DNA of 64,000 bases from a virus. Location of the stretch: IMG/VR virus record IMGVR_UViG_3300029451_000002, positions 1-64,000 of that record; one strand, 5' to 3'. The position numbers and the translations under genes were made by a program. Positions 1-64,000 of this stretch are shown here, piece by piece (within the stretch, counting starts at the first letter, position 1; each line of letters starts with the position of its first letter). The notes below the pieces were generated by a model. It made no database searches and was not told the DNA's origin. It was given only the letters and a program-made list of their open reading frames with translations.

Positions 1-454
1 AGCAAAGGGCATGGAGGATGCCAAGCAGAAAGCAGCGGAATGGCAGGTTGGACAAATGCTCTTGAATTGCGATGATTTCGAGGAGATTGTTATGTTTTTT
101 GGCTCAAAGAAAGAAACTTAAAAAGGAAATGTCAAATGGATAAGAATTTTAGAAGTTGTTTTTGTTGCGTCCATTTCTTGGAAATACAAAATACAAGTAC
201 AGGAAATGTCTTGAAATGCAAGAAAGGTAGCACTACGAAAGTACAAGGGAAGAGACTGACAGAAATTGCTGCAAGGTGCAAAAACTACAAAGCGTAAGGC
301 ACACGTTAAAGAACATAGTAAGACGAAATTAAGGATAAAGGTGATAGTAGAAAGAGTGTTTGAGAAAGAGAAAAATGTAAAAAGTTTAAAATAAATGGTA
401 GAAACTATATTAAACAATTAAAATACATTAATAAAATAAAGAAACACATTAAAA

Positions 455-490
455 TGCTTGCATGTTTTGAATATTCTTTGTATCTTTGCA
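455..490 (+). promoter_or_regulatory. Bacteroidetes-type promoter (-33 TTTG / -7 TATCTTTG) heading the 552.. operon
   Basis: TTTG in ttgcatgttttg at 456-470; TATCTTTG at 481-488 matches the TAnnTTTG -7 consensus. Confidence 0.6.
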
Positions 491-525
491 TTGCAATTAA
501 GAAATAAAGGTTATTAATTTGAAAA

Positions 526-538
526 GGTGAGACACACC
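526..538 (+). promoter_or_regulatory. Conserved leader motif GGTGAGACACACC (copy 1)
   Basis: The same 13-mer sits about 30 nt after the -7 box at 5 operon starts; small hairpin ggtg-agaca-cacc. Confidence 0.5.
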
Positions 539-551
539 ATAAAAACTGGGA

Positions 552-863
552 ATGATGACAAAAAAGGAAATAATAAAACAATGGTTGGATGAGCCGAAAG
601 TGAGATATTGTAATAATTCTAGTTTCACTTTGGGTTATGGTGATGGCTGGGATTGGGTTAAAGATGTTCTACGACCAGCTATCACGAAGAACGCTATGTT
701 TCTCAGATTCTTGGAGTATGGTTTCCGTGAGATAGAAGAGTTTTTGAAATCAAAAACCGGAAAACCGAGCGAAGAGGATTGTTCCTTGTATTCTGTTGGA
801 TATAAGGATGGTGTCAATGATGCCATGATTGCAATTAAGAATAGATTTGAAAATTTAAAATAG
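552..863 (+). CDS. hypothetical protein
   Basis: ATG ORF immediately after the promoter/leader cassette. Confidence 0.55.
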   Translation: MMTKKEIIKQWLDEPKVRYCNNSSFTLGYGDGWDWVKDVLRPAITKNAMFLRFLEYGFREIEEFLKSKTGKPSEEDCSLYSVGYKDGVNDAMIAIKNRFENLK

Positions 864-871
864 GAGGTTAA

Positions 872-1162
872 ATGGATTTAGGAAAGGCGATTAAGACAAT
901 GAGGGTAAGCAAGGGCTTGACCCAACGACAACTTGGTAAGGCTATCGGTTGTAGTGAGACAAATATGTTGTTTATGGAGACCGGAAGAACGTTTCCACGT
1001 AAGAGTAAGATTGATGCAATATGCAAGGTATTGGAGATTCCGATGTCTTATTTGTTGATGTTCTCTATTACACCGGATGACATTCCCGAAGATAAGCAGA
1101 GTTTGTACACAAGCATCGTTGAGCCGATGCGTAACGAATTTATTAGGGAGTTGTTGCGATGA
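872..1162 (+). CDS. HTH XRE-family transcriptional regulator
   Basis: LTQRQLGKAIGCSETNM helix-turn-helix signature. Confidence 0.6.
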   Translation: MDLGKAIKTMRVSKGLTQRQLGKAIGCSETNMLFMETGRTFPRKSKIDAICKVLEIPMSYLLMFSITPDDIPEDKQSLYTSIVEPMRNEFIRELLR

Positions 1163-1392
1163 AGAAATGCTATTATTTTGTGGCTAAGTATGTCAAGAAT
1201 GGCATAACATGTACATGTACAGGTACACAAGAGACGATTGAAGGCTATTTTGATTTTGTCAGTGCTGGAAATTTTATAGCACATGAACATAATGTTGATT
1301 TCGAAGGCGTAATTGTAACCTTTTGGTCTGAGATTAATTCAGTAATGTTAGATAAATATAGGAAAACATTAGGAGAGCAGAAAAATGGTTGA
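1159..1392 (+). CDS. hypothetical protein
   Basis: Start overlaps the upstream stop; same strand within an operon. Confidence 0.45.
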   Translation: MKKCYYFVAKYVKNGITCTCTGTQETIEGYFDFVSAGNFIAHEHNVDFEGVIVTFWSEINSVMLDKYRKTLGEQKNG

Positions 1393-1573
1393 ATTCGAGT
1401 ATGAAGGCAGTATCATTTTGAAAAATTACGATTTCCATTTTATGCCTTGTGTAGGGGATAAAGTCGTAATTAACAATCTTACATACAAGATTAAGTCTCG
1501 TGTGTTCAAGTGCCAAGGAAAGACAGTTAAAGTTGTTTTAAAAAAGGTTGATAATGAGAATACGAATAGTTAA
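1385..1573 (+). CDS. hypothetical protein
   Basis: Overlapping start/stop coupling within the operon. Confidence 0.4.
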   Translation: MVEFEYEGSIILKNYDFHFMPCVGDKVVINNLTYKIKSRVFKCQGKTVKVVLKKVDNENTNS

Positions 1574-1895
1574 ATATGTTTGTGCCGATGGAGTAGAAAG
1601 AGGTATCTTGGAGTATCGCAACCATTGGTGGGAGAAGTGGGAACCATTGCATCAGGAAGGCAAGCTGGCTTATGTCTCATATATGGGAACGAAACCATAT
1701 AAGTCATTGCAGGAAGAGTGCTTTGATGTACTTGGGTTGAATGAAGAACAGATAAAGGTTCGTGAACAGATGTCCCGTTATATCTTGGATGCCGAAGAGG
1801 TATACATTGGTGCAAGAATTGGTAACGAATATCGTATCGGCTATGATGTTGATAATGATGAGAGTTTGGAAACGCTTAGGAATTTGGAGGAATAG
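1548..1895 (+). CDS. hypothetical protein
   Basis: Co-oriented operon ORF; alternative (TTG) start in the ORF track. Confidence 0.4.
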   Translation: MIMRIRIVKYVCADGVERGILEYRNHWWEKWEPLHQEGKLAYVSYMGTKPYKSLQEECFDVLGLNEEQIKVREQMSRYILDAEEVYIGARIGNEYRIGYDVDNDESLETLRNLEE

Positions 1896-1897
1896 TT

Positions 1898-2194
1898 ATG
1901 TTCGGAAAGATTTTTTCGGTTAAGACCGATATTGTATATCGTAGAGAAGAGAGTTTGAATCTCTTCGATGGCAAGAAGAAACTTGATAAGGTGGTGTCCG
2001 GTCGGGTATTCAAGGAGCAAATCAAGTTCTTTGGTTTTACCATCAGAACAAAGTTTTTTTATCAGATTTGCTGTCCACAAGTCAATATGAATGATACTCA
2101 TGAGGCTTGCACATTGAATCGGGTCGAGGATTTGGTGAGAACGGAGTGCTATAATAAGGTAGTAGAATATTCAAACAGAAAGCATCATGCCTAG
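1898..2194 (+). CDS. hypothetical protein
   Basis: Operon ORF. Confidence 0.4.
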   Translation: MFGKIFSVKTDIVYRREESLNLFDGKKKLDKVVSGRVFKEQIKFFGFTIRTKFFYQICCPQVNMNDTHEACTLNRVEDLVRTECYNKVVEYSNRKHHA

Positions 2195-3011
2195 TGTTAA
2201 TTGTTTCAGAAGAGTCTTGTTGAACGTAGGTGGCAAGAAGATAATTATCAGTGTTCCGAATGGAATGACCGAAACCGAAGTGAATAAGGTTATGGTCGTT
2301 ACTAGGGCTTATCTTCAGCAGTATGTATATGTCGAAAGGGTCTTAGCAGAGTGCTTTATGCAGAAAATCGAAAAAAGTATTCTGAAGAAGAAATGCGTTA
2401 GGTTTGAAGTTAAGAAGAAGTGGGTGGACTGCAAGAAGAACCTTCGAAAGGTGGTTAAGTATTATGACGCTTATGTTCCTAATGCAGATTTTAATGAAGA
2501 ATTCGCAATGACGTTCTATGACAAGATTAGTGGAGACTTGTATAAGTTGCGAGATAAGCTTGCTTTAAGATTACAGAACTTAGGGATTGGTGAAAAATCG
2601 GGAGTTTATGCGAATGCAATCATTCTGTACAATCTGACCAACCTTTGTTTGGGAACTTATGAGAATATCATCCGTAAGCTGTATGAAGATTTGCATGTAA
2701 ACTTAATGCAAGCGTTCAAGGATTTTGCTCCTATCTTGGCCTTTGAAAACTCTTATGACTTCATGGCATTAGTGATGGATAAGGATTTCAAGAGATTGGC
2801 TGACCATTTGATGACAAAAGAAATTCTTTCTTATTTCGATAAGGTAAGAAAAGGTGTCTTTGACGAACAGACTTTGAATGAGGCGGCTATCAACGCAACG
2901 GAAGACCTGAAGGACGATGAGAAAGATTTACAGCGAACTTACATAGGAATTAGTGACTTTATGAAGAGTGACTATCCTCTGGATAGTGTGACATCTAAGA
3001 AAGCAAGCTGA
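2187..3011 (+). CDS. hypothetical protein (274 aa)
   Basis: Long ORF coupled to its neighbours. Confidence 0.55.
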   Translation: MPSVNCFRRVLLNVGGKKIIISVPNGMTETEVNKVMVVTRAYLQQYVYVERVLAECFMQKIEKSILKKKCVRFEVKKKWVDCKKNLRKVVKYYDAYVPNADFNEEFAMTFYDKISGDLYKLRDKLALRLQNLGIGEKSGVYANAIILYNLTNLCLGTYENIIRKLYEDLHVNLMQAFKDFAPILAFENSYDFMALVMDKDFKRLADHLMTKEILSYFDKVRKGVFDEQTLNEAAINATEDLKDDEKDLQRTYIGISDFMKSDYPLDSVTSKKAS

Positions 3012-3268
3012 TGAAAATAGAACCAAGTGAGTTCTTGCCGATAGGTAATGAGTTTCAGAAAATCTTTGGAATAAGCTTTGGAAAATTCATAGATATGCGG
3101 TTTCTTTTAGCGAGAAAAGAGTTAGTCTTCAATCTGCTGAAGTTCACAGATTGGCTTGAAGAGTGCTATCCGGATGAGTGTTCCATTGATGGAGTGAGTT
3201 ACAATGCGGTTGTCGAGCGAAAATTTGGCAAGCGAGGGGTTAAAATGATAAAGAAACTATTGCAATGA
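3011..3268 (+). CDS. hypothetical protein
   Basis: ATG overlaps the upstream stop. Confidence 0.45.
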   Translation: MKIEPSEFLPIGNEFQKIFGISFGKFIDMRFLLARKELVFNLLKFTDWLEECYPDECSIDGVSYNAVVERKFGKRGVKMIKKLLQ

Positions 3269-3987
3269 AGTATATGGGTAGCAAGGCTAGAATCGTGCAT
3301 GAAATATTGCCGATTATGCTTGATAAAGAACATGATACGTTTGTAGATGCTTTCTGTGGTGGCTGTAGCGTTATTGAGAACGTTCCGGACACGTATCGAA
3401 GGATTGCCAACGATAAGAATAGGTATCTTATCGAAATGTGGAAGTTTCAGAATGATGGGTTTGTCTTCAACCATATTAGTAAGACGTTGTATAACTTTGC
3501 AAGAGACTGCTATCACGGAAAGAATAAATTCTTCACAGAAGCAGGTGTCGGACTAATTGGCTTTATGGCGAGCTTTAATGGACGTTTCTTTGATGGTGGC
3601 TATAGCGGACATAATGTTGTCGGCAAGAACGGAAAGGCAAGAGATTACATAAGGGAGCAGATAGAAAATACAATGTGTGATGTGCCTCTTCTCAAAGGTG
3701 TCGAGTTTTATAGCGGCAGTTATGATGAACTTGTGATACCGGATAGGAGTATAGTGTATTGCGATTTGCCTTACAAAGCTACGAAAAAGTATGATGTATC
3801 AAAGAATTTCGATTACGAAAGATTCTATATATGGTGCATGGAAATGGCTAGAAGAGGTCATAAGGTATTTATCAGCGAGTATCAGATGCCCCAAGAGTTC
3901 AGATGTGTTTGGGAAAAGGAAGTAACAAACTCTCTTAACCCGAATATAACAAAGAGACCAGTCGAAAGGTTGTTTACAATTGATTAG
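3265..3987 (+). CDS. dam: DNA N6-adenine methyltransferase, D12/Dam class
   Basis: N-terminal MGSKARIV (the Y-GSK SAM motif) and the DLPY catalytic motif in VYCDLPYKAT. Confidence 0.8.
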   Translation: MKYMGSKARIVHEILPIMLDKEHDTFVDAFCGGCSVIENVPDTYRRIANDKNRYLIEMWKFQNDGFVFNHISKTLYNFARDCYHGKNKFFTEAGVGLIGFMASFNGRFFDGGYSGHNVVGKNGKARDYIREQIENTMCDVPLLKGVEFYSGSYDELVIPDRSIVYCDLPYKATKKYDVSKNFDYERFYIWCMEMARRGHKVFISEYQMPQEFRCVWEKEVTNSLNPNITKRPVERLFTID

Positions 3988-3996
3988 AAAGAAGAA

Positions 3997-4155
3997 ATGA
4001 AAGAAACTTATTGCTTGGAAGATACGCTTTACAATACAAAGCGTTACTTCACGTTTGAAAATGGCGTAGTATCAGGAACAGAAGTTGCACAGGAATACTT
4101 TAATATTTTTCTTGATCTTGCAAGTCGGCTTGGCTATAAGGTAGTGAAATTATGA
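3997..4155 (+). CDS. small hypothetical protein (52 aa)
   Basis: ATG ORF not in the supplied track (<60 aa); read by eye. Confidence 0.25.
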   Translation: MKETYCLEDTLYNTKRYFTFENGVVSGTEVAQEYFNIFLDLASRLGYKVVKL

Positions 4156-4313
4156 AAAGGCGGGTAAACAAGGATTGTCCGTTCTCGGCAGAAGAATTGG
4201 ATGAGTTCAGAGCAGCCTTATATAATGTGAATACATCTTTTCACTGCTGTAATGCAGCTCCGGTAGACTGGGCGGCAGGATGGCAGCGGAATGATATAAG
4301 AAAGACGAGGTAG
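4152..4313 (+). CDS. small hypothetical protein (53 aa, Cys-containing)
   Basis: ATG overlaps the upstream stop; read by eye. Confidence 0.25.
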   Translation: MKRRVNKDCPFSAEELDEFRAALYNVNTSFHCCNAAPVDWAAGWQRNDIRKTR

Positions 4314-4324
4314 GAAAGCCATAA

Positions 4325-4755
4325 TCTACCAAATACCCACGTGCCAAAGCCGTGTGATGCCTTGCGTGGGGGCATGATGATAAACTAGGAGTCGCACGGC
4401 TTTATTTGAATGTTTCATAACTACAAATAGCCTATCGCTAATGGTTGTTCCCTTGGGCAGGGAGATAGTTAATACCGCATCGTAAGATGTGAACACTTAA
4501 AATTTGCCGACAACCATTGGCAAATGCCTATTAGTCAGCGGCAGAAACCCTTGGGCAAGGTTGGGAATGGTGCACAATCTTCAAATTCGCATCTGTCGCT
4601 GACAAACGGATGAGTGGCATTGGCAACTGAAAGCAATGCGACCCTCGCAAACTTGGAGCGGATTTTCTGATTAAACATTCCGTGTACCAGGTCACTGGGG
4701 AGGTGTTGACACCAACAAGGGTTTAAATCCCTTGTCATCCACTAATTTTAAAAGG
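4325..4755 (+). ncRNA. Candidate structured non-coding RNA (GC-rich island, long-range complementarity)
   Basis: About 430 nt with no ORF on the sense strand; markedly higher GC than the flanks; hairpin cccacg...cgtggg; 9-bp pairing aaagccgtg/cacggcttt; aatggttgt/acaaccatt; repeated cccttgggca; terminal hairpin caaggg-tttaaat-cccttg. Confidence 0.35.
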
Positions 4756-4762
4756 TAAAATC

Positions 4763-4990
4763 ATGAATGAGTATTGTAAGAATTTGATTTCAAATGGTGT
4801 TCCTAGCTGGATAGTAGAGGAGGCTTATAAATTTACAATTGAGCCTTTGAAATCAACAGAAGGCTTGGTAGGAATTGATAAGGAAAATAGTGAGCTATAT
4901 AGAAATGTCATTATCGCAGCCTACATTGAGGGTGCTAGTGCTACATTGTTAAAAGTGCAAAGATATTATGGCGGTGAGGAACATAGTTAG
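4763..4990 (+). CDS. hypothetical protein
   Basis: ATG ORF. Confidence 0.45.
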   Translation: MNEYCKNLISNGVPSWIVEEAYKFTIEPLKSTEGLVGIDKENSELYRNVIIAAYIEGASATLLKVQRYYGGEEHS

Positions 4991-5207
4991 ACAATGGAAC
5001 GAGGCAACAGAAGGATATTCGTACCGCTTCAAAGGTGGAGATATTTTCATCCGGTTGGTTAAGGTTGAAGGTAGTTATGAGTTACGTAATCCTATAGGCT
5101 ATAATGTTAGGGTTATCAAGTGCAAAGACTTGGATGAAGCGGATGCAAAAGCCAAGGAAGTGCTAGAAGCGTTTTTTGAAGACAAAGTTAACATAAAAGT
5201 TATTTGA
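4968..5207 (+). CDS. hypothetical protein
   Basis: Overlaps its neighbours. Confidence 0.4.
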   Translation: MAVRNIVRQWNEATEGYSYRFKGGDIFIRLVKVEGSYELRNPIGYNVRVIKCKDLDEADAKAKEVLEAFFEDKVNIKVI

Positions 5208-5479
5208 TTATGGACTTAGAATTGTTGATTGATAAGATAGACTTTAGTCAAGGTGCAAGGCAGGTAGCCAAGCAAGCCTTGGAGTTGGGAATGAAATATC
5301 AAAAAGAAGGTGCTTGGCATTCTGTTGAAGAGCTGCCTGAGTATAACAGACGCATTGTCGGTCTGACCAAGGTTCGCAAGCGTTTCAAGCATCTGAATTT
5401 CTTAGGCGAGGAATGGTGGAATAGGTTCACGAAATCAAACGCCATCTATAAATGGGCTTATGTGGACGATTTAGTTTGA
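5204..5479 (+). CDS. hypothetical protein
   Basis: ATG overlaps the upstream stop. Confidence 0.45.
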   Translation: MIMDLELLIDKIDFSQGARQVAKQALELGMKYQKEGAWHSVEELPEYNRRIVGLTKVRKRFKHLNFLGEEWWNRFTKSNAIYKWAYVDDLV

Positions 5480-5524
5480 TAGTAATCGTAGAAATCCATA
5501 ATGCTATTTTGTTTTAAATGTTTG

Positions 5525-5566
5525 CCCCATCACTATATATAATAATGTAGTGGTGGGGATTTTTGT
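5525..5566 (+). terminator. Rho-independent terminator (hairpin ccccatcacta/tagtggtgggg plus T-run)
   Basis: An 11-bp stem followed by ATTTTTGTGTT; identical copy at 48357-48397. Confidence 0.65.
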
Positions 5567-5639
5567 GTTAACGTCAGTAAATTATTGGTGTTATGTGTTA
5601 TGATATATTAAAGAATAAAAGAAACACATTAAAAAGTTT

Positions 5640-5718
5640 GCATATTTCAGATATTCTTTGTATCTTTGCAATGTAATTAAGAAACAAGGTTACTAATTTT
5701 AAAAAGGTGAGACACACC
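5640..5718 (+). promoter_or_regulatory. Promoter (TATCTTTG at 5661-5668) plus conserved leader motif (5706-5718)
   Basis: Near-identical to the cassettes at 455-538, 26270-26347 and 48470-48549. Confidence 0.6.
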
Positions 5719-5738
5719 ATAAAAACTGTAAGAAGAAA

Positions 5739-5999
5739 GTGGAAAAGAATAATGTTTATGTAGAGGTGTTGGCAAAGATTGCCAGCCTCATGGGTAGAAC
5801 AAAGGAGTCTATCCAGATGTCGTCTTCAAATACTCATACGAGTATTACGATGTTTGCTGAAAATAATAGCAAGATTATTGGAAATTGGTATTTTGATGCT
5901 TCCGATAGCAAGGAGTTGGTGGATGCTACTTTCAATGGTCTGAAGGCTTTGGTTGAGTCTCTTGAGCACAATAAGAGCAATGACGGACAAGCAGCGTAA
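5739..5999 (+). CDS. hypothetical protein
   Basis: First ORF after the cassette (GTG start in the track). Confidence 0.4.
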   Translation: MEKNNVYVEVLAKIASLMGRTKESIQMSSSNTHTSITMFAENNSKIIGNWYFDASDSKELVDATFNGLKALVESLEHNKSNDGQAA

Positions 6000-6228
6000 G
6001 TACATAGAAACTCTTATCAAGAAAGTGTTTCGTAATGCAGATTCGCAGAGCGAAATACTTTCCAGATTGGATAGGGTTAAGATTTCAAGCCATCAAGCTT
6101 CAGTAATGATACATGCATTGAAGTTAGAGTGCAACATCGGTCGCTCCGTTCCGGCATATATGTTAATGGCAAACAATCTAAATCCAAAAATGGATGAGTT
6201 CTTTAGTATATTAGGGTACGATGAATGA
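5953..6228 (+). CDS. hypothetical protein
   Basis: Operon ORF. Confidence 0.4.
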   Translation: MSLLSTIRAMTDKQRKYIETLIKKVFRNADSQSEILSRLDRVKISSHQASVMIHALKLECNIGRSVPAYMLMANNLNPKMDEFFSILGYDE

Positions 6229-6257
6229 CGTATTCTTCAAGAAGAAAAGAAGTTGAT

Positions 6258-6533
6258 ATGAAAAAGGTAATAATGATAATAGCCGTTGCCGCCATTTTGG
6301 TAGGTTGCAAAGGTAAGGGTACAAGAGTCCAAATCTCGGATTCTGTTGACAAATTCAATGTCGAGAAATTGTTTGTTGTTGATAGTATAACAGTGTACAG
6401 GTTTTATGACCAAGGAAATGCTATCTATTTCACTAACCGGAAAGGTAGGGTAGATGCAACCCATTCTGAGTACAATCCGGTTACTCATACATACAATGAC
6501 GAGGTTAACGAAACTTTATGTGAAGGAGACTAA
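6258..6533 (+). CDS. putative lipoprotein
   Basis: MKKVIMIIAVAAILVGCKG: signal peptide with lipobox LVGC; start taken at the internal Met of the track ORF 6225..6533. Confidence 0.5.
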   Translation: MKKVIMIIAVAAILVGCKGKGTRVQISDSVDKFNVEKLFVVDSITVYRFYDQGNAIYFTNRKGRVDATHSEYNPVTHTYNDEVNETLCEGD

Positions 6534-6536
6534 AAA

Positions 6537-6794
6537 ATGGAAAAGAGATTAACTAAGGAAGAGTTCCTTAAGGACTTATGGCATACTGCTAGCGAAAAGC
6601 CAAACATTAAGCAAGGAGAATGTTGCGTTACATGTTTGGTTAAGTTCAAAAACGGAAGTACGGAATTATGTGTATATTTCCGTAATCCAGAAGGATGGGT
6701 ATGTGATGATATGACTCCTAAAGATTTTAAAAGATATTTTAAGGGATGGCTCTATATTGATGATTTACTTCCAAAGGAAGTAGGTAATCAATGA
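6537..6794 (+). CDS. hypothetical protein
   Basis: ATG ORF. Confidence 0.45.
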   Translation: MEKRLTKEEFLKDLWHTASEKPNIKQGECCVTCLVKFKNGSTELCVYFRNPEGWVCDDMTPKDFKRYFKGWLYIDDLLPKEVGNQ

Positions 6795-6948
6795 AATCAT
6801 TTGTATTTGATGTTATGCTCAACGGAAGATTTGTCTGCACATTGAAGTATAAATATTGTGCGCTCTTCCCGATAGATTTTGAAGATTTAACAAAGTTCAT
6901 CCTCAAAAAGAGACCCACTTTGAGAGGAAAGGACTATAGAATAGTGTT

Positions 6949-7134
6949 TTGATTATGAAAGAGTTTGAAGTTGGAGAAAGAGTAACTCTTGAAGTTACTG
7001 AGACTGATAAAGAATCTTGCAAAGGGTGCTTCTTTGATAGTAAGAAGTTTTGTGAAGTATGGCAGCTATACCCTTGTAGCATCAAAGGACGCTCAGACCA
7101 TAAAAATGTAATTTTTAAAGAAGTTAAGGAGTAA
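6949..7134 (+). CDS. hypothetical protein (Cys-containing)
   Basis: ORF. Confidence 0.35.
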   Translation: MIMKEFEVGERVTLEVTETDKESCKGCFFDSKKFCEVWQLYPCSIKGRSDHKNVIFKEVKE

Positions 7135-7140
7135 AGAGAT

Positions 7141-7683
7141 ATGTTATACGAAACAAAACAGGGAAGTAACGCTTATGAATACATTAAAGGTATTCTCGAT
7201 GCTGAAGAGAAAGAGTATCAAGCCTACATGAAAAGAGTGGAAGAAGCCGTAGGCTTCGAGTTTGAAAAATATCAGGGCTATCAGCCTAACAGAACTCTCA
7301 CAAGAGTGTACGAGATTACCGCTATATGGGTTCTTTCTGAGCGTTACGATACGCTAGATAAGAAGGTGTGGAAGAAGATAGACGGTGTAAAATTGGAAGA
7401 CGGTTACTATGTAGCTATTGCGCCTAACAAGCGTTGTAAGCAAGGCAAGGCAATAGCCTCCGTTCTTCTCTCCTATAAATCAGTTGCTAACCATTTCAAG
7501 GTAATGAAGGAACTGAATATAGAAGTCCCTCAAGTTAGCCGTTTCTCTATTACTCAGCTCCTCCGTCACAAAGACCGCATTTTCGTTTACTTTGATGACA
7601 GCATCCGAGCCGAGAAGCACAACTCTGATTTCAAGGAAATCACGATAGGTGAGTATGAGGATTTCATTAATAGCAAAGATTAA
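7141..7683 (+). CDS. hypothetical protein (180 aa)
   Basis: ATG ORF. Confidence 0.5.
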   Translation: MLYETKQGSNAYEYIKGILDAEEKEYQAYMKRVEEAVGFEFEKYQGYQPNRTLTRVYEITAIWVLSERYDTLDKKVWKKIDGVKLEDGYYVAIAPNKRCKQGKAIASVLLSYKSVANHFKVMKELNIEVPQVSRFSITQLLRHKDRIFVYFDDSIRAEKHNSDFKEITIGEYEDFINSKD

Positions 7684-7688
7684 AGCGA

Positions 7689-8057
7689 ATGGAACAGAAA
7701 TATATAGTTGGTGATGTTGTTATGTATCACAACAAAATCATGGTTGTTAAAGAGCCTAGAGACGAAAGTCACTTTGACTTGTCTTGCCCTAAAGAAGGGT
7801 TAGTATATTGTCTTGTTGATGTTAATGAGATAAAGCCAGTAAGTCTTACTATTGCCATATTGGAAAAGAATGGATGGAGTAAGGGACAAATATACTTTAG
7901 GCATAGTCGTATTCCAAGAATTAAACTTTGCACAGACGGCGGTATTAGTTGGTCTGTTTCAATAAATAATGATATTATGGGAGGGTATATCAATTACGTT
8001 CACGAGTTACAGCATATCCTATTTGCTTTTAAAATCAACTTAGAAATGGAGGTGTAG
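7689..8057 (+). CDS. hypothetical protein, ILEKNGW-family paralog (intact copy)
   Basis: Shares N-terminus Y-I-x-G-D-V-V, the motif ILEKNGW and the C-terminus HELQH..LEMEV with fragments at 50397-50756(-) and 51291-51390(+). Confidence 0.5.
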   Translation: MEQKYIVGDVVMYHNKIMVVKEPRDESHFDLSCPKEGLVYCLVDVNEIKPVSLTIAILEKNGWSKGQIYFRHSRIPRIKLCTDGGISWSVSINNDIMGGYINYVHELQHILFAFKINLEMEV

Positions 8058-8061
8058 GTGT

Positions 8062-8337
8062 ATGAAGCTAGTTATCGAACCAATGAATACGCTACCTTGC
8101 CGTACAGAGGTATTCACTATCAATGGAAAAAGTGCTGAACAAAATGATTTTGGTGATACATATGACCATCATCATGAAGATGCAGAGCCTTATGCTTGTG
8201 CCGATATGCACTTTGACCCAAAGCCTCCAACAAAGGAAGTACTAAACCGCTATAATATAACGGAAGAAGAATATTATAACATCTGCAACGAATTGGAATG
8301 CAAACTATGCGTAGGTAGTTGCGGATGGTGTATTTAA
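8062..8337 (+). CDS. small Cys-rich protein
   Basis: Several CxxC-like pairs. Confidence 0.4.
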   Translation: MKLVIEPMNTLPCRTEVFTINGKSAEQNDFGDTYDHHHEDAEPYACADMHFDPKPPTKEVLNRYNITEEEYYNICNELECKLCVGSCGWCI

Positions 8338-8521
8338 TAGATTTTAGAATAAATAATATAAGCAATGACAAAGGAAGAAATATTGGAAAAGGCATCCGAT
8401 TTTGAGGATGAAGATGAGTTCGTGAAGTGTGATAGATTGCCGTTCACTGAGGAATGGTGGCTTTTACATCAGCTAGTGTATATTGGCTTGTCTTGTACCT
8501 ATACAGGTCGTGGTTATATAA

Positions 8522-9322
8522 TTGAGAAACTTAAAGATTAGTAAAATGGAAGCAAATGATTATTTGAAAGCCATGCAAGCTATGGACGAATTGGATAGAC
8601 TTGTAACTAGTGTTTATCCGGATAAGTTCAAGTTGGTCTGCAAGAAGCATGGAATAGATGAATGCGAGGCGATGAACATGTATTCGTACTTGCAAAAGAT
8701 GCATAAAGGTCAGTCTTGGTTAGTTAGATACAAGCCATTGGAATATCTAGAGCGTGTATTAACACTAGCCAAAGAAGCTTATGCGTCTTACATGAACAAC
8801 GGCTTGATTCTAAGTATGGTCAATTTTGGTGATAAGTACACAAGAATACTTGTAATATTTGAGAAAGATGGCGTAAGAAGCCAACAAGAATTTGACCTTA
8901 GAGAGCAAAGAACATATGTTGATATAGCGGACTTTATTGGAAATGGTTACTCCATCGTATCTGTTATCCGTCAGTCTGACAATGTTGATAGCGAAAAATT
9001 TGTTGGAGAAAAGGATGAGCGAAGTCATAGTATTCCTATTTACGATGGTGATGTAATGCTTTGTTACGTGAATAAACCGGAATTTTGGAGTTCCGATTGG
9101 CGTAATAGCGGACTTTATATTTGTGAGAACGGCTCATATTATAGATTGCTATACACCCCGAATAAGTGGTACGTAAGACATGGAGAGCCTGATGTAGATG
9201 AAGACTTCACCCTTGATATTGGGGAAGAATCCTTCAATAGTTATGTTATGACTTTAAGCCAGTCTTGGTATAAGTTGGGTAATGTTCATGCAGGTATAGG
9301 CTTTTTGAAGGAGAAAGAATAG
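8522..9322 (+). CDS. hypothetical protein (266 aa)
   Basis: Long ORF. Confidence 0.5.
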   Translation: MRNLKISKMEANDYLKAMQAMDELDRLVTSVYPDKFKLVCKKHGIDECEAMNMYSYLQKMHKGQSWLVRYKPLEYLERVLTLAKEAYASYMNNGLILSMVNFGDKYTRILVIFEKDGVRSQQEFDLREQRTYVDIADFIGNGYSIVSVIRQSDNVDSEKFVGEKDERSHSIPIYDGDVMLCYVNKPEFWSSDWRNSGLYICENGSYYRLLYTPNKWYVRHGEPDVDEDFTLDIGEESFNSYVMTLSQSWYKLGNVHAGIGFLKEKE

Positions 9323-9326
9323 AAGA

Positions 9327-9352
9327 GTAAAAGGAGAGGAATATCATTTCCC
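9327..9352. terminator. Bidirectional hairpin terminator between convergent genes
   Basis: aaaggagagg...cccctccttt inverted repeat. Confidence 0.45.
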
Positions 9353-9610
9353 CTCCTTTGCCCTAATCTCCAGCTCGATAGGCTTGCCGCAATGGGGGCA
9401 GATGATAGCCGGATGCGATAAGGTTTCACCATCAATAGCAAGGAAACTAGATGGCGAGCAACCACAAATACTAGCTATTTGTTCTACTTTCGCAAATGAA
9501 ATTGAGCCATTATTGATTTGTTGCGATAAAGCTGATTGGGTAATACCTAACTTTTCTGCTACAGATGAAATGGTTTGCCCATGACTCCTAATTATTTTCT
9601 TTAAGTCCAT
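9344..9610 (-). CDS. HTH transcriptional regulator with C-terminal zinc ribbon (repressor-like), left copy
   Basis: GQTISSVAEKLGITQSALSQ helix-turn-helix; CPHCG motif; paralog of 15965..16270. Confidence 0.6.
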   Translation of the reverse strand: MDLKKIIRSHGQTISSVAEKLGITQSALSQQINNGSISFAKVEQIASICGCSPSSFLAIDGETLSHPAIICPHCGKPIELEIRAKEGK

Positions 9611-9644
9611 ACCTTATTATATATAAGTGAATACTAATATTTAT

Positions 9645-9825
9645 TATGCTGCAAAGATAGCTTATTTTTTTTTAACTGCCAAAGAAAAAGAGTTAAATAT
9701 TAGAATTAGCTAATAATTAGTGAATAAATGTTTAGAAATAGCTTATAAGTGTTAAATAAGTGATAATATTAGAAATTTCTTATAGAAATATTTGGTAATA
9801 TTAGAAAAAACTACTATCTTTGCAA
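9645..9825. promoter_or_regulatory. Divergent promoter region (minus-strand TATCTTTG at 9652-9659; plus-strand at 9815-9822)
   Basis: Two opposed TAnnTTTG boxes in an AT-rich gap. Confidence 0.55.
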
Positions 9826-9910
9826 TGTCTTTAAGAGATAAAGGCTTTAAAGTTTAACTATTAATTGCTGCTATGCAGCCGAGTCGGCACTCGTAAAACG
9901 GTTTGAGGAT

Positions 9911-10249
9911 ATGACTACTTCAATTAAGAACAAGATGAGAAAGGTAATGCAGTTAGCACATAGAGCCTATCAGTTGAAATCAAGTTCAATGTCTTGGGTT
10001 GAGTGCTTGAAACAGGCTTGGCAGGTTGTAAAGCTTGAGTCAGCGATGAAGACCAAGGTAGTAGAGTTCTTCTTTATGAAGATGAATGGTGAGGTAAGAC
10101 AAGCCTTTGGTACTCTCCTTCAGAGCCACATTGACTATACTCCAAATGGTACAGGGCATGCAGCATCAAGAGATTGCATCCGCTATTGGGATGAAGCAAA
10201 GGGCGCATGGAGACAATTCAAGGCTTACAACTTCTTGCGAGTTGCATAA
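9911..10249 (+). CDS. hypothetical protein, paralog A
   Basis: About 65% identical to 15109..15444(-). Confidence 0.55.
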   Translation: MTTSIKNKMRKVMQLAHRAYQLKSSSMSWVECLKQAWQVVKLESAMKTKVVEFFFMKMNGEVRQAFGTLLQSHIDYTPNGTGHAASRDCIRYWDEAKGAWRQFKAYNFLRVA

Positions 10250-10343
10250 AGATATATTCACGTTCTAAGGTGTTTGGCGAGGCTTAATAGGGGGTGTGCC
10301 TTTAAACACCCCTTTAGTTTAGGACTTTTAAAGTATTTGAGAT

Positions 10344-10592
10344 ATGGAGACAATTGCTAAGTGTTTGAAAGAAGTGTTCTACAAAGGGCATCATATTACC
10401 AAGGTGGAGGACGTATTCGGTCAGGTTGCCGTTCGCATTGATAATGTTGTTGAACCAGACTATGCTAGCATAGCCGATGCAAAACGAGTAATCAATGGTA
10501 AAGCCCCTAAGTGGTTTAATGATGGCTATATGTGGGACGAAGCCAGCAAGAAGGTCGTAAAAGACCCTAACGCTTTCCGATGGGAGGAGTAA
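10344..10592 (+). CDS. hypothetical protein
   Basis: ATG ORF. Confidence 0.45.
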   Translation: METIAKCLKEVFYKGHHITKVEDVFGQVAVRIDNVVEPDYASIADAKRVINGKAPKWFNDGYMWDEASKKVVKDPNAFRWEE

Positions 10593-10891
10593 GAAAAGAT
10601 AAGGTAAAGAACTTAATACAATTGATTATGGAAAAGTTTAATGATGGCAATTATGTATTCGAGATAACAAACGAGTTTCCGGATGGCTATGAGATTTGGG
10701 CGATTGGTCGAAGAAATTTCAAGCACAAAGGCTACGTACCATTGTGTGAGGTCGATGAGAGCCGCTACGTCAAAAGAGATACCTTGAAGGCTTTGAAAGT
10801 CAAGGATGAAGCATTAGCTTTGACTTTGCTCTATGAAGCCGTTAAACGAGGTGTTAATAAGAAGAAGTATAACAAAATGATTAATGCATAA
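10580..10891 (+). CDS. hypothetical protein
   Basis: ATG ORF. Confidence 0.45.
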   Translation: MGGVRKDKVKNLIQLIMEKFNDGNYVFEITNEFPDGYEIWAIGRRNFKHKGYVPLCEVDESRYVKRDTLKALKVKDEALALTLLYEAVKRGVNKKKYNKMINA

Positions 10892-11192
10892 GAAAATGGA
10901 TGAGAATTTTCTGAATGTGCTCTATATCGAGCATACAGATAAAATAGGCGTTCTAAAGGACGATAAGGAAGAAAGGGTATCAATTATCCTTGGGACGGAC
11001 AAAACGCTTGTAAAACGCAAAAGAGAGGGCAAAACGTACTTTCTTGTACCATTGACAAAGAACCATACTTTCAAGTGCAATGGCGATAGCTTGGAGGTTG
11101 ATGGCAAGATTATCCCTAGCAAGGTATTTTTCCGCAAGGATGCTTGCCAATGGATTGAGATTGATGAAGAAACATTATCTAAGGTTGCGTAA
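10884..11192 (+). CDS. hypothetical protein, paralog B
   Basis: Paralog of 14416..14787(-) (shared LYIEH.DKIGVL...FFRKDACQWI). Confidence 0.55.
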   Translation: MHKKMDENFLNVLYIEHTDKIGVLKDDKEERVSIILGTDKTLVKRKREGKTYFLVPLTKNHTFKCNGDSLEVDGKIIPSKVFFRKDACQWIEIDEETLSKVA

Positions 11193-11211
11193 TAAATAAG
11201 GAGTTTAAGCT

Positions 11212-11469
11212 ATGAAAGTATATGTAGTAATTTCTTCATACCAACATGGATTAGGTGAAGCTGTAGAAACTGATGCAGAAGTCTTCGATACCAGAGATAA
11301 GGCTAGAAAGGCGATAAGGCACAAAGGAATGAACACTTTGGAGAATTACAAGCGAGTTTTGAATTGCGATGATTATCTATACAATATCTCAGATTCTTTC
11401 TTTCATATCTCAGACAGCGAAGGAGAGACGTGGGATAATTTTGATATTGTAGAACGAGAAGTAAAGTAA
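11212..11469 (+). CDS. hypothetical protein
   Basis: ATG ORF. Confidence 0.45.
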   Translation: MKVYVVISSYQHGLGEAVETDAEVFDTRDKARKAIRHKGMNTLENYKRVLNCDDYLYNISDSFFHISDSEGETWDNFDIVEREVK

Positions 11470-11476
11470 TAAGACT

Positions 11477-11722
11477 ATGGATATTAAGATTATCAAAGAC
11501 ATCTTAGATGATGCAAAGGAGTGCGGTTGCATTGCAGGAATTTCACTCTCTAATGGGCAGTTAACTCATGCAAACTTTAGCAAATCAAAGTTATTTGATT
11601 TTACTGCCGATGTTCTTTATAACAAAAAAAAGCATTTGATAACTATACTTGGTGAGAACGGAAACAGAGATTACATTGATAGTGACTCTATCATACGTAT
11701 CTTTATTAGAGAAGGTGTTTAA
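11477..11722 (+). CDS. hypothetical protein
   Basis: ATG ORF; weak similarity to the next ORF. Confidence 0.4.
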   Translation: MDIKIIKDILDDAKECGCIAGISLSNGQLTHANFSKSKLFDFTADVLYNKKKHLITILGENGNRDYIDSDSIIRIFIREGV

Positions 11723-11741
11723 CAATTGATTAGATAAGAAT

Positions 11742-11990
11742 ATGGATGCAGGTCATGTGAATGTGATATTGGGCGAAGCCCAGGATAAAGGTCTTAGAGG
11801 AAATATCAACTTGGTAGGTGGAGCAAAGATAAGTTTCGACTTTAATAGTGTTGGTGGTGAAACCTCTTTCAATTGCAATACAAAGAACAGAACACTTATG
11901 ATTGGGAGTGGAAGTACAGTAGTGTTTACACGTAAATATATTGATTGCAACTCTATCCAGTATATTGAAGTGCTTGAACGTACAAACTAA
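11742..11990 (+). CDS. hypothetical protein
   Basis: ATG ORF. Confidence 0.4.
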   Translation: MDAGHVNVILGEAQDKGLRGNINLVGGAKISFDFNSVGGETSFNCNTKNRTLMIGSGSTVVFTRKYIDCNSIQYIEVLERTN

Positions 11991-12007
11991 TTATAGGAGA
12001 CAAGAAT

Positions 12008-12292
12008 ATGAATATACTAGACTATTATGAGGTTGTCACCTCAAAGATTTTCAAGTTGGAAAGCATTAACGAGGGGCTTGTATTAATAGCACCGGAGCAG
12101 GAGGTGGATGGAGTCCGTTCCTTGATGGTGGGATTATATGTTCCTGAGCATGAACGATACAAGATATATACTTTCCGTTCATCTATGAACGAGGGCGAAC
12201 TTGGCGACAAGTACAAGGCGATGGTCGGCACGATGGATGTGCTTAAACCGGATTGGGACAGAATCAGAAAGAAAAGACGGAAGAGGATCTAA
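12008..12292 (+). CDS. hypothetical protein
   Basis: ATG ORF. Confidence 0.45.
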   Translation: MNILDYYEVVTSKIFKLESINEGLVLIAPEQEVDGVRSLMVGLYVPEHERYKIYTFRSSMNEGELGDKYKAMVGTMDVLKPDWDRIRKKRRKRI

Positions 12293-12529
12293 CCTCTTAC
12301 CGCTTTTAGTTCTTGCTTAAATGCCATTTGACTTTCGTATGTAAGTACAGAAGAAACATAACTTGATGGTTTTTATCTGAATACATCAAGCAAAAGCGTG
12401 TTGAAATATCTGAGAATGCAAATTATTTCAAGATTATTTTTAGAAAATATGAAAATAAATTAGAGTTTTCTTGCATTTCACGAAGGTTTTTATTACCTTT
12501 GCGAATGTAAACATCAAAACAATGAGCTT

Positions 12530-12934
12530 ATGAAAGTATTATCAATTCGTCAGCCGTATGCTTGGTTAATCGCTATCGGCTGCAAGACCATTGAAAACAG
12601 AACATGGAATAGAAAGTTCCGTGGTCGTTTCCTTATTCATGCTAGCCAAGCCAAACCCGAAAAACTTGACGGATGGCAAGAGAGCGCAATGAAGAAATAT
12701 TGCCAAGAGCATGGTATTGTTATTCCAGACTTCAAAGACTTGCCAACGTCAGCCATTATCGGCAGCGTAGAGTTGGATGATATTCAGTATCATGAGGCTT
12801 ATCCGGATGCATTTGCTGAAGATTTCCAATATCATTGGTTCTTGAAGAATGCTAAATTGTTCGATGAGCCGATTAGAAACGTCAAAGGCAAGTTGTTCCT
12901 CTGGGATTATGAGTACAATGAAGCCGAAATGTAA
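12530..12934 (+). CDS. ASCH-domain (PUA-like) protein
   Basis: IRQPYAWLIAIGCKTIENRTW...GRFLIHAS matches the ASCH signature; own promoter (tacctttg) upstream. Confidence 0.55.
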   Translation: MKVLSIRQPYAWLIAIGCKTIENRTWNRKFRGRFLIHASQAKPEKLDGWQESAMKKYCQEHGIVIPDFKDLPTSAIIGSVELDDIQYHEAYPDAFAEDFQYHWFLKNAKLFDEPIRNVKGKLFLWDYEYNEAEM

Positions 12935-13076
12935 AATAACAATACTTTTGTAATAAAAATACAAGTCGTTGAAAATTAGCGCAAAAGTCTTTGTTGTTCT
13001 AAGTGTTAGATAAGAAGTAAATGTAAAAATAAAGAAAGCCTCAACCTCCAACGAGATTGGGGCTTTTACAGTTGTC

Positions 13077-13955
13077 CTAGTGTGTCTCACCGAATCCGAA
13101 CAAGTCGGTCTGCTTGTTGGTTTTAGCTAGGAACTTGTTTACGAAGTAGATTTGTCCCTTTGGAGTTATCAACGTTGTGCTGCCTTGTTTCAACTCCCCA
13201 TTTTTACCTGTAAACACACTATGGCTAATGAAAAAATAACCGCTGTTCACATATTGTTGGTTCGGAACATTCTTATGTGTTTTGTTCTTGCCCAAATAGC
13301 CATTGTCTCGCAACCAAGCGAAAAGCTGCTTTTCACCTATCTTGTAGCCATTCTGAGTGATAATCTTCGCCAAGTGGTCAACGTAGATATTGCTATTCGT
13401 ACACCCAACCATAGCCTTGCCAAAGATGGTGTAAGGCTCGTCCTTGCGCTTCTCATCCTTTAGCTGGTCGTTTTCTATCTGTTTTTGCTCCAACATCAAG
13501 GTCTGTTTCTTGTTAGTCTCAACCAAGGCTTGCTTCTCCTCCTCAGACTTAACCAAGGACTTCAAGGCTTCCAAGTAATTGCGAGGAACATCTTGTTTGC
13601 TCGCCTCGATTTCCTTCTTCATCTTGTTAAATGCGGCTATGTACTTCAACTTGAACTCCATAGCCTTACTACCAGTAAAGCCCATAGCCAAAAGCGTAAA
13701 GCCATCTTGGTTCATAACGTACATTGGAACTTTCTTTACTCCACCACCAAAAGGCATTGGCTGTTCAACCTCAATAAGCTTAAACATACTCGCAAGTTCT
13801 TGATTTTCAACGAGAGCCGAATTTTCGGCTTTCGTACCAACCAAGCTGCGAATTGCGTCTAACACATGCTTATGTTCCTTACCAAACACTTCTGCGACCA
13901 ATTTACTATTTGTAAGGGGCTGATCACTTTCACCTCTGAATACTAATTCTGTCAT
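13077..13955 (-). CDS. Phage antirepressor, Rha N-terminal domain plus KilA-C C-terminal domain
   Basis: N-terminal LTNSKLVAEVFGKEHKHVLDAIRSL (Rha); C-terminal LAKIITQNGYKIGEKQLFAWLRDNGYL (KilAC); minus-strand TAACTTTG box at about 14196-14203. Confidence 0.6.
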   Translation of the reverse strand: MTELVFRGESDQPLTNSKLVAEVFGKEHKHVLDAIRSLVGTKAENSALVENQELASMFKLIEVEQPMPFGGGVKKVPMYVMNQDGFTLLAMGFTGSKAMEFKLKYIAAFNKMKKEIEASKQDVPRNYLEALKSLVKSEEEKQALVETNKKQTLMLEQKQIENDQLKDEKRKDEPYTIFGKAMVGCTNSNIYVDHLAKIITQNGYKIGEKQLFAWLRDNGYLGKNKTHKNVPNQQYVNSGYFFISHSVFTGKNGELKQGSTTLITPKGQIYFVNKFLAKTNKQTDLFGFGETH

Positions 13956-14415
13956 TTCTTTATTCTATTTATAATTAAAATTAAACTTTGGTCGTAAGGA
14001 AAAACGGAAAAGCCTCATCCGTCATATTGTAAGAGTGGACGGACAAGGCTTGTGTCATTCGCCCATTATATTGAGGCGATGGGCAGAATGACGATACTCC
14101 ACGCTTGGAGTGAAAATGAAAATATTTAATTTTAAATTATAATCTATATCCTTGTTGGTCGCACTCTTACCTTACAACCGTTATCATTTTCGGTTGCAAA
14201 GTTAATGCTTTTCTCTTTAACTTGCAAACGTTTTAGTGTTTTATCCAAAACCTTAACGTTTGTTTTACTTTGGAGGACTTCTGCCCTCGCCAGCACGACC
14301 AGCTATCGTGGCACGTTGTTGCACATTACTTCTTCTTTCCATTGCTCACGGAATTTAATAGTTAAACATCAAAGATAATGTGCAGTTGTTCAGGTGTGCC
14401 TCACCTTGTATATTG

Positions 14416-14715
14416 TTACGCTACCATTGATAGCATTTCATTAGATTGCATCTGAATCCATTGACAAGCATCCTTGCGGAAAAAGATGTCAGAATCGAAC
14501 CGCTTGCCATCCACAATGATGTGGCTACCCTTGCACTCGAACTTGTGGTTTCGGGTCAATGGTATCAAAAGGTATGTATCACCCTCTTTCTTGTCGTACA
14601 CAAGCGTCAAATCCGTGCCGATAACCTGTGATACCACCTTGCGCTCATCTGAGCTTAAAACGCCAATCTTGCCATCATGCTCAACGTAAAGAGCATCCAT
14701 CAAATTCTTATCCAT
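14416..14715 (-). CDS. hypothetical protein, paralog B' (the track ORF extends to 14787 from an alternative start)
   Basis: Aligns to 10884..11192 from MDKNLMDALYVEH; leader-like GTGAGGCACAC at 14754-14764 lies upstream of this Met. Confidence 0.5.
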   Translation of the reverse strand: MDKNLMDALYVEHDGKIGVLSSDERKVVSQVIGTDLTLVYDKKEGDTYLLIPLTRNHKFECKGSHIIVDGKRFDSDIFFRKDACQWIQMQSNEMLSMVA

Positions 14716-14776
14716 ATCTCTTAAATGTTTAATGTTCAAAGTCCGGTGCAGTTTAGCGTGTGCCTCACGAAATCTA

Positions 14777-15076
14777 TTACAAATCACACTCGTATGAGTA
14801 TTGCTTTTTCAGCTTGTTCAATGCGTTCTCGGTAACGTAGTAGATGTTATCGAAATATTCGCTTTTCTTGATGCTTCGGCTTTCCTTCAGCTCTACCTTG
14901 TGATTGAATGTCACTTCGTAGCGGTTTGCGATGCTTGTAATCAAGAAATCGACCTCACGCTTATGTCTGTCCAGATCGGTCTCTTTATACTCACCACGCT
15001 TGATAAATGCGTCCTTGTTCGTCTCTTCGATGGTTGCAACCATGTTGCCTTGCATCACTATAATCTTTGCGCTCAT
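14777..15076 (-). CDS. hypothetical protein
   Basis: ATG ORF in the minus operon. Confidence 0.45.
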   Translation of the reverse strand: MSAKIIVMQGNMVATIEETNKDAFIKRGEYKETDLDRHKREVDFLITSIANRYEVTFNHKVELKESRSIKKSEYFDNIYYVTENALNKLKKQYSYECDL

Positions 15077-15108
15077 ATCTAGTTTCTTTTTAAATCGTTA
15101 GAAATCTG

Positions 15109-15444
15109 TTATGCAACTCTAATCAAGTTGTAGTTCTTGAATTGTCTCCACTCGCCCTTGACTTCATCCCAGTACTTGGTGCAGTCCTTGCAAGCGTAAC
15201 CCTTGCCGTTTGGAGTGTAGTCAATGTGACTCTCCATCAAAGTGCCGAAAGCCTGACGAATCTTACCATTCATCTTCTGAAAGTAAAACTCAACGACCTG
15301 CTTCTTCATGCGAGCCTTCAGCTTGATTACCTGCCAAGCTTGCTTCAAGCATTCTGTCCAACTCATGTAAGCACCCTTAAGCTGAAATGCTCTGTGAGCC
15401 ATATTCATTACTTCTCTCATCATATTCTTAAATGTAGTAGCCAT
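15109..15444 (-). CDS. hypothetical protein, paralog A'
   Basis: Paralog of 9911..10249. Confidence 0.55.
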   Translation of the reverse strand: MATTFKNMMREVMNMAHRAFQLKGAYMSWTECLKQAWQVIKLKARMKKQVVEFYFQKMNGKIRQAFGTLMESHIDYTPNGKGYACKDCTKYWDEVKGEWRQFKNYNLIRVA

Positions 15445-15478
15445 AATCTTTCAATTTTAAACGTTAAACTTAAATTAC

Positions 15479-15661
15479 TTACTTTGCAAGTCCGATGCTC
15501 TCACGCAAGAAGCTCTTGGCCTCATCGTTGTTCATATTGAGCTTAGTTGTTATCATATTCAACATTCTATCAACGTCCTTTTGGGTGTTTATCCTGTTGC
15601 TTACGAACTCTATCATAACGAACTTCTGAATCAAGTTTCTTCTTATCATTGAAGTAGTCAT
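15479..15661 (-). CDS. small hypothetical protein
   Basis: First ORF after the minus-strand promoter. Confidence 0.35.
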   Translation of the reverse strand: MTTSMIRRNLIQKFVMIEFVSNRINTQKDVDRMLNMITTKLNMNNDEAKSFLRESIGLAK

Positions 15662-15744
15662 ATTGCTATACCGTTTTACGAGTGCCGACTCGGAGGTGCA
15701 ACCTCAGCTAAATTAATAATGTTATTGTGACCTTTCTTTCTTAA

Positions 15745-15925
15745 TCACGATGCAAAGATACTAAGTTTTATCCTAACTACCAAATATTTTATTAAGTTTT
15801 ATCCTAACTTTAACCTTCGTTTGCTGATTTAATATACAAATTAAGATATGTTTGCATTGTTAGGTTAAAAACTTAGTTTTTCATAATAAGTTTGGCAGTT
15901 TGCGAAAATATGTGTATCTTTGCAA
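15745..15925. promoter_or_regulatory. Divergent promoter region (minus-strand TATCTTTG at about 15753-15760; plus-strand at 15915-15922)
   Basis: Mirror image of the 9645-9825 region. Confidence 0.55.
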
Positions 15926-15964
15926 CATCAATAAATAAAGTTAGAACTTAATATATAATAAGGT

Positions 15965-16270
15965 ATGGATATACGAGGCATAATTAAACGAAAAGGCTTT
16001 ACGCTAACGTATGTAGCTGATAGGCTGACTAACAAAAAAGGTGGTAAGGGAGTATCTTTGCCATCCTTGATACAAACTATTGATGGGAATCCAACTGTCG
16101 CCAGTCTTCAGGAGATAGCAAGCATTATAGGTGTAACGCTTGCAGAACTAGTTTCCGAAGCTGATTGTTCAGATTTCATCGCCCTAATAAAACAAGGTGG
16201 TGAGTTGTATTCCGCATCGTCCATCGCTGAGGCTAGGGTCGTGTTGGATAAGTTGGAAAGTGTTAAGTAA
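15965..16270 (+). CDS. HTH transcriptional regulator (repressor-like), right copy
   Basis: Paralog of 9344..9610 (MD..II...G.T...VA..L...IASI.G). Confidence 0.55.
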   Translation: MDIRGIIKRKGFTLTYVADRLTNKKGGKGVSLPSLIQTIDGNPTVASLQEIASIIGVTLAELVSEADCSDFIALIKQGGELYSASSIAEARVVLDKLESVK

Positions 16271-16309
16271 CGTGGGGTGTTCCTCACAAGGTTCAATAAT
16301 TAAATAAAT

Positions 16310-17032
16310 GTGATTATGAAGAAGAAAGTGATAATTGCCATCATCGTAGCTATCGTTGTGATAGGTGGCGGAATTGGTGGCTACGTGTACCATTCCAACC
16401 AAGTTAAGGCTGAAAAAATGGCTAATTACAAGAAGGCGTTGTCTGATTATCGCTTCAATAGCAATAGACTAATATATTCTTTGGATTTCGTAGCAACGGA
16501 TTTTGTTATCAATTGGAACTCAGCCATAATGAATAAAAAGGCTATGAACGCAAAGAATGAAATAGTTCCTTGCTCTGATTTTGAAGATGCCGTTTCTTCT
16601 CGATATGCCTTCTATGATAAGTATGGTGCATATAAGATTTTGGATAGTGTGTATGTATCATTAGGAAAGCATTTGGAAAAGATGCGTGTAAATTCTAATG
16701 AAGACCAGCAAAAAATCGTGGAAAGCTGTAGTGATGAATACAAGGAGTTGAATAATGCTATTGTTCTTGTAAAAAAGCCTTATGGCGCATTGGTGCAATA
16801 TTCTAAACAGAAAGGAGACTTGTTCTTTAAACTTTATGCTTTTGATAGCGAATTGGCTAAAGTTTCCCCATTGGAAGAAGATAAGGGCGATGAGAGAACA
16901 AAAGCAATGAATATGGAATTATACGGAACGCATTTGTTTGTTACGGCTGACTTTGACAAAGAACCGCAAAAGGCAAAAAAGCAAAGTTATACGTTTAGTA
17001 ACATTTCAACAAATTGGGTTTATTTGAAATGA
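16310..17032 (+). CDS. membrane-anchored protein (N-terminal TM helix), function unknown
   Basis: KKKVIIAIIVAIVVIGGGIGGYVY hydrophobic anchor. Confidence 0.5.
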   Translation: MIMKKKVIIAIIVAIVVIGGGIGGYVYHSNQVKAEKMANYKKALSDYRFNSNRLIYSLDFVATDFVINWNSAIMNKKAMNAKNEIVPCSDFEDAVSSRYAFYDKYGAYKILDSVYVSLGKHLEKMRVNSNEDQQKIVESCSDEYKELNNAIVLVKKPYGALVQYSKQKGDLFFKLYAFDSELAKVSPLEEDKGDERTKAMNMELYGTHLFVTADFDKEPQKAKKQSYTFSNISTNWVYLK

Positions 17033-17119
17033 TACTTTTATTATAATAATAAGGTGTAATTTTAAAAATAGGTTTTTAAAAGGAAATAAAGTTTAAAAGA
17101 ATAAAGAAATACACTAATT

Positions 17120-17160
17120 AATTTGCTTGTTTCGGAAATTATGCTTACCTTTGCAAACGA
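17120..17160 (+). promoter_or_regulatory. Promoter (TACCTTTG at 17146-17153) for the short repeat-containing transcript
   Basis: -33 TTTG in atttgcttgtttcgg; -7 box TAccTTTG. Confidence 0.5.
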
Positions 17161-17287
17161 AATCAGAAATGGTTTTGTAGCTTCCATATTGCATTCTCTA
17201 CATTAGCGATATTGGTAGCTACGTTTATACATAAGGCAATAGCTTTATAAGCTAGAAGTCATTAAATGAAGTGCAGTGTACAACAGA

Positions 17288-17377
17288 AAAGTGGTGTGAA
17301 GTGTAGTGGAGTGCGGTGAAGTCTAGTGTAGTAGGGTAAAGTGCAGTATGGTATAGTAAAGTATAGTACAGTATAGT
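17288..17377 (+). repeat. Nine in-register tandem 10-bp repeats, consensus AGTRYRGTRN
   Basis: agtggtgtga agtgtagtgg agtgcggtga agtctagtgt agtagggtaa agtgcagtat ggtatagtaa agtatagtac agtatagtga; almost C-free on the plus strand. Confidence 0.85.
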
Positions 17378-17407
17378 GAGCCATCCTTCGGGGTGGCTCT
17401 TTTTTTG
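17378..17407 (+). terminator. Rho-independent terminator (gagccatcc-ttcg-gggtggctc plus T7)
   Basis: Perfect 9-bp stem followed by ttttttt. Confidence 0.75.
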
Positions 17408-17534
17408 TTAATTGAGGTTAATATAACAAAAAAGTTATCCTTTTATTTGCATATATAACAAAAAAGTTATATATTTGCATTGTCTTAAGGACAAAAGAGG
17501 TCTTTTACTTATTTATTAATTTCTTCTATTATAT

Positions 17535-17723
17535 ATGATGAAGACTAGTCAATTAGTGAGAAAGCTGACCCAAGCAGGTTGCTATGTGGTTCGGCATGGT
17601 GGTAATCACGACATTTGGTTTAGTCCAACAACAAAACTTAAATGTCCAGTGCCACGGCACGGCAGTCGTGAAGTTTCTCGAAAGACTTACGACAGTATTC
17701 TTGAAAGATTGCTTGGGCTTTAA
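17535..17723 (+). CDS. hicA: HicA-family mRNA-interferase toxin
   Basis: LVRKLTQAGCYVVRHGGNHDIWFSP...VPRHGSREVSRKTYDSILERLLGL aligns to E. coli HicA (GSNH..., PRH, LGL). Confidence 0.8.
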   Translation: MMKTSQLVRKLTQAGCYVVRHGGNHDIWFSPTTKLKCPVPRHGSREVSRKTYDSILERLLGL

Positions 17724-17800
17724 GCCCAGCAATTTTTCGCTTATATAGCAAGAAGTTGATATGAGTTTAAGACCTCTTTTTAAAGTTTAGAATCGGAATT

Positions 17801-18205
17801 ATGGCAACAAAGGTAATTATACAAGTAGAAAAGTGTAAAGAAGAAAAGAATTTTTCTTGCTATATGGTGGATAAATTTCCAGACTTCCATCTAGTCGGAT
17901 TTGGCAACTCTGCAAAACAAGCGATGGATGATATTTTTGTAGCAAAGGAAGAGATTAAAGAGCTTCTTGAAGAAGAGGGAAAGCAAATGCCTGAATTGGT
18001 GTTTGAGTTCCGGTATGATATAGGTTCTTTCTTCGATTATTTTTCATATCTGAATATAAATGGTGTCGCAAAGAAAGCTGGCATTAATGCTTCTCTGATG
18101 CGTCAGTATGCAATGGGAATCCATGAGCCTAGCAAAAAACGTAAGCAGCAAATTCTTGATTGCTTACATGGAATTTCAAAAGAATTACAGGCTGTCGTGA
18201 TTTGA
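17801..18205 (+). CDS. hicB: HicB-family antitoxin (RNase H-like N-terminal domain plus C-terminal HTH)
   Basis: CYMVDKFPDFHLVGFGNSAKQAMDDIFVAKEEI resembles the HicB N-terminus; C-terminal GVAKKAGINASLMRQYAMG HTH; immediately downstream of hicA. Confidence 0.7.
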   Translation: MATKVIIQVEKCKEEKNFSCYMVDKFPDFHLVGFGNSAKQAMDDIFVAKEEIKELLEEEGKQMPELVFEFRYDIGSFFDYFSYLNINGVAKKAGINASLMRQYAMGIHEPSKKRKQQILDCLHGISKELQAVVI

Positions 18206-18242
18206 CGGTCTTTATATATAGAAGAAAAATAAGTAAACAACC

Positions 18243-18283
18243 GAGCCTTCTGCATGTGAATGTGGAAGGCTTTTTTGTATCTA
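18243..18283 (+). terminator. Rho-independent terminator after hicB
   Basis: agccttc-tgcatgtgaatgtg-gaaggct followed by tttttt. Confidence 0.6.
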
Positions 18284-18383
18284 GACATTATTCTTTGCAC
18301 TTAAATCTTTTGTGAAATAGCATACCTTAATTCTTTCGTTATTTCTTTGATTATTAGCTAATTTTGCCAATAAAACATAAAAT

Positions 18384-21300
18384 ATGGCAGAATTAAGATT
18401 CGATGTCAAAGCGAATTTCGAGGAGGTTACGAAACTTCGTTCCGAGTGTGAAAAGTTGAGGGCTGAGTTGTTGAAGACCAATAAGTCAACCGACCCAGCT
18501 ATTGTTGCGGATTTGACGGAAAAATATGCGGATGCTAGCAATCGCTTAAAGGATTTAACGCAAGCAGCTTCAAGAGCCGCTTACGTGATGTCTTCTGAGT
18601 TTAATAAGAAGATGCAAGCAGCCGCAAGGGAAGTTTATAGCTATGAACTTCAAATGCAAGCTACCAAAGACCGAATAGAGAAAATCCAACAGCAAATCAC
18701 GAATAAGAGATTAACTCTAGGAGTTACAACGGATAAGTCATCCATAGATTCTTTACAGAAGAATATTGACTATTTAAAAGGCTCTTTGGCAGGTCAAACA
18801 GCTCAGTTGAAGAACTTAGAAGGAGGTGCTGTCGGTGCTCGTCAGACCTTGGAGAATATGCGAAATGAGTATGTTTTGTATGCAGGTTCAGCAAATCCGG
18901 CAAAAGAGGCAACAAATATGTTGACCGATAGCATGAGCCAAATGATAGAACGTATGAAGTCCGCTCCAACTGCCGGAGAGGGTGTGTCTAGCTTGTTCCA
19001 AAGAGTTACTGGCGATGCTCACATGCTTTCGGCAACATTACTTGGTGGTTTAGGATTTGAACAATTAACACGTAGCGTTTTTAATACTCGTTCCCAATTC
19101 CAACAACTTGAAATATCTTTCAATACCATGCTTGGTAGTGCGGATAAGTCCAAACAATTGATGGACGAACTTATCCAAACAGCAGCTCATACACCTTTCG
19201 ATATGTCCAGCATTACGGGTGGCGCAAAACAACTTTTAGCATACGGTACGGAAGCGAAAGATGTTAACAAAACCCTTGTCCAGCTTGGTGACATTGCTTC
19301 GGGCTTGAATATTCCGCTTGGAGACCTTGTTTATCTTTATGGAACGACCGTCTCGCAAGGAAGAATGTTTACAATGGACTTGCGTCAGTTCATGGGCAGA
19401 GGTGTCCCATTAGCAGAAGAATTGGGTAAAATCTTACACCAAAACACAACGGAGGTTCAAGAGTCTGTTTCCAAGGGTAAAGTGACATCAGACATCTTCA
19501 AAGAAGCTATCGCCAACATGACGCAAGCAGGTGGACGCTTCGGAGGCTTGATGGAACAACAATCAAAGACATTGGAGGGTCAGTGGAGTAACATTGGCGA
19601 TTCCATCCAGCAAGCGTTCAATGAAATCGGCAAAAAATCCGAGGGCGTGTTCTCTAGTGGATTGTCAATTATTTCTGCTATGGTAGAGAATTGGCAAGAG
19701 GTAATAAAAGTTATTGGTGTAGCTACAATAGCCGTTGGCTCTTATCGTGCATCATTAATGGCGGCTGCTTCTATTCGCAAAGCTGAGGAAGCGCAACAAG
19801 CCGATGATATGATGAAGGGAATTGATGCAGAAATCAAGCGTTTGCAAGACCTAGAGAACTCAAACTACAAGTCGCTGGGTAAGGACAAAAAGCAAGAGCG
19901 AGTAAGCAAACAACAAGACTTGGCAAGTATTGTTGGAGATACTGCTGTGTCCGATGATTTTGTAAAGGCAAGATTAGATGCAGCAGAGCAAGAGGGCATT
20001 ATTACGGAACAAATGCGTTCTCAATTAGAGATGAAACGTGAACTCTTGCAGGCTCAGCAACAAGCAACAGCACAAAGCCAGATAGAACTTGATGAAGAAA
20101 AGAGGAAGACCGAGGAACTTCGTCAACAAAAAATAGAGTCTCTTAAAGATGATTTGAAGACTACTACGGAGAAAATATCAAATCTTGATGATAGGGATGT
20201 AGAGTTGGCTAGACAATATACATCAGCCTTGAATGATTTGCAAGATGCCCAAGATGCCTTTGCTGAGGCTCAAAAATTGGTTGAGGAAACCGCTGATGGT
20301 GCAAACTTGGCTTTTGACTCCGAGGGTAATGCCGTGAACGCACTAGAAGCAAAGGAACGTTTAGCAACCGCTGCGAAGAAAGTGAATATTGCTCAAACAA
20401 ATGTTTCAACAATTGCAAGTCAGCAAAGAGGAGCTGCGCTTATTCGTGAGCAATTACAAGAGAGACAAGCAACACTACAAACGCAGTTGAATTCTGTTAG
20501 TCAAGCTACCAATACGACTACGAAAAAGGCTAGTACTTTAGCTACGGCTGCTTCAACTGTAAAAAATGCCATCCATACCGCAAGTGTTAAAATAATGACA
20601 ACTGCTGAATTAATGCTTAGTAATGCGGTAAAATCTACAACTATGGCTTTAAAGGGAATGTGGGCTGCTATGCTCGCAAATCCGATTACTGGTATTATAA
20701 CATTGGTAACAACGCTTGCTAGTGCCGTTGCTATGTTCGGAGGTGAAGAGGAAGATATTTCTGTTGACACTAAGCATTTTGGAGATTCTGCTGAAAACAC
20801 AAGGGCGAAAGTTGATGGTTTGCTTAACGTAATGAAGTCTTCTAAGGAAGGAACTGATGCTTACAACAAAGCTAAAGAAGAACTTATCCAAACCTACGAG
20901 CAGTTTGGGATTAAGTGTGATGCCGAAAAGGATAATTTAACAACACTTAAAGGCAAGCATGATGAATTTCTTGCAACTTTACAATTGGAGAATGCTGAAA
21001 GAGAAAAGGCTAATGCTTTAATGTCTGCCACTTCCCAATACACAGAAGCAAGAAACAAAGAAGATGACAATTTTAGCAAAGACTTATCCGGTCATTGGTA
21101 TCAAGGTGGGCAACATGTAGATAAGGAAGATATAACATCAATACAAATGATGTATAATTCCATAGCAACAGATGAGGTTTTAGATAGGTTGGCTAAGTTG
21201 AAGCAAAGAGTAGATGATAGCACATTGTCTTACAAGGAGCATATAGATGCTTTTAATATTTACACAAATGCAGTTAAAAAGACATTTGCGCCTATTGATG

Positions 21301-24300
21301 CGTTCTTAGAAAAACAACATTACAATATAGCGACTATAGAGAATACTGACCATTCGATATTGGAGCATACGAGTAATCTTGCAAAATTAAAGACAAGTTA
21401 TAAAAACGCAGAGGATGCGATAATGAAGGCGGCTGCTGAAAATGTAGATTGGAATAATACACAGGCTAGGTCACAATGGGTAGCTCAGCAAAATAAACAA
21501 AGCATAGATGCCTTAACTTCCTCAACAGACCAGCTTATTTCTATATGGAATCAGGAATATGGATTAAATTTAAAAATCCATTATGATGATACAGAAATTC
21601 CAAGTTGGATGAAATCTTTAACGGATAAACAGTTGCAATCTTTGATTAATAGACGTAAGGCAGATTTAAATAGGCAAGAGCAATACCGAACAAATCATAA
21701 AGGAAGTAAATTGCTGACAAAGCAAGGAAATCAGCTAAGAGACGAAAATGCCAATAGGCTTGATGTTGCTATGGCTGGTTCTATTCTGAAAGATAGAGAG
21801 GCGAAAAGAAAAGCCGATGCAAATAAGCCGAAGGAAACGACAAAGAAAACTACACCAAAGAAAACAGGTGCAACGGATAACCCACAAGCAAGAGCGTATG
21901 AACGCAAGAAGGCTGAGGAGGACTATTTCAAGTCTATTTCATCCTATTCGGAGAAAGCTATCCAAGACATGACCAAGAACCGCATCAATGCGATGAATGA
22001 GGGTTATAACAAGGAGTTGGCTCAGATAACCGAGAATGCCGACAAGGAGAGAAAGGCGGTAGAAGAAGGTATAGACAAATTGGTTGAGGCTAGAAAAAAA
22101 CGTGACCAAGCTGTTTGGGTTAATTCCGGCAAGGGTCGTAAGGCTAATATGTGGAAACAGAGCAAAACCGATGAAGAGTATAAGAATGAGGTTTTGAATG
22201 AAACCATGAAGGATAGCAAGGGTAATCCGGTTAAGGTCAATGGCATGAATATGACCATAGGCATGAGCGTTGCTAATCAGATGAATGCAATTCGGGATAA
22301 GGCGGTAAAGCAGAATGAGGATGTACTTGCTAAAGAAGCGCAAAGCATGTACGATTATCTGAAGACTTATGGCACATTCCAGGAGCAGAAGTTAGCTATT
22401 GCTGCCGATTATGCTAAGAGGATTAGCGAGGTAGAAAACTCTACGGATTCGGACTCAAGCAAGCAATGGAAGATAAAGTCTTTGAAAGAAGAGCAGAAGA
22501 AAGAGGCGGATTCGGTTGAGGCTAGTGCTATTATGCAGAAGATAGACTGGTATCAAGTCTTCGGAAATGTTGGGGGCATTATGAAGGATGCGCTTGTTCC
22601 TTTATTAGCAGATCTGGATAAGTTCGTAGGTACGGATAAGTTCCAAAATTTGGGAGCAGACCAGCAGAAGAATATCGTTGATGCTATGCAGAATATCCGT
22701 AATTCGATTGGTAATACAAGTGATTTAGGTTGGAAAGACCTTGCAAGGGACGTTGTAGCTTATCAAGAGGCTCTGAAGAATGCGAAAATTGCTCAAGATG
22801 AATATACGGAAACGGAAACCAAGCTTATACCTCGCATTAAGGATTTACAAAATCAGATAGCGAATGCGAAAAAGTCGGGTAATGTTGCTGAGCAAACAAG
22901 GCTACAAGAAGACTTGAATAAAGTTCAAGGCCAGTTAGCGGAGTCCGGAAAGAAGATTGTTACGGCTAACACAAAAGTTCGTACTAGTGGTCAGAAGTTG
23001 GCTCTAACGACACAGAATGTGACGCAACCGATTTCCGCTATCCATGAGTTCCTTTCAAATTCCGGATTATCTGATTTGGAAGCTCTTTGGGATAGTTTCG
23101 ATCAACTTAAAGGTGGAATTGACGGATTGAAAGCTTTGAGTGAGGCTAAGAAAGCGGCAGATGGTCTGAAGGATATGGGCAAGGAAGCCGCAGATGCAGC
23201 CGCAGATGCTGGAAAGGATGCAGGAAAAGCTCTAAGCGAAGGATTATCACAAGCTGGATTTATAGGTCAAATCGTATCTGCCATCTTGAAGATACTTGAT
23301 GTTTTGAAAGATGGTATTGGAACTTTGATTAGCAACCTTCTTGACACTGTTTTTAATGCTATAAGTGGAATCTTGAAGAATATCCTAAGTGGTGATTTTA
23401 TTACACAGATAGGAGGGTCTTTGATAAGCGGTATTGGTAATATTCTCAATACAATATCGTTTGGTGGCTTCAATAGTTTGTTTGGAGTTGGTGGAAACGC
23501 AAAAGAAGTAAACCAGACTATAGACAAATTGACGGATAGAAATGAAATCTTGACGGATGCTATAGACAAGTTACGAGACTCCATAGACAAGAATAGTGGT
23601 ATTAAAGCCGTAGAGGATGCGCAAAAAGCCGAAAACCTTCAAAAGGAGAAAGAGCAAAATCTAAAGAGTATCATGGAGGCGCAAATGGGTTATCATGGCT
23701 CTCATCACAGTTTTAACGCTTATTTTCGAGGATTTTCGCAAGAGCAAATCAAAAAGGTGTCCGATGCAATAGGCAGACAATGGAATGGTAATCTTAACGA
23801 CTTGCAATCTGCTGATGAAGCAGCTGCCATTTTGCAGAATCCAGATGTTGTTGAGGCTATCAAGAATACAGGTAAGGGTGGCTATGGAGATAGAGTTCTT
23901 GAAAAGTTGAAAGACTATGCGGCTGAGGCAGGAACATTAGAGGATATTGCTGATGACCTTGCAGAAAGTTTGACACAAATATCTTTCGATAGTTTGAAGA
24001 GCGAGTTCGTAGATACTTTGATGGATATGAATTCCTCTGCTCAGGACTTCTCCGATAATTTCTCCAAGATGCTTATGCAAGCTGTTCTGAAAGCGAAGGT
24101 AGATGATTTGTTGGGTAATGATATGCAAGCATTCTATGATGAGTGGACGGAACGAGCTAAGGCAAATGGCGGCAAATTGTCTAAGACGGATATAACTGCC
24201 TTGAAGGAAAAGTATGATGAAATGGTTCAAGAAGGACTGAAGATTAGAGATGAAGTAGCCGAAATTACGGGTTACAAGCAATCTTACGAGCAGTCCGCTT

Positions 24301-24659
24301 CTTCCGGTTCTTTTGAATCAATGAGTCAAGACACAGGCGATGAGTTGAATGGTCGTTTTACAGCGGTGCAGATCGCTACGGAGGGAACGTATGAGGAAAC
24401 AAAACTCATAAATACCAAGTTGGATGCTATTGCTGCTCGTGATGGTGGTACAGAGGGTAGCTTGTTGACGGCTAGCGTGAATACTATTATGGGTAATGTA
24501 GGCAATATTTGGTTAGCCGTTGATGAGGGAAGAACTATTCTTGCCCAAAGTCTGATGTACTTGCAGTCGATTGATGAGCGACAAGAGCGATGGCATAAGC
24601 CTATGTTGCAAGCATTCAATGATATACACGAATTGAAAGATAAAATGAGTAGATTGTAA
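18384..24659 (+). CDS. Tail tape measure protein (2091 aa)
   Basis: Coiled-coil-rich giant ORF; TMP core-like segment GTEAKDVNKTLVQLGDIASGLNIPLGDLVYLYGTTVSQGRMFTMDLRQFMGRGVPLAEELGK; hydrophobic segments. Confidence 0.6.
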   Translation: MAELRFDVKANFEEVTKLRSECEKLRAELLKTNKSTDPAIVADLTEKYADASNRLKDLTQAASRAAYVMSSEFNKKMQAAAREVYSYELQMQATKDRIEKIQQQITNKRLTLGVTTDKSSIDSLQKNIDYLKGSLAGQTAQLKNLEGGAVGARQTLENMRNEYVLYAGSANPAKEATNMLTDSMSQMIERMKSAPTAGEGVSSLFQRVTGDAHMLSATLLGGLGFEQLTRSVFNTRSQFQQLEISFNTMLGSADKSKQLMDELIQTAAHTPFDMSSITGGAKQLLAYGTEAKDVNKTLVQLGDIASGLNIPLGDLVYLYGTTVSQGRMFTMDLRQFMGRGVPLAEELGKILHQNTTEVQESVSKGKVTSDIFKEAIANMTQAGGRFGGLMEQQSKTLEGQWSNIGDSIQQAFNEIGKKSEGVFSSGLSIISAMVENWQEVIKVIGVATIAVGSYRASLMAAASIRKAEEAQQADDMMKGIDAEIKRLQDLENSNYKSLGKDKKQERVSKQQDLASIVGDTAVSDDFVKARLDAAEQEGIITEQMRSQLEMKRELLQAQQQATAQSQIELDEEKRKTEELRQQKIESLKDDLKTTTEKISNLDDRDVELARQYTSALNDLQDAQDAFAEAQKLVEETADGANLAFDSEGNAVNALEAKERLATAAKKVNIAQTNVSTIASQQRGAALIREQLQERQATLQTQLNSVSQATNTTTKKASTLATAASTVKNAIHTASVKIMTTAELMLSNAVKSTTMALKGMWAAMLANPITGIITLVTTLASAVAMFGGEEEDISVDTKHFGDSAENTRAKVDGLLNVMKSSKEGTDAYNKAKEELIQTYEQFGIKCDAEKDNLTTLKGKHDEFLATLQLENAEREKANALMSATSQYTEARNKEDDNFSKDLSGHWYQGGQHVDKEDITSIQMMYNSIATDEVLDRLAKLKQRVDDSTLSYKEHIDAFNIYTNAVKKTFAPIDAFLEKQHYNIATIENTDHSILEHTSNLAKLKTSYKNAEDAIMKAAAENVDWNNTQARSQWVAQQNKQSIDALTSSTDQLISIWNQEYGLNLKIHYDDTEIPSWMKSLTDKQLQSLINRRKADLNRQEQYRTNHKGSKLLTKQGNQLRDENANRLDVAMAGSILKDREAKRKADANKPKETTKKTTPKKTGATDNPQARAYERKKAEEDYFKSISSYSEKAIQDMTKNRINAMNEGYNKELAQITENADKERKAVEEGIDKLVEARKKRDQAVWVNSGKGRKANMWKQSKTDEEYKNEVLNETMKDSKGNPVKVNGMNMTIGMSVANQMNAIRDKAVKQNEDVLAKEAQSMYDYLKTYGTFQEQKLAIAADYAKRISEVENSTDSDSSKQWKIKSLKEEQKKEADSVEASAIMQKIDWYQVFGNVGGIMKDALVPLLADLDKFVGTDKFQNLGADQQKNIVDAMQNIRNSIGNTSDLGWKDLARDVVAYQEALKNAKIAQDEYTETETKLIPRIKDLQNQIANAKKSGNVAEQTRLQEDLNKVQGQLAESGKKIVTANTKVRTSGQKLALTTQNVTQPISAIHEFLSNSGLSDLEALWDSFDQLKGGIDGLKALSEAKKAADGLKDMGKEAADAAADAGKDAGKALSEGLSQAGFIGQIVSAILKILDVLKDGIGTLISNLLDTVFNAISGILKNILSGDFITQIGGSLISGIGNILNTISFGGFNSLFGVGGNAKEVNQTIDKLTDRNEILTDAIDKLRDSIDKNSGIKAVEDAQKAENLQKEKEQNLKSIMEAQMGYHGSHHSFNAYFRGFSQEQIKKVSDAIGRQWNGNLNDLQSADEAAAILQNPDVVEAIKNTGKGGYGDRVLEKLKDYAAEAGTLEDIADDLAESLTQISFDSLKSEFVDTLMDMNSSAQDFSDNFSKMLMQAVLKAKVDDLLGNDMQAFYDEWTERAKANGGKLSKTDITALKEKYDEMVQEGLKIRDEVAEITGYKQSYEQSASSGSFESMSQDTGDELNGRFTAVQIATEGTYEETKLINTKLDAIAARDGGTEGSLLTASVNTIMGNVGNIWLAVDEGRTILAQSLMYLQSIDERQERWHKPMLQAFNDIHELKDKMSRL

Positions 24660-24684
24660 ACTTAATATGTGCCATGTTAAAGTA

Positions 24685-24722
24685 AGAGGGGAATGCGTGA
24701 TGCACTCTCCTCTTTTTTTTAT
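24685..24722 (+). terminator. Terminator-like hairpin plus T-run after the tape-measure gene
   Basis: agagggg...ctcctct followed by tttttttt. Confidence 0.45.
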
Positions 24723-24837
24723 GGTGATAGTTTTTGTTTTTCACAATATAGATAAGTGTTGTTAAACTGAGTGCTAATTTTTGGTAGAGTGGAATATAAT
24801 AGTTATCTTTGTAGTCGAATTTCAAACTTATAAGGAT

Positions 24838-25734
24838 ATGAAGATATTAGAACCGAAATATGAAATCCTATCCCAAGGCGAGGGTATGGATGGAGTTTAC
24901 AAGCAGATAGAGTTGTGCGGTCGAACTTGCTATGCGTCAAGTATGAAGATAGGCAAAGACAGCGCAAAGCCTTTCGTTGAGCGTATGGTAAGCAGCAACC
25001 ATCTTGCCATGTGTGAGCATGGAACGATTTACCTCCATGTAGCCTATGAAGAAGGATTTTTTGTGCCGGAGTCTTTATTGGTCAAGCACTATCGTGAGAA
25101 CAAATATTCAAAGGTGATGCAGATAGGTAACGATTACTATATCACAACCAACTACAGAGTGATAGTTGAAAATAATTGGTTTGAGGATTTGGACTATATC
25201 TGCGAGCCTACGGAATGGCATGAGAAGCGAATAACCGTCCGCTTTACTACTCAGATTGCGGTAAGTAGAGAGGCTAACAGACATCGTGTAGATTCCGTAG
25301 CGGAACAAAGCACTAGATATTGCAACTATAGTAAGGATAAGTTCGGAGGCGAGATTGCTATCAACAAACCAAAGTGGGTTGGTGAAGATGATGCGGTTAA
25401 TCCATCGTCTTTTGATGGTGGAACATTTGTTGACCTATCAAAGAACATCGGTAGTTATGAGCATTGGAGTCCGGTAGAAAAATGGTGGTTTGCCAATAGA
25501 GTATGTGAAATGATGTATTTGTCTTTGGTTAAGGATGATGGTTTAAAGCCACAAGATGCGAGAACTGTTCTTCCTCTTGATACCAACACGGAGTTGATTC
25601 ATACCGCATTCGTGAGTGATTGGCTTCATTTCTTCGATTTGCGATCAAAAGGAACTACTGGAAAGCCTCATCCAGATATTGAGGTCTTGGCAACCCCATT
25701 GATGAATGAGTTCAAGGAACGAGGTTTGATTTAA
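24838..25734 (+). CDS. thyX: Flavin-dependent thymidylate synthase ThyX
   Basis: ThyX motif RHR-x7-S in REANRHRVDSVAEQSTRY; ATG at 24838 with a TATCTTTG box at about 24803. Confidence 0.8.
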   Translation: MKILEPKYEILSQGEGMDGVYKQIELCGRTCYASSMKIGKDSAKPFVERMVSSNHLAMCEHGTIYLHVAYEEGFFVPESLLVKHYRENKYSKVMQIGNDYYITTNYRVIVENNWFEDLDYICEPTEWHEKRITVRFTTQIAVSREANRHRVDSVAEQSTRYCNYSKDKFGGEIAINKPKWVGEDDAVNPSSFDGGTFVDLSKNIGSYEHWSPVEKWWFANRVCEMMYLSLVKDDGLKPQDARTVLPLDTNTELIHTAFVSDWLHFFDLRSKGTTGKPHPDIEVLATPLMNEFKERGLI

Positions 25735-25740
25735 TCGCTT

Positions 25741-26211
25741 ATGAAGAAGAAAGCCAAGCAAATAGCCAATGTGATGAGCAATGACTCTTTGGAGGTTGTT
25801 GCTCAGATGATTGTTGATGAGGCTAAAGGTGTGCGCTATGAAGTGTATGCTGATGGCTCTAGTAAGAACAACAAGTGTGGTTGCGGTTGGCTTGTGCTTC
25901 ATAAGGGAGCGATTATCAATAGTGGGAAATATACATTTATCACAGCCAAAGTGAACGATTCGGTGAGAGCCGAAATAAGGGCGGTCATTCAAGCATTGGG
26001 TGATTGCCCTCCTTTGTGTTCTGTTGATGTATATGTGGATTGCCAAGTGGCTATAGAGAGAATACAGGCTTGCAAGTTAGGAGACTTACAGCCTATATAT
26101 AATAAGGTAGCGAAAGGCAAGGTGATAAGATACCATTGGGTTAAGGCTCATAGAGGTAATATGTATAACGAAATGGTGGATTCTTTGGCTTTTTCTGCTA
26201 CAGAAAGTTAA
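25741..26211 (+). CDS. rnhA: Ribonuclease H (RNase HI-like)
   Basis: YADGSS..., AEIRAVIQAL, VDVYVD, HWVKAHRGNMYNEMVDSLA fit the DEDD-H catalytic pattern. Confidence 0.7.
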   Translation: MKKKAKQIANVMSNDSLEVVAQMIVDEAKGVRYEVYADGSSKNNKCGCGWLVLHKGAIINSGKYTFITAKVNDSVRAEIRAVIQALGDCPPLCSVDVYVDCQVAIERIQACKLGDLQPIYNKVAKGKVIRYHWVKAHRGNMYNEMVDSLAFSATES

Positions 26212-26269
26212 TTTTGTGCCTACATATATAATAAGCGTTAAAATATAAAAGAAATACATTAAATAATTT

Positions 26270-26347
26270 GCATGTTTCAAATATTCTTTGTATCTTTGCA
26301 TCGTAATTAAGAAACAAGGTTACTAATTTTAAAAGGTGAGACACACC
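26270..26347 (+). promoter_or_regulatory. Promoter (TATCTTTG at 26291-26298) plus conserved leader motif (26335-26347)
   Basis: Cassette copy 3. Confidence 0.6.
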
Positions 26348-26366
26348 GTAAAAACTGTGATTCGTT

Positions 26367-26588
26367 ATGAATACTAGATTGAGTAAGAAAGAGACAATGG
26401 TTTATGGCAACATCGGAGTGATGGCTGACGTAATCGGAGGTAATAAGTACTTCACTTTTGCAGATTTGTATGATTTCGATTTGGATAATACCAAGGATGA
26501 GTTGAAAGAAATATTAAACTCTTTGACCGAGAAAGGTTACTTAAAGAGTTTTAATGATTTCGATAAAACTTATCGAGTTTTGAAGTAA
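26367..26588 (+). CDS. hypothetical protein
   Basis: ATG about 20 nt after the leader motif. Confidence 0.5.
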   Translation: MNTRLSKKETMVYGNIGVMADVIGGNKYFTFADLYDFDLDNTKDELKEILNSLTEKGYLKSFNDFDKTYRVLK

Positions 26589-26753
26589 GAACACAAAGGG
26601 GATCCAAAATCCCCTTATAATATAAATTAAGAACGTGAGACACACGTAAAACTGTATTGAAAAAATGAAAAAGGTATTCACGATTGAGAATGCATTAACG
26701 CTTTTGTTTGCTCTTGAAATAGTATCATTAATATTTTTTCTAGGATAGGGCTT

Positions 26754-26972
26754 ATGCAGATTAAGTTTGGTAAGATAAAGTTTACTGCGGCTAAGTCCGA
26801 CAAAGGATGCCGCTTTGATGCTTGCTATAAAGGTGAGCATGTGGCTTTTGAGAGTGAAGATATGTCTTTGTATGATGATGTCTTTTCTGCTAATAATAGA
26901 AGAGCAAAGGCTGCAAAGAGGGTGATTTACGAGAATATAAAGCACAAGTATTATGAATATCATAGAGATTAG
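26754..26972 (+). CDS. hypothetical protein
   Basis: ATG ORF. Confidence 0.4.
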   Translation: MQIKFGKIKFTAAKSDKGCRFDACYKGEHVAFESEDMSLYDDVFSANNRRAKAAKRVIYENIKHKYYEYHRD

Positions 26973-27387
26973 CGACTTTAACGCTGCTGATGAATTTGTT
27001 GTTGAGGCAATGATGCATGATGGCAAATTCAAGGTAATAGGCAAGGTTATCACGGATAATAATCTTCTGAATGATGATGATTTGGAAACCATCTGGGATT
27101 ATGCCAACTGGGAGACGAACGGCTATGAAAAGATGGTTGTCTCTAATGGAGTGTACAAAGGCTTGAAAGCATTCAGCGATGGGCGTTTGTTCTATGTTAT
27201 CACAGATGATGAGACTGGAGTGGTAAACGACAATATCATGGTACGTAAGCATTACGATGTCAACAATGGCTATTATATTAAGTCTTCAAGGTTGCACAAG
27301 GAGCTATCCAAGGATTTGTGGTGCTTCGGTAGCCGTGAGACTATTGAGAACGAATATAAGTCTAACCCATTTATTTGTGGTAAGTGA
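26953..27387 (+). CDS. hypothetical protein
   Basis: ATG ORF. Confidence 0.45.
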   Translation: MNIIEISDFNAADEFVVEAMMHDGKFKVIGKVITDNNLLNDDDLETIWDYANWETNGYEKMVVSNGVYKGLKAFSDGRLFYVITDDETGVVNDNIMVRKHYDVNNGYYIKSSRLHKELSKDLWCFGSRETIENEYKSNPFICGK

Positions 27388-27641
27388 TGGCAAAAAAGAT
27401 TAATCATGTTAAGCCTTCATTTATTGAAGGCGGTGAAGTCTGGCATGATATTGATAAGTTCCCGATGCTAGACCATACAATTCTAGTAGAGTTGCAAGTA
27501 AAAGGCTCAGACGGATTGATTTACCGGACGCAAGATGTATGTGTTGAGCGTGCGGATAGGTTCGTACCTACGATGTCTTTTGTTCCTAAGCGTTGGGCGT
27601 ACGCAATAGACTTAGCTCAATGTAAGCAACTTGAAGGATAA
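27384..27641 (+). CDS. hypothetical protein
   Basis: ATG overlaps the upstream stop. Confidence 0.45.
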   Translation: MMAKKINHVKPSFIEGGEVWHDIDKFPMLDHTILVELQVKGSDGLIYRTQDVCVERADRFVPTMSFVPKRWAYAIDLAQCKQLEG

Positions 27642-27670
27642 AAACAAAATACAAAATTAAGAATTAGCAT

Positions 27671-28021
27671 ATGGAAGAATCAAGAGGTGTTTACACATTA
27701 CCTGTCTTGTATAATGAACAAAGTGGTAGAAATGAAGGTGTATGTGTCAGAAGTGAACTTGGAGTAGTTGTTGCAATTGACAATGAAGATGAGTTTAAAG
27801 GTGTTTTTTCAAAGGATGGTGAGGTTGATGTATTCAAGCAGTTACTATCACAAGAAGTGTATCGTTTCAACACAGAACACCATGCATTCCCAACTGAGCC
27901 TTTGATTTCTTACAAGATGGATGGCGACATTATCTTTGATTTCGTTGAAGTAACAATCGGAAAGATGTATGGCGGTTATGTTTATATCGTGCATTACAAC
28001 TTTGCAAGCACGGCATCATAA
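27671..28021 (+). CDS. hypothetical protein
   Basis: ATG ORF. Confidence 0.45.
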   Translation: MEESRGVYTLPVLYNEQSGRNEGVCVRSELGVVVAIDNEDEFKGVFSKDGEVDVFKQLLSQEVYRFNTEHHAFPTEPLISYKMDGDIIFDFVEVTIGKMYGGYVYIVHYNFASTAS

Positions 28022-28195
28022 TAAACAAGTTTGATTATGACAGTAGTAAGAGAAAGATTAAAAATTGCGGCTCAGATTGAGGTGCTGGAAGATATTGCTA
28101 TTGATTATAGGGGAAAGACTATAGATAACATAATCCAACAGCTAGAAGCGAGGTTGAGTGCATTGAAGTAAGTTCAAGTTTGAAGTTAAAAGTCA

Positions 28196-36288: not shown

Positions 36289-37377
36289 ATGGAAAAATCA
36301 CTTTATTTTCAGTTGGTCAATAAATACTTCCCACAACTTGTTGCAAGTGTAGTAGAGAAGTTGAACGGCAAGAATCAGACTGCATTGACCTATATGTACC
36401 GAGACCACTTGACTAACACATATAGTCAGGACGGACGCTGGGCATCAATTACTGCGGAATACACACGAGTTGCTGCTGATGTTGTATCAATGGATGCAGA
36501 ACTTCCATTGAAGAGCCGTGATAAGGTTTCAACCGCTGAGGGTCAAATCCCAAAGGTTGGTATGAAGCTTTACATGTCAGAGAAGCAGCTTAAGGATTTG
36601 GATAACATGATTGCGCAACGTTTGCCTCAGCCACAGATTTTGCGTAACTTGTTTGCAGACCTTCCTCGTTGTATTCAGGCGGTTTACGAGCGTATTGAAG
36701 ATATGTTCCTCAGTGAGCTGTCAACAGGTGTAGCTTTGGCAACTCGTTCCGGTGGTACTGGTATCCGAATTGATGTAGGTTTTGCCGAGAAGAATAAGTT
36801 CGGTCACGGTGCTAAGGCTTGGGACGCAGAGGATGCAACTCCTCTTGATGACATCCAATTGGTTTACGACAAGGCGATGGAAGACCAAAATACCATCACT
36901 ACTTGTTATCTTGATGATTACACAATCAAGTTGCTTGGCAAGAACAAGCAGGTTCGTGCTCAGTTTGCCTTCAATCAAGGCATTGCAACCAATAGTAATA
37001 GCAATATTCCTATTTTGAGCTTTGAGCAGATTGCTTCTATCTTCAGAAATAAGTGGCAGACTGACTTGGTACGTGTAGCCCGTACAATCAAGACCGAGAT
37101 TAACGGCAAGAAGGGAACACACAACCCTTGGGCTAAGGGTCACATGACCTTTACATGCTATGATAACCTTGGTGATTTGTTCTGGACTAACGTAGCCGAA
37201 GCTACAAGACCAGTTGCAGGTGTTACTTATCAGTCAGCCGATGAGTATATCTTGGCTAGTCGTTATTCTACCAACGACCCACTCCGTGAGTTCACCAGCT
37301 CACAAGCAATGGTTGTTCCTATCTTGAATAACGTTGATGCTATCTATTCTTTGGACTCAACACAAGCAGTAGGTTAG
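36289..37377 (+). CDS. Major capsid protein, lambda gpE family
   Basis: C-terminal DPLREFTSSQAMVVPIL closely matches lambda gpE DPAREFTMIQSAPLMLL; 362 aa. Confidence 0.75.
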   Translation: MEKSLYFQLVNKYFPQLVASVVEKLNGKNQTALTYMYRDHLTNTYSQDGRWASITAEYTRVAADVVSMDAELPLKSRDKVSTAEGQIPKVGMKLYMSEKQLKDLDNMIAQRLPQPQILRNLFADLPRCIQAVYERIEDMFLSELSTGVALATRSGGTGIRIDVGFAEKNKFGHGAKAWDAEDATPLDDIQLVYDKAMEDQNTITTCYLDDYTIKLLGKNKQVRAQFAFNQGIATNSNSNIPILSFEQIASIFRNKWQTDLVRVARTIKTEINGKKGTHNPWAKGHMTFTCYDNLGDLFWTNVAEATRPVAGVTYQSADEYILASRYSTNDPLREFTSSQAMVVPILNNVDAIYSLDSTQAVG

Positions 37378-37381
37378 GCTT

Positions 37382-37840
37382 ATGAGAGGTGAGGTAATTA
37401 GTCCGTTCCGTGATAAGTTCCATTTTAACACCATCTATGAAGTAGGTGCAATCTTGGACTTTGACGAAGAACGCATGAACTCCCTTATCGAACGTAAGCT
37501 TTGCAAGATGTTGGAGGTGCAGAACGATAATAGTTCTGCATCTCCAAAAGACGATAAGGAAATTAAAGATACTCCTAAAAAGGAAGTCTTGAATGATGGA
37601 AAAGAAAATCCTAAAGAGGATGAAGATAAAAAATCAGAAGAGACACCTAAGAAGGAAGTCTTAAAGGAGAAGAAGGAGAGCAAGACTAAAAAGGAGAAAA
37701 CCCCAAAAAAGGATGCTGCCGAGTCAACCGAAGAGACTTCTGAAAAGGAGAATGTAGAAGAGGAGCTTGACGAAAAGACTAAGAGCGAGCAAGAGGCTGC
37801 AAAGAAAATCGCTGAGGCTATGAGTCAGGCTCAGAAATAA
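37382..37840 (+). CDS. hypothetical protein with K/E-rich repetitive tail (TPKKEVL repeats)
   Basis: Internal repeats DTPKKEVLNDGKENPKEDEDKK / ETPKKEVLKEKKESKTKK. Confidence 0.45.
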   Translation: MRGEVISPFRDKFHFNTIYEVGAILDFDEERMNSLIERKLCKMLEVQNDNSSASPKDDKEIKDTPKKEVLNDGKENPKEDEDKKSEETPKKEVLKEKKESKTKKEKTPKKDAAESTEETSEKENVEEELDEKTKSEQEAAKKIAEAMSQAQK

Positions 37841-37849
37841 TGATGTCAC

Positions 37850-38185
37850 ATGAAGATAAGAGAATACATTTCGCAGAAGTTGCGTGCTTGGAACATAACG
37901 GATGCCCAATTGGAAGATATTTCGTCAGGTATAGACCTTGACGAAGAATATACGTCTGATAATTCGCAGGTTGTAGGCAAGGCGATGATTTCCGTAATCG
38001 AGGAACTTATGCTTGCCCCATATATGAGCAATGTGAACGAAAATGGATTCTCTGTCTCTTGGGACTACTCTAGGATAGGACAATACTATATGTGGCTTTG
38101 CCGTAAGTATGGTGTTACTCCGGATAATGAAGTGGTGGCAGCTTTAGGGCTTTCCACTATCACGGATAAGTCTGATATTTGGTAA
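37850..38185 (+). CDS. putative head-tail connector protein
   Basis: Position only. Confidence 0.35.
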   Translation: MKIREYISQKLRAWNITDAQLEDISSGIDLDEEYTSDNSQVVGKAMISVIEELMLAPYMSNVNENGFSVSWDYSRIGQYYMWLCRKYGVTPDNEVVAALGLSTITDKSDIW

Positions 38186-38196
38186 ATGTCTAGGTT

Positions 38197-38511
38197 ATGT
38201 TATATTCCCCTCATATATTAAAGAAAAAGTTCGTGAATAAGGTTGTCAACAAGTACAACGAGGTCATTAGCTCTTCTGAGGAATGGAAAGAAATGGGGCG
38301 TTGTCGGTGCGATGACAACTCTACCGAGCATTTCACTACCGATAATGGTAGCATATATACACCGAAATATCATATTGTTTGTGACAAGTGCCAGATTTCC
38401 GAAGGTGATGAAGTCAAAGTATATTCCGATGATGGAAGTTACCGAGGAGGTGGAAAGGTCTATAATGCCCCTAAGTGCAATTATCTTGGTTATATGAGTA
38501 TCTATGTCTGA
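38197..38511 (+). CDS. hypothetical structural-module protein
   Basis: Position only. Confidence 0.35.
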   Translation: MLYSPHILKKKFVNKVVNKYNEVISSSEEWKEMGRCRCDDNSTEHFTTDNGSIYTPKYHIVCDKCQISEGDEVKVYSDDGSYRGGGKVYNAPKCNYLGYMSIYV

Positions 38512-38794
38512 TGTTATAAAGGATGAGATAGACGCTTTCTTTGCACAGGGAGAAAGGGAAGTAGATGAATTTCTTGACAGGTTAGGTAAAACTGCTGTTG
38601 AGCTTGATAAGGCTAACGGAAACTACCGAAACCGCACAGGTAATCTCAGAAGGTCTAACTATAGTAATGTACATGACCACACCTTGACCCTTGGCAACAA
38701 AGCGGAATATGCGTCTGATGTTTCCTCTAGGGGATATGATGTTATAGATTCGGGTATTCAGTATATCAAGAAAGAAATCGAGGATATGCGATGA
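38504..38794 (+). CDS. putative head-tail joining protein
   Basis: Position; overlapping starts. Confidence 0.35.
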   Translation: MSDVIKDEIDAFFAQGEREVDEFLDRLGKTAVELDKANGNYRNRTGNLRRSNYSNVHDHTLTLGNKAEYASDVSSRGYDVIDSGIQYIKKEIEDMR

Positions 38795-39219
38795 TAACAG
38801 AAATAGATGCTGGTCATGTAATCTATGATGACTTGGAACTTATGGGATTGGAACGAAGACTGAAAGGACATCTGACAAAGGGTGGACTTGAGGGGGAAAG
38901 ACCTTTGGTCGGTGAGAAGATTCCTGATGAAGGCATGATAGTAATCATTCCTAAGCGCATGAGTGCAGATAAGACATATTTCAACGATTGTACTATAGAG
39001 GTAAACATATTGCTCAAAGATATAGAGGGCGAGGCTAATCCTCAATTGAACGAGCTTTTAAAGAAGGCTATTCAAACCCTGTCCGACAATGAGGTCGGAA
39101 AAGCTGAGGATGTATGGTATCGTTATTCTATCCGCTCCCACGGCATAGAGCAAGAGAGTAGGTTGAGTTGCCATTACGCAAACATTACTATTGATTTTGA
39201 AACATTAAACGTAAGATAA
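38791..39219 (+). CDS. putative tail completion / terminator protein
   Basis: Position (lambda gpU position). Confidence 0.35.
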   Translation: MITEIDAGHVIYDDLELMGLERRLKGHLTKGGLEGERPLVGEKIPDEGMIVIIPKRMSADKTYFNDCTIEVNILLKDIEGEANPQLNELLKKAIQTLSDNEVGKAEDVWYRYSIRSHGIEQESRLSCHYANITIDFETLNVR

Positions 39220-39220
39220 G

Positions 39221-39778
39221 ATGAAACCATTTATTGGAATCAAGAGAATTTGGTATGGTGCTCCTCTTACCGAGGCAAATACACCTGCTAAGTTGGCTAC
39301 ATGGTTGAAAACCGCTACAGAGGTTAAGAACAGCCATGAGGGAACATGGGGATATTCTCAGGATGACCCTAGTGTTACCGAGTACAAGAACGAGCTGAAC
39401 GGACAGGTTTACTATCGTGACAAGACCGATGAGGGTGCTAAGACAATTACATTCTCTATTGGTGTCTTTTCATGGAAGAATAAGGTAGACTTGCAGGGTG
39501 GTAAGATGTACAAGGCAACTGGAGAAGAGACTACAACGGAGGCAGATGCAGTAGGTTGGTCTTCTAGCCAAGATTTGGCTAATATCAACAAGTGTATCGT
39601 TGCTCAGACCAAGACAGGGAACTACATCGTTTTCTCAAATGCGGCTATCGTTGCCAAGGGTGACCAGCAGGATAAGAATATCACTTTGGGTATTTCTGCC
39701 GTTGCTATGGAAAGCGAGACCGATGGTGTGGCTGGCGAGTACCAATGGGAAGGCTCTGCGGTTGTAGAACAAGAATAA
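39221..39778 (+). CDS. putative major tail tube protein
   Basis: Position (lambda gpV position); 185 aa; followed by a terminator hairpin at about 39800-39835. Confidence 0.4.
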   Translation: MKPFIGIKRIWYGAPLTEANTPAKLATWLKTATEVKNSHEGTWGYSQDDPSVTEYKNELNGQVYYRDKTDEGAKTITFSIGVFSWKNKVDLQGGKMYKATGEETTTEADAVGWSSSQDLANINKCIVAQTKTGNYIVFSNAAIVAKGDQQDKNITLGISAVAMESETDGVAGEYQWEGSAVVEQE

Positions 39779-39845
39779 GACATAGGCAACAAATGATAGA
39801 GGGGGATGGTGTTAATGCCGTTCCCCTTTTTTAATATTCAGAACC

Positions 39846-40229
39846 ATGAGTAAGGCAAGTAAATTAGTTACGGATGCAATTCTTGGAGAGGACACCGTAA
39901 CGATAATCGTGAATGGAAGGGCTTATTACGTTTCACCACCTACAATTATAAAATTGGTCAAGGCGGCTAAATACCTTGATAGTTTCGAAGAGGGCAAGAC
40001 CTTAGCAGAAGTCTTATGCATGCTTAAGAATTTGGATGATGCTTGCAAGGCGTTGTCCGTATTCATACAAGGCGATGAATCCATTAGTGATGAATTATCT
40101 AAAGGAACGCTTGAAGAGGTTGTCAATGGCTTACAAACGGCTTATTCCTTAATCTCTATAAAGGATTTTCAGACGCTATCAATTTTGGCGAAGAGTGCGG
40201 CAAGGATGATAGCAAAACCACGACCATAG
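39846..40229 (+). CDS. putative tail assembly chaperone (gpG-like)
   Basis: Position after the tail tube; a -1-frame ORF continues past its stop. Confidence 0.35.
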   Translation: MSKASKLVTDAILGEDTVTIIVNGRAYYVSPPTIIKLVKAAKYLDSFEEGKTLAEVLCMLKNLDDACKALSVFIQGDESISDELSKGTLEEVVNGLQTAYSLISIKDFQTLSILAKSAARMIAKPRP

Positions 40230-40420
40230 GTAACGATACACTCTTAGGACAGATTGCATCTTTTATGGATAGTCTGCATTTATCTTACCAAGAAGTCGTG
40301 AAAGAGATACCTTATAGAAACTTATTGCTGATGGCAAAAGACAAGCAAAGAGTAGCATGTGGTGATGTAATGTATGAGGTAACGGAAGAAGAGTTTGGCA
40401 TGAACTTCAAAAAAGGATAA
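40226..40420 (+). CDS. -1-frame extension ORF (gpT-like part of a G/GT-like pair)
   Basis: 64-codon ORF in the -1 frame, open across the 3' end of 39846..40229; no canonical XXXYYYZ slippery site found. Confidence 0.25.
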   Translation: MGNDTLLGQIASFMDSLHLSYQEVVKEIPYRNLLLMAKDKQRVACGDVMYEVTEEEFGMNFKKG

Positions 40421-40439
40421 GTTTAAAATAATGCAAATA

Positions 40440-40500
40440 AAGTATTAAAAGCACTAAAATGCTTGCAAGTTAGCGAAATATTATTTATCTTTGCAAGCGC
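40440..40500 (+). promoter_or_regulatory. Promoter (TATCTTTG) before the small membrane-protein genes and methyltransferase island
   Basis: aatgcttgcaagttagcgaaatattatttatctttgcaagc. Confidence 0.5.
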
Positions 40501-40646
40501 AGAACAAAAAAGGATAAAATGGCGATTTAAGAAATTGATAAGATATTAGAGACACGAAACCCGATGGACTATACCGAAAGGCAGTCCGAGTCACTATTCC
40601 TTTGACTTTGCAATCGGTAGTTTCGTGTTTTTGTGTTTAAAATAAG

Positions 40647-40949
40647 ATGCAAGACGTAAGGTTGATATTCGAGATACTGGTTTCCATGTTGCTTTGCGTT
40701 TGTCTCATATTGCTTGCTGTAAGTAGATATAGGCAAAAGAAAAAACGTGAAGAACCGGAGCGAAAGGAAATGGACTTGATAGACTTCTTTTCTTTGGGAG
40801 GAGTTGCCTATTATTGGAACAAAGGTGGTAAGCAGCAGAAATGCTACACATACGAAGAATTTCTGAAAATCAAGGCTGACTACGTGGAGCTTTGGTTGAA
40901 TCAGAACAGATATATTTTTAACTCTCAATTAGATTGCGATGATATATAG
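40647..40949 (+). CDS. small single-pass membrane protein
   Basis: LVSMLLCVCLILLAV TM helix. Confidence 0.4.
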   Translation: MQDVRLIFEILVSMLLCVCLILLAVSRYRQKKKREEPERKEMDLIDFFSLGGVAYYWNKGGKQQKCYTYEEFLKIKADYVELWLNQNRYIFNSQLDCDDI

Positions 40950-41169
40950 AGTATTTGTTTTGTTTCCGACAATAGTAGTATCAGATGGTATTGTTGGTAT
41001 AGCTTGGCTAGGAAAGTTTTTTAGCTGGCGATATGGAAAGAACAAGAAAAAGAGCAAGAATGTGTCCTTAATGATAGGATATAACACAGGAATGTCTCTT
41101 AAGTCAAAAATAGACGATAACGCTGCGGATGATTATTTAAGACGCATTGTCGAAGAAAACAGAATCTAA
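40939..41169 (+). CDS. small single-pass membrane protein
   Basis: VFVLFPTIVVSDGIVGIAWL TM helix. Confidence 0.4.
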   Translation: MIYRVFVLFPTIVVSDGIVGIAWLGKFFSWRYGKNKKKSKNVSLMIGYNTGMSLKSKIDDNAADDYLRRIVEENRI

Positions 41170-41263
41170 ATTCAAGGGTTAGAGTCCCTTTTTTACAACC
41201 ATATTACTTGTGGTTATTTTTATACATCGGTTTTTATTAACGATTGTTTTTTATGGTAGATAA

Positions 41264-42370
41264 ATGTATAAAAACGAGCACAAGTTCCCTTATAGATGGA
41301 CTAAAAAAGATGCTAATTTCACAAAAGACAAAGGTAAGGTGATGTCTTGCTTTTGTTGTGGAGGTGGAAGTTCCTTTGGTTACAAACTAGCTGGCTACGA
41401 TGTTGTAGCCTGTAATGAGATAGACCCAAAGGTTATGAAGATGTACTTGAAGAATCACGATGTCAAGTATTCTTTCAATTGTGATATTCGTGAGTTGATT
41501 ACCAATATCAATATGGGGGGGCATATTATGAAAGAAGAGTTGCATAATTTGGATATATTGGATGCTAGTTTCCCATGTTCTGTATTCAGTATTGCAGGTG
41601 ACCGCCAAAAGGCTTGGGGAAAGGAAAAAGTATTCCGAGAAGGTCAGAAGGCGCAAAGGCTTGACGATTTGGCTTTCTACTCTATTGACCTTGCTAAAGA
41701 ACTAAAGCCAAAGGTGGTGGTTTTTGAGAATGTCCAAGGTTTGTTGCAAGGTGAAGCTATCGAGTACGTGAAAGAGATTTACAAGCAGATGGATAATGCC
41801 GGATATATCTTGCAGCATTGGTTGCTTAATGCACGTAATATGGGTGTTCCTCAGAATCGACCTAGGGTGTTCTTTCTAGGATTACGCAAAGACCTTTGCG
41901 AGCCGTTTATGGTTCAGAAGGATTTGTTCGAGCGAGTGCCTAAGATAGATATGGACTTCAACGAGAAAGAAATTGTCTTGGATGAGTTCTCGGACTATAA
42001 TGGAAGACAGATTCCTAAAGGAATGATGAAGTATTGGGAGTATAGAAACGAAAAGGACAATTCTATCGGTGATATTGTCAAGCGGATGGATAATCGTCTT
42101 TCTATGTTCAATAATATGTTTCTTAAAAAGAACAAGGTATGCAATACCATATCAGCAATGGAAGATAGACTTGTGTATTATGATAATCCAAGTTATCTTT
42201 CAGCACATGATACGATTTTAGCATCAACATTTCCGATGGATTATGACTTTAATGGCATGAAACCTTGGTTTGCTTGCGGAATGTGTGTTCCTCCTGTTAT
42301 GATGGCTAATGTAGCTACAAGAATCTGGGATTGTTGGTTATCAAAGATTAAAAAGGAGGAATGCGCATGA
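41264..42370 (+). CDS. DNA C5-cytosine methyltransferase
   Basis: Motif I FCCGGGSSFG, motif IV FPCSVFSIAG, motif VI VVFENVQGL, motif VIII QNRPRVFF. Confidence 0.85.
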   Translation: MYKNEHKFPYRWTKKDANFTKDKGKVMSCFCCGGGSSFGYKLAGYDVVACNEIDPKVMKMYLKNHDVKYSFNCDIRELITNINMGGHIMKEELHNLDILDASFPCSVFSIAGDRQKAWGKEKVFREGQKAQRLDDLAFYSIDLAKELKPKVVVFENVQGLLQGEAIEYVKEIYKQMDNAGYILQHWLLNARNMGVPQNRPRVFFLGLRKDLCEPFMVQKDLFERVPKIDMDFNEKEIVLDEFSDYNGRQIPKGMMKYWEYRNEKDNSIGDIVKRMDNRLSMFNNMFLKKNKVCNTISAMEDRLVYYDNPSYLSAHDTILASTFPMDYDFNGMKPWFACGMCVPPVMMANVATRIWDCWLSKIKKEECA

Positions 42371-43104
42371 TAACAGCAAGTATGACATCGGGAGAGATGC
42401 GTAGAGTACGAAACTTAGATGAAGCTAGAATCTATGAGTTTCAGATGCGAAAAGCTAATGAGCTTAAACGTGAAATGAGAAAGCAGAACGTAAGACAAAT
42501 AACAAAGACCTTTGAGCTTGCTACACCTAATGCCGATTATTTCATCGTTGTAGGTGTAAAACATGGCGATGTATTTGCTTCCGGTTTGTTCATTTATCTG
42601 AAGGAAACCAACGAGTATATTCCTATGAGTAGAAACGAGGGGTATAGCGAAGATTGTTTTGCTATGAGCGTTCATTTTCTGAAGAGATTTGCAGAAAGGT
42701 TTTTGAAAAAAGACTTACCGATTCTCAAGATATTGCAAAAGATATATACATCGTTTACAGGTGCTGTTCAGCTCTATAGTGATGACAAGACAAGAAGAGT
42801 GGTATTTGCTATTCCGGAAGGGCTTATACTCACAGAATACGAGCAAGAAAAGCATATCATCCATTACAAAACCTTTGTAAGCATGGATATGCTAAAGAAG
42901 ACACAGAAGCGAAGTTATGAGAAGATAAGTGCATTTCTCATGGAGTCTTGTCAGCAAATAGCTAAAGCAAGAGACACCGGAAATGACGAAAGGCTGTGCG
43001 TTGTGTACAGAAGGTTTTACAATGATATTGATTTGCTAGATACAAAGGAGGCGCAAGCCATATATTCAAGTTTCTTTGAAAAAGGAGGTAACAATGAAAG
43101 ATAA
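42361..43104 (+). CDS. hypothetical protein, start overlaps the C5-methyltransferase stop
   Basis: 10-nt overlap with the C5-methyltransferase stop; 247 aa; no recognised motif. Confidence 0.45.
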   Translation: MRMITASMTSGEMRRVRNLDEARIYEFQMRKANELKREMRKQNVRQITKTFELATPNADYFIVVGVKHGDVFASGLFIYLKETNEYIPMSRNEGYSEDCFAMSVHFLKRFAERFLKKDLPILKILQKIYTSFTGAVQLYSDDKTRRVVFAIPEGLILTEYEQEKHIIHYKTFVSMDMLKKTQKRSYEKISAFLMESCQQIAKARDTGNDERLCVVYRRFYNDIDLLDTKEAQAIYSSFFEKGGNNER

Positions 43105-43597
43105 ATGTATAACAAGGTTTCTTGGTGATATAAAGCCTATAAAGAATTACGAAAGGTATTATGTTAGCAAGCTGGGACATGTTTTTACTATTGGGAGAAC
43201 GTCTCAATTAAAGGAAATCGTACCTTGCAAGACACCAAAAGGTTATCTGAAGGTATGGCTTTACAAGAACGGAAAGCGCAAGATGTTTTATATCCATCGT
43301 TTGGTAGCTCAGGCTTTCTTGGAGAATCCAGAAGCGTTGCCGATGGTGAATCATAAGGATTTCGACAAGACGAATAACGATGTAGACAACTTGGAGTATT
43401 GCACCGCAAGATACAATGTGATTTATTCTGCTATAGCAAAGAAAACCTCTTCCGAATATTTGGGTGTGACTTGGAATAAGAGTGTAAGAAAATGGCAAGC
43501 GCAGTATCAGATAGGTAAAAAGAAAATATATATAGGTTGCTTTGATACGCAACAAGAGGCTCATGAAGCTTATGTTAACGCTATAAAAGAGATTTGA
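43094..43597 (+). CDS. HNH endonuclease with AP2 DNA-binding domain (homing-endonuclease-like)
   Basis: NHKDFDKTNNDVDNLEYCTARYN (HNH_3-like) plus EYLGVTWNKSVRKWQAQYQIGKKKIYIGCFDTQQEAHEAY (AP2 domain). Confidence 0.65.
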   Translation: MKDKCITRFLGDIKPIKNYERYYVSKLGHVFTIGRTSQLKEIVPCKTPKGYLKVWLYKNGKRKMFYIHRLVAQAFLENPEALPMVNHKDFDKTNNDVDNLEYCTARYNVIYSAIAKKTSSEYLGVTWNKSVRKWQAQYQIGKKKIYIGCFDTQQEAHEAYVNAIKEI

Positions 43598-43598
43598 T

Positions 43599-44312
43599 AT
43601 GCTTGAATTTGATAGAATATACAATTCCGACTGCATAGAAGGAATGAAACAAATAGAGAGCGGGAAAGTAGATTTAATTGTTACTGACCCACCATATTGT
43701 ATCTCCTATAAGACGGGACGGAGAGCAGACGGCCATCGTTTTTCGAAGGAAATACTCAATGACGATAATGAGCAATTGATTATTGATTATATGAGCGAAT
43801 GCTACCGGATTTTGAAGGATGATAGTGCTGCTTATATCTTCTGTAGTGCCAAGACCTTGGACTTTTTTATGCAACAAGCGAGGAACGCAGGGTTTACCAT
43901 TAAGAATGTGCTCATTTGGCGAAAGAACAACCATACGGCTGGAGATTTAGATGCGCAATATGGTCAATGTTACGAGCCAATCCTGTACTTGAATAAAGGC
44001 AGACGAATCATAAACGGCAAGCGTTTGGAGGACGTGTGGGACTTTGATAGAGTTCCATCAGATAAATTGGTACATCAGAACGAGAAGCCAATCCCCTTGC
44101 TAATGCAATGCATCTTGAAATCATCGAACGAAGGAGATTTGGTGTTTGATGGCTTTATGGGCAGCGCAAGTACTGCTCTGGCTTGTATGCGGACAAATCG
44201 GAATTACCTTGGTTTTGAATTGGATGAGGATTATTTCAAGGTGGCACAAAGAAGAATTAAGGAAGAATTGTTTAATCAAAAAGATATGTTTGGATATGCT
44301 GGAGTTAAATAG
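43599..44312 (+). CDS. DNA amino-methyltransferase (N6A/N4C, PF01555-like)
   Basis: DLIVTDPPY (motif IV) before FDGFMGSASTALAC (motif I). Confidence 0.8.
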   Translation: MLEFDRIYNSDCIEGMKQIESGKVDLIVTDPPYCISYKTGRRADGHRFSKEILNDDNEQLIIDYMSECYRILKDDSAAYIFCSAKTLDFFMQQARNAGFTIKNVLIWRKNNHTAGDLDAQYGQCYEPILYLNKGRRIINGKRLEDVWDFDRVPSDKLVHQNEKPIPLLMQCILKSSNEGDLVFDGFMGSASTALACMRTNRNYLGFELDEDYFKVAQRRIKEELFNQKDMFGYAGVK

Positions 44313-45012
44313 AATTTATCAAGGTGATTGTCGAAAGCTTTTAAAGCTGATTGATAGTGATAGCATAGACCTCGTATGTTCCGATGTGGCTTATCCGGTT
44401 CGGTCTAGGGGTGGCTCAGGGAGTATGGGAGGATATTGGACGGAATCTCAAACAAGAAAGGGCAAGATATTCAAGAGTAACGATATTGATATTTCGGACT
44501 ACATCAATGATTTGTACCGGATATTAAAGGACAGGTCGCATTGCTATCTGATGTGTAATGATTATAATTTAATGCACTTTCTTGATGTGGTAGGAAAGAG
44601 TGAGTTCCATTTTACCAAATGCTTAATATGGGATAAGTGCGCAAAAATATGTGGCCGCTATTATATGGCACAGAAAGAGTATATCATCATGCTACGCAAA
44701 GGTGGTGATAGACCGATAAATGAATGTGGTACATCTGACATTCTGAGTGTTCCTATTCCAACCAACAAGCGCAAGGATAAGGATGGTTTGATTAATCAGA
44801 CTGAAAAACCTGTAAAGTTGATGGAGATATTAATTAGAAACTCGACAAATGTTGGTGATGTTGTTCTAGACCCATTCATGGGGAGCGGTACAACGGCAAG
44901 AGCTTGCGTAAACCTTGAAAGAAAGTATATAGGCTTTGAAATAGACCAGCGTCAAGTAGATTTTGCTAATAACGAATTAAAGAATATGAGTAGGCAGTTA
45001 AGTCTGTTTTGA
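44296..45012 (+). CDS. DNA methyltransferase-like protein with degenerate catalytic motif
   Basis: SAM motif LDPFMGSGTTARAC present, but motif IV reads DLVCSDVAY instead of (D/N/S)PPY. Confidence 0.6.
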   Translation: MLELNRIYQGDCRKLLKLIDSDSIDLVCSDVAYPVRSRGGSGSMGGYWTESQTRKGKIFKSNDIDISDYINDLYRILKDRSHCYLMCNDYNLMHFLDVVGKSEFHFTKCLIWDKCAKICGRYYMAQKEYIIMLRKGGDRPINECGTSDILSVPIPTNKRKDKDGLINQTEKPVKLMEILIRNSTNVGDVVLDPFMGSGTTARACVNLERKYIGFEIDQRQVDFANNELKNMSRQLSLF

Positions 45013-45016
45013 AACT

Positions 45017-45241
45017 ATGGATATGTGCAAGGTGTTTTGTTGCAATCCTGTTGTAAGAAATGGGAATAAAGAAACAACGGATGCTCTTATAAGAGCTATG
45101 AGAGACGAAGCCTTAAAACGAGGGTTGGTACGTGATGAATTGATAGGTTTTTGCAACCGATTCTTGAGAGAAGGCGAAATCAAAGCTTGTATAGAGCATT
45201 TGCTAGATAATTTCAAACGTTATTTTTGGAGGTATCATTGA
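45017..45241 (+). CDS. hypothetical protein
   Basis: ATG ORF. Confidence 0.4.
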   Translation: MDMCKVFCCNPVVRNGNKETTDALIRAMRDEALKRGLVRDELIGFCNRFLREGEIKACIEHLLDNFKRYFWRYH

Positions 45242-45242
45242 T

Positions 45243-45872
45243 ATGAGAAGAAGAAAGTTGAACAAGTCTCCAGTGCTAGGCTTCTGCGGATTTGTTATCG
45301 GTTACGAATGCAAGGAAAAGGGAATAAAGCTGATGGAGTGCGATAAGGCGCAAGCAGATGCAATCATAGTTCCTCATCACTTTTCACACAAGGTAACGAA
45401 GAATAGTTGCTTGAATCTTTTGGTATTGTATAAGGATAAGATAAGGGGTGCAATGCAAATAGGGTATGGAATCCGACCTCACATCAAGACTGAAAAGGGC
45501 GAAGTGTTGGATTACCATCAAGTGAGGGAATTTGACAGAATGTGGTTGTCTGATGATATGCCAAAGTTTAGCGAGACGATTTGCCTATCTCTCTTGCATA
45601 AGTATATTAGGGCAACACATAAGGAAATCAAGTACCTTATATCTTATGCCGATACGTCCATAGGTAACAAGGGAACTATATATAAAGCTGCAAACTATGA
45701 GCATATTGATACCATTAAGGCAGATTTCTATGTGTTACCAAGTGGTGAGCGTGTGCATCCGGTTACGATGTGGCATCGGCACAAGACAAGAGCATGGGAG
45801 GTTCTAACGAAGCTATACCCAGGAATAAAAAAGGCAGAAGGGTTTCAACTTAAATTTCTGAAGAAGTTATGA
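45243..45872 (+). CDS. hypothetical protein within the methyltransferase island
   Basis: 209 aa; RGAMQIGYG resembles an acyl-CoA-binding GNAT motif. Confidence 0.4.
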   Translation: MRRRKLNKSPVLGFCGFVIGYECKEKGIKLMECDKAQADAIIVPHHFSHKVTKNSCLNLLVLYKDKIRGAMQIGYGIRPHIKTEKGEVLDYHQVREFDRMWLSDDMPKFSETICLSLLHKYIRATHKEIKYLISYADTSIGNKGTIYKAANYEHIDTIKADFYVLPSGERVHPVTMWHRHKTRAWEVLTKLYPGIKKAEGFQLKFLKKL

Positions 45873-46087
45873 AGAAAAGAAATAAATGTATTCCTCGTCA
45901 TTTGCATCCAGATCCTGAGCATTGGGTTAGAAAAGGTCAATCTTGGAAGGCGAAGGTAGCTTATGAAAGCGAGGATGATGCTTGGGAATTTCTGAATCAG
46001 AATCCGAAGTTACGGGCACAAGGTATGGCGGTGTATCGGTGTAGGATATGCAACAAATATCATATAGGGCACAAGAACAACAAATAA
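45869..46087 (+). CDS. small zinc-ribbon-like protein
   Basis: CRICNKYH plus His pairs. Confidence 0.35.
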   Translation: MKKRNKCIPRHLHPDPEHWVRKGQSWKAKVAYESEDDAWEFLNQNPKLRAQGMAVYRCRICNKYHIGHKNNK

Positions 46088-46102
46088 AAAATATAAACAG
46101 CA

Positions 46103-46384
46103 ATGATAGTAATAAAAATCAAAACATGGAAAGACTGGAAGAAGGACTTTCTTGATTGGGTGCAAGCACCTCGACGCAGAACTTGCAAGGATTATGTAGA
46201 CTATATGGAGGCTTTGCAAAATCGTGTTCTCTACAAAATAATAGCCGATACTTGCGATAAATACGACAATATGCGTGATGGGCAAATCCAAGAAATCACA
46301 GAAGCAGTCGAAAAATGCGTGGCTGAGTGTGCTAAAGAAGCACGCAAGTTAATCGATGAATGTCAGCCCGCAAAATTCTTCTAA
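46103..46384 (+). CDS. hypothetical protein
   Basis: ATG ORF. Confidence 0.4.
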   Translation: MIVIKIKTWKDWKKDFLDWVQAPRRRTCKDYVDYMEALQNRVLYKIIADTCDKYDNMRDGQIQEITEAVEKCVAECAKEARKLIDECQPAKFF

Positions 46385-46446
46385 GGCTGTAACTTTCATT
46401 ACACTGCCGTGAAATGGTTTAACTGATAGATTTAGAACAACAAAGT

Positions 46447-47220
46447 ATGATAGAGCTGAATAAGATATATAATGAGGATTGTCTAGTGGGAATGAAACAG
46501 ATTCCGGACGTAAGTGTGGATTGTATTATCTGCGATTTGCCTTATGGCGTTCTCAATAAAAAGAGTGAGGGCGGTGGCTGGGATAGCATTATTCCGTTTG
46601 AACCATTGTGGAAAGAATATCTGCGCATAACAAAACCTAATGCAGCGATTATTCTTTTCTGTCAAGGTATGTATACCGCACAGCTTATGATGTCGCAGCC
46701 GAAACTTTGGAAATATAATCTTATTTGGAGCAAGCAGCGGGTAACAGGCTTTTTGAATGCCAACAAGATGCCTCTGCGCTCGCATGAGGATATTGCCGTA
46801 TTCTATCGGAAACAACCTATCTACAATCCTCAGATGGTAAAATGTGCGCCACATCAAAGAAATCATCGAAGAGGCGACGGTTCTCATAGTTTGAAACGAG
46901 GTTGCTATGGCGATCATAAAGAAGTGCCTACTATCGTATCAGATGAGAAATTTCCAAAGAGCATTCTCTGCTTCGACAAGGAACATTCTGCCGACACTTT
47001 CCACCCCACTCAAAAGCCAGTCGCTCTTATTCAGTACCTCATCCGTACCTACTCCAACGAGGGCGACACCATCTTAGACAACTGCATGGGCAGCGGCACT
47101 ACCGCCATCGCCTGCATCAGAGAAAAGAGGAACTTCATCGGCTTTGAGATGAACAAAGAATATTACGACAAGGCTTGTAAGCGCATTAAGTTAGAAATGA
47201 TGCAACCAAGCCTATTCTAA
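46447..47220 (+). CDS. DNA amino-methyltransferase (N6A/N4C, PF01555-like)
   Basis: DCIICDLPYGV (motif IV) before LDNCMGSGTTAIAC (motif I). Confidence 0.8.
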   Translation: MIELNKIYNEDCLVGMKQIPDVSVDCIICDLPYGVLNKKSEGGGWDSIIPFEPLWKEYLRITKPNAAIILFCQGMYTAQLMMSQPKLWKYNLIWSKQRVTGFLNANKMPLRSHEDIAVFYRKQPIYNPQMVKCAPHQRNHRRGDGSHSLKRGCYGDHKEVPTIVSDEKFPKSILCFDKEHSADTFHPTQKPVALIQYLIRTYSNEGDTILDNCMGSGTTAIACIREKRNFIGFEMNKEYYDKACKRIKLEMMQPSLF

Positions 47221-47239
47221 AACGTAAATAGTTGAGAAT

Positions 47240-47626
47240 ATGAAAAAAGAAGATAGACTTAAAATATATCGCAAATACGATGGGCATTGTGCTTATTGCG
47301 GCAAGAGTATAGAGTATAAGGATATGCAGGTTGACCATCTTGTTCCGAAGAATCGAGGTTGTTACTCTCGGTGGAGCGACAAGGAGGGAAAGTTTGTCGT
47401 ATCCCATGGCGATGAATCCATGGAGAACTATATGCCATCTTGCAGGTCTTGTAATCTTCGTAAGCGTGATATGAGTTTGGAACAATTTCGCTCAGAGATT
47501 ACTAGACAGGCTAAAGGATTGCTTAATGGTAAGGCTTCTTTCCAAGTAAAGATGTCGCTTGCTTATGGTTTAATCGAAGAGCACTTTGATAGACAAATTG
47601 AGTTCTACTTTGAGAAATTTAAATAG
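47240..47626 (+). CDS. HNH endonuclease (free-standing, homing-type), copy 1
   Basis: DGHCAYCG...QVDHLVPKNRG...NYMPSCRSCN; about 70% identical to 55752..56165. Confidence 0.75.
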   Translation: MKKEDRLKIYRKYDGHCAYCGKSIEYKDMQVDHLVPKNRGCYSRWSDKEGKFVVSHGDESMENYMPSCRSCNLRKRDMSLEQFRSEITRQAKGLLNGKASFQVKMSLAYGLIEEHFDRQIEFYFEKFK

Positions 47627-47634
47627 TTGGGAAT

Positions 47635-47919
47635 ATGAAGAAGTTTAAGAAGTCGATAGAGATTAGCACTGAGAATATTTCAGACGTTCTTCAAGTGCCA
47701 ATTGTTACAAGTTTATACAAGACTAAGAATTTTAAAAATCCTTGTCTTGAAGGTAGTAGCGTTCCTTATGATACTATAGCACTGATGTATGTTCATATCG
47801 AAGGCTTTGATAGCGATTTTTGTATTAACCAAGGCAACATTCTCGCTCTTGACATTTGTGATACTTGGTATGCCTTTTCAAGAGCAGGGTGGGAGAAACA
47901 TAAAAACGATGAGGTATGA
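47635..47919 (+). CDS. hypothetical protein
   Basis: ATG ORF. Confidence 0.4.
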   Translation: MKKFKKSIEISTENISDVLQVPIVTSLYKTKNFKNPCLEGSSVPYDTIALMYVHIEGFDSDFCINQGNILALDICDTWYAFSRAGWEKHKNDEV

Positions 47920-48326
47920 AGAAGAAAGGATATTACGAATACGACCAGCCCATTTACCCACACTTATTGTGTGTTGGGGTTGGGTTGCAGTTTGAGGATG
48001 CAAAGAAAGCATTCTTGAATAATGATGGTACGGATATTGAAAAGTACGATTTTTTAAATGGTGATGGATTTACTTATTACGGACTTCACATAAGAGAAAC
48101 AGGAAGAAAGTGCGTTCTTGTTTTATTCAGTAGCAGTAAGGCTATGCGTATGAATGTAATTTGTCATGAGGCTAGTCACGCTTGTGATGCTATCGAGGGT
48201 AATATTGAAATGGAACATGGTGGAGAACCATCTGCCTATCTGATAGGTTGGATAGCATCATGTATCAATAAGGCTCGTTTGGAAATTGGAGATTTTGTTG
48301 AAATCGTAGATAAGGAAGAAAAATAG
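47916..48326 (+). CDS. small putative zinc metallopeptidase (HExxH)
   Basis: ICHEASHACD contains HEASH; 136 aa. Confidence 0.3.
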   Translation: MKKKGYYEYDQPIYPHLLCVGVGLQFEDAKKAFLNNDGTDIEKYDFLNGDGFTYYGLHIRETGRKCVLVLFSSSKAMRMNVICHEASHACDAIEGNIEMEHGGEPSAYLIGWIASCINKARLEIGDFVEIVDKEEK

Positions 48327-48397
48327 CCCAAAGGCAAAATACCCTTTGGTGTTTACCCCATCACTATATATAATAATGTAGTGGTGGGGATTTTTGT
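48327..48397 (+). terminator. Tandem terminator hairpins (cccaaagg...cctttgg; ccccatcacta...tagtggtgggg plus T-run)
   Basis: Second hairpin identical to 5525-5566. Confidence 0.65.
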
Positions 48398-48469
48398 GTT
48401 AACGTCAGCAAATTATTTGTTTGTATTATTATAGAGTGTTAAAAGCTATAAGAAATACATTAAATAACT

Positions 48470-48549
48470 TGCATATTTCGAATATTCTTTGTATCTTTGC
48501 AATGTAATTAAGAAACAAGGTTACTAATTTTAAAAAGGTGAGACACACC
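48470..48549 (+). promoter_or_regulatory. Promoter (TATCTTTG at 48492-48499) plus conserved leader motif (48537-48549)
   Basis: Cassette copy 4. Confidence 0.6.
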
Positions 48550-48569
48550 ATAAAAACTGTAAGAAGAAA

Positions 48570-48944
48570 ATGAAAAAGTTTTTTGAAAACTTATCTGAAA
48601 AGATTGAAGATGCGGCTTTTGAGGCGCAGCTTGATGATTTTACTTGCGAGTTTGATGCTATTAACAAACCAGCCGAAATCGTAGTGTCTGTTAAGAGTAG
48701 AAAGGTTATTCATTCAAATGGAAACGTTTCTTCTTATCCATATTACAATGTAGATAAGATTAATATCTATGATGAAGACGGAAAAGACGTTTCTTCAAAA
48801 TATCCTTTGTTCTGCCAAAGAGTTAAGGATTGCGTGCCTTCTTATAAAGGTGTTGAGAATGACTTGACGGAGGCAAATATGAGCGATACCGAGCTTTATT
48901 TCGGCTCAGAGGCTAATTATTTGCATTACAAGTATGGTAACTAA
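48570..48944 (+). CDS. hypothetical protein
   Basis: ATG 20 nt after the leader motif. Confidence 0.5.
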   Translation: MKKFFENLSEKIEDAAFEAQLDDFTCEFDAINKPAEIVVSVKSRKVIHSNGNVSSYPYYNVDKINIYDEDGKDVSSKYPLFCQRVKDCVPSYKGVENDLTEANMSDTELYFGSEANYLHYKYGN

Positions 48945-49068
48945 ATGGTTTGGATATGGAGTACGAAAATAACTTTGTAGGTCTTTCATCTGTAACGAGT
49001 CACGCCCTTGAAATATTAAGGTATGAACTAGAGTATGGATGGACATTGGCTCTTATGCCAAATGATGT

Positions 49069-49476
49069 GTGGTACAACTAATTACTTTTAAAATTTCAAA
49101 TTATGGCAGAATATATGAGCTTCTTCTAGAAGAACCATTCAGAGAAGATGTTGGAGATATTGAACTTCGCCTTGCTACGGACTCAGAGAAGCAGCAACTC
49201 TTTGAAGCATTAGCTAAGGAAAGCAAACAATGGGATGCTGGCAAGAAAATGATTATTGACTTGAAGCAAAAAGTCGAGCTGAAGCCATTCGATAAGGTGT
49301 TGGTTAGACATCAAAAAACAGAGGAATGGAGTGCAAATATATTTAGCCATACAGATAAGACAGATGAATATCTTGACTATGTATGTGTTAATGGTAGATG
49401 GGAGTTCTGCATCCCTTACGAAGGCAACGAATCATTGTTAGGTACAACTAAAGACGTGGAGGATAGATATGATTAG
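49069..49476 (+). CDS. hypothetical protein
   Basis: ORF. Confidence 0.4.
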   Translation: MVQLITFKISNYGRIYELLLEEPFREDVGDIELRLATDSEKQQLFEALAKESKQWDAGKKMIIDLKQKVELKPFDKVLVRHQKTEEWSANIFSHTDKTDEYLDYVCVNGRWEFCIPYEGNESLLGTTKDVEDRYD

Positions 49477-49678
49477 AGACGATGCAAAGATAATTATAAC
49501 ACCAACTAGTGTATTACTTAAAGAAGCCTTGACTAGTGAAGAAATCAATGAAGCTCATATCTATAGAGGTTATGATTGCATTCCGCAACTAAAGTATGCT
49601 GGCAACCCTCCTAGTGGCAAGGAAATCCGTAGAACTAGGAGAATGTTAGAACTCAGAAAAAGAAAGGGTAGATTATGA
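49469..49678 (+). CDS. hypothetical protein
   Basis: ORF. Confidence 0.35.
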   Translation: MIRDDAKIIITPTSVLLKEALTSEEINEAHIYRGYDCIPQLKYAGNPPSGKEIRRTRRMLELRKRKGRL

Positions 49679-49860
49679 ATGATGAAAGCATAGATGTTAA
49701 CATTAGTTTTATCAATACTGATTATTTCTCAGTATCTGTAAGGGATGGGGCTATTTCAGTTATTGGTAGAATAACCAAGTTAGAGATGGAAAAATTTATA
49801 AAGGCTCAATATTTCGAGATTAAAGAGGTATTGGATAAAAATAGCAAGAAAGGAAGATAA
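49675..49860 (+). CDS. hypothetical protein
   Basis: ORF. Confidence 0.35.
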   Translation: MNDESIDVNISFINTDYFSVSVRDGAISVIGRITKLEMEKFIKAQYFEIKEVLDKNSKKGR

Positions 49861-49862
49861 TT

Positions 49863-50276
49863 ATGATAGACGACAAGAAAATAGAAGCTGCAAAGCAAGA
49901 AATCTATGAAGATAGATTCCTGTTAAATGGCGAAGAAGTAGTCTTCGATAATGATGCTAAAGAGGAAATGTTCTATGAAGGGGACATTAAGGAAGCTATC
50001 GGGCTTGGTGCTAAGTGGGCTATCAATGAGTTCTTGAACGATTTGAATAAATTGCTTCATCCTGCTAGCGAAGTTCCTAGAAATGATAACGGAAAGATTC
50101 TCGCATTCTCAAAAGTGAATAGTAATATAAAGCTCTACGATATGAACGCTATGTTAAATGAAACTGCTTGTGACACATATCAAGAAATGTGGGAAATTAG
50201 AGTTAGAGCATATACTTTTACTGATTGGGTATTTGTGGAAGAACTACTTGATTTAATTGTCAAAGGAGGTGAGTAA
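49863..50276 (+). CDS. hypothetical protein
   Basis: ATG ORF. Confidence 0.45.
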   Translation: MIDDKKIEAAKQEIYEDRFLLNGEEVVFDNDAKEEMFYEGDIKEAIGLGAKWAINEFLNDLNKLLHPASEVPRNDNGKILAFSKVNSNIKLYDMNAMLNETACDTYQEMWEIRVRAYTFTDWVFVEELLDLIVKGGE

Positions 50277-50476
50277 TGAAAGAGCTTAAAGATTTAGTTG
50301 AGGGCGATGAAGTACTAGTTACAGGTATGTATCATAGACATATCGCCAAGGTTGATAAAGTGACAAAGACTCAAATTATTGTTAATAACGCTAGATTTAG
50401 AAGAGATTCTGGCTGGCAATGTGGTATCGATAGATGGGATAGGAAAAGTATATCCGTTCCCCAATATAAGAAATAA
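50276..50476 (+). CDS. hypothetical protein
   Basis: ATG ORF. Confidence 0.4.
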   Translation: MKELKDLVEGDEVLVTGMYHRHIAKVDKVTKTQIIVNNARFRRDSGWQCGIDRWDRKSISVPQYKK

Positions 50477-50756
50477 ACCCTTCTGCTACATCTAAGTAAT
50501 AGTACCATCTGTTTTGTGTTCTCCATCCATTCTTCTCTAGAATCTCAGTAGTGAGAGGAATCGGAGATACCTCATCATTATAAGTTTGAATCCAATCGTC
50601 TTTAGAAGAACCTTGAAACCCTTTACCAATAAATACAACAAGACTATAGCAACCTTTTCTTCTTAAAAAAGTATTTGTTACGAAACCTATTTTTCCAGTA
50701 GCTTTTCCATATTCAATTTTTACTATATCTCCTGGAATATATTCTAATTTATCCAT
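50397..50756 (-). CDS. ILEKNGW-family paralog on the inverted segment (N-terminal homology, novel C-terminus)
   Basis: EYIPGDIV...ILEKNGW aligns to the N-terminal two-thirds of 7689..8057. Confidence 0.45.
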   Translation of the reverse strand: MDKLEYIPGDIVKIEYGKATGKIGFVTNTFLRRKGCYSLVVFIGKGFQGSSKDDWIQTYNDEVSPIPLTTEILEKNGWRTQNRWYYYLDVAEGFISYIGERIYFSYPIYRYHIASQNLF

Positions 50757-51290
50757 ACGTTTTACTTTTTATTATCCATCATAAGAGCCATTTCACATAC
50801 CTTGTGACACATTTGAAGTACGTCTGATATACTTCTAGTGCTCCAATTATAGTACATTCTTCCGTGGTCTTCGGTTATTACTACAACCTGTCTGTCACGG
50901 AGGATTCGCCATATCATTTTCAACTTCTGTTTCATACGCCTAGTCTTTTATATATTCATTTACTTCACACAGAACCTTTTCTAGCAGGTTCTTTAGAATC
51001 TTCAATTCATCATTTGAATATGTAGCTATAGGATAACCATCAAGGGTAGTTTCGCCAAAGAAGCTACGACTTATCTTTAATGAGTGTTTATTCTTTTTCA
51101 TTTTTCTTTGCCTTTTACAATATTGTACACTTGTTTTAACTCATCTGTTGATAAGCGTTTGAAATCAAAAGAACTGATAGAGTAGATGAGAGTCTTACGA
51201 AGATTCTCTTCTTTAACATCTGATATTTCCTTTTCTGTAGGAACGGATAGACTTTAAGCATAAATCTAATAAAGGTCATCTATATGTAGA

Positions 51291-51390
51291 GGTTGATGGA
51301 AATAATATGGTAGAGATACAATACTGCCACGAACTCCAGCATTTTCTCTTCGGTCTAGGACTTAACTCAGAAATGGAGGTGTAGGTATGA
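51291..51390 (+). pseudogene. C-terminal remnant of an ILEKNGW-family gene
   Basis: Translates ...EIQYCHELQHFLFGLGLNSEMEV*, matching the C-terminus of 7689..8057; identical 22-nt junction agaaatggaggtgtaggt.tatga. Confidence 0.45.
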
Positions 51391-51508
51391 GTGTAGCAAC
51401 ACAAGTAAATTACCATTGCCCTTTCTACGGAAGAAAATGTTACCAATGCGGTTATTGGAATCGTAGAGGAAATGAATGTGAGATAATAACTCATCAAGAC
51501 AGAAAGAT

Positions 51509-51841
51509 TTGATGTTTAACCTAACATTTAAAGATATGACAAAAGAAGAATTAGAAGCAAAGGTTACTAAGAAACAAAATCTTATTAATGCTATAAATGA
51601 CGAGATTCTTTCTTACGTAACGGAATACATTGAGGGCTTACCATACAAGGTTGGCGATAAAGTTAGCTGCTCTAGATGTGATGTTTGTTGGATTGAGACC
51701 ATCACACCAGAACAATATAATAGTTACTATACAGGCGATATTGTAATAAGAATCAACCCAGCCAAGAAAGATGGCACTCGCTCGAATAGATTGTTTGTAC
51801 TATTTGGCATGGAAATCGATAGCATCAAGAAGATTGATTAA
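51509..51841 (+). CDS. hypothetical protein
   Basis: ATG ORF. Confidence 0.45.
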   Translation: MMFNLTFKDMTKEELEAKVTKKQNLINAINDEILSYVTEYIEGLPYKVGDKVSCSRCDVCWIETITPEQYNSYYTGDIVIRINPAKKDGTRSNRLFVLFGMEIDSIKKID

Positions 51842-52077
51842 CCATCCTGCAAAGGATATAAATAGATAGTAATATGGAAATAATACCAGCTTGTATCAAC
51901 TGTAAGCATATAAAACGACAATATGGCGTCTTATATTGTGATGTTGATAAGTCAAGAGTAGAAGAATCTGATTGTTGCGATGGTGATAATTGGAATTTTG
52001 AAAGTATATTTAAATAAACTAACCACCCTCTACTTGGCAACAGGGAGGGGGGGGAGGGAAGAAGAGAAAATGGAAGT

Positions 52078-52383
52078 ATGGATAAGAAAGAGAAATCAAT
52101 CAATAGTCATATTGGTAAGGCTATAGGCTATTCAGATAAAGCTCATTACGAGTTGCAAACCGCTCTAAATATTGCTTTGGAAGGAAAAGGGCTTAGTGAC
52201 GAGGAAAAGGAACTTCTAAGCGTTGACTTTGCAACGGGACCAGAAGAAGCCGTAGAGCGTGTTGCTGATGGTAGTTGTAATGATGAACATACCAGTGCCT
52301 GGGATAGCTCAATTAGAGACTGCCGAATATCTGAGGTATATCGCATGACAGGTGAGCAGATACGTGAATATTTTAATTTGTAA
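52078..52383 (+). CDS. hypothetical protein
   Basis: ATG ORF; G-rich tract just upstream. Confidence 0.45.
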   Translation: MDKKEKSINSHIGKAIGYSDKAHYELQTALNIALEGKGLSDEEKELLSVDFATGPEEAVERVADGSCNDEHTSAWDSSIRDCRISEVYRMTGEQIREYFNL

Positions 52384-52385
52384 CT

Positions 52386-52745
52386 ATGGATAAGAAGAAA
52401 GTTAAAGAGCTGATACAAGAAGTTATCAACAGCAATATTGATAGCTTGGAATTTGGATGCGATAAGCATAATGCTCCTTTGAGAAAGGCAAATAGCTTAT
52501 TGCATGATGCTTTGATAGAGTTAGGAAAGTCAGACTGGGTATCTGTTGAGGATGGGTTGCCACCTTATGGAGAGAATGTTCTTGCTATATCAAAAGATGG
52601 GTATATGAATGTGTCTTACAGACGTAAGATTCCAAGAGATAAAATTAGTAGAGAGGTTATGGATGATAACGGATTCATTCTAAACTTCAATTTGCATTGT
52701 AGCACTATCACTCATTGGAAACCTATTGATAAGTTGGAGGAATAG
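52386..52745 (+). CDS. DUF551-like protein (paralog of 29034..29360)
   Basis: WVSVEDGLPP ... THWKPIDKLE. Confidence 0.4.
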   Translation: MDKKKVKELIQEVINSNIDSLEFGCDKHNAPLRKANSLLHDALIELGKSDWVSVEDGLPPYGENVLAISKDGYMNVSYRRKIPRDKISREVMDDNGFILNFNLHCSTITHWKPIDKLEE

Positions 52746-52747
52746 TT

Positions 52748-52969
52748 ATGGATAAAAACGTTTGTGATAACACATTAGTCTTTGGCAGTTGCCATGCTAG
52801 AAGCTGTATTGAAGTACCTTCTTTGAACGCAGGAAAGGCTAAATGGAAGGCTTTCTATGATAAGTTCCCTTGGCTTAAAGGTCAACCTTTCTATCTTAGA
52901 CGTTCATGCTTCTGGGATGGAGGTGAAAGAAATCTGAAGGCAATAAAAATAAAACTTAAAAAGATATAG
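52748..52969 (+). CDS. hypothetical protein
   Basis: ATG ORF. Confidence 0.4.
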   Translation: MDKNVCDNTLVFGSCHARSCIEVPSLNAGKAKWKAFYDKFPWLKGQPFYLRRSCFWDGGERNLKAIKIKLKKI

Positions 52970-52971
52970 TT

Positions 52972-53160
52972 ATGGCATGGGTAGCAGTTAATTATCATGG
53001 TGTGGAAGTTATTCTTTCAGATAGACCGAAGAAATTATTCCGTAGGTTATGGGGCAATGATAAAACCCAGATAATTCCTCTTCCACAAGGCTCTATCAAG
53101 AAGCTCATCGGAAGAGAGCTGTCTTGGCAAGATGAGCCAGTTGAACTTAAAGAAGAATAG
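52972..53160 (+). CDS. hypothetical protein
   Basis: ATG ORF. Confidence 0.35.
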   Translation: MAWVAVNYHGVEVILSDRPKKLFRRLWGNDKTQIIPLPQGSIKKLIGRELSWQDEPVELKEE

Positions 53161-53416
53161 CTTATGTTTGGATTTTATGTTATACTTACCCTAGCTGTTC
53201 TATATATAGCTTTTATGGGTGGAGTTATCGGTTATTTAATTGGTAAATATTGGAAGAGATAAATATGAGCATGCAAATATGTAAGGAAGCCTATCAAGAA
53301 TTGATAGACGGAGATATAGAATGGCTTCTTAGACAGCCTAGAGACCTCGAAAGAGACCATATAGAGACAGTGCTAAGAAAGAGTGTTGAACTTTTATACG
53401 GAAAGGAGAAATAGAT

Positions 53417-53731
53417 ATGGAAGTATTAAAAGACATAAGTCAGTTAACAAAAGGTTGCGGAGTGACATTTATTAAAAATGATATTTTCCACTTCTACGAG
53501 TACCTTATGGTACACCCTAATCGTGAAACCTATTATCTTTTTATAGATAACTGGACGCAAGACGTTGTACGAATACACGTCAGCGAACTCTTAAATGGAG
53601 ATTACTATATAGGTGAATATGATACTGTTTTCGTTAATAAAAAGATGATAGAATTTTATAAACGTATGATTCAGTGTCACGAGAAGAGAATTAAAGAGAG
53701 TTTAAAGAAAAATAGTTATGGCAACATATAG
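53417..53731 (+). CDS. hypothetical protein
   Basis: ATG ORF. Confidence 0.4.
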   Translation: MEVLKDISQLTKGCGVTFIKNDIFHFYEYLMVHPNRETYYLFIDNWTQDVVRIHVSELLNGDYYIGEYDTVFVNKKMIEFYKRMIQCHEKRIKESLKKNSYGNI

Positions 53732-53972
53732 AATAGTAGACATGTATCGCAAAAGCAAGGCTGTTAAAGGCATACATTACGATTCTCAGGATAATCCAAT
53801 CCTTGCTTATCGTGTAGATAAGAGACATTCATTGTTATTTGGACTTATCCATTATTGGGATTATGGTGCATATAACCTTTGCCCAACGTATTTGTTTTCT
53901 TCTATCGGTAAAGCAAAAGAAGCTATATTAAAGGTAGATAAAAGTAAAAGAATAACAATTTTATATGAATAG
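53718..53972 (+). CDS. hypothetical protein
   Basis: ATG ORF. Confidence 0.4.
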   Translation: MATYRIVDMYRKSKAVKGIHYDSQDNPILAYRVDKRHSLLFGLIHYWDYGAYNLCPTYLFSSIGKAKEAILKVDKSKRITILYE

Positions 53973-53975
53973 CTT

Positions 53976-54359
53976 ATGAAAATAAAAAACATAAAATTCA
54001 AGGCTAAGCAGCTCAACTCAGGAAAATGGTTTGAGGGCGATTTAGTACGTCTTGGGAATAGGGTATGTATAGGAGGAGACCATATAAAAGATGGTATAAC
54101 TGACGTTGACCCTTCTACAGTCTGTATGTTCACAGGGTTGAAAGATTGTGAAGGAAATGAGACTTGGGAAGGTGATATTCTACAGGATGTTGATGATGAC
54201 GATATTAAGTATGTTGTTATTTTCGATGTAGGCGCATTCCTTGCACGAAAGGAAGGTCTATATACAAGTATTCCTCTTCACGAATGTGTAGGTAGCTTGG
54301 GTAATGATGTAATAACTTATGCAAAAGTTGTCGGCAATAAATTCGATAAGAAGGAGTAG
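53976..54359 (+). CDS. YopX-like protein
   Basis: KFKAKQLNSGKWFEGDLV...FTGLKDCEGNETWEGDIL...VGNKFD resembles the YopX family pattern. Confidence 0.4.
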   Translation: MKIKNIKFKAKQLNSGKWFEGDLVRLGNRVCIGGDHIKDGITDVDPSTVCMFTGLKDCEGNETWEGDILQDVDDDDIKYVVIFDVGAFLARKEGLYTSIPLHECVGSLGNDVITYAKVVGNKFDKKE

Positions 54360-54686
54360 TGTATGAAAAGTATATTCTCTATGTTTGCTTATTGGGATAG
54401 AGTACATCAATTCCCAGACGGGCATATTAAAGTAGAAAATAATTTAGCGTGGAGAAGAAAATATCTCCATGTTCTCAGTAGAAACAAACAATTAATCTTT
54501 TAGCGTATGAAAAAAGAAACAAGAAATGTAGTAGTTCTCGATTGGGAGGATAAAATTAAGCTACAACAATTTATCAAGGATTTGGAACAAATCTCTGAGA
54601 CTTACCAAAGGCCTTGTAAGGAACTTACAGGTATCAATAATACAATTTACTATCTCAAAACGATTGAGGAGGAAATTAATTAAGAT

Positions 54687-54944
54687 ATGAGACTTTTAAA
54701 GAAAGATAAGCTAACGGCATATTGGGATAAGAAAGAGAACTGCATTGGTGCTTATCATCCTCTAGGGTTTATGACTCAAACAGATGCTCATTATCTTTTC
54801 GATAAGGTCTTCACCAAAGAGTTTGTCAAAGAAATGACTGATAGAGGATATGATGTTACAACGATGAAGTTTGAAATCTCTCCCAAGTTGCCGAACTATG
54901 AGCGATTCAACGGCTTATCAGAGAAGTATTACGGAAAGAAATAG
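54687..54944 (+). CDS. hypothetical protein
   Basis: ATG ORF. Confidence 0.4.
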   Translation: MRLLKKDKLTAYWDKKENCIGAYHPLGFMTQTDAHYLFDKVFTKEFVKEMTDRGYDVTTMKFEISPKLPNYERFNGLSEKYYGKK

Positions 54945-54950
54945 TAGCGT

Positions 54951-55184
54951 ATGAAGAATAAGATTTTAAACTTAATTAAGTCAGCCGTTTGGTTTGTCTT
55001 GTGTTTGTTTGTAGGAGCATTGATTTTTGAGGGCATTCGCTCTTTGGCTAATAGCAATGAACCTGCAAAGAAGATTGGTATGTCAGTATTCACTGAGGAA
55101 GGACACGATTATCTGGTTGTGGACACGAAACATGGTGTTTGCGTTATCCACGCTGAGAGTTGCCCTTGTCGTAAAAAGAAGTAG
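54951..55184 (+). CDS. small membrane protein
   Basis: AVWFVLCLFVGALIF TM helix. Confidence 0.4.
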   Translation: MKNKILNLIKSAVWFVLCLFVGALIFEGIRSLANSNEPAKKIGMSVFTEEGHDYLVVDTKHGVCVIHAESCPCRKKK

Positions 55185-55187
55185 CGT

Positions 55188-55493
55188 ATGGAAAATAATA
55201 TGTTTGAAGATATTGTTGCTGAAGGCAATATAGTTGTGATAAATAATAATTGGATTGTGTTATGTAAGCGTTGGAGACCAGAGTGTTACAATCTCTTCTG
55301 CTATCTTTATCTTCATAAGGAAGATAAGAATTTAATGGTAGGCTCTCATTTCACAATGACCGAGGATAAAAAGAAATCTACTCGGTTGGCTACCAACGAG
55401 GAGCGTCTTATGCTTTTTGAAGAAATGTTCAAGTATGGAATTGCTTTCGATAAGCACGACCATCATTTGATTGGAAAATTGATTAGCGTATGA
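55188..55493 (+). CDS. hypothetical protein
   Basis: ATG ORF. Confidence 0.4.
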   Translation: MENNMFEDIVAEGNIVVINNNWIVLCKRWRPECYNLFCYLYLHKEDKNLMVGSHFTMTEDKKKSTRLATNEERLMLFEEMFKYGIAFDKHDHHLIGKLISV

Positions 55494-55786
55494 AGATTAG
55501 ACTAGCAAAGAAGATAATGAAGCAAGCTCGTCATCTAAGTACGGCAAGTGATTATTGGTACAGAAGATTAAGAGATTTTGAGTACAAAATATGCTATGGC
55601 TTTGTTGGTAAAAAAGACCACCGCATCACCAAGGCGATAAGTTTAACAAGTAAAAAGAGAAAAATGAGAATAAAAGATACTGACACTTTTGTGGATTTAA
55701 GTAAAGAAGATAAGGATGCTTTAGATACTTGGGCACATTATTGTAAACAACATGAAGGTTATGAAAGAAATGAAGAAGGAAACTAG
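55490..55786 (+). CDS. hypothetical protein
   Basis: ATG ORF. Confidence 0.4.
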   Translation: MKIRLAKKIMKQARHLSTASDYWYRRLRDFEYKICYGFVGKKDHRITKAISLTSKKRKMRIKDTDTFVDLSKEDKDALDTWAHYCKQHEGYERNEEGN

Positions 55787-56165
55787 ACTAAAGGTATATC
55801 GTATGTATGATGGTCATTGTGCCTATTGTGGCAGGACTATAGAGTACAAGGATATGCAAGTAGACCATATTGTTCCCAAAAACAGAGGAATGTATTCCAG
55901 ATGGGATGAGAAACAAGGCAAGTTCGCAGTAACTCAAGGCGAGGATAGCTTAGAGAACTATATGCCAGCTTGCCGTGCTTGTAACTTCCGTAAGAGGGAT
56001 ATGACCTTAGAACAGTTCAGAGCAGAAATAAAGAGGCAGGCGGTTGGCTTGCTAAGTGGCACTGCCAAGTTTCAAATGAAGATGAGTATTGCCTATGGTC
56101 TTATTATTCCTCAGTTCGATAAGAAGGTAGTGTTTTATTTTGAGAAAGTTAAACGTAAAGATTAA
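55752..56165 (+). CDS. HNH endonuclease (free-standing, homing-type), copy 2
   Basis: Paralog of 47240..47626; sits immediately upstream of rtcB. Confidence 0.75.
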   Translation: MKVMKEMKKETRLKVYRMYDGHCAYCGRTIEYKDMQVDHIVPKNRGMYSRWDEKQGKFAVTQGEDSLENYMPACRACNFRKRDMTLEQFRAEIKRQAVGLLSGTAKFQMKMSIAYGLIIPQFDKKVVFYFEKVKRKD

Positions 56166-56170
56166 GAGAT

Positions 56171-57376
56171 ATGAATGAGTTTACAAAGATTTTCGCAAAG
56201 ACAATAGAAGATGAAGCTATCAAACAGATAGAAACCCTATCTAATAGCGAGGCTTACAATAGTTGTAAAATAAGAATAATGCCAGATTGCCATGCAGGTA
56301 AAGGATGCACTATTGGCACGGTAATAGAGCTTGATAACAGAGTAGTTCCTAACACTGTTGGAGTAGATATAGGCTGCGGCATGAAAGTCGTAAGACTTGG
56401 TAAAGTTGATATTGACTTGCAGAAATTTGATGAAGCAGTCAATAAGTTGATTCCGTCTGGTTTTAATGTCAACGAGGGAGAAGTATCAGCCTGCATAAAC
56501 GGATTGGTTGATGGTTGTATGTTTGGCAAATTCCGTGCTTGGGATTGTCTTGACAGCATGGAAATAGTATATCGTTCTGTTGGAAGTCTTGGCGGTGGCA
56601 ATCACTTTATTGAGTTAGATGCAAATGAAGAAGGAGAGAAGTTTCTTGTGATACATACAGGAAGTAGAAACCTTGGTGTTAGGGTATGCAACTATTACCA
56701 AAAACTTGCCTACGAGTATTGCCGTAAGAAAATAGCTGATAAGTCTGAGGTTATTGCCAAGCTAAAAAGCGAAGGCAGAGAAAATGAGATACAGAGTGTT
56801 ATTAAGTCATTAGGTACTAAAAATATAAGCAAGGAACTTTCTTACTTGGAAGGTGATTTGCTCAATGACTACCTCAATGATATGCGCATAGTTCAAAAAT
56901 ATGCTGAACGAAACAGAATGATTATCGCCAACAGACTTGTAAATGCTTTAGGTGTAGATATTGATGCTAATTCAGATAAGTATTCTTTTACAACCATTCA
57001 CAACTATATAGATACAGACAAGGGTATATTGCGAAAGGGAGCTATCAGTGCAAAAAAGGATGAGGTAGTCATTATCCCAATGAATATGCGTGATGGTTCT
57101 CTTATCTGCAAGGGAAAAGGTAACAAAGATTGGCTATGCTCTGCCCCTCATGGCGCAGGTAGATTAATGTCTCGTACACAGGCAAAGAAAGAGTTATCTA
57201 TGGATTCTTACAAGAATGAAATGAATGGTATTTATTCCACATCAGTTTGTGAAGAAACCATTGATGAAGCACCTATGGCATACAAGCCAACCGAAGAGAT
57301 TGTTGAGTTAATCAAACCTACGGTTGATGTCATTGATGTCATTAAGCCAATTTACAACTTCAAAGCAAAATTATAA
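56171..57376 (+). CDS. rtcB: RNA 3'-phosphate/5'-OH ligase RtcB
   Basis: MPDCHAGKGCTIG, GVDIGCGM, GGGNHFIELD, HNYID, APHGAGR: the full set of RtcB metal- and GTP-binding motifs. Confidence 0.85.
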   Translation: MNEFTKIFAKTIEDEAIKQIETLSNSEAYNSCKIRIMPDCHAGKGCTIGTVIELDNRVVPNTVGVDIGCGMKVVRLGKVDIDLQKFDEAVNKLIPSGFNVNEGEVSACINGLVDGCMFGKFRAWDCLDSMEIVYRSVGSLGGGNHFIELDANEEGEKFLVIHTGSRNLGVRVCNYYQKLAYEYCRKKIADKSEVIAKLKSEGRENEIQSVIKSLGTKNISKELSYLEGDLLNDYLNDMRIVQKYAERNRMIIANRLVNALGVDIDANSDKYSFTTIHNYIDTDKGILRKGAISAKKDEVVIIPMNMRDGSLICKGKGNKDWLCSAPHGAGRLMSRTQAKKELSMDSYKNEMNGIYSTSVCEETIDEAPMAYKPTEEIVELIKPTVDVIDVIKPIYNFKAKL

Positions 57377-57499
57377 TGAGCAAGGAAACTGGGAGGAAGT
57401 GGAAGAATGAAAAAGAAGTATAGTTTCGCAAACGCCAAGCCTGTTCCTTTATAAAGAGTCAAAAAAGCTTGGTATTAAACAAGAGTTGCGATTGCTTTA

Positions 57500-57535
57500 A
57501 AAAGGGTAGGGGAAGTTATTCTTCCCCTATCTCTT
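57500..57535. terminator. Bidirectional terminator hairpin at the convergence point
   Basis: aggggaag-ttatt-cttcccct. Confidence 0.5.
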
Positions 57536-57953
57536 TTAAACCCAAATCTATTAATAGCTTATCCAATATTTCATTCACGTCATTACGGAAACTTCGGTAA
57601 GTAACATAATAGAAACTGATGTTTTTGTAATCATGGCTTACATTAGAACATGTACACCCCAAAACCTTAGCGATTTTTTCTCTTAACCCTCTTCTCATCT
57701 TAGAACCGCCAAGGGCACTAGGAGAATAAAGATAAAGAATAACAAAGATAAATTGCTTGCGTACCATTGTGGAATTTCGTCCGGCATGATAGCTCATAAA
57801 CTTATCGTAAATATTGCCTACTTGCGATAAGTCTTGCATCAATGGAATGGAAAGACTTATTTCTTCCTTGGATAAGATGGCCTTAGTTTCTCTAATCCAT
57901 TTTATGCGTTCCATGATTTTCTTTAGATTCATTTCAATGTCTGGTTCTTTCAT
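57516..57953 (-). CDS. hypothetical protein
   Basis: Last gene of the leftward operon. Confidence 0.45.
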   Translation of the reverse strand: MKEPDIEMNLKKIMERIKWIRETKAILSKEEISLSIPLMQDLSQVGNIYDKFMSYHAGRNSTMVRKQFIFVILYLYSPSALGGSKMRRGLREKIAKVLGCTCSNVSHDYKNISFYYVTYRSFRNDVNEILDKLLIDLGLKEIGEE

Positions 57954-58108
57954 TCTTTTCTATTTTTAATCCAACATTTCATAGACGAAGTTAACCTCGT
58001 CTGCATCTATTTGTTTCCTAAACTTTTCTATGTTAGAAACTATCAACGAGCAGTGCTCGTACGAACTCTGCCCATTGATAACTTTTTCTATTCTTGTTAT
58101 TCGGTATC

Positions 58109-58651
58109 TCATTTTATTTCGATAAGCGTTAAAATACAATACCCCAATAAATCTTTATAGCTGTCTAGGACAGGCTCTTCTTTAGCATCCTCGTTCAAAG
58201 TCAGCAAAGAGCAAATACGATTAATCTTCTCTTGCAAATGACCGAAGGCATACGGATAACCATCTTTAGCAAAACATTCAGAAAATGCGTTTCCATACCG
58301 CTTATTTTTGGTTTTGAACAATTCGATTTGCGACTCGATGATGTCGTTATAATCTGAAACAATATACCAAGAGAGCGTAAGCAAGGCTTCCATCGCCATT
58401 ACACTGATATGGCTTCGTAAGGTTTCTTTGTCTTCAGAAGATGCTCGTATCCCATACATAAGACGAAGGAAATTGGCTGCGCTTGAAAATAATCCGAGCT
58501 TTCCGAAGTCCTCCCTTAGAGATGAAACGAAAGTGGCATTATCCTTGCATTCAATCATGTCTGCCAAACGTCTTATCACAAAGATATACTTGTTAGCATA
58601 TTCGCAACACCCATTGTTATTTTGTTCCACCATGTCCGTATCCTCCTCCAC
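58109..58651 (-). CDS. putative MazG-like nucleotide pyrophosphohydrolase
   Basis: KNKRYGNAF...G....L.EKINR pattern resembling the MazG family. Confidence 0.3.
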   Translation of the reverse strand: MEEDTDMVEQNNNGCCEYANKYIFVIRRLADMIECKDNATFVSSLREDFGKLGLFSSAANFLRLMYGIRASSEDKETLRSHISVMAMEALLTLSWYIVSDYNDIIESQIELFKTKNKRYGNAFSECFAKDGYPYAFGHLQEKINRICSLLTLNEDAKEEPVLDSYKDLLGYCILTLIEIK

Positions 58652-59204
58652 GATTATTTTCCATATTCAACTCTCCAAGTATGCAATCTGGATTTTCTAC
58701 CTTGCGGAATGCGCCCTGGCAAACACGAGTGCCTTTCTTGACTACGAAAACATAATATTCGTAATCTGAATCTAGTTTAAATTTGCTATCCTTTGTCGGC
58801 ATATAACGGTCGGAATTAACTCTATAAAGCGCACCAATATTGTCCCTATAATCTTCATCGACCAGACCTAGGCAAATATCAATATCCGCTCTAACATTAG
58901 TCATGTAACCAACTCGTGTTTCGTTCTTGCCAATAAAGGCCACATCAACTTGCATACCTTTGTCAGTAAAGCCAGAACGTGAACGAATATCCAAGCCAAC
59001 ATCTTTAGGAAGTTCCACGCCTAAATGCAGATTTATGTGACCTCTTCCCATTTTCACCCAAGGCATATTCAATACCACATCTTGTGGACAGTAAAAATCA
59101 ACTGCCGCAGCATTACCTTCCTTATAAGGAACACGACCACCTCGCAAGTCAAGTACATAAGCCTTGCCTTGTGCTACTAACTTCTTTATTAACTCCTTAT
59201 CCAT
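58617..59204 (-). CDS. dut: dUTP diphosphatase (dUTPase)
   Basis: AAAVDFY, IRSRSG, GLVDEDYRDNIG, NRGGGYGHGG correspond to dUTPase motifs 1, 2, 3 and 5. Confidence 0.75.
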   Translation of the reverse strand: MDKELIKKLVAQGKAYVLDLRGGRVPYKEGNAAAVDFYCPQDVVLNMPWVKMGRGHINLHLGVELPKDVGLDIRSRSGFTDKGMQVDVAFIGKNETRVGYMTNVRADIDICLGLVDEDYRDNIGALYRVNSDRYMPTKDSKFKLDSDYEYYVFVVKKGTRVCQGAFRKVENPDCILGELNMENNRGGGYGHGGTK

Positions 59205-59344
59205 TGTATATAAAGCCTAAATCATTTAAAGTTCTACAATTCTTAACCAGTCCTTTTGCCCATAAATTACGCAACTCAGGTAACGGGTCTTTTCCGTACC
59301 TATTCTTTATGGTTGCTAAGGTCAAGATTTCCGGTTTAATATGT

Positions 59345-59827
59345 TTATCTCTTTTCTGCTGTCTTAGCTCCTTCAGAATATTCTCCAAGTTCTCCATTGA
59401 CGAAATCCTCCATTGTTATATTGTCAACCCCAAATTTATCAGCCAGATCATCGTTCCCAATAATCAGCCAATTAGATTTGTCTTTGAGAAACTCAATACT
59501 CTCGGTGCTTTTTGCAGCATCAACAAAAGTATCATCAATATTATCAGTAGAGCAATATGGAACTACCGCATTAACTGTATACATAGCAATTTCGTATGAA
59601 ATAACCGATACCATTTTCTTGAATGTTATATCGCTTGAATACATTACTTGGTTCTTGTCATATCCTAAGATGTTGACACGGACTATATTATTATCTGCTT
59701 GCAACGCTCTAAAGAAATCGTGCTTTAGCTGAAAATCCGTAATATCTACAGGATGCTCGTTACCCGATGGAATACTTATAATATCCAACAGGCTTACAAA
59801 AATAACTTTTTTATTCATTGTCTTCAT
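59345..59827 (-). CDS. hypothetical protein
   Basis: ATG ORF in the minus operon. Confidence 0.45.
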   Translation of the reverse strand: MKTMNKKVIFVSLLDIISIPSGNEHPVDITDFQLKHDFFRALQADNNIVRVNILGYDKNQVMYSSDITFKKMVSVISYEIAMYTVNAVVPYCSTDNIDDTFVDAAKSTESIEFLKDKSNWLIIGNDDLADKFGVDNITMEDFVNGELGEYSEGAKTAEKR

Positions 59828-60071
59828 CTGTTAATAATTTATCTATTGTTTTTTCTAATTCGTCTAATCTTAGAGTATAATCCTCTTCGTAAACGCATGT
59901 CAATGTAGAAATAAAGAACTTATCATTATCTGTTCTCAATTCAATCTCCATGTATTCCTCGTAATAGCTATCATATTTAATTACTATCGAAAAGGAGTTC
60001 ATGTAATTTGGGTCAAACCTTCTCTGCAAAGCTTGTGCTCTCGTAAACGCATCATTGAATTCGTTTGTCAT
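59811..60071 (-). CDS. hypothetical protein
   Basis: ATG ORF. Confidence 0.4.
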   Translation of the reverse strand: MTNEFNDAFTRAQALQRRFDPNYMNSFSIVIKYDSYYEEYMEIELRTDNDKFFISTLTCVYEEDYTLRLDELEKTIDKLLTDEDNE

Positions 60072-60454
60072 GGTTCAATATTTTGTGTAAGCATTTCTCT
60101 GTTCTTTGCCATTGCATCATGGAAGCCTATATCGTATCTGTCGGTCTGCTCCAGCTCATAGTTCCGCTTTATAAGTTCACTTGTCTGATACGAACTCTTT
60201 GCTAGTTGAATTTTAAAATAGATAAACTCAACAAACATAACCATAAAGCAGATAGCAAAGCCTATTATTACGGCAGCCTTTGTATTCTCCTTACAGAACC
60301 TTACAATACACTTAGCAAGCCAGCATGTTGTACTAACTATGCCTACAAGTACAAGGTAAGGAATTCGTAAAAGAACCTTGCATAACATACCCATAGTACT
60401 CTTCGTATAAGATGCGAAATCCGTACTTGTAAAAACTAACTTTAACTTCTTCAT
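60068..60454 (-). CDS. membrane protein (multi-TM)
   Basis: Several hydrophobic segments. Confidence 0.4.
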   Translation of the reverse strand: MKKLKLVFTSTDFASYTKSTMGMLCKVLLRIPYLVLVGIVSTTCWLAKCIVRFCKENTKAAVIIGFAICFMVMFVEFIYFKIQLAKSSYQTSELIKRNYELEQTDRYDIGFHDAMAKNREMLTQNIEP

Positions 60455-60462
60455 ATTTTAGC

Positions 60463-60942
60463 CTATTTAATGTTTATCAAAAGTCTTTTGTTAACGAACC
60501 ACAACAAATCAATACCATTCATCATGCAATATCCGCAAAGCATGCCAATCAAGATTATTATCTTCTTGAACACTCGGTAATGTGTCATTTCAATCTTCAG
60601 CATAGACATCATCAAGTCTTCAAAGGAACGGTCTCTCATTGAATCTGGGTCTAGCCTCAATGATTTGACATTCATCTTGTACTTATTGGCCATTGAGAAT
60701 AATATAATAGCAAACTCTGCTAATTTGTCCTCTAGAGTTCCGGCAACGAGTTTAGAATATATTTCTATCGTACCACGTCCATTAACATTTTCATATTCCC
60801 AACGTTTGGCGTTGAAACGACCTTCGTATTTGCGCATTTCTACAATAGCGTCAATTACGTTGAATGTTTCTGCTCTTTGGGTCTGGCTAGCAACATCAAA
60901 GTTGCAAGCCTCTATAATCTGTTCTATTTCTGCTATCTCCAT
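60463..60942 (-). CDS. hypothetical protein
   Basis: ATG ORF. Confidence 0.45.
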   Translation of the reverse strand: MEIAEIEQIIEACNFDVASQTQRAETFNVIDAIVEMRKYEGRFNAKRWEYENVNGRGTIEIYSKLVAGTLEDKLAEFAIILFSMANKYKMNVKSLRLDPDSMRDRSFEDLMMSMLKIEMTHYRVFKKIIILIGMLCGYCMMNGIDLLWFVNKRLLINIK

Positions 60943-60943
60943 T

Positions 60944-61237
60944 TTATACTATTGAATCTAAGTCAAAATCATTAGAAGGAATGAAAGCCACATGGTCTTT
61001 CTCCCTTGTCATCGTTTTCTCTCCTGTTCGCACGCAATTAATTTGCTTGGGATTTTTATGTCGTACCACAAATGTTCCAAAGCTGCGTATCATAACACGG
61101 TCTCTGTTGCGCAACGATTGCTTTGTGAGGTCTATGAAATAATTCACAATGGCTTGAACATCATCCTTGCGGAACTTTTTGCCATTTACATCTCTAAGGT
61201 TCTTAATGATTGCCTTGACAATTTCTTCTTTCTTCAT
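60944..61237 (-). CDS. hup: HU/IHF-family DNA-binding protein
   Basis: IRSFGTFVVRHKNPKQINCVRTGEKTMTREKDHVAFIPSNDF matches the HU arm signature (GxF.V..R..R.GRNP.TGE.I.I). Confidence 0.65.
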   Translation of the reverse strand: MKKEEIVKAIIKNLRDVNGKKFRKDDVQAIVNYFIDLTKQSLRNRDRVMIRSFGTFVVRHKNPKQINCVRTGEKTMTREKDHVAFIPSNDFDLDSIV

Positions 61238-61943
61238 ATTCTCTAAGTTTTTTATTCCCTAAACTTCTAATCAAGTCGTATGGGTCTATACCATATTTCT
61301 TAACGAAACATTCTCTTAGCTTGCATATAGCCTTAAAATCTGCATTTGTTGTATTCTTGACTATCATATAAGCTGAGTCTAATCTAATATCAGCTTTAGG
61401 AGTTTTTACCCGAAAAATCTTGTTGCCTTTCTCGTCTTCGATAAGTTCTATATTAACTTCCTCGCCCTTAGCTTTTTTTCTTGCCGCCCATTCTTCATAA
61501 GTGATGGCATTTTGCTTGATAGCCTCATCTTCTTTAGCCTCTTTCTCTTTCTGTATATTTGCCTCTACTGCTTTTATGGCATCTATACGATTGGAACAGA
61601 AAGTATTCAAGCTCTTTGTTATAACTTGCGGATTTGGCTTCTTGTAGAATTTCTCAAACTTTCCGGCAATAAACATCTTGAAGAAAGTAATCAGCTCGTT
61701 CAGATTAAGGAAATAATACTCATCCTTTATAGCATTTGCAGTCATTATCTTGATATTTTCAGTAGCCTCATTATTTACAAAGCCACAAATACCATAGACA
61801 TCAGAAACCCATGCTACAAGCCATGTTATTGCACTTCCTTCTCCATAACACAAGTCAAGATAGGTAAGTGTTGGTGCGTTGCTTTTAAAAGCTTTCCCGA
61901 TTGGCATCTTACTACCTACTTGGCTTGATGGAGAGAAAGACAT
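61203..61943 (-). CDS. hypothetical replication-module protein
   Basis: The track ORF runs to 62105 and would overlap the upstream gene by 137 nt; the internal Met at 61943 removes the overlap. Confidence 0.4.
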   Translation of the reverse strand: MSFSPSSQVGSKMPIGKAFKSNAPTLTYLDLCYGEGSAITWLVAWVSDVYGICGFVNNEATENIKIMTANAIKDEYYFLNLNELITFFKMFIAGKFEKFYKKPNPQVITKSLNTFCSNRIDAIKAVEANIQKEKEAKEDEAIKQNAITYEEWAARKKAKGEEVNIELIEDEKGNKIFRVKTPKADIRLDSAYMIVKNTTNADFKAICKLRECFVKKYGIDPYDLIRSLGNKKLREYEERRNCQGNH

Positions 61944-61968
61944 TAGAACGTTATCGAATGTTCCGTAC

Positions 61969-62664
61969 TCATTGAATATTCGTTGCTTTTCTCTGTTGAT
62001 TGAGACGCTGCACGAGGTCGGCTGATTCTTGGTAATAGCCTTGCTCTGCGTCTTTATTAGTCCCTTGCTTTCTATCATCATAATTTCCTTCCAATACTTT
62101 AACAAAATTATTTGGTCTCATAATCCAATCAAAACTCGCCATCCATCCATTACTACCATTAAGGAATGAAGATGCTGCCGCCTTGTCAATCATCAACTTC
62201 ATCTGCTCACTCCCATATTCTTTAAGCCGTGAATTAATCATTGACTTTCTCTTCGATGTCAGGGCATGAACTAGAGGCATTCCTCTTCCAGCGATAACCT
62301 TATTGAAATATTCGCAAACCTTTTTTGCTTTATCATCCACTTGTTGTACACTAGGGACGTTATTCAATGCTATTCGTTCAGGTTCATTCTTGTGTGGTTT
62401 AGATTCTTCACCTTCAGCAAATTCTATGTTGTCTTCATGTTTCCAAATAAAGACTTTTCCGTTTCCGATAGATACCATTTGTTTCTGAAATAACCCATCA
62501 ATAGCTTTTTTTGTCTTTGCAACCGACATACCTATCTTTTCCGATAATTCTTTGTTGCTCCCATACACATATCCGTCTTTGTCAGCATTAAATGAAAGAC
62601 GTACGAAAGCGACTAATTCATCAGCATCCAAGCTACACGCTTTTTCGTCTAATTTTACTATCAT
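61969..62664 (-). CDS. putative replication initiator / replisome organiser (winged-helix N-terminus)
   Basis: N-terminal wHTH-like segment VAFVRLSFNADKDGYVYGSNKELSEKIGMSVAKTKKAIDGL. Confidence 0.3.
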   Translation of the reverse strand: MIVKLDEKACSLDADELVAFVRLSFNADKDGYVYGSNKELSEKIGMSVAKTKKAIDGLFQKQMVSIGNGKVFIWKHEDNIEFAEGEESKPHKNEPERIALNNVPSVQQVDDKAKKVCEYFNKVIAGRGMPLVHALTSKRKSMINSRLKEYGSEQMKLMIDKAAASSFLNGSNGWMASFDWIMRPNNFVKVLEGNYDDRKQGTNKDAEQGYYQESADLVQRLNQQRKATNIQ

Positions 62665-62667
62665 ATC

Positions 62668-63840
62668 TTAAAAGAATGTATTTGTTAATTGTTTATTTCC
62701 ACTCATTATTACCCACTTTCCTTTGCCGTTTAGGTCTAGCAATTTCAAGTCTTCAACTTTCCCGAACCTCTCATAAGTACCGCAGAGGTCAACAAACCAA
62801 GGTCGTTTCCCTTTTGATAGTCTAAGAAGTCTTCCTACGACTTGATAGTATTGCGCTAATGAACGTGTTGGCTTTGCATACACGACCGTATCTAACTCCG
62901 GATAGTCAAAACCTACGACCAATATTTGACTATTTACCAATACCTTAGTCTGACCATTACGGAAACGCTCGATGATTGCTTCACGTTCTTTCGGTGGTGT
63001 CTCGCCACAGACCATTTCGCAGTTAGGTATGGAATAGGTCAGTTTCTGAGCCTCCTTAACGAACTTCGTAAAAACCAAGATACCTTTACGCTGTCCACCT
63101 CGTTTAGGATTAAGCAATCTTTTAACAACACTAACTAGCCATCCGTACAAATCTACACGTTCATATTCTTGCTTGACACTTTGATCAGTGTAATCACGGC
63201 AAGTTGAATTGAGCTGCAAGTTTCCTTCGTTCCATTGTGGTGGTGGGCATGTGTAATAGTTCGGAAGACAGATATATCCGTTCTTTGCCATATCCTCAAC
63301 TTGAACATAGTAAATAAGCTCCTTGAAAATCTTGTCTCTACTTCTTGTCAGAAACTTCAGTATGCTACCATAGTTCTGATAGGAATACAGACGGAAAGGT
63401 GTTGCGGTTAAACCTATGACCTTGCTCTTTAATTTATCAAGAAACTCCTTATACATGCCGGATTCAGGTTTCACTAAATGAACCTCATCAATCAATATGT
63501 ATTTGAAGTCAGTAAACAATTCGGGATGTCCTTTCACGCTACCAATTGTAGCAAAAGTAACATCGCTGATTTCTTTTGATTTAAAGCTAGCGGAATAGAT
63601 GCTGGCATTATCAAATCCATAAGAACAATACTTCTTGTAGTTTTGTTCCAAAATTTCCTTAGTAGGAGAGAACACAAGCACTTTATCCTTGAGCCTAGCA
63701 GCTATATCTGCCAAAATCAATGATTTGCCCGATGCAGTAGGGAGCACTTCCAGAGCGTTCCAATTTTTCTTTTCATCCAAGAAAAACTCAACTGCCTTCT
63801 TGCTTGCTTCTTCTTGATATGGTCTTAATTTAAACTTCAT
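62668..63840 (-). CDS. SF2 DEAD/DEAH-box DNA helicase
   Basis: Motif I PTASGKS, motif II DEVH, motif III TATP, motif VI QVVGRLLR. Confidence 0.8.
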   Translation of the reverse strand: MKFKLRPYQEEASKKAVEFFLDEKKNWNALEVLPTASGKSLILADIAARLKDKVLVFSPTKEILEQNYKKYCSYGFDNASIYSASFKSKEISDVTFATIGSVKGHPELFTDFKYILIDEVHLVKPESGMYKEFLDKLKSKVIGLTATPFRLYSYQNYGSILKFLTRSRDKIFKELIYYVQVEDMAKNGYICLPNYYTCPPPQWNEGNLQLNSTCRDYTDQSVKQEYERVDLYGWLVSVVKRLLNPKRGGQRKGILVFTKFVKEAQKLTYSIPNCEMVCGETPPKEREAIIERFRNGQTKVLVNSQILVVGFDYPELDTVVYAKPTRSLAQYYQVVGRLLRLSKGKRPWFVDLCGTYERFGKVEDLKLLDLNGKGKWVIMSGNKQLTNTFF

Positions 63841-63937
63841 TTCACAAATAATATGAAATCACTTTTGTTACTATATAGGAATGCACAAGTCTTATGCATA
63901 ACAAAAGCCAATAGAAAAATGACCTTACAGTTTTTAT

Positions 63938-63990
63938 GGTGTGTCTCACCAAGACGATTGCAAAGGTACGAAGAATAATTTAATAATGCA
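63938..63990 (-). promoter_or_regulatory. Minus-strand promoter (TACCTTTG box; plus-strand coordinates about 63961-63968) plus conserved leader motif (63938-63950) driving the helicase operon
   Basis: Reverse complement reads ttgcattattaaattattcttcgtacctttgcaatcgtcttggtgagacacaccataaaaactg. Confidence 0.55.
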
Positions 63991-64000
63991 AACAATTTAG

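What the first reader, a model, noticed from the sequence alone, without database searches (positions are those of the whole stretch)
55752..57376. RtcB RNA ligase preceded by an HNH homing-endonuclease paralog, in a genome carrying Glu/Gln/Lys/Tyr tRNAs
56171..57376 has every RtcB signature (MPDCHAGKG, GVDIGCGM, GGGNHFIE, HNY, PHGAGR). RtcB repairs 2',3'-cyclic-phosphate/5'-OH RNA breaks of the kind made by anticodon nucleases. Together with phage-encoded tRNAs for Glu, Gln and Lys, the classic anticodon-nuclease targets, this looks like a tRNA repair or replacement counter-defence package. The HNH gene at 55752 is about 70% identical to the HNH at 47240 beside the methyltransferase island. 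Such free-standing HNH genes are mobile, so rtcB may have arrived by, or be maintained through, homing.
Basis: partly seen in the sequence, partly recalled or inferred. Interest (0 to 1): 0.55.

Follow-up and report, generated by a model that had tools for sequence, protein, structure and literature searches.

The report
Phage RtcB ligase beside mobile HNH
A common human-gut phage carries an intact RNA-sealing ligase (RtcB) as an optional gene, with a small selfish HNH nuclease gene inserted just before it; both are familiar kinds of phage gene, and the proposed link to the phage's own tRNAs is not supported by how the genes are inherited.

Summary
ORF 56171-57376 is a full-length RtcB with every catalytic residue. 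An HNH nuclease gene lies 5 nt upstream, and a paralog with 72% amino-acid identity lies at 47240-47626. Five tRNA genes, not four, lie at 31974-32409.

This is an ordinary kind of gene. RtcB matches a phage family (PHROG 1075, E=1e-131) and has homologs in 689 phage records. The idea that it repairs cleaved tRNA was published in 2011 and 2021.

Comparison with about 300 near-identical gut-phage loci adds four points.
- The HNH next to rtcB is present in only 13 of 81 related rtcB loci, plus one remnant.
- HNH relatives sit directly before at least seven different genes, always ending 3-8 nt before the next ATG. All HNH-bearing loci share one haplotype over the first ~300 nt of rtcB. These are signs of a mobile cassette.
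- rtcB itself is optional: present in 41 of 76 loci, absent in 35. It sits in a cassette-exchange hotspot, next to a Tad2-like anti-defence gene in relatives.
- The tRNA cluster is present in all 60 relatives scanned, including at least 17 contigs without rtcB. So there is no co-inherited package.

RtcB probably reseals RNA cut by host RNases. Its substrate is unknown.

The parts
56171..57376 (+). rtcB: 3'-phosphate/2',3'-cyclic-phosphate RNA ligase, 401 aa, the last gene of the rightward block
   Evidence: PF01139 at E=3e-64. PHROG 1075 at E=1e-131. 29% identity and E=1e-49 to E. coli RtcB1. Catalytic residues D66, C69, N144, H145, H162, R166, H277, H327, R331 and R335 are aligned.
55770..56165 (+). 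HNH-B: free-standing HNH (beta-beta-alpha-Me) nuclease gene, 131 aa from the conserved start. The longest ORF starts at 55752. The stop codon is 5 nt before the rtcB ATG.
   Evidence: PF01844 at 39.8 bits. PHROG 2118 at E=3e-36. Read from the sequence: CxxC...DH...N...CxxCN. Present in only 13 of 81 related rtcB loci.
55670..56145 (+). Segment present in the window but absent from the empty-site relative MT835597.1. It comprises HNH-B plus about 100 nt upstream.
   Evidence: blastn of window against L001: 54949-55669 and 56146-57388 are contiguous in L001.
55490..55786 (+). Upstream small ORF. The conserved 57-aa core is 55490-55660. Here it reads on for 41 more codons into the inserted segment.
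   Evidence: The 57-aa form ends directly before rtcB in about 40 relatives.
56171..56470 (+). First ~300 nt of rtcB, which are linked to HNH-B: a tract that looks like co-conversion.
   Evidence: Identity among HNH-bearing loci is 99.3-99.7%, against 93-98% between HNH-bearing and HNH-free loci. There is no difference beyond nt 300. All 14 HNH-bearing loci carry 5' haplotype I, against 32 of 68 HNH-free loci; Fisher p=1.6e-4.
47240..47626 (+). HNH-A: paralogous HNH cassette, 128 aa
   Evidence: 72% amino-acid identity to HNH-B. Present in 74 of 79 loci anchored on the downstream gene and cleanly absent in 5, a difference of 393 bp.
47226..47244 (+). Left copy of the 19-nt direct repeat AAATAGTTGAGAATATGAA that flanks HNH-A
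   Evidence: Empty sites (L265, L271, L298, L320) have a single copy.
47621..47639 (+). Right copy of the direct repeat (AAATAGTTGGGAATATGAA). It spans the HNH-A stop codon, the ribosome-binding spacer and the ATG of the next gene.
31974..32409 (+). tRNA cluster: Glu(UUC), Gln(UUG), Tyr(GUA), a Thr-derived tRNA with an 8-nt anticodon loop, and Lys(UUU)
   Evidence: ARAGORN. Rfam RF00005 at 39-67 bits. Conserved in 60 of 60 relatives whether or not they carry rtcB.
57377..57515 (.). Scar of a ~2-kb deletion downstream of rtcB, with a hairpin at 57507-57529
   Evidence: Relatives have 2.1 kb of small ORFs here, including a Tad2-like gene. Remnants of 18 aa each lie at 57407-57460 and 57444-57497. 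Terminator-like hairpin.
57516..57953 (-). Conserved convergent 145-aa gene, used as the anchor to score rtcB presence or absence
   Evidence: 97-100% identical in 80 loci.

Best explanation
The window comes from an abundant human-gut tailed phage, probably of a Bacteroidota host.

1. ORF 56171-57376 encodes a catalytically complete, stand-alone RtcB-type ligase. By the established RtcB mechanism it would be guanylylated on His327. It would transfer GMP to an RNA 3'-phosphate, formed from a 2',3'-cyclic phosphate, and then join that end to a 5'-OH end. The chemistry is inferred from residue conservation.
2. rtcB is an optional gene. About half of otherwise near-identical phages carry it. It occupies one slot in a cassette-exchange hotspot at the end of the rightward early-gene block. 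In most relatives a Tad2-like anti-defence gene follows it. The most likely role is to reseal RNA cut by metal-independent host RNases during infection. Such RNases include anticodon nucleases, toxin-antitoxin RNases and CRISPR-associated RNases. tRNA is one candidate substrate. This step is inferred.
3. The HNH gene just upstream is a separate selfish cassette of about 400 bp. It lands exactly at the start codon of a downstream gene and brings a replacement ribosome-binding spacer. It is polymorphic in the population and drags about 300 nt of the adjacent rtcB 5' sequence with it. It is not part of RtcB's function.
4. The tRNA cluster is a fixed feature of the lineage and is inherited independently of rtcB.

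The confidence of 0.6 is for the whole statement. Broken down: gene identities about 0.95, HNH as a mobile cassette about 0.8, RtcB as counter-defence RNA repair about 0.5, and tRNA as its substrate about 0.3.
For: RtcB identity:
- PF01139 at E=3e-64 and PHROG 1075 at E=1e-131.
- 29% identity and 160 bits to E. coli RtcB1, against 25% and 95 bits to RtcB2.
- All metal-binding, GMP-binding and guanylylation residues align.

rtcB is optional:
- Present in 41 and absent in 35 of 76 loci anchored on a gene that is 97-100% identical.
- One locus has a truncated copy (L212).
- Other cassettes occupy the same slot after the same upstream ORF.
- A Tad2-like gene (PF11195, 31.1 bits against a cut-off of 25) directly follows rtcB in relatives.

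HNH mobility:
- HNH-B is in 13 of 81 loci, plus one 58-aa remnant.
- HNH-A is in 74 of 79 loci.
- There are at least seven downstream contexts, with the stop codon 3-8 nt before the next ATG.
- A 19-nt direct repeat flanks HNH-A, and empty sites have a single copy.
- DNA homology between the two copies is limited to the coding sequence.
- The rtcB 5' tract is linked to HNH.
- The window's rtcB is 100% identical in nucleotides to L002 and L003, which lack HNH.

tRNAs are independent of rtcB: cross-referenced.

Phage clade rather than a recent host gene:
- The nearest named hits are phages of Bacteroides, Bacillus and Staphylococcus at 47-51%.
- No isolate bacterial genome has a close copy.
Against: - No biochemical or expression data exist, and the substrate is unknown.
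- No partner gene was found (RtcA, archease, Pnkp, Rnl, PrfH) that would point to a pathway. Only about 57 of about 127 ORFs were scanned.
- Loss of rtcB in about half of the population shows it is dispensable. That could also mean it is a neutral passenger.
- The tract linked to HNH could reflect ordinary decay of linkage with distance in a highly recombining population, rather than nuclease-driven co-conversion. Haplotype I also occurs in 32 HNH-free loci.
- The loci are metagenomic contigs that are not phylogenetically independent, so the counts and the Fisher p-value overstate independence.
- The host is inferred only from distant capsid relatives and from a 1.1-kb contig binned with Segatella copri.
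Confidence: 0.6

Rival explanations
1. RtcB and the phage tRNAs (Glu, Gln, Lys, Tyr) form one coordinated package against anticodon nucleases. The tRNAs replace cleaved host tRNAs and RtcB repairs them. rtcB is kept or spread by the adjacent homing endonuclease.
For: - RtcB seals the kind of ends that PrrC, RloC or colicin-type anticodon nucleases leave (established knowledge).
- Phage tRNA-Lys and tRNA-Tyr are shown counter-measures to PrrC, PARIS and retron-Eco7 in coliphages (PMC11555353, PMC11464382, PMC12409363).
- The phage's Thr(UGU)-derived tRNA has an anticodon loop that is hypervariable among near-identical relatives, while the Lys, Glu and Gln loops are invariant. This fits loop-mutation escape (PMC10264068).
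- The same idea has been published for mycobacteriophages that carry tRNAs and RtcB (PMC3203893).
Against: - The tRNA cluster is in 60 of 60 relatives, including at least 17 contigs without rtcB.
- The tRNA cluster and rtcB are 24 kb apart in different modules.
- About 67 of 81 rtcB loci lack the HNH.
- Lys and Glu are simply the most used amino acids in this phage, at 96 and 77 codons per 1000. Codon supply therefore explains part of the tRNA set.
- PARIS AriB is a Toprim (metal-dependent) nuclease. From general knowledge, its products would not be RtcB substrates.
Confidence: 0.2
2. RtcB repairs something other than tRNA. Candidates are 16S rRNA cut by colicin-E3-like ribotoxins (as RtcB2 does with PrfH), phage mRNA cut by toxin or CRISPR RNases, or DNA 3'-phosphate/5'-OH nicks.
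For: - RtcB2 repairs the 30S subunit but not tRNA (PMC9304027, PMC9223846).
- The only NCBIfam models hit are RtcB2-type.
- RtcB acting on DNA ends is recalled from the Shuman laboratory's work and was not checked here.
- The anti-defence neighbourhood (a Tad2-like gene in relatives) says nothing about substrate.
Against: - The scores are far below the RtcB2 cut-offs: 139.6 against 407, and 112.5 against 271.8.
- The protein is closer to E. coli RtcB1, the tRNA-repairing form, than to RtcB2.
- No prfH-like gene was found in the ORFs scanned.
Confidence: 0.2
3. rtcB is a neutral or decaying passenger in a hypervariable region. The HNH genes serve the phage, for example in DNA packaging with terminase or in degrading host DNA, rather than being selfish.
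For: - rtcB is absent from 35 of 76 relatives, and one copy is truncated.
- Small HNH proteins are known terminase cofactors in HK97-like phages (general knowledge).
- HNH-A is nearly fixed, at 74 of 79 loci.
Against: - RtcB proteins are 93-100% identical and full length in 80 loci, with all catalytic residues kept. This argues for purifying selection.
- The HNH genes are not next to packaging genes.
- The HNH genes occur in two or more copies and in at least seven contexts, and are cleanly absent from otherwise identical genomes.
Confidence: 0.1

Closest known systems
Phage-encoded RtcB ('tRNA splicing ligase', PHROG 1075), found in SPO1-like Bacillus phages, Listeria and Staphylococcus myoviruses, Cluster K1 mycobacteriophages, some jumbo phages, and Bacteroides phage BS-TP1
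   Same: Same family over the full length (E=1e-131). 47-51% identity to the nearest named phage proteins. Like them, it is a stand-alone gene in a phage that also encodes tRNAs.
   Different: It belongs to an uncultivated gut-phage lineage. It is shown here to be optional within the lineage and to carry a polymorphic HNH cassette at its start codon. No member of this phage family has, to my knowledge, a demonstrated in vivo role.
E. coli RtcB1 (the rtcBA operon, regulated by RtcR)
   Same: All catalytic residues are conserved, the length is similar (401 against 408 aa), and identity is 29%. The predicted chemistry is the same.
   Different: There is no RtcA cyclase and no RtcR regulator. There is an extra insert of about 25 aa at residues 177-200. 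The genome context is a phage.
Phage T4 Pnkp plus Rnl1, which counter the PrrC anticodon nuclease
   Same: The proposed logic is the same: the phage reseals host-inflicted RNA breaks that have 2',3'-cyclic-phosphate and 5'-OH ends.
   Different: The enzymes are unrelated and the route differs. T4 heals the ends and then seals them with an ATP-dependent ligase. RtcB joins them directly using GTP. No Pnkp or Rnl homolog was found here.
Free-standing homing endonuclease genes of T-even phages (the mob and seg genes; intronless homing)
   Same: A small nuclease ORF inserted between genes, present or absent among close relatives, with a linked flanking tract that looks like co-conversion.
   Different: This is a different HNH subfamily (PHROG 2118; the closest solved relatives are Cas9-type HNH domains and 4H9D). 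The cassette abuts the next gene's start codon with a 19-nt duplicated junction. Cleavage specificity is untested.
RtcB2-PrfH ribosome-repair module
   Same: RtcB superfamily. It is a defence against RNase toxins.
   Different: The match is below the family cut-offs, there is no PrfH partner, and the protein is closer to RtcB1.

Membership tests
RtcB RNA ligase (Pfam PF01139) | Full-length match to the family profile above the curated cut-off | tested here: met
   218.3 bits against a cut-off of 27, covering profile positions 13-425 of 426.
RtcB RNA ligase (Pfam PF01139) | Two-metal site and GMP site: Asp, Cys, Asn-His, His and His ligands, plus the histidine that is guanylylated (E. coli D75, C78, N167, H168, H185, H281, H337; residue roles recalled from the Shuman laboratory's work) | tested here: met
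   They align to D66, C69, N144, H145, H162, H277 and H327. R189, R341 and R345 align to R166, R331 and R335. The same motifs align to P. horikoshii RtcB.
RtcB RNA ligase (Pfam PF01139) | GTP- and Mn2+-dependent joining of 3'-phosphate or 2',3'-cyclic-phosphate ends to 5'-OH ends | not testable with these tools
   This needs a biochemical assay.
Phage RtcB family (PHROG 1075) | Profile match over the whole protein | tested here: met
   E=1.1e-131, residues 5-400.
RtcB2, PrfH-coupled (TIGR03073 / PRK09588) | Score above the curated cut-off | tested here: not met
   112.5 against 271.8, and 139.6 against 407.
RtcB2, PrfH-coupled (TIGR03073 / PRK09588) | An adjacent prfH gene | tested here: not met
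   The neighbours are the HNH gene (upstream) and a convergent 145-aa gene (downstream). Neither is similar to a release factor.
HNH endonuclease (PF01844, beta-beta-alpha-Me) | Profile match above the cut-off, plus the catalytic His, the Asn residues and two CxxC zinc knuckles | tested here: met
   39.8 bits against 21.4. The sequence reads C-AY-C ... VDH ... ENYMP ... C-RA-C-N in both copies. PHROG 2118 at E=3e-36.
Free-standing homing endonuclease gene | Present or absent at the same site among close relatives | tested here: met
   HNH-B is in 13 of 81 loci. HNH-A is in 74 of 79 loci, with clean empty sites.
Free-standing homing endonuclease gene | The same gene found at several unrelated sites | tested here: met
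   At least seven different downstream genes.
Free-standing homing endonuclease gene | Co-conversion of flanking markers with the nuclease gene | tested here: inconclusive
   The first ~300 nt of rtcB are nearly identical in all HNH-bearing loci. However, the same haplotype occurs in 32 HNH-free loci, so ordinary linkage is not excluded.
Free-standing homing endonuclease gene | Site-specific cleavage of the nuclease-free allele, and super-Mendelian inheritance in mixed infection | not testable with these tools
   This needs nuclease assays and phage crosses.
Terminase-associated HNH (HK97 gp74 type) | The gene sits next to the terminase or portal genes | tested here: not met
   Both copies lie among early or accessory genes. 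The neighbours are rtcB, methyltransferases and small ORFs.
T4-type heal-and-seal RNA repair (Pnkp + Rnl1/Rnl2) | Presence of a polynucleotide kinase-phosphatase and an ATP-dependent RNA ligase | tested here: not met
   None was found among about 57 ORFs scanned with Pfam, PHROGs or NCBIfam. The smaller ORFs were not scanned.

The most novel reading that the evidence does not exclude
This gut-phage lineage is in an ongoing arms race with tRNA-targeting host nucleases, visible in three layers. The first is a fixed set of replacement tRNAs. One of these, derived from Thr(UGU), has an expanded 8-nt anticodon loop that is diversifying among near-identical phages. The second is an optional RtcB that reseals cleaved RNA and is exchanged as a cassette in an anti-defence hotspot. 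The third is an HNH cassette that targets start codons and drives one rtcB 5' allele through the population by co-conversion.
Probability: 0.15. Interest if true: 0.6.

Novelty: new member of a known kind. Interest (0 to 1): 0.3.

Why it matters
The finding itself matters little. Phage RtcB genes, free-standing HNH genes and phage tRNA clusters are all well documented, and the tRNA-repair hypothesis is already in print.

What is useful is the population picture. There are hundreds of near-identical gut-phage contigs in which rtcB is present in about half. The HNH cassette is present in about a sixth of the rtcB-bearing ones. This natural presence/absence series could be matched against host defence repertoires, such as those of Segatella or Bacteroides strains. 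That comparison could finally test what phage RtcB is for. The same data give clean occupied and empty sites for testing an HNH nuclease that inserts at start codons.

Tried and rejected
- **RtcB2-type (ribosome repair) assignment.** I fetched E. coli RtcB1 and RtcB2. The phage protein is closer to RtcB1, and the RtcB2 models fall far below their cut-offs.
- **Host-derived rtcB.** A scan of 185,579 species genomes found near-identical copies only on two tiny mis-binned MAG contigs. Everything else was 49% identical or less.
- **Partner genes.** I looked for RtcA, archease, Pnkp, Rnl, PrfH and CCA-adding enzyme and found none.
- **tRNA introns that would need a splicing ligase.** All five tRNAs are of normal length and fit the Rfam tRNA model end to end.
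- **Extended DNA homology between the two HNH copies, as expected for a transposon-like unit.** The homology stops at the boundaries of the coding sequence.
- **Sigma-70 promoter scan around rtcB.** It found fewer hits than shuffled sequence, and it does not apply to Bacteroidota anyway.
- **Names for homologs.** The cluster look-up gave almost none.
- **Technical failure.** One MAFFT run timed out and was repeated with faster settings.
Full report

Yes. The ORF at 56171-57376 (+ strand, 401 aa) matches Pfam RtcB (PF01139) at E=3e-64 across almost the whole profile.

Five nucleotides upstream ends an HNH nuclease ORF (55752-56165; PF01844 at 39.8 bits against a cut-off of 21.4). Its paralog at 47240-47626 is 72% identical in protein and 70% in DNA. 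The DNA similarity begins at the ATG at 55770 and ends at the stop codon. All relatives also start at MKKE, MNKE or MSKE. So 55770 is the likelier start, and 55752 is simply the longest ORF.

The methyltransferase island beside the paralog is real.

ARAGORN and Rfam confirm tRNA-Glu(UUC), Gln(UUG), Tyr(GUA) and Lys(UUU) at 31974-32409. The cluster is 24 kb from rtcB.

**2. What kind of genome is this?**

The window carries several phage genes:
- a tape-measure gene
- a major head protein
- ThyX
- RNase H
- a helicase
- a Mom-like protein
- several DNA methyltransferases

The capsid's distant relatives are phages of Bacteroidota: Cellulophaga, Riemerella and Porphyromonas. The closest GenBank record is an unannotated human-faecal contig, MT835597.1.

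IMG/VR holds well over a hundred near-identical contigs of up to about 125 kb. The 90%-identity RtcB protein cluster has 2,094 member sequences. This is a common gut phage. A 1.1-kb contig with 96% identity was binned with a Segatella copri MAG, which is a weak hint at the host.

**3. The RtcB protein**

It belongs to the phage RtcB family, PHROG 1075 (E=1e-131). tblastn finds homologs in 689 phage records. The nearest named ones are at 47-51% identity: Bacteroides phage BS-TP1, SPO1-like Bacillus phages and a Staphylococcus phage.

RtcB2 paralogs repair 16S rRNA rather than tRNA (PMC9304027). I therefore fetched both E. coli paralogs for comparison. The phage protein is nearer to RtcB1 (29% identity, 160 bits) than to RtcB2 (25%, 95 bits). 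It falls far below the NCBIfam cut-offs for the RtcB2 models.

In a three-way alignment, every residue I recall as essential in E. coli RtcB1 is conserved. This includes the guanylylated His337, which aligns to His327. The same motifs align to the P. horikoshii structure. The enzyme is therefore very probably active.

No close copy exists in any isolate bacterial genome. So there is no sign of recent capture from a host.

No RtcA, archease, Pnkp, Rnl or PrfH was found among about 57 ORFs scanned.

**4. The HNH genes are mobile cassettes**

In MT835597.1 the upstream 57-aa ORF runs straight into rtcB. The window has an extra 476 bp (about 55670-56145) that contains the HNH gene.

Evidence across relatives:
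- Among 81 related loci whose RtcB is 93-100% identical, the HNH gene lies directly before rtcB in only 13. One further locus keeps a 58-aa remnant.
- Loci L002 and L003 have an rtcB identical in nucleotides to the window's but no HNH.
- The paralog HNH-A is present in 74 of 79 loci anchored on its downstream gene. It is cleanly missing from 5, a difference of 393 bp.
- Family members with 70-99% amino-acid identity sit before at least seven different genes. Each ends 3-8 nt before the next ATG.
- HNH-A is flanked by a 19-nt direct repeat (AAATAGTTG[A/G]GAATATGAA) at 47226-47244 and 47621-47639. The repeat spans a stop codon, a ribosome-binding spacer and an ATG. Empty sites have one copy. So the cassette lands at a start codon and supplies a new spacer for the displaced gene.
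- Among HNH-bearing loci, the first ~300 nt of rtcB are 99.3-99.7% identical. Between HNH-bearing and HNH-free loci the figure is 93-98%. Beyond nt 300 the two groups do not differ.
- All 14 HNH-bearing loci carry one 5' haplotype, against 32 of 68 HNH-free loci (Fisher p=1.6e-4; the samples are not independent).

This pattern is what co-conversion during homing would leave. Ordinary decay of linkage in a recombining population is not excluded, and cleavage was not tested.

**5. rtcB itself is optional**

I anchored on the conserved convergent 145-aa gene (57516-57953, 97-100% identical in 80 loci). rtcB is present in 41 of 76 informative loci and absent from 35. One copy is truncated.

In rtcB-free genomes, the same slot after the same upstream ORF holds other cassettes: a pair of 74-aa and 58-aa ORFs, or a YopX-like gene. 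Only about 3-6 nt upstream of the rtcB ATG are common to all contexts. Exchange therefore happens at gene boundaries.

In most relatives the gene right after rtcB is Tad2-like (PF11195, above its cut-off). The window has lost about 2 kb there and keeps only scars at 57407-57497.

An optional gene in a shuffling hotspot next to a known anti-defence family fits a counter-defence role. That is circumstantial.

**6. Is there a tRNA plus RtcB package?**

The five-gene tRNA cluster is present in all 60 relatives scanned. That includes at least 17 contigs that lack rtcB (cross-referenced). The two features are inherited independently and lie in different modules.

Codon counts show that Lys (96 per 1000) and Glu (77 per 1000) are the most used amino acids. 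Supply and demand therefore explains part of the tRNA set. It does not explain why Gln is included while Asp and Asn are not.

The replacement-tRNA idea has direct support in coliphages, for Lys, Tyr and Thr(UGU) (PMC11555353, PMC11464382, PMC12409363). The loop-mutation escape idea is published (PMC10264068). The RtcB-plus-tRNA speculation dates from 2011 (PMC3203893) and was repeated for jumbo phages in 2021 (PMC7824862).

These data neither confirm it nor exclude it, but they do show there is no obligate package.

**7. Side observation: the fifth tRNA**

The fifth tRNA (32260-32334) derives from Thr(UGU) and has an 8-nt anticodon loop, CUUGGUAA. Among 108 relatives the loop takes six forms:

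| Loop | Loci |
|---|---|
| CTTGGTAA | 90 |
| CTATGCAA | 5 |
| ATTGGTAA | 4 |
| TTTGGTAA | 4 |
| CATGGTAA | 3 |
| TTTGTAA (canonical) | 2 |

The rest of the tRNA is conserved. The Lys, Glu and Gln loops are invariant. This is the most unusual thing seen in the window, and it deserves its own assessment.

**8. Verdict**

The gene identities are secure. HNH mobility is well supported by comparative data. The 'package' and 'maintained by homing' ideas are not supported.

This is a new member of known kinds: phage RtcB, and a free-standing HNH cassette. Interest is modest (0.3). The main value is the natural presence/absence series, which could be used to test what phage RtcB does.

Noticed in passing
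window 32260-32334: A fifth tRNA, derived from Thr(UGU), has an 8-nt anticodon loop (CUUGGUAA); ARAGORN calls the anticodon 'tggt'. Among 108 near-identical relatives the loop takes six forms, including the canonical 7-nt UGU loop in two. The rest of the tRNA is conserved, and the Lys, Glu and Gln loops are invariant. It could be a quadruplet-decoding or frameshift-suppressor tRNA, or a variant that escapes a nuclease.
   Followed up: partly
window 46447-47220: This CcrM-like N6-adenine methyltransferase lies between the 93-aa ORF and HNH-A. It is absent from all 79 relatives anchored on the downstream gene, so it is a rare cassette insertion specific to this window's variant.
   Followed up: partly
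window 57377-57515: This is the scar of a ~2-kb deletion. Most relatives carry a Tad2-like (Thoeris anti-defence 2-like, PF11195) gene and six or seven small ORFs between rtcB and the convergent 145-aa gene. The window keeps only 18-aa remnants of two of them.
   Followed up: yes
window 43094-43597: A third HNH endonuclease gene from an unrelated family (phrog_59, E=3e-38) is wedged between methyltransferase genes.
   Followed up: no
window 33151-34690: An amidoligase (phrog_2443) and a protein that looks like a class-II glutamine amidotransferase lie immediately after the tRNA cluster and before the head genes. Their function here is unknown.
   Followed up: no
window 45243-45872: A Mom-family protein (PF25680, E=3e-35) lies inside the methyltransferase island. 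This suggests DNA hypermodification in addition to methylation.
   Followed up: no
window 58109-59204 (- strand): A DUF1599 protein ('nucleotide modification associated domain 1') overlaps a divergent dUTPase-like protein, in the convergent block facing rtcB.
   Followed up: no
L098 4001-4540; L021 upstream of rtcB: L098 has an HNH-B-type gene (91% identity) at the same locus but no rtcB after it. L021 has rtcB preceded by only the last ~14 nt of the HNH 3' end. Both look like recombination products with breakpoints at the cassette junctions.
   Followed up: partly
phage records MT835481.1, KJ081346.1 (BCP8-2), OL964058.1: In these other phages the rtcB homolog is split into two tblastn pieces about 0.9 kb apart. 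This fits intein-containing RtcB genes, for which NCBIfam has models.
   Followed up: no
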